Shown here: positions 1 through 24,000 of the stretch, in pieces
Numbering within the stretch: position 1 is the first letter of the stretch
How the letters are laid out: each line of letters begins with the position of its first letter
From: Yeosuana aromativorans
GTDB lineage: Bacteria > Bacteroidota > Bacteroidia > Flavobacteriales > Flavobacteriaceae
Reading direction: 5' to 3'
Length of the DNA: 24,000 bases
NCBI RefSeq assembly: GCF_014646655.1
Contig: NZ_BMNR01000006.1
Coordinates: 199,419-223,418 of the forward strand
The notes under the pieces: generated by a model
Told to the model about the DNA's origin: nothing
Databases searched by the model: none
Seen by the model: only the letters and a program-made list of their open reading frames with translations
Program-made: the position numbers and the translations under genes

Positions 1-1171
1 AAATAAGGGGAACAATGCTTTTTCCGCTCAATCCAAATCGGCGCATAATTCTGTCCATTAAAAACACCACACGGCTCATATAGCCACTTTCTTCTAGAAC
101 AGAAATGAACAAAAACAAAAAGGCAATTTGAGGTATGAAAATAACAATGCCACCAAGACCCGGTATAATACCTTCTGATAGTAAGTTTGTAAATGCACCT
201 TGTGGTAATTGGGTTTTGGTCCATTCGCTCATGGCTGCAAAAGCGCTGTCAATGAAATCCATGGGGACGCTTGACCAATCGTAAATGGCTTGAAAAATGG
301 TCAATAAAATGATGAAGAAAATGGCGTAGCCCCAAATTTTATGGGTAAGGATCCTGTCAAATTTCATTCTTAAATCCTTGGCACTGGCAATATCAATGGT
401 TTGGCCTTTTTTCAAGACATTGTTTATAAATTGATAGCGCTTAATCGTTTCCTTTTGTTGTAGGCGTTTCAAATCAATTTTTGATTTGGTCTTAAAATTG
501 GCTACGGCATCAATTTCATTTCTGTCTGTTTTTCCAAAGTTTACATCTTGTGTAATAACCAACCAAAGTTTATAAAGCAGTTGATTTGGAAAGGCTTTTT
601 TTAAGTTGTCAAAATAGGTGGGGTCTATTTCGGTAAGGTCTACACAATGGTCTATGGAAAGGTCTTTATAATTGAAAATTAAATTTTTGAGCCTATCTAT
701 ACCTTGTTTTTTTCTGGTGCTAACCAGGGCAATTTTCGTTTTTAAATGCTCTTCAAGATAATCTAAATCAAGCGAGATTCCTTTGTATGCCATTCTATCA
801 GCCATGTTAATGACCAAAATGGTTGGTATTTCCAAATCTTTAATTTGGGTGTAAAGCAATAGATTTCGTTTTAAATTCTCAACATCGCTAACCACAACAG
901 CTACATCGGGGAAATCTTTGTCATTTTTATTTAAAAGCAGCTCTATAACAACATTTTCATCCAGTGATGATGCATTCAGGCTATAGGTTCCGGGTAAATC
1001 AATAATATGTGCTTTAACGCCTCTGGGCAACTTGCAGATACCTTCTTTTTTTTCAACGGTTATACCTGGGTAATTTCCAACTTTTTGGTTTAACCCCGTT
1101 AAGGCATTAAAAACAGAGGTTTTTCCTGTGTTTGGGTTTCCTATTAAAGCAACATTGATTTGTTTACTCAT
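1..1171 (-). CDS. feoB: Ferrous iron transporter FeoB, N-terminal ~390 aa (gene continues past the window start)
   Basis: Missing from the ORF track because it runs off the edge. Reverse translation from ATG 1171..1169 gives MSKQINVALIGNPNTGKTSVFNALTGLNQKVGNYPGITVEKKEG..., the FeoB G-domain P-loop, followed by hydrophobic membrane segments. The start overlaps the feoA stop by 8 nt (ATGAGTAA). Confidence 0.9.
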   Translation of the reverse strand, partial: MSKQINVALIGNPNTGKTSVFNALTGLNQKVGNYPGITVEKKEGICKLPRGVKAHIIDLPGTYSLNASSLDENVVIELLLNKNDKDFPDVAVVVSDVENLKRNLLLYTQIKDLEIPTILVINMADRMAYKGISLDLDYLEEHLKTKIALVSTRKKQGIDRLKNLIFNYKDLSIDHCVDLTEIDPTYFDNLKKAFPNQLLYKLWLVITQDVNFGKTDRNEIDAVANFKTKSKIDLKRLQQKETIKRYQFINNVLKKGQTIDIASAKDLRMKFDRILTHKIWGYAIFFIILLTIFQAIYDWSSVPMDFIDSAFAAMSEWTKTQLPQGAFTNLLSEGIIPGLGGIVIFIPQIAFLFLFISVLEESGYMSRVVFLMDRIMRRFGLSGKSIVPLI

Positions 1172-1400
1172 GCGTAATTTTTTTAATTAAAACATGAATA
1201 GCGGTCTCCTTTCTAATAGCCAAATGTGTACCGTTTATGTTTAAGTACATTGGGTCTTTAAATGGAGCAACTTGAACAAGCTCAACATAGTTACCCGGTA
1301 AACATCCCATTTCAAGAAGTTTTAAGGGAATATGTATGGAAGAAACATCTGTAATCACGCAGCGTTCGCCTCGTTTTAAATTTGCTAATGTATCTTCCAT
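1164..1400 (-). CDS. feoA: FeoA family iron-transport accessory protein (78 aa)
   Basis: Small SH3-like FeoA-type sequence (LKRGERCVITDV...LLEMGCLPG..VELV). It lies directly upstream of feoB and overlaps it. Confidence 0.85.
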   Translation of the reverse strand: MEDTLANLKRGERCVITDVSSIHIPLKLLEMGCLPGNYVELVQVAPFKDPMYLNINGTHLAIRKETAIHVLIKKITHE

Positions 1401-1426
1401 TCTTATTTAGATTGATTTTAAAGAAG

Positions 1427-1434
1427 CAAAAGTA
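1427..1434 (-). promoter_or_regulatory. Candidate Bacteroidetes -7 promoter box (TACTTTTG) for feoAB
   Basis: The minus strand reads TACTTTTG, matching TAnnTTTG, 26 nt upstream of the feoA ATG in the 72-bp gap after the SCO1 gene. Motif match only. Confidence 0.4.
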
Positions 1435-1472
1435 ATGTAAAAATTTAGGCTAAAAAAATAGTTGGTAAAAAA

Positions 1473-2147
1473 CTATTGTTTGTATTCCTGTTTTAGGATT
1501 TTTATGTCGTCCAACAGCCGGTCAATGTCATCTGGATTGGTGCCATCATAAAACCCCCTGATTTGTTTTTTTTTGTCAATAAGCATGAAGTTTTCGGTAT
1601 GGATCATATCAAAAGGACCACCATCACCAGTGCTTTTTACAGCCAAGTAACTTTTTCTCGCTAACTCATAAATTTGTTTTTTGTCACCTGTTACCAAGTT
1701 CCATTTCTTATCGTTTACGCCTTTTTCAATGGCATAACGTTTTAGCTGTGCCACGCTGTCTATTTCGGGAGTTACCGAAAAAGAGAGCAGCATCACATCA
1801 TTGTCATTCATGATTTTGTCTTGAATCACCGACATGTGATTGGTCATGATGGGGCAAATAGACTGACAAGTGGTAAAAAAGAAATCTGCCACGTATATTT
1901 TATCTTTATAGTCGTCTTGAGTAACAGTCTTGCCGTTTTGATTTGTAAGTTTAAAATCGGCGATTTTATGATACTTTTTTTGGTATTGCAGGGTGCTGTC
2001 CACCAAATCGGCACTGACCATAGATGGCTGGTAAACAGGAAGTGGTTGATAGACGTTTAATTTATTGTAAATGATAGAAACAATGATGATGGAAATGATT
2101 AAAAACGCGATTGCGAATTTTTTGTAATCTTTAAAAAATGATAACAT
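1473..2147 (-). CDS. SCO1/SenC family thioredoxin-fold copper chaperone (224 aa, N-terminal membrane anchor)
   Basis: N-terminal TM segment (FAIAFLIISIIIVSIIY). FFFTTCQSICP carries the CxxxC copper-binding motif in the usual SCO context, and the downstream conserved His region (MIHTENFMLID) is present. Confidence 0.8.
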   Translation of the reverse strand: MLSFFKDYKKFAIAFLIISIIIVSIIYNKLNVYQPLPVYQPSMVSADLVDSTLQYQKKYHKIADFKLTNQNGKTVTQDDYKDKIYVADFFFTTCQSICPIMTNHMSVIQDKIMNDNDVMLLSFSVTPEIDSVAQLKRYAIEKGVNDKKWNLVTGDKKQIYELARKSYLAVKSTGDGGPFDMIHTENFMLIDKKKQIRGFYDGTNPDDIDRLLDDIKILKQEYKQ

Positions 2148-2279
2148 TTTGAGCAGTTAAAATTTAAACTAAGGCAAAAGTACAATGAAATTTATACACA
2201 TAGAATTTTGGGCGGCCTTAAATTATTGTTAAATGCAGCACCATAGCAGATTTGTCTTTTTAAAGTTGGTTTAAAAGCT

Positions 2280-2287
2280 TACTTTTG
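2280..2287 (+). promoter_or_regulatory. Candidate -7 promoter box (TACTTTTG) for rseP
   Basis: TAnnTTTG match 29 nt upstream of the rseP ATG. Motif match only. Confidence 0.35.
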
Positions 2288-2316
2288 TGCGATTATAAAA
2301 ATCTGAAAAACGATAT

Positions 2317-3663
2317 ATGGAGTTTGTTATTAAAATATCCCAATTTTTACTGAGCCTTTCCTTGCTTATTATACTGCATGAATTTGGGCATTTTTTGCCT
2401 GCTAAAGCGTTTAAGACGCGCGTAGAAAAGTTTTACTTGTTTTTTGATGTTAAGTTTTCATTGTTCAAAAAGAAAATAGGGGAAACTGTTTACGGTATTG
2501 GTTGGTTGCCACTAGGAGGTTATGTGAAGATTTCTGGGATGATTGACGAAAGCATGGATACAGAGCAAATGGCACAACCGGCACAGCCTTGGGAATTCCG
2601 TTCTAAACCAGCTTGGCAGCGACTAATTATTATGCTTGGTGGTGTAACCGTTAATTTCTTACTGGCTATTTTGATTTACATCGGTATGAGCTATTATTAT
2701 GGAGATCGGTTTTTACCCAATAAAAATATTAAAGACGGTCTCTTGATAGAAAGCACTGTTGCCAATAAAGCAGGATTAATAACCGGTGATAAAATTTTAG
2801 CTGTTGATGGAGATTCTATAAAAACCTTTTCTGAAATTTCTGAAAAAGTACTTTTTGGTAAACAAATCACTATTGAAAGGAATGGAGAACAATCAACTGT
2901 TATGTTGCCACAAGATTTTCTATCACAGTTAATTGATTCCAAAGAAAAGAATTTCATAGACCTAAGAACACCATTTGTGGTTGTTGAAGTTCCTGATTCA
3001 TCACAAAACAAAGGTAGCGGTTTAATAAAAGGCGATATTATTGTTGGTTTAAATGACACAAAAACAAAATATGCCGATCAAGTTAAATCTGCACTGGAAA
3101 CCTATAAAGGACAAGAAGTAACCGCTCATGTTTTAAGAGACGGAAAAGAAACCACTTTACCATTAAAAATCAGTGACGATAGTAAATTAGGATTGGTATA
3201 TGCCGCTGGAACAACACCAGAAACTTTGGAAGCATTGGGTTATTATGAATTTGAAACTAAAAAATACGGTTTTTTTGAATCGTTTCCTGTTGGAATAAAA
3301 AAAGCCGGAGACAAAATATCATCATACATTACACAGTTTAAAGCCATCTTTACGCCCAGTACAGGTGCCTATAAAGGCGTTGGCGGGTTTAAGGCCATTT
3401 ATGATATTTTTCCAGATTTCTGGAATTGGCAAGTGTTTTGGAGCATAACGGCATTTTTATCCATTATGTTAGGGGTTTTAAATCTATTGCCTATACCAGC
3501 TCTTGATGGTGGCCATGTCATGTTTTTACTGTATGAAATGATTTCAGGTAAAAAGCCAGGAGACAAGTTTATGGAATACGCTCAACTAGCAGGGTTTATC
3601 ATATTAATTGCTTTGGTGCTTTTTGCCAATGGTAATGATATTTTTAAAGCAATTTTCAATTAA
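2317..3663 (+). CDS. rseP: RIP (site-2) zinc metalloprotease RseP (448 aa)
   Basis: HEFGH zinc motif at residues 21-25 in the first TM segment, central PDZ-like region, and the C-terminal NLLPIPALDGGH motif typical of the M50 family. Confidence 0.9.
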   Translation: MEFVIKISQFLLSLSLLIILHEFGHFLPAKAFKTRVEKFYLFFDVKFSLFKKKIGETVYGIGWLPLGGYVKISGMIDESMDTEQMAQPAQPWEFRSKPAWQRLIIMLGGVTVNFLLAILIYIGMSYYYGDRFLPNKNIKDGLLIESTVANKAGLITGDKILAVDGDSIKTFSEISEKVLFGKQITIERNGEQSTVMLPQDFLSQLIDSKEKNFIDLRTPFVVVEVPDSSQNKGSGLIKGDIIVGLNDTKTKYADQVKSALETYKGQEVTAHVLRDGKETTLPLKISDDSKLGLVYAAGTTPETLEALGYYEFETKKYGFFESFPVGIKKAGDKISSYITQFKAIFTPSTGAYKGVGGFKAIYDIFPDFWNWQVFWSITAFLSIMLGVLNLLPIPALDGGHVMFLLYEMISGKKPGDKFMEYAQLAGFIILIALVLFANGNDIFKAIFN

Positions 3664-3705
3664 AAGTTTTTTAAATATTATATTGGCAGTAAATAAAAAT
3701 ATATA

Positions 3706-3713
3706 TATATTTG
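3706..3713 (+). promoter_or_regulatory. Candidate promoter for the tRNA pair (-7 TATATTTG, with TTG at 3683..3685)
   Basis: TAnnTTTG match 26 nt before the tRNA-Asn 5' end, with a TTG 20 nt upstream of the box. Motif match only. Confidence 0.4.
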
Positions 3714-3739
3714 CGCTCGCAAAAGCGAAAAGATAACAC

Positions 3740-3813
3740 TCCTCCTTAGCTCAGTTGGTTAGAGCATTTGACTGTTAATCAAAGGGTCCTTGGTTCGAGC
3801 CCAAGAGGGGGAG
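3740..3813 (+). tRNA. tRNA-Asn (anticodon GTT), 74 nt, no encoded CCA
   Basis: Hand-folded cloverleaf. Acceptor tcctcct/aggggga (one G-U), D stem gctc/gagc, anticodon stem tttga/tcaaa with loop ctGTTaa, T arm cttgg-ttcgagc-ccaag. Confidence 0.9.
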
Positions 3814-3822
3814 CAAAAAATG

Positions 3823-3859
3823 AAAAAGACCCACATAAATTATGTAGGTCTTTTTTTTT
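3823..3859 (+). terminator. Intrinsic-terminator-like hairpin between the two tRNAs
   Basis: gacccacata (3828..3837) pairs with tatgtaggtc (3841..3850) with one mismatch and a 3-nt loop. A5 precedes it and T9 (3851..3859) follows. Confidence 0.6.
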
Positions 3860-3866
3860 AACTTCG

Positions 3867-3938
3867 GGCTCCATAGTTCAAGGGATAGAACAAAAGTTTC
3901 CTAAACTTTAGATCCAGGTTCGAATCCTGGTGGAGTCA
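3867..3938 (+). tRNA. tRNA-Arg (anticodon CCT), 72 nt, no encoded CCA
   Basis: Hand-folded cloverleaf. Acceptor ggctcca/tggagtc (one G-U), D stem gttc/gaac, anticodon stem aaagt/acttt with loop ttCCTaa, 4-nt variable loop, T arm ccagg-ttcgaat-cctgg. Confidence 0.85.
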
Positions 3939-3962
3939 CAAAAAAATCAAGTCAAAACAACC

Positions 3963-4115
3963 ATGTATCTTTTGGCATTGAATAAATCCATAACAGCAAC
4001 TGCAAACTTTGTTATAAAACCAGAGGATTATAATGTGGAAATTCCCAGCATCGTTAGAAACAAAATTGCAAAATACATCAAGACAAGCTTAAAGTTCATT
4101 CTAGAACCGCAATAA
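3963..4115 (+). pseudogene. Possible 3' remnant of a YceI-like lipid-binding protein gene, or an orphan small ORF (50 aa from the internal ATG)
   Basis: The tail ...ATANFVIKPEDYNVEIPSIVRNKIAKYIKTSLKFILEP resembles, from memory, the C-terminal strands of flavobacterial YceI-like proteins. The roughly 130 N-terminal residues are absent. The track ORF start (GTG 3930) lies inside tRNA-Arg. Confidence 0.25.
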
Positions 4116-4192
4116 ATAGTCCTTTATAAAGGGGAGGCTTTAAAAACCACCCTTTTTGGTTAAGGTTTCAACCTTGACTTTTATAAAATTAA

Positions 4193-4200
4193 TACCTTTG
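4193..4200 (+). promoter_or_regulatory. Candidate promoter for manA (-7 TACCTTTG, with TTG at 4174..4176)
   Basis: TAnnTTTG match 18 nt before ATG 4219, with a TTG 16 nt upstream of the box. It lies inside the TTG-extended ORF in the track, which argues for the 4219 start. Confidence 0.45.
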
Positions 4201-4218
4201 TATGAAACCATAGATTTT

Positions 4219-5193
4219 ATGAAGTTAGACCATCCAATAACATTTCATCCCATTTTAAAAGAACGCATTTGGGGAGGCGACAAACTAACCACCATTTTCA
4301 AAAAGGAATCTGATAAATCCAATATTGGCGAAAGCTGGGAACTTTCAGATGTAGAGGGTGATGTTTCTGTGGTTGCTTCAGGCGAATTAAAAGGAAAAAA
4401 CTTAAAAGAACTTATTACAGAATACAAAGGTGCTTTGGTGGGGGAGAAAGTCTACAACATGTTTGGTAATGACTTCCCAATACTTATAAAATATATTGAT
4501 GCCAAAACACCGCTTTCCATTCAAGTGCACCCTAGCAATGAACTGGCTAAAGAGCGCCATAATTCCTTTGGAAAGAATGAAATGTGGTACATTATGCAAG
4601 CTGATCATGATGCCGAATTGATAGTTGGTTTTAATCAAGACATTGATAAGGAAACCTATTTACATAAACTGGAAGAAGGAAATGTTTTGGACATATTAAA
4701 TGCTGAAAAAATTTCAAAAGGGGATACATTTTACATTCCAACGGGTAGGGTGCATGCCATTGGTGCCGGTGTTATGTTGGCAGAAATTCAACAAACATCT
4801 GATATTACTTATAGAATTTATGACTATAATCGTGTTGATGCCAAAACAGGAAAGGAACGCGAACTTCATACCGATTTGGCCGTTGATGCCATAGATTATA
4901 AACAGTATGATAGCTACAAAACAGCTTATGAGCTCAAAAAAAACGAATCTAGTGAATTGGTCCATTCCCCATATTTTAAAACAAATATCATCCAACTAGA
5001 AGGTATTATTCAAAAAGATTACAGCAACCTAGATTCCTTTGTTATTTATATGTGTGTTGAAGGTACTGTTGTTTTAAATTGCAATAACCAAGCGTTTTCG
5101 TTACAGGTTGGGCAAACCATGTTGCTTCCTGCGGCTATTGATACGGTTGAATTAAATTCTGAAAGCGCTAAAATATTGGAAGTCTTTCTTTGA
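4219..5193 (+). CDS. manA: Type I mannose-6-phosphate isomerase (cupin fold)
   Basis: Matches type I PMI: ILKERIWGG, ESWELS, LIKYIDAKTPLSIQVHP, EMWYI, and YIPTGRVHAIG (zinc ligands). The start is moved to ATG 4219 (MKLDHPITF...), because the track start at 4156 is a TTG. Confidence 0.85.
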   Translation: MKLDHPITFHPILKERIWGGDKLTTIFKKESDKSNIGESWELSDVEGDVSVVASGELKGKNLKELITEYKGALVGEKVYNMFGNDFPILIKYIDAKTPLSIQVHPSNELAKERHNSFGKNEMWYIMQADHDAELIVGFNQDIDKETYLHKLEEGNVLDILNAEKISKGDTFYIPTGRVHAIGAGVMLAEIQQTSDITYRIYDYNRVDAKTGKERELHTDLAVDAIDYKQYDSYKTAYELKKNESSELVHSPYFKTNIIQLEGIIQKDYSNLDSFVIYMCVEGTVVLNCNNQAFSLQVGQTMLLPAAIDTVELNSESAKILEVFL

Positions 5194-5201
5194 GGAAGCC
5201 A

Positions 5202-5558
5202 TCAATTTTGATGAATAAATTGTTTTGCTTGCTCCACAACACGTTTGGAATTTCCAATAAAAATGTGGTCATCAGCAATAATAACTGGGCGGCTTAAAAA
5301 GGTATAATGATCTAGAATATAGTGTTTGTAATCACGTTCTTCTAGGGCTTGGTTTTTCAAATCCATTTCCTTGTACAGCTTTGAGCGTTTACTGAACAAG
5401 GCCTCGTAACTACCGGCCAATTGCTTCATTTCATCCAATTGTTTAACGGTTATTTCATCAGTTTTGATGTCCTGTAAATTAAATTCTGGCGGCAGGTTTA
5501 AATCTTTTAAAATTCTTTGGCAAGTACTACACGTTTTTAAATAATATACTTTTTTCAT
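5202..5558 (-). CDS. ArsC/Spx family thioredoxin-fold protein (arsenate reductase family, ~118 aa)
   Basis: MKKVYYLKTCSTCQRI... has the N-terminal redox Cys motif, and the length and LSRPVII region fit the ArsC family. ATG 5558 is preferred over the upstream ATG 5579. Confidence 0.7.
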   Translation of the reverse strand: MKKVYYLKTCSTCQRILKDLNLPPEFNLQDIKTDEITVKQLDEMKQLAGSYEALFSKRSKLYKEMDLKNQALEERDYKHYILDHYTFLSRPVIIADDHIFIGNSKRVVEQAKQFIHQN

Positions 5559-5628
5559 GATTTTGAAATTTAAAAACAAAATAAAGCATTAATACCATTT
5601 AAACTATATTTACAAAAAAAATTATATC

Positions 5629-6096
5629 ATGGCATTTACTTTTGAAGTGTTAAAAAACACGAGGGCATTTTTTAAGCAGTTTATTGAAGCAAATTCGTTG
5701 GAAGATTTAAACAAAGTGCCCAAAGGATTTAATAATAATATCATTTGGAATATTGGCCATATTGTTGTGACCGAACAATTGTTGGCTTATAGGTTATCAG
5801 GATTACCCGTAATGGTAAGTGATAAGTTGGTTGAAGCCTACAAAAAAGGAACAAAACCCCAAGGAGATGTTGATCAGGAAGAAGTGAATGAAATAGCAAC
5901 TTTGCTATTTTCCACAATCAAAAGAACGGAGGAAGATTATAACAACAAGGCGTTTAAAAACTTTACGCCTTACACCATTTCTACAACAGGAAACACCCTA
6001 AACACCATTGATGAATCCCTACAGTTTGTTTTGTTTCATGAAGGGATACATTTAGGATATGTCTTGGCCTTACTGCACGCCATCAAAAACCAATAG
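5629..6096 (+). CDS. DinB superfamily protein (155 aa)
   Basis: Helical-bundle DinB_2-like pattern with the conserved His positions (NIGHIV ... FHEGIHLGY). Confidence 0.7.
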   Translation: MAFTFEVLKNTRAFFKQFIEANSLEDLNKVPKGFNNNIIWNIGHIVVTEQLLAYRLSGLPVMVSDKLVEAYKKGTKPQGDVDQEEVNEIATLLFSTIKRTEEDYNNKAFKNFTPYTISTTGNTLNTIDESLQFVLFHEGIHLGYVLALLHAIKNQ

Positions 6097-6792
6097 GGAA
6101 TTTACTTCATCATATGGAATGGTAAATTCTATAACGCCTGTTGAATAAGGGGCAATTTCATAAGTGTTGTACAATAAAGTAATACCTTTTTCAGAATAAC
6201 CTATATTGGAGGGAAGCACAAATTTTTCAGGGTCAAAGAGTATCTTTTTGTAATCAACTTGCTTTTGAAAATATGCTTTGGCAAGCTTGTAAAAAGCATC
6301 CTTATCATTGAACAAATCGGAATTTGAAATGATTTTGCCTGTTTGTGCATTAAAGTTAAAAAAAGTAATCGTTAAATTTCCGTGAGCACCACCTGTATTC
6401 ATATAGGATGTCAATGCGATACTTATGATATTTTCAGACTGGTACATAATATCGCCATCTATTTGGGCTTCCCAAGGATAGGCACTATCAGGAAAATCAT
6501 GTTGAAAAGCTTCAAATTCTTTATTAAACCCATTAATGCTTTCTTTTATGGAATGGAATGAAACGGTATCAACCTCACCAATCTGTAAATCAGCTATCAC
6601 ACTCTTTTCAATAGAGGAATTGATGGCATTAGCAATGGTTTTGTTTCCTTCGGCCATTGGAATATTTACCTCAACCATAGGTGAATCGCCATCAGAAAAA
6701 TTGACTTCTTTAAAAGTAATAAGCGGTTCTTCTTTACAGGCTATGAAAGAAAGACAACAACACAAAATATAGATACAACGTTTTAAATACAT
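6070..6792 (-). CDS. DUF3298/DUF4163-type lipoprotein (240 aa)
   Basis: Lipoprotein signal ending LSFIAC. The GGAHGN motif and the YEIAPYSTGVIEFTIPY segment are typical of the DUF3298 (RsiV/PdaC-like) domain. The 3' end overlaps the DinB gene by 27 bp. Confidence 0.7.
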   Translation of the reverse strand: MYLKRCIYILCCCLSFIACKEEPLITFKEVNFSDGDSPMVEVNIPMAEGNKTIANAINSSIEKSVIADLQIGEVDTVSFHSIKESINGFNKEFEAFQHDFPDSAYPWEAQIDGDIMYQSENIISIALTSYMNTGGAHGNLTITFFNFNAQTGKIISNSDLFNDKDAFYKLAKAYFQKQVDYKKILFDPEKFVLPSNIGYSEKGITLLYNTYEIAPYSTGVIEFTIPYDEVNSLLVFDGVQ

Positions 6793-6957
6793 AATACAAC
6801 ATTAACAGGCATTAAAGGTAAATATTGCATTTGAATGCACCCAATGATATGAATAAATTATAAATTGAAATTGAATATAAAGTGGGGTAAAAATCAAGGG
6901 AATGTTTTATAGAAACACAAGTTATAAGGTTTCTTGTTTAATGATTTGGAAAAGGGT

Positions 6958-7788
6958 TTAATTTAAGTAGTAAATATAACCAACATTTAGCCATACCAAC
7001 CAATCATTGCTTTTGTTGTAACCTCTCCAATTGTGGTTCAAGCCATCAACCCAGTCGCTAAAATAGTATTGCCATCTTAAATCAAGCATTAAATCTGACA
7101 GCTTGTTGAGTTTATAACGAATCCCAACACTGGTTACGGTAGACCAAGTGCTGCCACTTTGTTCACTAATTGGGTAAGGATCAACGCCAGGTGTATAATT
7201 ATCAAACCAATGAGAGTAAAAATTAGATTGGTCATAAATATCGCCGTAGGCATTAGGATCTGGATTGTTATAAGTTGTGCTAACTTTTGGGTTGAATGAT
7301 GTATAATGAATTCCCAAACTAACAAAAGGGGCAATCCTATATCCAAATGATTGAAATGAACGAATGCTTAATGGAAAAAACTCCAATTGAGTACCAATAT
7401 CAAAATTTTCTGCAACGCCTTTGTGGGCTCTAAGTTGGTCGGCTTCAACAGTAGTTCTGTTTGGTGCCACCCAAGTTCCTAGATGTTCCAGATTTGTTTT
7501 GTTCCAAGATATTTCATTCCGTAATTTAAAATGATCATTAAAATAAGTATCTGTTGTATAACAACTACAATCTGCTCTGTATGCAAAATTTATGTAGTGG
7601 ACAATACCAATGCCAAAACCAGAATTGCCAAAGTTGGTCTTTGTTTCATTACGGCTTCCAAAATCTGACCGAAATTCCAAGGGACCAGCAATAATGCCAA
7701 TTTCATGTGAGAACCCTAATTGAGAATATGCTGCCTGTGTCAATACAAACAAGAAAAAAGCAGTAGCTAAATGTTTCAAGTTAAGCAT
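6958..7788 (-). CDS. Outer-membrane beta-barrel protein, family unassigned (~276 aa)
   Basis: Signal peptide MLNLKHLATAFFLFVLTQAAYSQ from ATG 7788, alternating aromatic/Gly beta-strand pattern, and an aromatic-rich C-terminus (VGYIYYLN). Confidence 0.6.
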   Translation of the reverse strand: MLNLKHLATAFFLFVLTQAAYSQLGFSHEIGIIAGPLEFRSDFGSRNETKTNFGNSGFGIGIVHYINFAYRADCSCYTTDTYFNDHFKLRNEISWNKTNLEHLGTWVAPNRTTVEADQLRAHKGVAENFDIGTQLEFFPLSIRSFQSFGYRIAPFVSLGIHYTSFNPKVSTTYNNPDPNAYGDIYDQSNFYSHWFDNYTPGVDPYPISEQSGSTWSTVTSVGIRYKLNKLSDLMLDLRWQYYFSDWVDGLNHNWRGYNKSNDWLVWLNVGYIYYLN

Positions 7789-7931
7789 AATAAGGGTTGT
7801 TTTTTGAGGCATTATTAAGACAAATATATAAAAACAGAGTCAACAAACAAACAAATATAAATTTGCGAAGAAAAATCAAAATTATTAATTGCGAAATTCA
7901 AAAAAAAACAGCTTATTTTTTAAAGATATCG

Positions 7932-7939
7932 TATATTTG
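7932..7939 (+). promoter_or_regulatory. Candidate -7 promoter box (TATATTTG) for gdhA
   Basis: TAnnTTTG match 47 nt upstream of the gdhA ATG in an AT-rich 174-bp intergenic region. Motif match only. Confidence 0.35.
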
Positions 7940-7971
7940 TAGCATTAAATTGTATAGTTTTTAATTTTTAA

Positions 7972-9330
<1,359 letters not shown>

Positions 9331-9351
9331 TCAATAAGTTTAATTTTTTTT

Positions 9352-9384
9352 AAAAGGCTTCCTGATTTCAGGAGGCTTTTTTTA
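9352..9384 (+). terminator. Rho-independent terminator of gdhA
   Basis: aggcttcctg (9355..9364) pairs with caggaggctt (9369..9378), giving a 10-bp stem with two G-U pairs and a 4-nt loop. It runs into a T-tract (9377..9383) and is preceded by A4. Confidence 0.75.
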
Positions 9385-9426
9385 TTTAATTTATATCATT
9401 TTAAAGTAAAACTCGTTAGATATAAA

Positions 9427-9434
9427 TATATTTG
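9427..9434 (+). promoter_or_regulatory. Candidate -7 promoter box (TATATTTG) for the PorZ-like gene / recO
   Basis: TAnnTTTG match 19 nt upstream of ATG 9454. Motif match only. Confidence 0.4.
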
Positions 9435-9453
9435 AAAGTTTAAAACATCATCT

Positions 9454-11802
9454 ATGTTTAAAAGATTAGCTGTATTTGCAATTTACCTTGTTCCATTTTG
9501 TTTTTTTGCCCAAGATTTTTCAGCGTTATGGACTGGATATTTCTCATTCTATAATATCAAAGATGTTGTACAGGGTAATAATAAAATTTATGCTGCTGCA
9601 GAAAATGCTGTGTTTAGTTATGACACACAAACTAACGAAATAAAGGAAATTACTACTATCAACGGCTTGTCAGGCGAACAAATTTCGACTATTTATTACA
9701 GTGAAGCCTATCAATTGTTGATGATAGGTTATGAAAATGGGCTGATTGAAATAGCCTTTGATAATGGTGATAATGTACTTACGGTTGTTGATATTATTGA
9801 TAAGCAAACCATTCCTCCAACAAGTAAACGAATCAACCATTTTAATGCTTATGGGAACTTGGTTTATATTGCAACCAATTATGGAATATCTGTGTTTGAC
9901 TTAGATAGATTGGAATTCAAGGACACCTATTTTATAGGTGATTTGGGCATTCAGACTAAGGTTTTACAAACAACAATTTTTGGAGATTATATTTATGCTG
10001 CTTGTCAAGATGGTAATGGACTTAGAAAGGCACTTGTTTCTGATCCTAATTTAATTGATTACAAAAGTTGGCAAACGGTTACATCAGGTGATTTTGTGGC
10101 AGTTGAGACTGTTCAAGACCAACTGTATGTGGTTAGAACCAATAGAAGGCTATATCAAGTAACTAATGATGTTTTAACAGAAAAAATATTATATAACAAT
10201 CCTCCATTAGATGTTAAAGCTGTTGAAGCTAATTTGGTTGTCACAACAAAAAGCAATGTATTTGTGTATGATACTAATTTTAATGCCATATCTCAAGCAT
10301 CGGTAAGTACTGAATACCCAACAACCTATTCTGCAGCAACAATTGTTTCAGGTCAACTTTATATAGGCACAAAAGATTTCGGGGTTTTAAAAACAGCGTT
10401 AATCTCTCCTATTGCTTTTGAAGAAGTTCACCCTGAGGGGCCTTTACGTAACAAACCATTTTCAATTAAGGCTACATCCAGCAATTTGTGGGTAACATTT
10501 GGTGATTATAATTTGTTTTTTAACCCGTATCCACTGGATAGTTATGGCTTTAGTCATTTTCAAAATGATGAATGGATCAATATTCCATACAGTGAAGTTT
10601 TTAATGCTAAGTCTTTAAATGCTATTGCTGTAAACCCTGCCAATGATAGCCAAGTATTTATTAGTTCTTTTTTTAGTGGATTACTAGAAGTTAATGATGA
10701 TGTTCCAACTATTTTATATAATGAAACAAACAGCGGATTGGAGTCTTTAGTGATTCCTACAGATCCAAGTTATGTAGACGTAAGAGTTGGTCCTACTGCT
10801 TTTGATAGTAAAGGCTTTTTATGGTCGGTTTCCAGCCTAATAAACAGCCCGTTAAAATCATATAATCCCAGTAATAATCAATGGGTTTCATATAGTTTCA
10901 CAGATTTAATACCTAGTGATTTTGGTGGTAACCTTGGATTTGGAGATATTGTAATTGGAGCTGATAATACCAAATGGGTTGGCAGTTATAAATATGGACT
11001 CATTGGGTTTAATGAAAATGGAGGTAAACCATTATTGAAAAGTCTAAAAGATGAAAATCAAAACATGCCTAATCAATATGTAACCGCATTGGCAATGGAC
11101 AAGCGCAATCAATTATGGATAGGAACTCTAAGTGGTCTGAGGGTTTTATACAACACCTCTGGGTTTTTTACGGATGATAATGTGCAAGCAGATGACATTG
11201 TTATCCTTGAAGATGGTATTCCAAAAGAATTATTGTTTGAACAATTTATTTCTGATATAGAAGTTGATGGATCCAATAATAAATGGGTGGGAACCATTGG
11301 CTCTGGTATATTTTATTTGTCCTATGATGGCCAAAAAACCATTTACCATTTTACTAGGGACAATTCTCCGTTACCTTCAAATAACATAAACGATATCTCC
11401 ATTGATGATACAACTGGTGAGGTGTACATAGCAACCGATAATGGTTTGGTATCTTTCCATTCAGGCGGATCTAGCCCACAGGACAATTTACAAAACGCTT
11501 ATGCCTACCCCAATCCGGTGCGGCCAAATTTCAATATCGTTGATGAAAAGGTAAAAATCAAGGACATCTCAGAAAACGTCAATATTAAAATAACCGATAT
11601 TGAAGGCAATTTAGTGGCCGAGGCACAATCAAGAACCAACTTGCGCTACAATGGTTACAACCTTGAAATTGATGGTGGCACAGCCTATTGGAACGGTAAA
11701 AACCTCGCCAATAATGTAGTCGCTTCAGGTGTTTATTTGGTCATGTTGTCCGATTTGGACACCTTTGAAACACGGGTATTGAAATTAATGATAATTAGAT
11801 AA
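9454..11802 (+). CDS. Double beta-propeller protein with a T9SS C-terminal domain; PorZ-like (782 aa)
   Basis: Signal peptide, then repeated two-component-regulator-propeller-type blades (e.g. IYAAAENAVFSYD, LWIGTLSGLRVLY, VYIATDNGLVSF). The C-terminus YPNPVRP...GVYLVML...LKLMIIR is a T9SS type-A-like sorting domain. The size and architecture match PorZ. Confidence 0.55.
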   Translation: MFKRLAVFAIYLVPFCFFAQDFSALWTGYFSFYNIKDVVQGNNKIYAAAENAVFSYDTQTNEIKEITTINGLSGEQISTIYYSEAYQLLMIGYENGLIEIAFDNGDNVLTVVDIIDKQTIPPTSKRINHFNAYGNLVYIATNYGISVFDLDRLEFKDTYFIGDLGIQTKVLQTTIFGDYIYAACQDGNGLRKALVSDPNLIDYKSWQTVTSGDFVAVETVQDQLYVVRTNRRLYQVTNDVLTEKILYNNPPLDVKAVEANLVVTTKSNVFVYDTNFNAISQASVSTEYPTTYSAATIVSGQLYIGTKDFGVLKTALISPIAFEEVHPEGPLRNKPFSIKATSSNLWVTFGDYNLFFNPYPLDSYGFSHFQNDEWINIPYSEVFNAKSLNAIAVNPANDSQVFISSFFSGLLEVNDDVPTILYNETNSGLESLVIPTDPSYVDVRVGPTAFDSKGFLWSVSSLINSPLKSYNPSNNQWVSYSFTDLIPSDFGGNLGFGDIVIGADNTKWVGSYKYGLIGFNENGGKPLLKSLKDENQNMPNQYVTALAMDKRNQLWIGTLSGLRVLYNTSGFFTDDNVQADDIVILEDGIPKELLFEQFISDIEVDGSNNKWVGTIGSGIFYLSYDGQKTIYHFTRDNSPLPSNNINDISIDDTTGEVYIATDNGLVSFHSGGSSPQDNLQNAYAYPNPVRPNFNIVDEKVKIKDISENVNIKITDIEGNLVAEAQSRTNLRYNGYNLEIDGGTAYWNGKNLANNVVASGVYLVMLSDLDTFETRVLKLMIIR

Positions 11803-12521
11803 TGGTCATTACCACACAGGCCATTGTGCTTTCAAAATTGCGCTATCGTGACAACGACCTCATTGTAACATGTTATACCCAACAACATGGCGTATTGAGT
11901 TTTTTGCTAAGAGGTGTTTTAAAAAGTAAAAAAGGACTTACCAAAACGGCTTACTTTCAGTTATTGTCACAATTGCAATTGGTTATTGTGTATAATCCAA
12001 ACCGCTCGTTGCATACCGTAAAAGAAGCCAAACCGCAACATGTTTACAACAGTTTGCATACCCATATTTTAAAAAGTTCAATTGTGATGTTTTTGGCCGA
12101 AGTACTTTCAAATACCTTAAAGGAAGAAGAACAAAACCAAACGCTGTACAGTTACCTAGAAACCACTTTGCTTTGGCTGGACGCTCATCAAGAATGCTCA
12201 AATTTTCATTTGTTGTTTTTGCTGAAACTAACAAAATATCTAGGGTTTTATCCAGAGAGCACACCTATACAGCATACCTTTTTTAATTTGCAGGACGGCA
12301 CATTTGAGGCATCACAAAACAGTAAATACACCATTTCTGGTGATGAACTCAACATACTAAAACAATTGTTGAATACAACTTTTGAAGACCTGTATCAAGT
12401 AAAACTAACATCCAAACAGCGGCAATCGTTTTTAAACATTATGCTACAGTATTATGAACTGCATTTGGGTACCTTTAAAAAACCAAAGTCCCTACAGGTA
12501 CTCAATGAAGTTTTCAACTAA
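11802..12521 (+). CDS. recO: DNA repair protein RecO (239 aa)
   Basis: The N-terminal OB-fold pattern MVITTQAIVLSKLRYRDNDLIVTCYTQQHGVLSFLLRG is typical of RecO. The start overlaps the upstream stop (TAATG). Confidence 0.85.
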   Translation: MVITTQAIVLSKLRYRDNDLIVTCYTQQHGVLSFLLRGVLKSKKGLTKTAYFQLLSQLQLVIVYNPNRSLHTVKEAKPQHVYNSLHTHILKSSIVMFLAEVLSNTLKEEEQNQTLYSYLETTLLWLDAHQECSNFHLLFLLKLTKYLGFYPESTPIQHTFFNLQDGTFEASQNSKYTISGDELNILKQLLNTTFEDLYQVKLTSKQRQSFLNIMLQYYELHLGTFKKPKSLQVLNEVFN

Positions 12522-12534
12522 AACTTAACCCAAG

Positions 12535-14460
12535 CTATTTTAAAATGCCTTTTTTGGTAATTGATGAACCGTTTGAAAGCTTGACTTTGGCAATAAATAC
12601 GGCGTTTTTCAACTTAGGTAGATTATAGGTTTCCTCATTATGGCTGCCGCTTAATGCATATAATTGTCTGCCCAATAAATCAAATATAGAAACCGTTTTG
12701 ATGGTCAAATTGCTGGACGCTTTAAAGCGCACCTGAGAATCACCAATCTGTGAAATTTTTAAAGCGCTGTCATCCAAATTAAAATCATCGGTTGCTAAAG
12801 CCTTGTTGCTAAACACAATTTCAAAACGCTTGTTAAATTCACCAACCTCTGAGGTAAATGTATAATCACAGCTTGTTAAATCATGTAAGGTATTGGTAAG
12901 GTTGTCTTTTAAATAAATAGGGTTGTTTGTTAAAAAACCACCTTCTTTTTTGGCAACGGACAAGGTGTAAAGTGTGGGCACATCAATACTGGTTTTAAAG
13001 CCAAGGTTAATAACCTCGTCTGTATTGATACTGCTGGCCGCTTTGCCTTGAATGGCAAATTTTTTGTTGGAGTCTTCAATGGTTGTATATAAAATAGCTG
13101 AAGTTCCAGCCGATACATTTTTTGGCGCATCATAATACATACCATCATCCATGTTAGTTGCATTATTTAGGTATGCGATACATGTTTGATTAAACACGCC
13201 ATTATCGGAGATTAAATTAACCCATAATTTATTGGCTGAACTAGTGCCTTTTGTATTTGAACTTTTAAAGAACTGGCTATTATCGGTTGCACCTTTTACA
13301 CGCATAGAATTATTAAAAACAACATCAGAGGTCCAGATATCACCTCCAATATTAGTTCCTCCAGAATTAGACATAGCCACAAAAAAGGCTTGACCAGAAG
13401 GGATATATCTATTAGGAGTGAGGCCATCACCACCAGCGATTTCACTAGCACCATTGATAACAGCATAATCACCATCTGAAAAGTTATAGGCTTGATTTCC
13501 GTTCGCCGTACTTGAAGGCGCAGTGTTTTGTGACCAAAAGAAGATAGCTCCAGTTGAAGATTTTGTGCTCACAACATTTTGATCCACTTCTGTATTTGCC
13601 GCCAAAAATGAATTAGCACTAATGGCTGATGGGTAAGGATTACCGATTAAATTCCAATTAATATCATTGAGCTCAGAATCATTTCTGTAAATGGTCACAG
13701 TAATTATACCATTGTTAAAAGGGCCTTGAAAGTCATAGTCATATCCTACGCCAGGAAAAATAAATACGTTAGGGTCATGAGTAGCTGCATACCCAACACC
13801 AGGCTCCATTGTTGTTGTACCATCTACCCATTGCCAGTCATCACCATTATCATCAATATCATCTTGTCCAGCAACTGGAGTGTTATCATTATTACTTTCG
13901 GCAGTAGCGTCTAAAAAGTTTTGGGCATTAAACAGATAACGCCTGCTTACTTCTGATTCAAATAAACCATTTCCAATGGTTTCGCCAGAAACAGGTGAAC
14001 TCCAATACGTATATTCATACCATGCACCTAAAGGAGCAGTAGTTTTTATAACCCTTATTATGCCGTTATCTGTTACGGTTGCTACATCATTAATTTGTAC
14101 CACAGCCCCATAAGGTTGTACAAAAAATGTACTGCCGGCATCCACTGTAATATCGTTTTGTACTTCAACATAAGTATTGTTTTTTACATCCAAAGTGGCA
14201 TTATTGGTAACGGTTAAACTACAAGCACCAAAACTTGTTTGGAAACCGCCCACGCTTGTGTCGTAATCACCATTAATAATTACGCTAATGGTGTTTCCAA
14301 TGGTTGGTACTGTATTTTGGGCTATTCCACCAGTCCAGTTCCAGTTTGTGCCATCCCAAGTGGCTGTTTCTATTCCACATTGCCCAAACCCAAAATTTGC
14401 AGCACAAAAAAGTGTGACAACAACAGAGAGCGATTTTATAAGCGTAATTTTTTTAGTCAT
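12535..14460 (-). CDS. Secreted protein of unknown function with a T9SS C-terminal sorting domain (641 aa)
   Basis: Signal peptide (MTKKITLIKSLSVVVTLFCAANFGFGQ), Asn/Thr/Gly-rich beta-rich body, and C-terminal ...IKTVSIFDLLGRQLYAL...AVFIAKVKLSNGSSITKKGILK resembling a Por secretion tail. Confidence 0.7.
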   Translation of the reverse strand: MTKKITLIKSLSVVVTLFCAANFGFGQCGIETATWDGTNWNWTGGIAQNTVPTIGNTISVIINGDYDTSVGGFQTSFGACSLTVTNNATLDVKNNTYVEVQNDITVDAGSTFFVQPYGAVVQINDVATVTDNGIIRVIKTTAPLGAWYEYTYWSSPVSGETIGNGLFESEVSRRYLFNAQNFLDATAESNNDNTPVAGQDDIDDNGDDWQWVDGTTTMEPGVGYAATHDPNVFIFPGVGYDYDFQGPFNNGIITVTIYRNDSELNDINWNLIGNPYPSAISANSFLAANTEVDQNVVSTKSSTGAIFFWSQNTAPSSTANGNQAYNFSDGDYAVINGASEIAGGDGLTPNRYIPSGQAFFVAMSNSGGTNIGGDIWTSDVVFNNSMRVKGATDNSQFFKSSNTKGTSSANKLWVNLISDNGVFNQTCIAYLNNATNMDDGMYYDAPKNVSAGTSAILYTTIEDSNKKFAIQGKAASSINTDEVINLGFKTSIDVPTLYTLSVAKKEGGFLTNNPIYLKDNLTNTLHDLTSCDYTFTSEVGEFNKRFEIVFSNKALATDDFNLDDSALKISQIGDSQVRFKASSNLTIKTVSIFDLLGRQLYALSGSHNEETYNLPKLKNAVFIAKVKLSNGSSITKKGILK

Positions 14461-14539
14461 AATCCTTATTTTTTTAATGAGAGGCGTTTAACAATTGTAT
14501 TTGTTTTAATGGCTTGTGTGCTTTTAGTACATTTATGGC

Positions 14540-15013
14540 ATGCAAACCAAAAAAACATATACACTACAGGAAGCCACCAAAAAACTGGAGCATTATTGCG
14601 CGTACCAAGAACGCTGCCATAAAGAAGTTGTGCAGAAACTTACCAATATGCACATGATACCCGAAGCTATCGATGTGATTGTGGTACATTTGATACAGCT
14701 TAACTTTCTTAATGAAGAACGTTTTGCCAAAACATTTGTAAGCGGTAAGTTTAAAATCAAGAATTGGGGTAAACGCCGTTTAGCTTTTGAACTGAAGCAA
14801 AAAGACATAAGCAAAGTTAATATAAATCAGGCACTTACAGAAATATCAGACGAGGAGTATATCGGGGTTTTCAATGATTTAGCCGAAAAAAAAGCCCATT
14901 CCATCAAAGAAAACAACCTTCTTAAGAAGAAAAAAAAGTTTGTTGATTATTTTTTATATCGTGGCTGGGAATCGCATTTGGTGTATGACAAAGCCAATGA
15001 ATTGATTAAATAA
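14540..15013 (+). CDS. recX: Regulatory protein RecX (157 aa)
   Basis: The pattern LEHYCAYQERCHKEV..KL followed by helical repeats (NEERFAKTFV..K...W.KRR...EL..K.I) is typical of Bacteroidetes RecX. Confidence 0.8.
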   Translation: MQTKKTYTLQEATKKLEHYCAYQERCHKEVVQKLTNMHMIPEAIDVIVVHLIQLNFLNEERFAKTFVSGKFKIKNWGKRRLAFELKQKDISKVNINQALTEISDEEYIGVFNDLAEKKAHSIKENNLLKKKKKFVDYFLYRGWESHLVYDKANELIK

Positions 15014-15020
15014 CTGTTAG

Positions 15021-15205
15021 TTCGAGTGAAATTCTTGAAAAGAATTTTGTATCGAGAACAGATTGAAATGGAGTAACTTCTCGATATAAATTTGCTCGTC
15101 ATTACGAGGAATGAGGCACGAATGACAAAGTAATCTCTTTATTAGCAGTTCCAGATATTCAATACTTAGCAACTAAGAGATTGCTTCACTACGTTCGCAA
15201 TGACG
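15021..15205. repeat. Composite intergenic palindromic (REP/MITE-like) element between convergent recX and an outer-membrane barrel gene
   Basis: Three structures. (1) 15029..15036 aaattctt pairs with 15040..15047 aagaattt. (2) 15051..15058 atcgagaa pairs with 15078..15085 ttctcgat. (3) A large imperfect inverted repeat, 15097..15137 (cgtcattacgagg...aagtaatctc) versus 15177..15205 (gagattgctt...cgcaatgacg), flanks a 39-nt spacer. Confidence 0.7.
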
Positions 15206-15209
15206 TTTA

Positions 15210-15701
15210 TTACAAATTAAAACACGTACCAACGTTTACGGTAAACTGATTGTGCAGTTTTTCAGCAGGGGTTAAAACATCGGTATTGTACTTAGCTATA
15301 GGGATATTGAGTTCTGTATAAATTCCAAAACCATCAGTAAAAAAATAACGCGCTCCCAAATGACCGCCAAAGTTTTTAAGGCTGATGCTTAAACCGGGAT
15401 AGATATCAAAATGATCATCAATATTAATCACATTTCCTAAGTTGGCATTGAAGCGTCCTTTAATATCAATACGGTCACCAAAACTGGCATTTAGAGCATC
15501 GTCAACACCAATGGCGTACGAAGACGAAATGCCAATGGATATGTTTTCGCCAAGGCCAAAATCATAGCTTACATTGATACCGTTGGCATTGTTTTGTATA
15601 TTGGCACCTATTTGAAATTTGTTGTCATTTCTCCCTTGAAACACTTGGGCATTTGCAGATAAGACACTCAGCAATACGATTGCTAAAAATAATTTTTTCA
15701 T
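15210..15701 (-). CDS. Small outer-membrane beta-barrel protein (~163 aa)
   Basis: Signal peptide MKKLFLAIVLLSVLSANAQ from ATG 15701, alternating Gly/aromatic strands, C-terminal ...VGTCFNL. The upstream ATG at 15737 is less likely. Confidence 0.6.
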   Translation of the reverse strand: MKKLFLAIVLLSVLSANAQVFQGRNDNKFQIGANIQNNANGINVSYDFGLGENISIGISSSYAIGVDDALNASFGDRIDIKGRFNANLGNVINIDDHFDIYPGLSISLKNFGGHLGARYFFTDGFGIYTELNIPIAKYNTDVLTPAEKLHNQFTVNVGTCFNL

Positions 15702-15745
15702 GATTTGGGATGTATATGGTAATTTATTAAATAGCATATTTTTAT

Positions 15746-16621
15746 TTAATTTTTTAGTGCTTGCTGTAGCTTTTTTGCCCTAACAATGGCCTGTTCATTT
15801 TTCCAGTCAATCCATTTTTGTCCTTGTATACGTCGCATGGCATTGTCATAATACCGCATAATCAGCAAGTTATAAACCGCTTTGCTAAAGTTTTTTGGGT
15901 TTCTGGCTATCGCCCGCAAACTCATGGAAAACCCAGGAGTAATGTAGCGCATATAATGCCAATAACCTTCAGGCATGTATAAAACCTCACCATGATTCAG
16001 TTCCGTTTTATAACCTTTGGCTTTTTTAAGCAAAGGCCATTTTTCAAAATCTGGATTGGCAAAATCAATGTCCTCACGTGTTATCAAGGAGTGCGGCACT
16101 TTGTACAGGTAGTCATTCTGTTGTTGGTCAAACAAAATAATCTGTTTGGTGCCTTCAAAATGAAAATGAAAAATATTGGCCAAATCAATATCATAGTGCA
16201 TAAAGGTGTACGAATCCCGTCCACCAAAAAACAACATGGGAAGATCCTTCATCAGGCGCAACCCAAAATCAGGAAACGTAAAATCATCTTGCAACTGGGG
16301 AACTTCCTTTAAAATATTCCATAAAAAAATACGGTATCTGGTAGGCTCCTTTTTCAGCAGATCAATGTAATCGGCCATCTTCATTTTAAAATGAGGCTCA
16401 TTAAAGCCATCCTTATAATCAACAGGCCTATCATCATATAATGGAACGGTGACATCTCCTGCAACCGCCTTCATGTAATCTAAATTCCATTTGCTGTATG
16501 CGGGCCAATGGGTAATGCACTGCTCAATAACCACCGGTTTCTGTGGCTTAAAATACTGATTGATAAAGTCGGGCTTAGTTATCGTTTTAACACGAGGGAT
16601 GTCTTGTAGGTTCAATGCCAT
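15746..16621 (-). CDS. JmjC / cupin-8 domain protein, putative Fe(II)/2-oxoglutarate oxygenase (291 aa)
   Basis: FMH142YD144IDLANIFHFHFEGTKQIILF (HxD, then G.K) and GEVLYMPEGYWH222YMRY match the JmjC facial triad and surrounding strands. Confidence 0.75.
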   Translation of the reverse strand: MALNLQDIPRVKTITKPDFINQYFKPQKPVVIEQCITHWPAYSKWNLDYMKAVAGDVTVPLYDDRPVDYKDGFNEPHFKMKMADYIDLLKKEPTRYRIFLWNILKEVPQLQDDFTFPDFGLRLMKDLPMLFFGGRDSYTFMHYDIDLANIFHFHFEGTKQIILFDQQQNDYLYKVPHSLITREDIDFANPDFEKWPLLKKAKGYKTELNHGEVLYMPEGYWHYMRYITPGFSMSLRAIARNPKNFSKAVYNLLIMRYYDNAMRRIQGQKWIDWKNEQAIVRAKKLQQALKN

Positions 16622-16640
16622 CAGCTAAAGTTTGTACTAT

Positions 16641-16648
16641 CAAAGTTA
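16641..16648 (-). promoter_or_regulatory. Candidate -7 promoter box (TAACTTTG) for the cupin gene
   Basis: The minus strand reads TAACTTTG, 19 nt upstream of ATG 16621. Motif match only. Confidence 0.4.
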
Positions 16649-16680
16649 ACAAAACGTTACCAAATTTGAAATAGTATGTG

Positions 16681-16795
16681 GGCGTTTCCTGTTCCTGAAA
16701 CAAGTTCAGGATACAGGTCGCGCTATACGCTATATCTTTTGTGTTAGTTTACATAAAACTAACACAAAAGCATGCCGCTGCTATCGCTAACGCAA
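16681..16795. repeat. Intergenic hairpin/repeat module downstream of bioB
   Basis: 16688..16717 cctgttcctgaa-acaag-ttcaggatacagg forms an imperfect hairpin. 16736..16750 cttttgtgttagttt pairs perfectly (15 bp) with 16756..16770 aaactaacacaaaag around loop acata. The flanks gcgctatacgctatat and gccgctgctatcgctaacgc resemble Bacteroidetes intergenic repeats. Confidence 0.7.
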
Positions 16796-16809
16796 AGCAA
16801 CAATAAAAA

Positions 16810-17904
16810 TTACTTGACAGCCTTAGCCTTTAGTTTGGCAGCTTCGTTACGTTCTATTTTATGATCAGGGCGCGTCCATTTTGGATTTTCGCCCAAAGGT
16901 TGGTATTGTGATTCTGAAGCCTCTACCGTTTGTGGCTGAACCTTTTTTGCAAAGGGCTTTTGTGGTGTTAAACCCAGTTCCTCAAACATCTTCATATCTT
17001 CATTCACATCAGGATTTGGAGTGGTCAACAATTTATCACCCGCAAAAATGGAATTAGCGCCTGCAAAGAAACACATGGCTTGCCCTTCTCGGGTCATTTG
17101 TGTGCGTCCTGCGCTTAATCTAACTTGGGTTTCTGGCATAACAATACGCGTGGTGGCTACCATACGTATCATCTCCCAGATAGAAACGGGCTCTTCATTT
17201 TCTAGAGGTGTTCCCTCAACAGCAACCAAGGCATTAATGGGCACCGATTCTGGCTGTGGGTTCAATGTTGACAAAGACACCAGCATACCAGCTCTGTCTT
17301 CTACTTTTTCACCCATGCCAATAATACCACCGCTACAAACCGTAACATTGGTTTTTCTAACGTTATCAATAGTTTGTAAACGGTCTTCAAACCCACGGGT
17401 TGAAATCACTTGTTTATAATATTCTTCTGAAGAATCTAAATTATGATTATAGGCATAAAGGCCGGCTTCTGCCAAACGCTTTGCTTGGTTTTCGGTGATC
17501 ATGCCCAAGGTACAGCACACTTCCATGTCCAGTTTGTTAATGGTACGCACCATCTCCAATACTTGGTCAAACTCTTCACCATCCTTTACATTACGCCAGG
17601 CGGCACCCATGCACACACGCGAACTCCCGTTTGATTTGGCACGTAAGGCTTGTGCCTTAACTTGCTGGACACTCATTAAATCATTGCCTTCAACACCCGT
17701 ATTATAACGGGCTGCTTGCGGACAATAACCACAATCTTCTGAACAGCCCCCCGTTTTAATGGACACCAAAGTACTTACCTGTACGGTGTTTGGGTCATGG
17801 TGTAACCGATGAACGGTTGCTGCCTCATATAGCAGTTCCATTAAAGGTTTGTTATATATGTCTAAAATCTCTTCTTTAGTCCAATTGTGTCTTGTCGTGC
17901 TCAT
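16810..17904 (-). CDS. bioB: Biotin synthase BioB (radical SAM, 364 aa)
   Basis: CSEDCGYCPQ radical-SAM CxxxCxxC motif, auxiliary-cluster Cys residues (EVCCTLG, TVCSGGIIGMGE) and the YNHNLD motif. Confidence 0.95.
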   Translation of the reverse strand: MSTTRHNWTKEEILDIYNKPLMELLYEAATVHRLHHDPNTVQVSTLVSIKTGGCSEDCGYCPQAARYNTGVEGNDLMSVQQVKAQALRAKSNGSSRVCMGAAWRNVKDGEEFDQVLEMVRTINKLDMEVCCTLGMITENQAKRLAEAGLYAYNHNLDSSEEYYKQVISTRGFEDRLQTIDNVRKTNVTVCSGGIIGMGEKVEDRAGMLVSLSTLNPQPESVPINALVAVEGTPLENEEPVSIWEMIRMVATTRIVMPETQVRLSAGRTQMTREGQAMCFFAGANSIFAGDKLLTTPNPDVNEDMKMFEELGLTPQKPFAKKVQPQTVEASESQYQPLGENPKWTRPDHKIERNEAAKLKAKAVK

Positions 17905-17926
17905 ATATCAAATCGATTTTCTAGGT

Positions 17927-17934
17927 CAAAAATA
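17927..17934 (-). promoter_or_regulatory. Candidate internal promoter -7 box (TATTTTTG) ahead of bioB
   Basis: The minus strand reads ATAGTATTTTTG (17938..17927) in the 50-nt KAS-bioB gap. The identical 12-mer occurs upstream of bioF. Confidence 0.4.
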
Positions 17935-17954
17935 CTATTAAATAGCTAATAATT

Positions 17955-19112
17955 TTAAATTTTGTTCAATAATATGCTTACTGCATTACCACCAAACCCA
18001 ACTGCATTTACCATAATACGTTTAATTGTATTTGGTGCTTTTTGATTCTTTATATATGGAATACCTACAAACTCTTGATGTTGTAACATGAATACAGCCA
18101 GTTCTATACTTAAGGAGCCAGAAGCTCCAAACGTATGTCCAATTTTCCATTTGTTAGAGGTTAGGGCTGGTCTATTGTTTTTAAAAACAGTGTCAATGGC
18201 ATTACATTCTGAAAGATCGCCTTTTATGGTTCCAGGGGCATGCATCACAATCACATCCACATCGTCAGTATTGGTGTCTCCCAAAGCCATACGCATGGAT
18301 TTTTGAAAACATTTTGCATCGCTTGAAATGGAAATATTATGCTCTAAAATTTCGGTGGCATAGCCTATTCCACTTACAAAAGCCAAAGCATTATCTTTTT
18401 TGCCAGCTTCCAAACAGAGCATGGAAGCGCCTTCGCCCAAAACCATCGTGTTTTGCTTTTTATCAAGGTCTAAAGCCCTGCATGGAAACGTATTGTTCTC
18501 TCGTGCATATATTTTTAAGGCTTGCATTTGTGCAATGGTAAAAGGCGTTAATGGTGCCTCACTACCACCAACCAAAAATTTTTGGCACATGCCTGAATTA
18601 ATCCATGCAATACCATTTAACAAGGCGTGCAACGCTGTTGAACAGGTGATGGAATGACTGATTTCTGGCCCTTCAGTTTGTAAATCGTGTGCCACCCAAG
18701 AGGAAATGTTTCCCAAAGTAGTAGTAGGCGAACTTAAGGTTTGTGTTGAATTGTTTTTCAGAAAATCATCGTAGTAAGCTTCAAAAAGCTGTGTTGCCCC
18801 ACGTGAAGAACCAATGTTAATACCAAAGTTATCAGAACCGTTCCAACCAGCTTGTTTTATGGCTTGTCTGGATGCATACATGGCATACAGAACCGTATTG
18901 TCAAGTGATTTGTATTTATTGTCTGAATTCCGTAAGGTTTCAATCTCCAGCCTTGCTTCTGTAGGAAGTTCTGCCACTAAAGCGCTTGAATTTCCAAATA
19001 CTTTTTCAGTAATATAGTGCTGGTTGTTTTGATAGTGTTTCCAGATTTCCTCTGCTGATTTCCCAAGAGGTGATATAGATGCAATAGCTGTTATTGAAAT
19101 TGGGGTTTTCAA
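17955..19112 (-). CDS. FabB/FabF-type (KAS I/II-like) beta-ketoacyl synthase embedded in the biotin operon (385 aa, TTG start)
   Basis: GPEISHSITC157STALHAL (nucleophile Cys), VIVMH291APGTIKGD, KWKIGH326TFGASG and C-terminal GFGGNAVSILL give a Cys-His-His thiolase-fold condensing enzyme. There is no in-frame ATG before residue 78, so TTG at 19112 is the likely start. Confidence 0.8.
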   Translation of the reverse strand: MKTPISITAIASISPLGKSAEEIWKHYQNNQHYITEKVFGNSSALVAELPTEARLEIETLRNSDNKYKSLDNTVLYAMYASRQAIKQAGWNGSDNFGINIGSSRGATQLFEAYYDDFLKNNSTQTLSSPTTTLGNISSWVAHDLQTEGPEISHSITCSTALHALLNGIAWINSGMCQKFLVGGSEAPLTPFTIAQMQALKIYARENNTFPCRALDLDKKQNTMVLGEGASMLCLEAGKKDNALAFVSGIGYATEILEHNISISSDAKCFQKSMRMALGDTNTDDVDVIVMHAPGTIKGDLSECNAIDTVFKNNRPALTSNKWKIGHTFGASGSLSIELAVFMLQHQEFVGIPYIKNQKAPNTIKRIMVNAVGFGGNAVSILLNKI

Positions 19113-19134
19113 AATTTTTATTTTGATGGCAAAG

Positions 19135-20400
19135 TTATACTATTTCCAAAGCATCTTCAATTACTTGATAGACTTTCTCTAATTGCTCTTTGGCGATAAT
19201 GTAAGGTGCCTGGATATAAATAGTGTTTCCTAAAGGTCTTAAAAACACACCATGTTTCATAAAAAAAGAAAACAATTTATCACGCAAATTACCATAGCGG
19301 GACATTTCAACATTTAAATCCAATGCAAAAACAACACCTGTTTGTCGTGTTGATTTTACTTTTGGATGAGTTTTTATGTGATTCCCAAATTCTTGGTGTG
19401 ACGCAATGATGCATTTTATGTTGTCTTGTATTTTTGAGGATTGTAACAATTCCAGACCCGCCAGAGCGGCCGAGCAAGCTAGTGGATTGGCAGAATAAGT
19501 ATGACCGTGAAACAGGCCTTTACTAATGTCATCACTATAAAACCCATCATAAATGTGTTGTGAGCAGGATGTGATGGCCATTGGTAACAAACCAGCCGTT
19601 AGCGCTTTACTTAAGCACATAATGTCCGGTTTGGTATTCATATGTAAAGAGGCAAAATGCTTTCCTGTTTTACCAAAACCAGTCATGACCTCATCGGCTA
19701 CGGTTATAATATCGTGTTCTTTGCAAAACTGTAATATCAAATCCAGTCCGGTGGCGTCATGCATTTTCATGGCGGCTGCTCCTTGAACCAATGGTTCATA
19801 AACAAATCCAGCTACTTTGTTGGTTTTAACAATATCAGCCAACATTTCTAAAACAGCATGATGGTTATGACCGTTTGGTGTTGGAATGCGTTTGACATCC
19901 AAAAAGAAATCCTCAAACGGACCGTTATAAACAGATAGGCTAGACACACTCATGGCCCCAAAGGTGTCTCCGTGAAAACCATCCTCAAAAGCAATAAGTG
20001 TGTTGCGTTTATCACCTTTGTTAAAATGATATTGCAATGCCATTTTAATGCCTATTTCTACACAAGTTGACCCATTATCACTAAAAAACAGTTTGTTTTG
20101 GTTTTTGGGTAAGATTTTGATGAGTTCTTCCGATAGTTTTACAGCTGGTTCATGGGTAAATCCGCTAAACACCACTTGATCCAACTGTTGCATTTGTTGA
20201 TGCACTCTGTTGGTGATAAATTCATTGCAATGGCCATACATACAGGTGTACCAAGAAGCAATGGCATCAATGTATTCATTACCGTTTTCGTCATACAGCA
20301 TGCAATCTTTTGCCTTGGTAATAGCAATAGCTTCTGGATGCAACTTGTGCTGCGTTAATGGGTGCCAAAGGTGTTTTTTATCGCGTTCTTGAATGCTCAT
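19135..20400 (-). CDS. bioA: Adenosylmethionine-8-amino-7-oxononanoate aminotransferase BioA (421 aa)
   Basis: Class III PLP aminotransferase with BioA-type N-terminus (HLWHP..Q), FSDNGSTCVE, DEVMTGFGKTG, and LSKALTAG (PLP lysine). It overlaps the bioD stop (ATGA). Confidence 0.9.
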   Translation of the reverse strand: MSIQERDKKHLWHPLTQHKLHPEAIAITKAKDCMLYDENGNEYIDAIASWYTCMYGHCNEFITNRVHQQMQQLDQVVFSGFTHEPAVKLSEELIKILPKNQNKLFFSDNGSTCVEIGIKMALQYHFNKGDKRNTLIAFEDGFHGDTFGAMSVSSLSVYNGPFEDFFLDVKRIPTPNGHNHHAVLEMLADIVKTNKVAGFVYEPLVQGAAAMKMHDATGLDLILQFCKEHDIITVADEVMTGFGKTGKHFASLHMNTKPDIMCLSKALTAGLLPMAITSCSQHIYDGFYSDDISKGLFHGHTYSANPLACSAALAGLELLQSSKIQDNIKCIIASHQEFGNHIKTHPKVKSTRQTGVVFALDLNVEMSRYGNLRDKLFSFFMKHGVFLRPLGNTIYIQAPYIIAKEQLEKVYQVIEDALEIV

Positions 20401-21005
20401 AATTTGTCTTTAAATAGTTCGGCGTATTCTTTAACCACATTTTTGTCAAAATACGGTTCTTCATCAATACGACCGATAACCGAAACATTGGTCATCTTTT
20501 TGATGATATCCTCAGTGGATTTATGTTCGTTTCCACTAAAAATAATGGACACATTAAATCCTTTTTCTTTTAATAAATTAACGGTTAACAAGGTATGGTT
20601 AATACTTCCCAAATAGTGTCTGGAAACCACAATGACCTTGTAGGTTGGCTTTATGATATCCAAAATGGTTTGCCGCTCATTCAACGGTACCAATAATCCA
20701 CCAGCGCCTTCAATGACCAAATTGTTTTTTGTTTTAGGTTTCTGTATTTGTTTCAAGTCTATTTCAATTCCATCAATTTTGGCAGCAGCATGCGGACTCA
20801 TAGGTGTTTTTAACGCATAACTGTTGGGGTGGAATTTTGTTTTTGAATTGGACACCAGTTTTTCAACTTTATGTGTATCAGAATGGTCTAAATCTCCTGC
20901 TTGAATGGGTTTCCAATAATCGGCCTGTAAGGCTTCAACCAATATGGCTGATGCTACAGTTTTGCCAACTTCTGTGGAGATTCCCGTGACGAAATAGGTA
21001 TTCAT
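20397..21005 (-). CDS. bioD: Dethiobiotin synthetase BioD (202 aa)
   Basis: MNTYFVTGISTEVGKT P-loop, YWKPIQAG, and VIEGAGGLLVPL motifs. Confidence 0.9.
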   Translation of the reverse strand: MNTYFVTGISTEVGKTVASAILVEALQADYWKPIQAGDLDHSDTHKVEKLVSNSKTKFHPNSYALKTPMSPHAAAKIDGIEIDLKQIQKPKTKNNLVIEGAGGLLVPLNERQTILDIIKPTYKVIVVSRHYLGSINHTLLTVNLLKEKGFNVSIIFSGNEHKSTEDIIKKMTNVSVIGRIDEEPYFDKNVVKEYAELFKDKL

Positions 21006-21382
21006 TTAAAAATGGTTTTACAATGATTACATATATGTTTTGACTTTTCAAAAAAGGGGAAAAGCATATAAAAAATATTTTTTCGATTTGGTGGGGCTGT
21101 TAAAATACGCGTGGAATGACAATTGGGGCAGTAAATATCGTTGCCATTTTTGTCTTTGTGATAGGGTCTTACCTCATCGTATACTTCAATGGCTTTGTCT
21201 AAATCCTGGTTATGGACCAAAAGCTTAACACCACCAATGGCTAGGCTAATCAATGGGTCTGAATCAATTGTTTTTTCATCAGCCAACATAGTTCTTATGT
21301 TTTCCGATTCCAATTTGGATTTTATGATTTGCGCCTCCGTGGAATATTCAAAAACAGCCAAGACGGTATAATTGTCATTCAT
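21002..21382 (-). CDS. DUF2007-like (PII-like fold) domain fused to a C-terminal CxxC...CxxC zinc ribbon (126 aa), function unknown
   Basis: The N-terminal ~70 aa (VLAVFEYSTEAQIIKSKLESENIRTML...GGVKLLVHNQDLDKAIEV) fits the DUF2007 pattern. C-terminal CPNCHS...(24 aa)...CNHCKT. It overlaps bioF by 8 nt and bioD by 4 nt. Confidence 0.6.
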   Translation of the reverse strand: MNDNYTVLAVFEYSTEAQIIKSKLESENIRTMLADEKTIDSDPLISLAIGGVKLLVHNQDLDKAIEVYDEVRPYHKDKNGNDIYCPNCHSTRILTAPPNRKNIFYMLFPFFEKSKHICNHCKTIFK

Positions 21383-22532
21383 CTAGTTTATGTTTTGATA
21401 CAAAAGTAGCCAACAACTGCAAGACTTTGGTAATTTCTTCTTTTGAATTAAAAGTGTGTAAACAAAAACGCAGTCGCTCTTCTCCTTTAGGAACCGTTGG
21501 TGATAAAATAGGTTTGACATCAAATCCTTGTTCTTTAAGTTTTTGGGAAATGGCTTTTACCGTATCGTTCCCCGAAACCACGCAGCAATGAATGGCCGAA
21601 TGACTATCAATAAAATAATCTTGGAGCTTGTTTTTTATAACCTCACTTTTAAAAAACGATATGTTTTGATGTAACTGTATTCTGTTTTCAGTTTCAATTA
21701 ATTTATGATAAGCAGCATGTATGGTTGCCAATGAATGTGGAGGCAATGCCGTGGTGTAAATAAAACTACGTGAAAAGTTAACCAAGTATGCTTTAAGATC
21801 CTTATTTGTAAGAATGGCAGCACCATGACAGCCCAAGGCTTTTCCAAAAGTTACCAAACGCGCAAACACTTGGTTTTCCAATCCTAATTCTTGAATAAGC
21901 CCAACGCCATGATTACCAAACACACCAACGGCGTGTGCTTCGTCTACAATAAAATATGCTTGATGGGTTTTGCAAAGTTGGGACATGGCTTTTAAATCTG
22001 GCGAATCACCATCCATAGAGAATACAGATTCAGTAACCACATAAACATTGATGTCATGCTGAACTCGTTTCAGCATCTCACTGAGGGATTCTAAATCATT
22101 ATGCTTAAACTTGTAAGCCTTGGCATGGCTCATTGCAATACCATCACGAATGGACGCATGGATATATTCATCGTATAAAATAATGTCACCACGTTGCGGT
22201 ACGCTTGAAAAGAAGCCAATATTGGCATCATAGCCCGAATTAAAAATCAAGGCTGACTCGCTGTTATGAAAATCTGACAGAATGGTTTCCAAAATAGGAT
22301 ACAATGGATGGTTTCCAGAAAGCAAACGAGACCCCGTAGCACCGTTCTGTTTTATGTTATGGCTCATTAAAAAGTCATGTGCTGCATCGAAGATGCTTTC
22401 TGATTTTGCAAATCCCAAATAGTCATTTGAAGAAAAATCTACCAAACTGTTTTGTTTGCCAAGTTGCCGTAAGGCATTAGCCGCTTCTCGGTCTTTAAGT
22501 TTGGATTTTAACTTTTTCGGCAAATGGTTCAT
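21375..22532 (-). CDS. bioF: 8-amino-7-oxononanoate synthase BioF (385 aa)
   Basis: Alpha-oxoamine synthase signatures: DFSSNDYLG, GSRLLSGN, SGYDANIG, SMDGD, DEAHAVGVFG, TFGKALG (PLP lysine). First gene of the bio cluster. Confidence 0.85.
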   Translation of the reverse strand: MNHLPKKLKSKLKDREAANALRQLGKQNSLVDFSSNDYLGFAKSESIFDAAHDFLMSHNIKQNGATGSRLLSGNHPLYPILETILSDFHNSESALIFNSGYDANIGFFSSVPQRGDIILYDEYIHASIRDGIAMSHAKAYKFKHNDLESLSEMLKRVQHDINVYVVTESVFSMDGDSPDLKAMSQLCKTHQAYFIVDEAHAVGVFGNHGVGLIQELGLENQVFARLVTFGKALGCHGAAILTNKDLKAYLVNFSRSFIYTTALPPHSLATIHAAYHKLIETENRIQLHQNISFFKSEVIKNKLQDYFIDSHSAIHCCVVSGNDTVKAISQKLKEQGFDVKPILSPTVPKGEERLRFCLHTFNSKEEITKVLQLLATFVSKHKLDE

Positions 22533-22536
22533 AATA

Positions 22537-22544
22537 CAAAAATA
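22537..22544 (-). promoter_or_regulatory. Candidate bio operon promoter -7 box (TATTTTTG) only 4 nt from the bioF ATG
   Basis: The minus strand reads ATAGTATTTTTG-TATT-ATG. This is a TAnnTTTG match inside the 39-bp divergent gap between bioF and the M61 peptidase gene. Confidence 0.4.
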
Positions 22545-22571
22545 CTATCTTAGTCGCTTAAATTTTTACCC

Positions 22572-24000
22572 ATGAACAGATTTCTTTTTTGGTTTCTCTG
22601 CATTTTTGTTAATTATACACTCACGGCTCAAGTATCTTCGTCTTATTTCATTTCATTTAAAAATGCTGTGCATCACGAAGCGTTTGTAACGGCAACATTT
22701 AAAAATTTAAAACCGAATGATGTTGAGTTTAGGATGAGCAGAAGTTCGCCTGGTCGTTATGCCTTGCATGAATTCATGAAAAATGTCTATGATTTAAAAG
22801 TTACTGACGGTAATGGTAATGCGCTGGATGTTTCAAGACCCGACCCGTACTCTTGGAAGGTGAATCATCATGATGGCACTATTAAAGTAAGTTATATTTT
22901 GTTTGGAAATATGGGAGACGGCACCTATTCCCAAATTGATGAAACCCACGCGCACCTTAACATGCCTGCCACATTTATGTACATGCCCAATTTGCAAAAC
23001 CAAGGCATTGAAGTAACATTTAATGTACGAGACGATTTGAAATGGAAAGTCGCTACCCAATTAAAACATGTTGATGGAAACACCTATTATGCAAAAGACC
23101 TTCAATATTTTATGGATAGCCCTACCGAAATCAGTAATTATAGTGTACGTTCTTTTGATGTGGATGGGCAAACCATAAATTTTGTATTGCACCACAATGG
23201 AACTGAGGCTGAGTTGGATGCCTATTTTGAAAAAGTAAAGAAAATCGTCTTACAGGAACAAAAAGTTTATGGCGAATTACCTTCGTATGATTATGGCACC
23301 TATACGTTTTTGGCGTGCTATGTTCTTAATGCATCAGGTGATGGGATGGAGCACCGTAACTCTACCATCATAACATCAACAACCAGTTTGGCCAATGGAG
23401 GTATGGATGGCAATATAGGAACAGTAGCCCATGAATTTTTCCATTGTTGGAATGTTGAACGCATTCGTCCACAATCGTTGGAGCCTTTTAAGTTTGACCA
23501 AGTTAATATGAGTGGCGAACTGTGGTTTGCCGAAGGCTTTACTAGCTACTTTGATGATTTGTCGTTGTGTCGGGCAGGACTCATAAGCCAAGAAGCTTAT
23601 ATAAAAGGGTTGATAGGAACCTTCAATTATGTCTGGAATTCACCTGGGCGACAGTTTTTCAATCCCATTGAGATGAGTTACCAAGCGCCGTTTGTGGATG
23701 CCGCCCGCTCGGTAGATCCGGTCAACAGAGTCAACACGTTTGTTTCGTATTATTCGTATGGTAGCATGCTTGGTCTTGCGTTAGATTTATCCTTACGTGA
23801 AAACGGATTAAATCTTGATGATTTTATGAAAATGATGTGGACCCGTTTTGGAAAACACGAACAGCCCTACACCGTTACGGATTTGCATAACACACTGAAT
23901 GCCTATGCAGGTAAAGATTTTGGCGATTATTTTTTCAATCATTATATCTACAAAAATGAGATGCCCGATATGAAGCGATTATTGAACAATGTAGGCGTGT
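22572..24000 (+). CDS. M61 family (glycyl aminopeptidase-like) zinc metallopeptidase, N-terminal ~476 aa (continues past the window end)
   Basis: Missing from the ORF track because there is no stop in the window. Translation from ATG 22572 gives MNRFLFWFLCIFVNYTLTAQ (signal peptide) ...RMSRSSPGRYALHEF...GDGMEHRNST...VAHEFFHCWNVERIRP (HExxH)...LWFAEGFTSYF, which is characteristic of M61 peptidases. Confidence 0.85.
   Translation, partial: MNRFLFWFLCIFVNYTLTAQVSSSYFISFKNAVHHEAFVTATFKNLKPNDVEFRMSRSSPGRYALHEFMKNVYDLKVTDGNGNALDVSRPDPYSWKVNHHDGTIKVSYILFGNMGDGTYSQIDETHAHLNMPATFMYMPNLQNQGIEVTFNVRDDLKWKVATQLKHVDGNTYYAKDLQYFMDSPTEISNYSVRSFDVDGQTINFVLHHNGTEAELDAYFEKVKKIVLQEQKVYGELPSYDYGTYTFLACYVLNASGDGMEHRNSTIITSTTSLANGGMDGNIGTVAHEFFHCWNVERIRPQSLEPFKFDQVNMSGELWFAEGFTSYFDDLSLCRAGLISQEAYIKGLIGTFNYVWNSPGRQFFNPIEMSYQAPFVDAARSVDPVNRVNTFVSYYSYGSMLGLALDLSLRENGLNLDDFMKMMWTRFGKHEQPYTVTDLHNTLNAYAGKDFGDYFFNHYIYKNEMPDMKRLLNNVGV

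Follow-up and report, generated by a model that had tools for sequence, protein, structure and literature searches.

On the minus strand of the 24,000-nt stretch of Yeosuana aromativorans DNA analysed here (the window), six genes form a compact run in the order bioF, orf126, bioD, bioA, KAS and bioB, with KAS standing for a divergent condensing enzyme of the KAS I/II type. From bioF towards bioB, the first three junctions are overlaps of 8, 4 and 4 nt, and 22 and 50 nt lie between the genes at the remaining two. The ORF table and coordinate arithmetic reproduced every coordinate of the order, overlaps and gaps that an earlier note, made from this DNA alone, had reported. The genes of the run are the following.

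21375..22532, minus strand, bioF; best match TIGR00858 with 346.8 bits, under the cutoff of 426
21002..21382, minus strand, orf126, DUF2007-like with a C-terminal four-Cys ribbon; PF09413, 29.4 bits
20397..21005, minus strand, bioD (dethiobiotin synthase); TIGR00347, 125.8 bits (cutoff 83.3)
19135..20400, minus strand, bioA (adenosylmethionine-8-amino-7-oxononanoate transaminase), 22 nt upstream of KAS; TIGR00508, 533.9 bits (cutoff 405)
17955..19112, minus strand, KAS, divergent KAS I/II-type condensing enzyme and candidate pimeloyl-ACP-forming ketosynthase; PF00109 plus PF02801, 385 aa, TTG start
16810..17904, minus strand, bioB (biotin synthase), 50 nt downstream of KAS; TIGR00433, 404.6 bits (cutoff 225)

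Hence, bioB, bioA and bioD all score above the curated NCBIfam equivalog cutoffs. The overlaps of orf126 with both bioF and bioD suggest translational coupling with these genes, and a homologue is present upstream of KAS, at the bioF/bioD junction, in 49 of 80 Flavobacteriaceae loci. A k-mer and palindrome analysis of the region preceding bioF, aimed at a common operator, returned AT-rich k-mers alone and no convincing palindrome, and a scan for σ70 promoters and terminators, with models that do not cover Bacteroidota promoters, gave counts not above those in shuffled sequence.

The KAS reading frame begins with TTG (19110-19112), a start which is supported by the family-wide conservation of the N-terminal strand following it, by the lengths of homologues (384-385 aa) and by the position of the first in-frame Met about 75 residues downstream. 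This start as well as the length of 385 aa and the Cys157/His291/His326 triad, all proposed in the earlier note, were recovered on the ORF translation, with Cys157 lying in ITCSTALHAL, His291 in MHAPGT and His326 in IGHTFGASG. Besides, the catalytic Lys and the GFGG gate are retained. The catalytic codons are located as follows, with equivalents in Escherichia coli FabF.

18642..18644, minus strand, codon of Cys157, equivalent to FabF Cys163; invariant in 139/139 family representatives
18240..18242, minus strand, codon of His291, equivalent to FabF His303; invariant in 139/139 representatives
18150..18152, minus strand, codon of Lys321, equivalent to FabF Lys335; invariant in 139/139 representatives
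18135..18137, minus strand, codon of His326, equivalent to FabF His340; invariant in 139/139 representatives

Phe373, the Phe gate of the GFGG motif and counterpart of FabF Phe400, is likewise invariant (139/139), the equivalent of FabF Thr307 is kept in 135 of the 139 representatives, and those of Asp311 and Glu314 are invariant (26-sequence alignment). Both Pfam domains score above the gathering score, PF00109 with 91 bits and PF02801 with 61.6 bits. In line with this, an AF2 monomer model (pLDDT 92.2, pTM 0.94) has its best PDB matches by Foldseek in FabF structures (TM-scores 0.88-0.91), and the top 50 PDB matches (TM 0.86-0.91) are nearly all bacterial or mitochondrial FabF/KAS II proteins, with one E. 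coli FabB; human OXSM is among the best. The two-domain architecture, the Cys-His-His triad with Lys and GFGG, and the predicted fold place the protein in the elongating KAS I/II type.

The nearest relatives in fold and sequence being FabF structures, the simplest assignment would be that of the genome's housekeeping FabF. This is next to negligible in probability, given a score of the protein against the fabF model (TIGR03150) of only 152.7 bits versus a cutoff of 493.75 and an identity to E. coli FabF of roughly 21-24% for the window protein and of 24% on average (maximum 28%) for the family. TIGR03150 is the best of all NCBIfam models, every one of which places the protein below its cutoff, including all 18 other KAS models listed, and the best PDB FabF match reaches 102 bits; among family representatives, by contrast, the score is 245 bits even at rank 150. 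Moreover, Flavobacteriaceae fatty acids are iso-C15 to C17, and an invariant Arg occupies the gate that such long chains must pass in a FabF. Nor is a fab-type setting found, as acpP, fabG or fabD do not adjoin KAS in any locus examined. Judged from its sequence, the protein is a member of a large, distinct and divergent KAS I/II family, comprising about 460 clusters at 50% identity, and not a FabF equivalog. The window protein is 100% identical to a protein of Y. aromativorans. Names within this family are generic, with a domain-level PGAP name for the window protein and labels such as 'fabF', 'beta-ketoacyl synthase' and even 'beta-ketoacyl-ACP reductase' for its relatives.

The earlier note had proposed examining whether KAS is syntenic with bio genes in related genomes. 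It is, and well beyond Flavobacteriia: out of 139 evaluable loci, 128 have a bio gene on the KAS strand at a distance of at most 6 kb. By sample, these are 80/80 Flavobacteriaceae genomes, 8/9 distant representatives and 40/50 evaluable metagenome loci. The 80 loci kept from the genome-collection scan with a 10-sequence alignment are all from Flavobacteriaceae, and distant clades were sampled via a search of representatives, the contigs encoding them and metagenomes scanned with distant family members as seeds. Linked lineages include Flavobacteriaceae, Pontibacter, Ignavibacteria, Marinimicrobia and one deltaproteobacterial MAG. In Flavobacteriaceae, bioA lies upstream of KAS on the same strand in 78/80 loci. 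Across lineages, the order of genes varies, from bioF-(orf126)-bioD-bioA-KAS-bioB in the present window to bioB-bioF-bioD-bioA-KAS in Pontibacter korlensis and a Marinimicrobia contig, bioF-bioD-bioA-KAS in the deltaproteobacterial MAG and bioA-KAS in Ignavibacteria; bioD-bioF-KAS-bioB was also observed, and KAS-bioB is the sole conserved pair in a marine lineage. The association persists down to 36% identity and across several phylum-level lineages, while the partner changes between bioA, bioD, bioF and bioB. Since it recurs in 128/139 evaluable loci of other organisms, the arrangement in the window is not due to chance, and its persistence far beyond Flavobacteriia in differing orders is the mark of functional coupling with the bio genes, not of inherited gene order.

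This pattern bears on the possibility that KAS is a condensing enzyme of lipid or secondary metabolism which shares no more than location or regulation with the biotin genes. It might, for example, make a short-chain or specialised fatty acid, or be a FAS paralogue tied to biotin through the biotin requirement of acetyl-CoA carboxylase. Consistent with such a role are the family annotation, which is generic only, and the 11 of 139 evaluable loci (about 8%), including that of Pedobacter sp. BS3, where a bio gene is not found nearby. These unlinked loci, however, do not share any alternative conserved context, and genes for AcpP, FabG, FabZ, a reductase or a thioesterase do not travel with KAS across the loci. 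In the 171 KAS loci, conserved neighbour families were not found besides the bio genes and unrelated local genes. Together with a linkage that outlasts repeated rearrangement over such phylogenetic distances, this makes a lipid or secondary-metabolite function very unlikely.

A search for known pimelate genes covered the window as well as the family loci. Among the window ORFs scanned for domains, a methyltransferase, esterase, P450, pimelate ligase, KAS III or ferritin-like gene was not found, and the statement of the earlier note that the operon does not encode any known pimelate route holds. Its list of such routes lacked BioE, which was published in December 2025 for Weeksellaceae (PMC12704756). 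Likewise, bioC-, bioH-, bioG- or bioE-like genes were not found in the 171 loci (±8-10 kb around KAS), nor was a conserved methyltransferase or esterase family in the KAS clusters. Queries with E. coli BioC and BioH sequences, validated against NCBIfam, gave no credible match in 2.56 Mb of KAS loci. Scanning all ORFs in the loci for the BioE motif, a criterion of motif only and not of BioE homology, yielded nine matches, none of them ferritin-like and beside bio genes. Also, a gene for supply of glutaryl-ACP or glutaryl-CoA (CoA-transferase or ligase) is not conserved in the KAS clusters. In the literature searched, a description of a KAS I/II enzyme in bio operons or with a role in pimelate synthesis was not found.

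Several genes inserted into the operons were considered as BioC or esterase candidates, i.e., flotillin plus NfeD, an opposite-strand membrane protein, a LysR gene and a SET-domain ORF, and all are implausible for pimelate synthesis. The same applies to TraB/GumN-like, ECF sigma and membrane genes, a genuine acetate-CoA ligase and a secreted α/β-hydrolase; the sole α/β-hydrolase between KAS and bioB, found in four loci, carries a signal peptide. A downstream Cupin_8 gene was rejected as partner of KAS, as it travels with omp and recX and not with bio genes.

Such clusters can be compared with those of relatives. In Bacteroides, bioC and bioG are inside the bio cluster (PMC3494674). In the sister family Weeksellaceae, all previously known routes including BioC/BioH are absent, and bioE is found beside the bio operon (PMC12704756). 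In Balneolaceae, belonging to the FCB group, bioC is reported to be present, within the bio cluster, and an esterase not to be recognised (PMC9909488). Hence, with bioC/bioG in Bacteroides and bioE by the bio operon in Weeksellaceae, it is the norm in this phylum that the bio cluster contains a pimelate gene particular to the clade.

Further evidence comes from the acyl pocket. Two elements of it are encoded at the following positions.

18801..18803, minus strand, codon of Arg104 in the motif GSSRGAT, aligned to the FabF 'back gate' residue Ile108; Arg in 139/139 representatives
18717..18731, minus strand, Ser128-Pro129-x-Thr131-Thr132 (SPxTT), replacing FabF Val134-Pro135-Ser136-Thr137-Ile138 in the alignment

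Arg104 was placed in the pocket by aligning the sequence with that of FabF, the respective column containing Ile in FabF and a gap in FabB. In the SPxTT element, Ser128 is found in 138/139, Pro129 in 139/139 and Thr131 and Thr132 in 135/139 representatives each. Expressed as substitutions from FabF to the KAS family, the pocket thus shows Ile108Arg (139/139), Val134Ser (138/139), Ile138Thr (135/139) and Leu111Thr (131/139), accompanied by changes of Phe133 to Thr/Ser, Gly198 to Thr and Phe202 to Met; Gln195 of KAS is present in 138/139 representatives. Polar residues (Ser103, Thr107, Ser128, Thr131, Thr132, Thr192 and Gln195) line the whole aligned pocket and not its end alone, so that the FabF hallmark, a hydrophobic pocket with the Ile108/Phe202 gate for C8-C16 chains, is not found in KAS. 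The lone low-confidence stretch of the AF2 monomer is the SPxTT loop (residues 121-140). As the Ile108-Phe202 gate of FabF is situated at about C7-C8 of the bound acyl chain and elongation by the I108F mutant is limited to C6 -> C8 (PMC9006962), Arg104 should truncate the pocket and put a positive charge near C5-C7. The pocket would hence have been converted from the fatty-chain type to a polar, cationic one, which fits a short acyl primer bearing a carboxyl group. Pairing of Arg with the carboxylate is suggested here on chemical grounds and not transferred from BioZ, where two Ser residues bind the carboxylate and Arg147 is dispensable.

A pocket of this kind might also serve a pathway depending on BioC. 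In that case, bioC and an esterase would be encoded elsewhere in the genome, and KAS would elongate malonyl- or glutaryl-ACP methyl ester, substrates poorly handled by the housekeeping FabF/FabH. The linkage to bio genes suits this possibility equally well as a direct pimelate role. Moreover, glutaryl-ACP methyl ester corresponds to a C7 acyl chain in length (PMC9006962), which would bring the ester to the Ile108/Phe202 gate, where Arg or Thr could hydrogen-bond to it, and Balneolaceae provide an example of bioC occurring with no recognised esterase (PMC9909488). However, a methyl ester mimics hydrophobicity and does not call for an invariant cation in a polar pocket. In contrast to the clusters of Bacteroides and Balneolaceae with their bioC/bioG and bioC genes, respectively, a conserved methyltransferase or cytoplasmic esterase is not found in the 171 loci, and Weeksellaceae do without BioC/BioH. 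A helper function in BioC-dependent synthesis is therefore considered unlikely.

On balance, we favour, at somewhat better than even chances, a role of KAS as a dedicated, catalytically complete decarboxylating synthase derived from KAS II that makes the pimelate arm of biotin from a glutaryl primer, as a functional analogue of BioZ. Since the pocket for fatty chains is now polar and positively charged, this family probably represents a hitherto undescribed route to the seven-carbon pimelate arm. That a FabB/FabF-like enzyme may supply the pimelate moiety had been suggested in the earlier note, and this suggestion gains support from the synteny, the distinctness of the family, the pocket and the lack of bioC, bioH, bioG and bioE in the 171 loci, so that comparative genomics argues strongly for a pimelate role.

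In the proposed mechanism, a short primer with a free ω-carboxyl group, most likely a glutaryl thioester (C5), would be loaded on Cys157. The primer might be glutaryl-ACP or glutaryl-CoA, the latter from lysine/tryptophan catabolism. The distal carboxylate would then be bound by Arg104, which is invariant, together with the Ser/Thr/Gln residues around it. After decarboxylation of malonyl-ACP by His291/His326, condensation would give 3-oxopimeloyl-ACP, which the housekeeping enzymes FabG, FabZ and FabI could reduce to pimeloyl-ACP, the substrate of BioF. The whole route would be independent of BioC/BioH. Points against it are the normal use of acyl-ACP primers by KAS I/II enzymes, the lack of a conserved glutaryl-supply gene in the KAS clusters and the 11 evaluable loci with no bio gene nearby. 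Precedents exist for two of these steps, as Ser84 and Ser287 of BioZ hold the C5 carboxyl of the glutaryl group (PMC12625853) and 3-oxopimeloyl-ACP is processed by FabG/FabZ/FabI (PMC7645780; PMC8024396).

Alternatively, KAS might elongate free carboxylates iteratively, being primed with malonyl (C3) and then with glutaryl (C5) and catalyzing both condensations, with reduction by FabG/FabZ/FabI in each case. The distribution of polar residues over the whole aligned pocket and not just at its end would agree with this, as would the clusters without a conserved glutaryl-supply gene and the occurrence of the family in lineages of very different catabolism. However, such a pathway does not have a precedent and would demand that FabG, FabZ and FabI accept 3-oxoglutaryl-ACP with a free carboxyl, which the BioC/BioH logic of E. 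coli suggests to be disfavoured (background in PMC12915131). Besides, an Arg at the C7-C8 gate is far from the carboxylate of a C3 primer, and the iterative scheme is thus regarded as quite unlikely.

Within biotin synthesis, the source of pimelate is the part that varies and has brought repeated surprises, and BioC/BioH, BioI/BioW, BioZ and BioE were each a significant finding. If the glutaryl-primed role applies, the KAS family would represent a further route, accounting for an early step otherwise missing from a very large set of bacteria, i.e., most of the sampled Flavobacteriaceae, Hymenobacteraceae (Pontibacter, Adhaeribacter) and members of Ignavibacteria and Marinimicrobia. Among the carriers are many abundant heterotrophs of sea and soil, and their vitamin status is relevant to microbial community models. 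Likewise, annotation would have to be corrected, as pathway tools would score genomes with KAS as being without pimelate synthesis. The pocket would then be a natural re-engineering of KAS II for a charged dicarboxylate, useful for ketosynthase engineering and for production of pimelate and biotin. Should the iterative scheme be true instead, a single gene would allow pimelate to be made de novo with neither BioC/BioH and the methyl-ester disguise nor catabolic glutaryl-CoA, in a pathway widespread among marine and soil members of the FCB group.

Among known systems, BioZ (Agrobacterium tumefaciens, PDB 6KUE) is closest in the proposed function. Each belongs to the thiolase superfamily, acts as a stand-alone condensing enzyme and is encoded in a bio cluster without bioC/bioH, and the formation of 3-oxopimeloyl-ACP from a C5 dicarboxyl primer and malonyl-ACP, finished by FAS II, is established for BioZ and proposed here for KAS. 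Hydroxyl groups directed to the ω-carboxylate are those of Ser84/Ser287 in BioZ and, as predicted, of Ser128/Thr131/Thr132 in KAS, joined there by Arg104. In contrast to KAS, BioZ is a KAS III, FabH-like and about 35% identical to FabH, with a Cys-His-Asn triad and an acyl-CoA primer (definition in PMC7645780), whereas KAS possesses PF00109 and PF02801, Cys-His-His plus Lys and the GFGG gate, and an ACP-bound primer is expected. Belonging to the KAS I/II class, KAS can hence be a functional analogue of BioZ at most, and not a member of its family. BioZ is further characterised by a gene within the bio cluster of genomes that lack bioC, bioH, bioW and bioI, and by rescue of E. coli ΔbioC/ΔbioH. 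The taxonomic ranges differ as well, with KAS in Bacteroidota, Ignavibacteria and Marinimicrobia and BioZ in α-proteobacteria.

A clade-specific solution for pimelate in a bio cluster within Flavobacteriales is also represented by BioE, a ferritin-like diiron oxygenase of Weeksellaceae and Chlamydia with the ligands E41, E68, H71, E140, E170 and H173, the gene of which lies beside the bio operon, usually together with that of the regulator BioL. Protein and chemistry, however, are unrelated to KAS, as BioE oxidatively cleaves long-chain acyl-ACP/acyl-CoA at C7-C8. With FabF/KAS II from E. coli (PDB 2GFW, 6OKG), KAS shares the fold, the two Pfam domains and the catalytic residues, but it is about 28 residues shorter, has a polar pocket and is located in bio operons and not by acpP. 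Finally, in the human mitochondrial ketosynthase OXSM and the FabF variants I108F/I108M, the residue at the Ile108 position sets the chain lengths accepted by the KAS II pocket; there, the gate is hydrophobic and the substrates are ordinary fatty-acyl chains, whereas in KAS the residue aligned to this gate is charged.

In the six-frame ORF table and by direct coordinate check, the minus-strand biotin operon of Yeosuana aromativorans, a marine member of the Flavobacteriaceae, has exactly the gene order and coordinates described in the earlier note; bioF, orf126, bioD and bioA overlap successively by 8, 4 and 4 nt, and KAS is separated by 22 nt from bioA and by 50 nt from bioB.

Genes of the biotin operon (window coordinates).
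21375-22532, minus strand: bioF; the bioF model is the top NCBIfam match, at a score under its cutoff
21002-21382, minus strand: orf126, 126 aa; weak DUF2007 match
20397-21005, minus strand: bioD; NCBIfam equivalog cutoff passed
19135-20400, minus strand: bioA; NCBIfam equivalog cutoff passed
17955-19112, minus strand: KAS, 385 aa; both ketoacyl-synthase Pfam domains
16810-17904, minus strand: bioB; NCBIfam equivalog cutoff passed

Residues Cys157, His291 and His326 of KAS were found in the motifs previously quoted for them, and its TTG start is credible, since the N-terminal β-strand conserved in the family starts four residues further on and orthologues are 384-385 aa long. KAS is 100% identical to a protein recorded for Y. 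aromativorans. Among the other window genes scanned (encoding an M50 protease, glutamate dehydrogenase, PorZ, RecO, an M61 peptidase and an outer-membrane β-barrel-like protein with signal peptide), there is no gene of any known pimelate route, just as had been claimed for the operon. The orf126 product is DUF2007-like in its N-terminal half and carries a C-terminal four-cysteine ribbon (CPNC...CNHC), and its gene's overlaps with bioF (8 nt) and bioD (4 nt) suggest translational coupling to both neighbours. A homologue lies upstream of KAS in the bioF/bioD interval of 49 of 80 Flavobacteriaceae loci and is missing from Pontibacter, Marinimicrobia and deltaproteobacterial clusters; it may represent an uncharacterised biotin accessory protein. 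At the other end, a Cupin_8 (JmjC-like) gene (15746-16621, minus strand) follows 188 nt downstream of bioB, is found in 42/80 loci in the company of omp and recX rather than bio genes, and is probably outside the biotin pathway. Only about 39 nt (22533-22571) separate the start of bioF from the ATG of the divergent M61-peptidase gene (22572), so that the bio promoter and any operator must overlap the 5' end of the neighbouring gene; comparison of the regions upstream of bioF across 76 loci revealed no conserved palindrome.

KAS belongs to the KAS I/II type without being an orthologue of FabF. The best-scoring curated model in NCBIfam is fabF, at 152.7 bits versus a cutoff of 493.75, and KAS stays under the cutoff for all 19 KAS models listed. 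The closest solved structure by sequence is a FabF (102 bits), and identity of the KAS family, whose members share the motifs GSSRGAT and SPxTT, to E. coli FabF (reference sequence identical to PDB 6OKG) averages 24%. When 1.84 billion cluster representatives were searched exhaustively, 462 clusters were recovered at E ≤ 1e-30, the best 150 of which score 580 to 245 bits at 37-67% identity and are mostly about 370-410 aa long. The AlphaFold2 monomer model is confident (pLDDT 92.2, pTM 0.94; least so in the SPxTT loop), and its top PDB matches are FabF structures (TM-scores 0.88-0.91). Given the fabF score, the cluster search, the low FabF identity and the fold matches, the KAS family stands apart within the KAS II fold as an old and diverse family of its own. 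At NCBI, its members go under the generic name 'beta-ketoacyl synthase N-terminal-like domain-containing protein' only, and several from Pontibacter are labelled 'beta-ketoacyl-ACP reductase' by NCBI/UniRef, a misannotation, as these proteins are ketosynthases.

From a scan of 185,579 species genomes giving at least 587 KAS relatives, 80 loci were kept, all from Flavobacteriaceae and at 64-78% identity, and their neighbours were established by own ORF calling and BLASTP (counts include the window). Upstream of KAS on the same strand, homologues of bioA are present in 78, bioD in 77 and bioF in 76 of the 80 loci, and bioB is on the KAS strand in 62. A flotillin (SPFH) and NfeD pair is inserted on the same strand between KAS and bioB in 24/80 loci (e.g. 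11213-13225 of KAS-bearing locus L022), splitting the operon and leaving KAS beside bioA. Other insertions are an opposite-strand membrane protein and regulatory genes, with no methyltransferase or cytoplasmic esterase among the insertions in the 80 loci. In more distant relatives, the order is bioD-bioA-KAS (36% identity), bioF-bioD-bioA-KAS (38%) or bioD-bioF-KAS-bioB (46%), and a marine lineage at 52% retains the pair KAS-bioB alone. Moreover, the order bioB-bioF-bioD-bioA-KAS is found in Pontibacter korlensis (Cytophagales), bioB-bioF-bioD-bioA-(FA_hydroxylase)-KAS on a Marinimicrobia contig, bioA-KAS on an Ignavibacteria contig and bioF-bioD-bioA-KAS in a MAG labelled Deltaproteobacteria. 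Counting only loci with sufficient flanking sequence, a same-strand bio gene is located ≤6 kb from KAS in 80/80, 8/9 and 40/50 loci, 128/139 in total, and the 11 loci without such linkage have no other conserved neighbourhood in common. Synteny with bio genes in relatives thus holds well outside Flavobacteriaceae. As this linkage outlasts rearrangement across several phylum-level lineages, it is strong evidence for a role of KAS in biotin synthesis; an unrelated lipid function, against which the rearranged yet persistent linkage speaks, is quite improbable. Since BioF, BioA, BioD and BioB cover ring assembly, the vacant job is the supply of the pimeloyl thioester.

For inspecting the active site, 26 and then 139 representatives of the KAS family were aligned with E. 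coli FabF and a presumed E. coli FabB sequence. FabF Cys163, His303, His340, Lys335 and the gate residue Phe400 each have their equivalent in all 139 representatives, the Thr307 equivalent is retained in 135/139, and at Asp311 and Glu314 the 26-sequence alignment shows no variation. With these catalytic residues retained, KAS should catalyse normal decarboxylative Claisen condensation with malonyl-ACP. The acyl pocket is substantially altered: FabF Ile108 is replaced by Arg in all 139 representatives (within GSSRGAT), Leu111 by Thr, Phe133 by Thr, Ala or Ser, Val134 by Ser (138/139), Ile138 by Thr (135/139), Gly198 by Thr and Phe202 by Met, and a Gln195 specific to the family is present in 138/139. 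According to a review of stand-alone ketosynthases, the FabF residues Ile108 and Phe202 make up a 'back gate' level with about C7-C8 of an acyl chain in the pocket (PMC9006962; see also PMC7138838), and the I108F variant is limited to elongation from C6 to C8 (PMC9006962). Judged from the alignment, the invariant Arg and the hydroxyl and amide groups around it should shut long chains out of the pocket and make its end cationic and hydrogen-bonding at roughly C5-C7, as would be expected of a design for an acyl group with a terminal carboxylate. Both the blocked pocket and the model scores speak against KAS being the housekeeping FabF, which is very unlikely.

Genes of other pimelate routes were searched for in the 2.56 Mb of KAS loci. 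E. coli BioC and BioH queries, verified on their NCBIfam equivalog models at 524 and 587 bits, gave no credible match by tblastn or phmmer. The only weak BioH-like matches stem from an α/β-hydrolase with signal peptide encoded between KAS and bioB in four loci (L030:11170-12144, L070:11183-12220, L050:13357-14331 and L046:13247-14320), an apparently secreted protein and so a poor candidate for a pimeloyl-ACP methyl esterase. Nor did scanning for the motif of BioE-type diiron ligands reveal a ferritin-like gene next to bio genes. A BioC-dependent dedicated elongase acting on methyl-ester intermediates is therefore unlikely, the pocket being polar and cationic and a linked bioC missing. Within the phylum, bioC and bioG are inside the bio cluster of Bacteroides (PMC3494674) and bioC inside that of Balneolaceae (PMC9909488), and in Weeksellaceae, the sister family of Flavobacteriaceae that lacks all known routes, bioE adjoins bioFD/BA (PMC12704756; PMC12915131). 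Hence, the pimelate gene of this phylum typically resides in the cluster and differs by clade, a position that KAS appears to hold in its own clusters.

The best-supported model, in which we have moderate confidence, is a single BioZ-like condensation. Cys157 would be acylated by a glutaryl thioester, with Arg104 and the Ser/Thr cluster holding the C5 carboxylate, malonyl-ACP would then be decarboxylated and condensed to 3-oxopimeloyl-ACP, and FabG, FabZ and FabI would finish pimeloyl-ACP for BioF. BioZ performs the same reaction, its 3-oxopimeloyl-ACP product being taken over by FAS II (PMC7645780; PMC8024396), and in the BioZ-glutaryl crystal structure the C5 carboxyl is hydrogen-bonded to two serines (PMC12625853). 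Weak points are that no CoA-transferase or ligase for glutaryl supply is conserved in the KAS clusters and, for carboxylate binding by Arg104, that BioZ Arg147 proved dispensable. Iterative elongation from malonyl with the carboxylate kept free would be without precedent and is rather improbable. On the Marinimicrobia contig (L168), KAS is directly followed on the opposite strand by a kynurenine-pathway gene run (11334-20580) encoding a formamidase-like cyclase, kynurenine monooxygenase, kynureninase, an ACMSD-like amidohydrolase, 3-HAO, RidA and an aldehyde dehydrogenase; a route via 2-oxoadipate to glutaryl-CoA at this one locus is suggestive of primer supply. Marinimicrobia-type clusters also encode, between bioA and KAS, a 418-aa membrane FA_hydroxylase (PF04116, membrane fatty-acid hydroxylases; L168:8738-9994 and L114:1460-2716, with partial copies in L096 and related loci, 6 loci in total), which may be either a partner particular to this clade or a different, oxidative means of forming the precursor.

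The earlier note, which had considered a functional analogue of BioZ, knew of no characterised KAS I/II with a pimelate role, and full-text literature searches reaching to mid-2026, with recent BioZ, BioE and review papers among the material covered, likewise found none described as taking part in biotin synthesis. KAS probably represents a pimelate route that relies on a ketosynthase, as with BioZ, but on one of another KAS class, and it probably closes the pimelate gap in a very large group of bacteria of ecological importance. By analogy, KAS may be likened to BioZ in its working mode but is not in the BioZ family, as neither the defining KAS III fold nor the Cys-His-Asn triad was found in it. 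With FabF it shares the KAS I/II superfamily, but it has neither the equivalog score nor the hydrophobic pocket of that enzyme.
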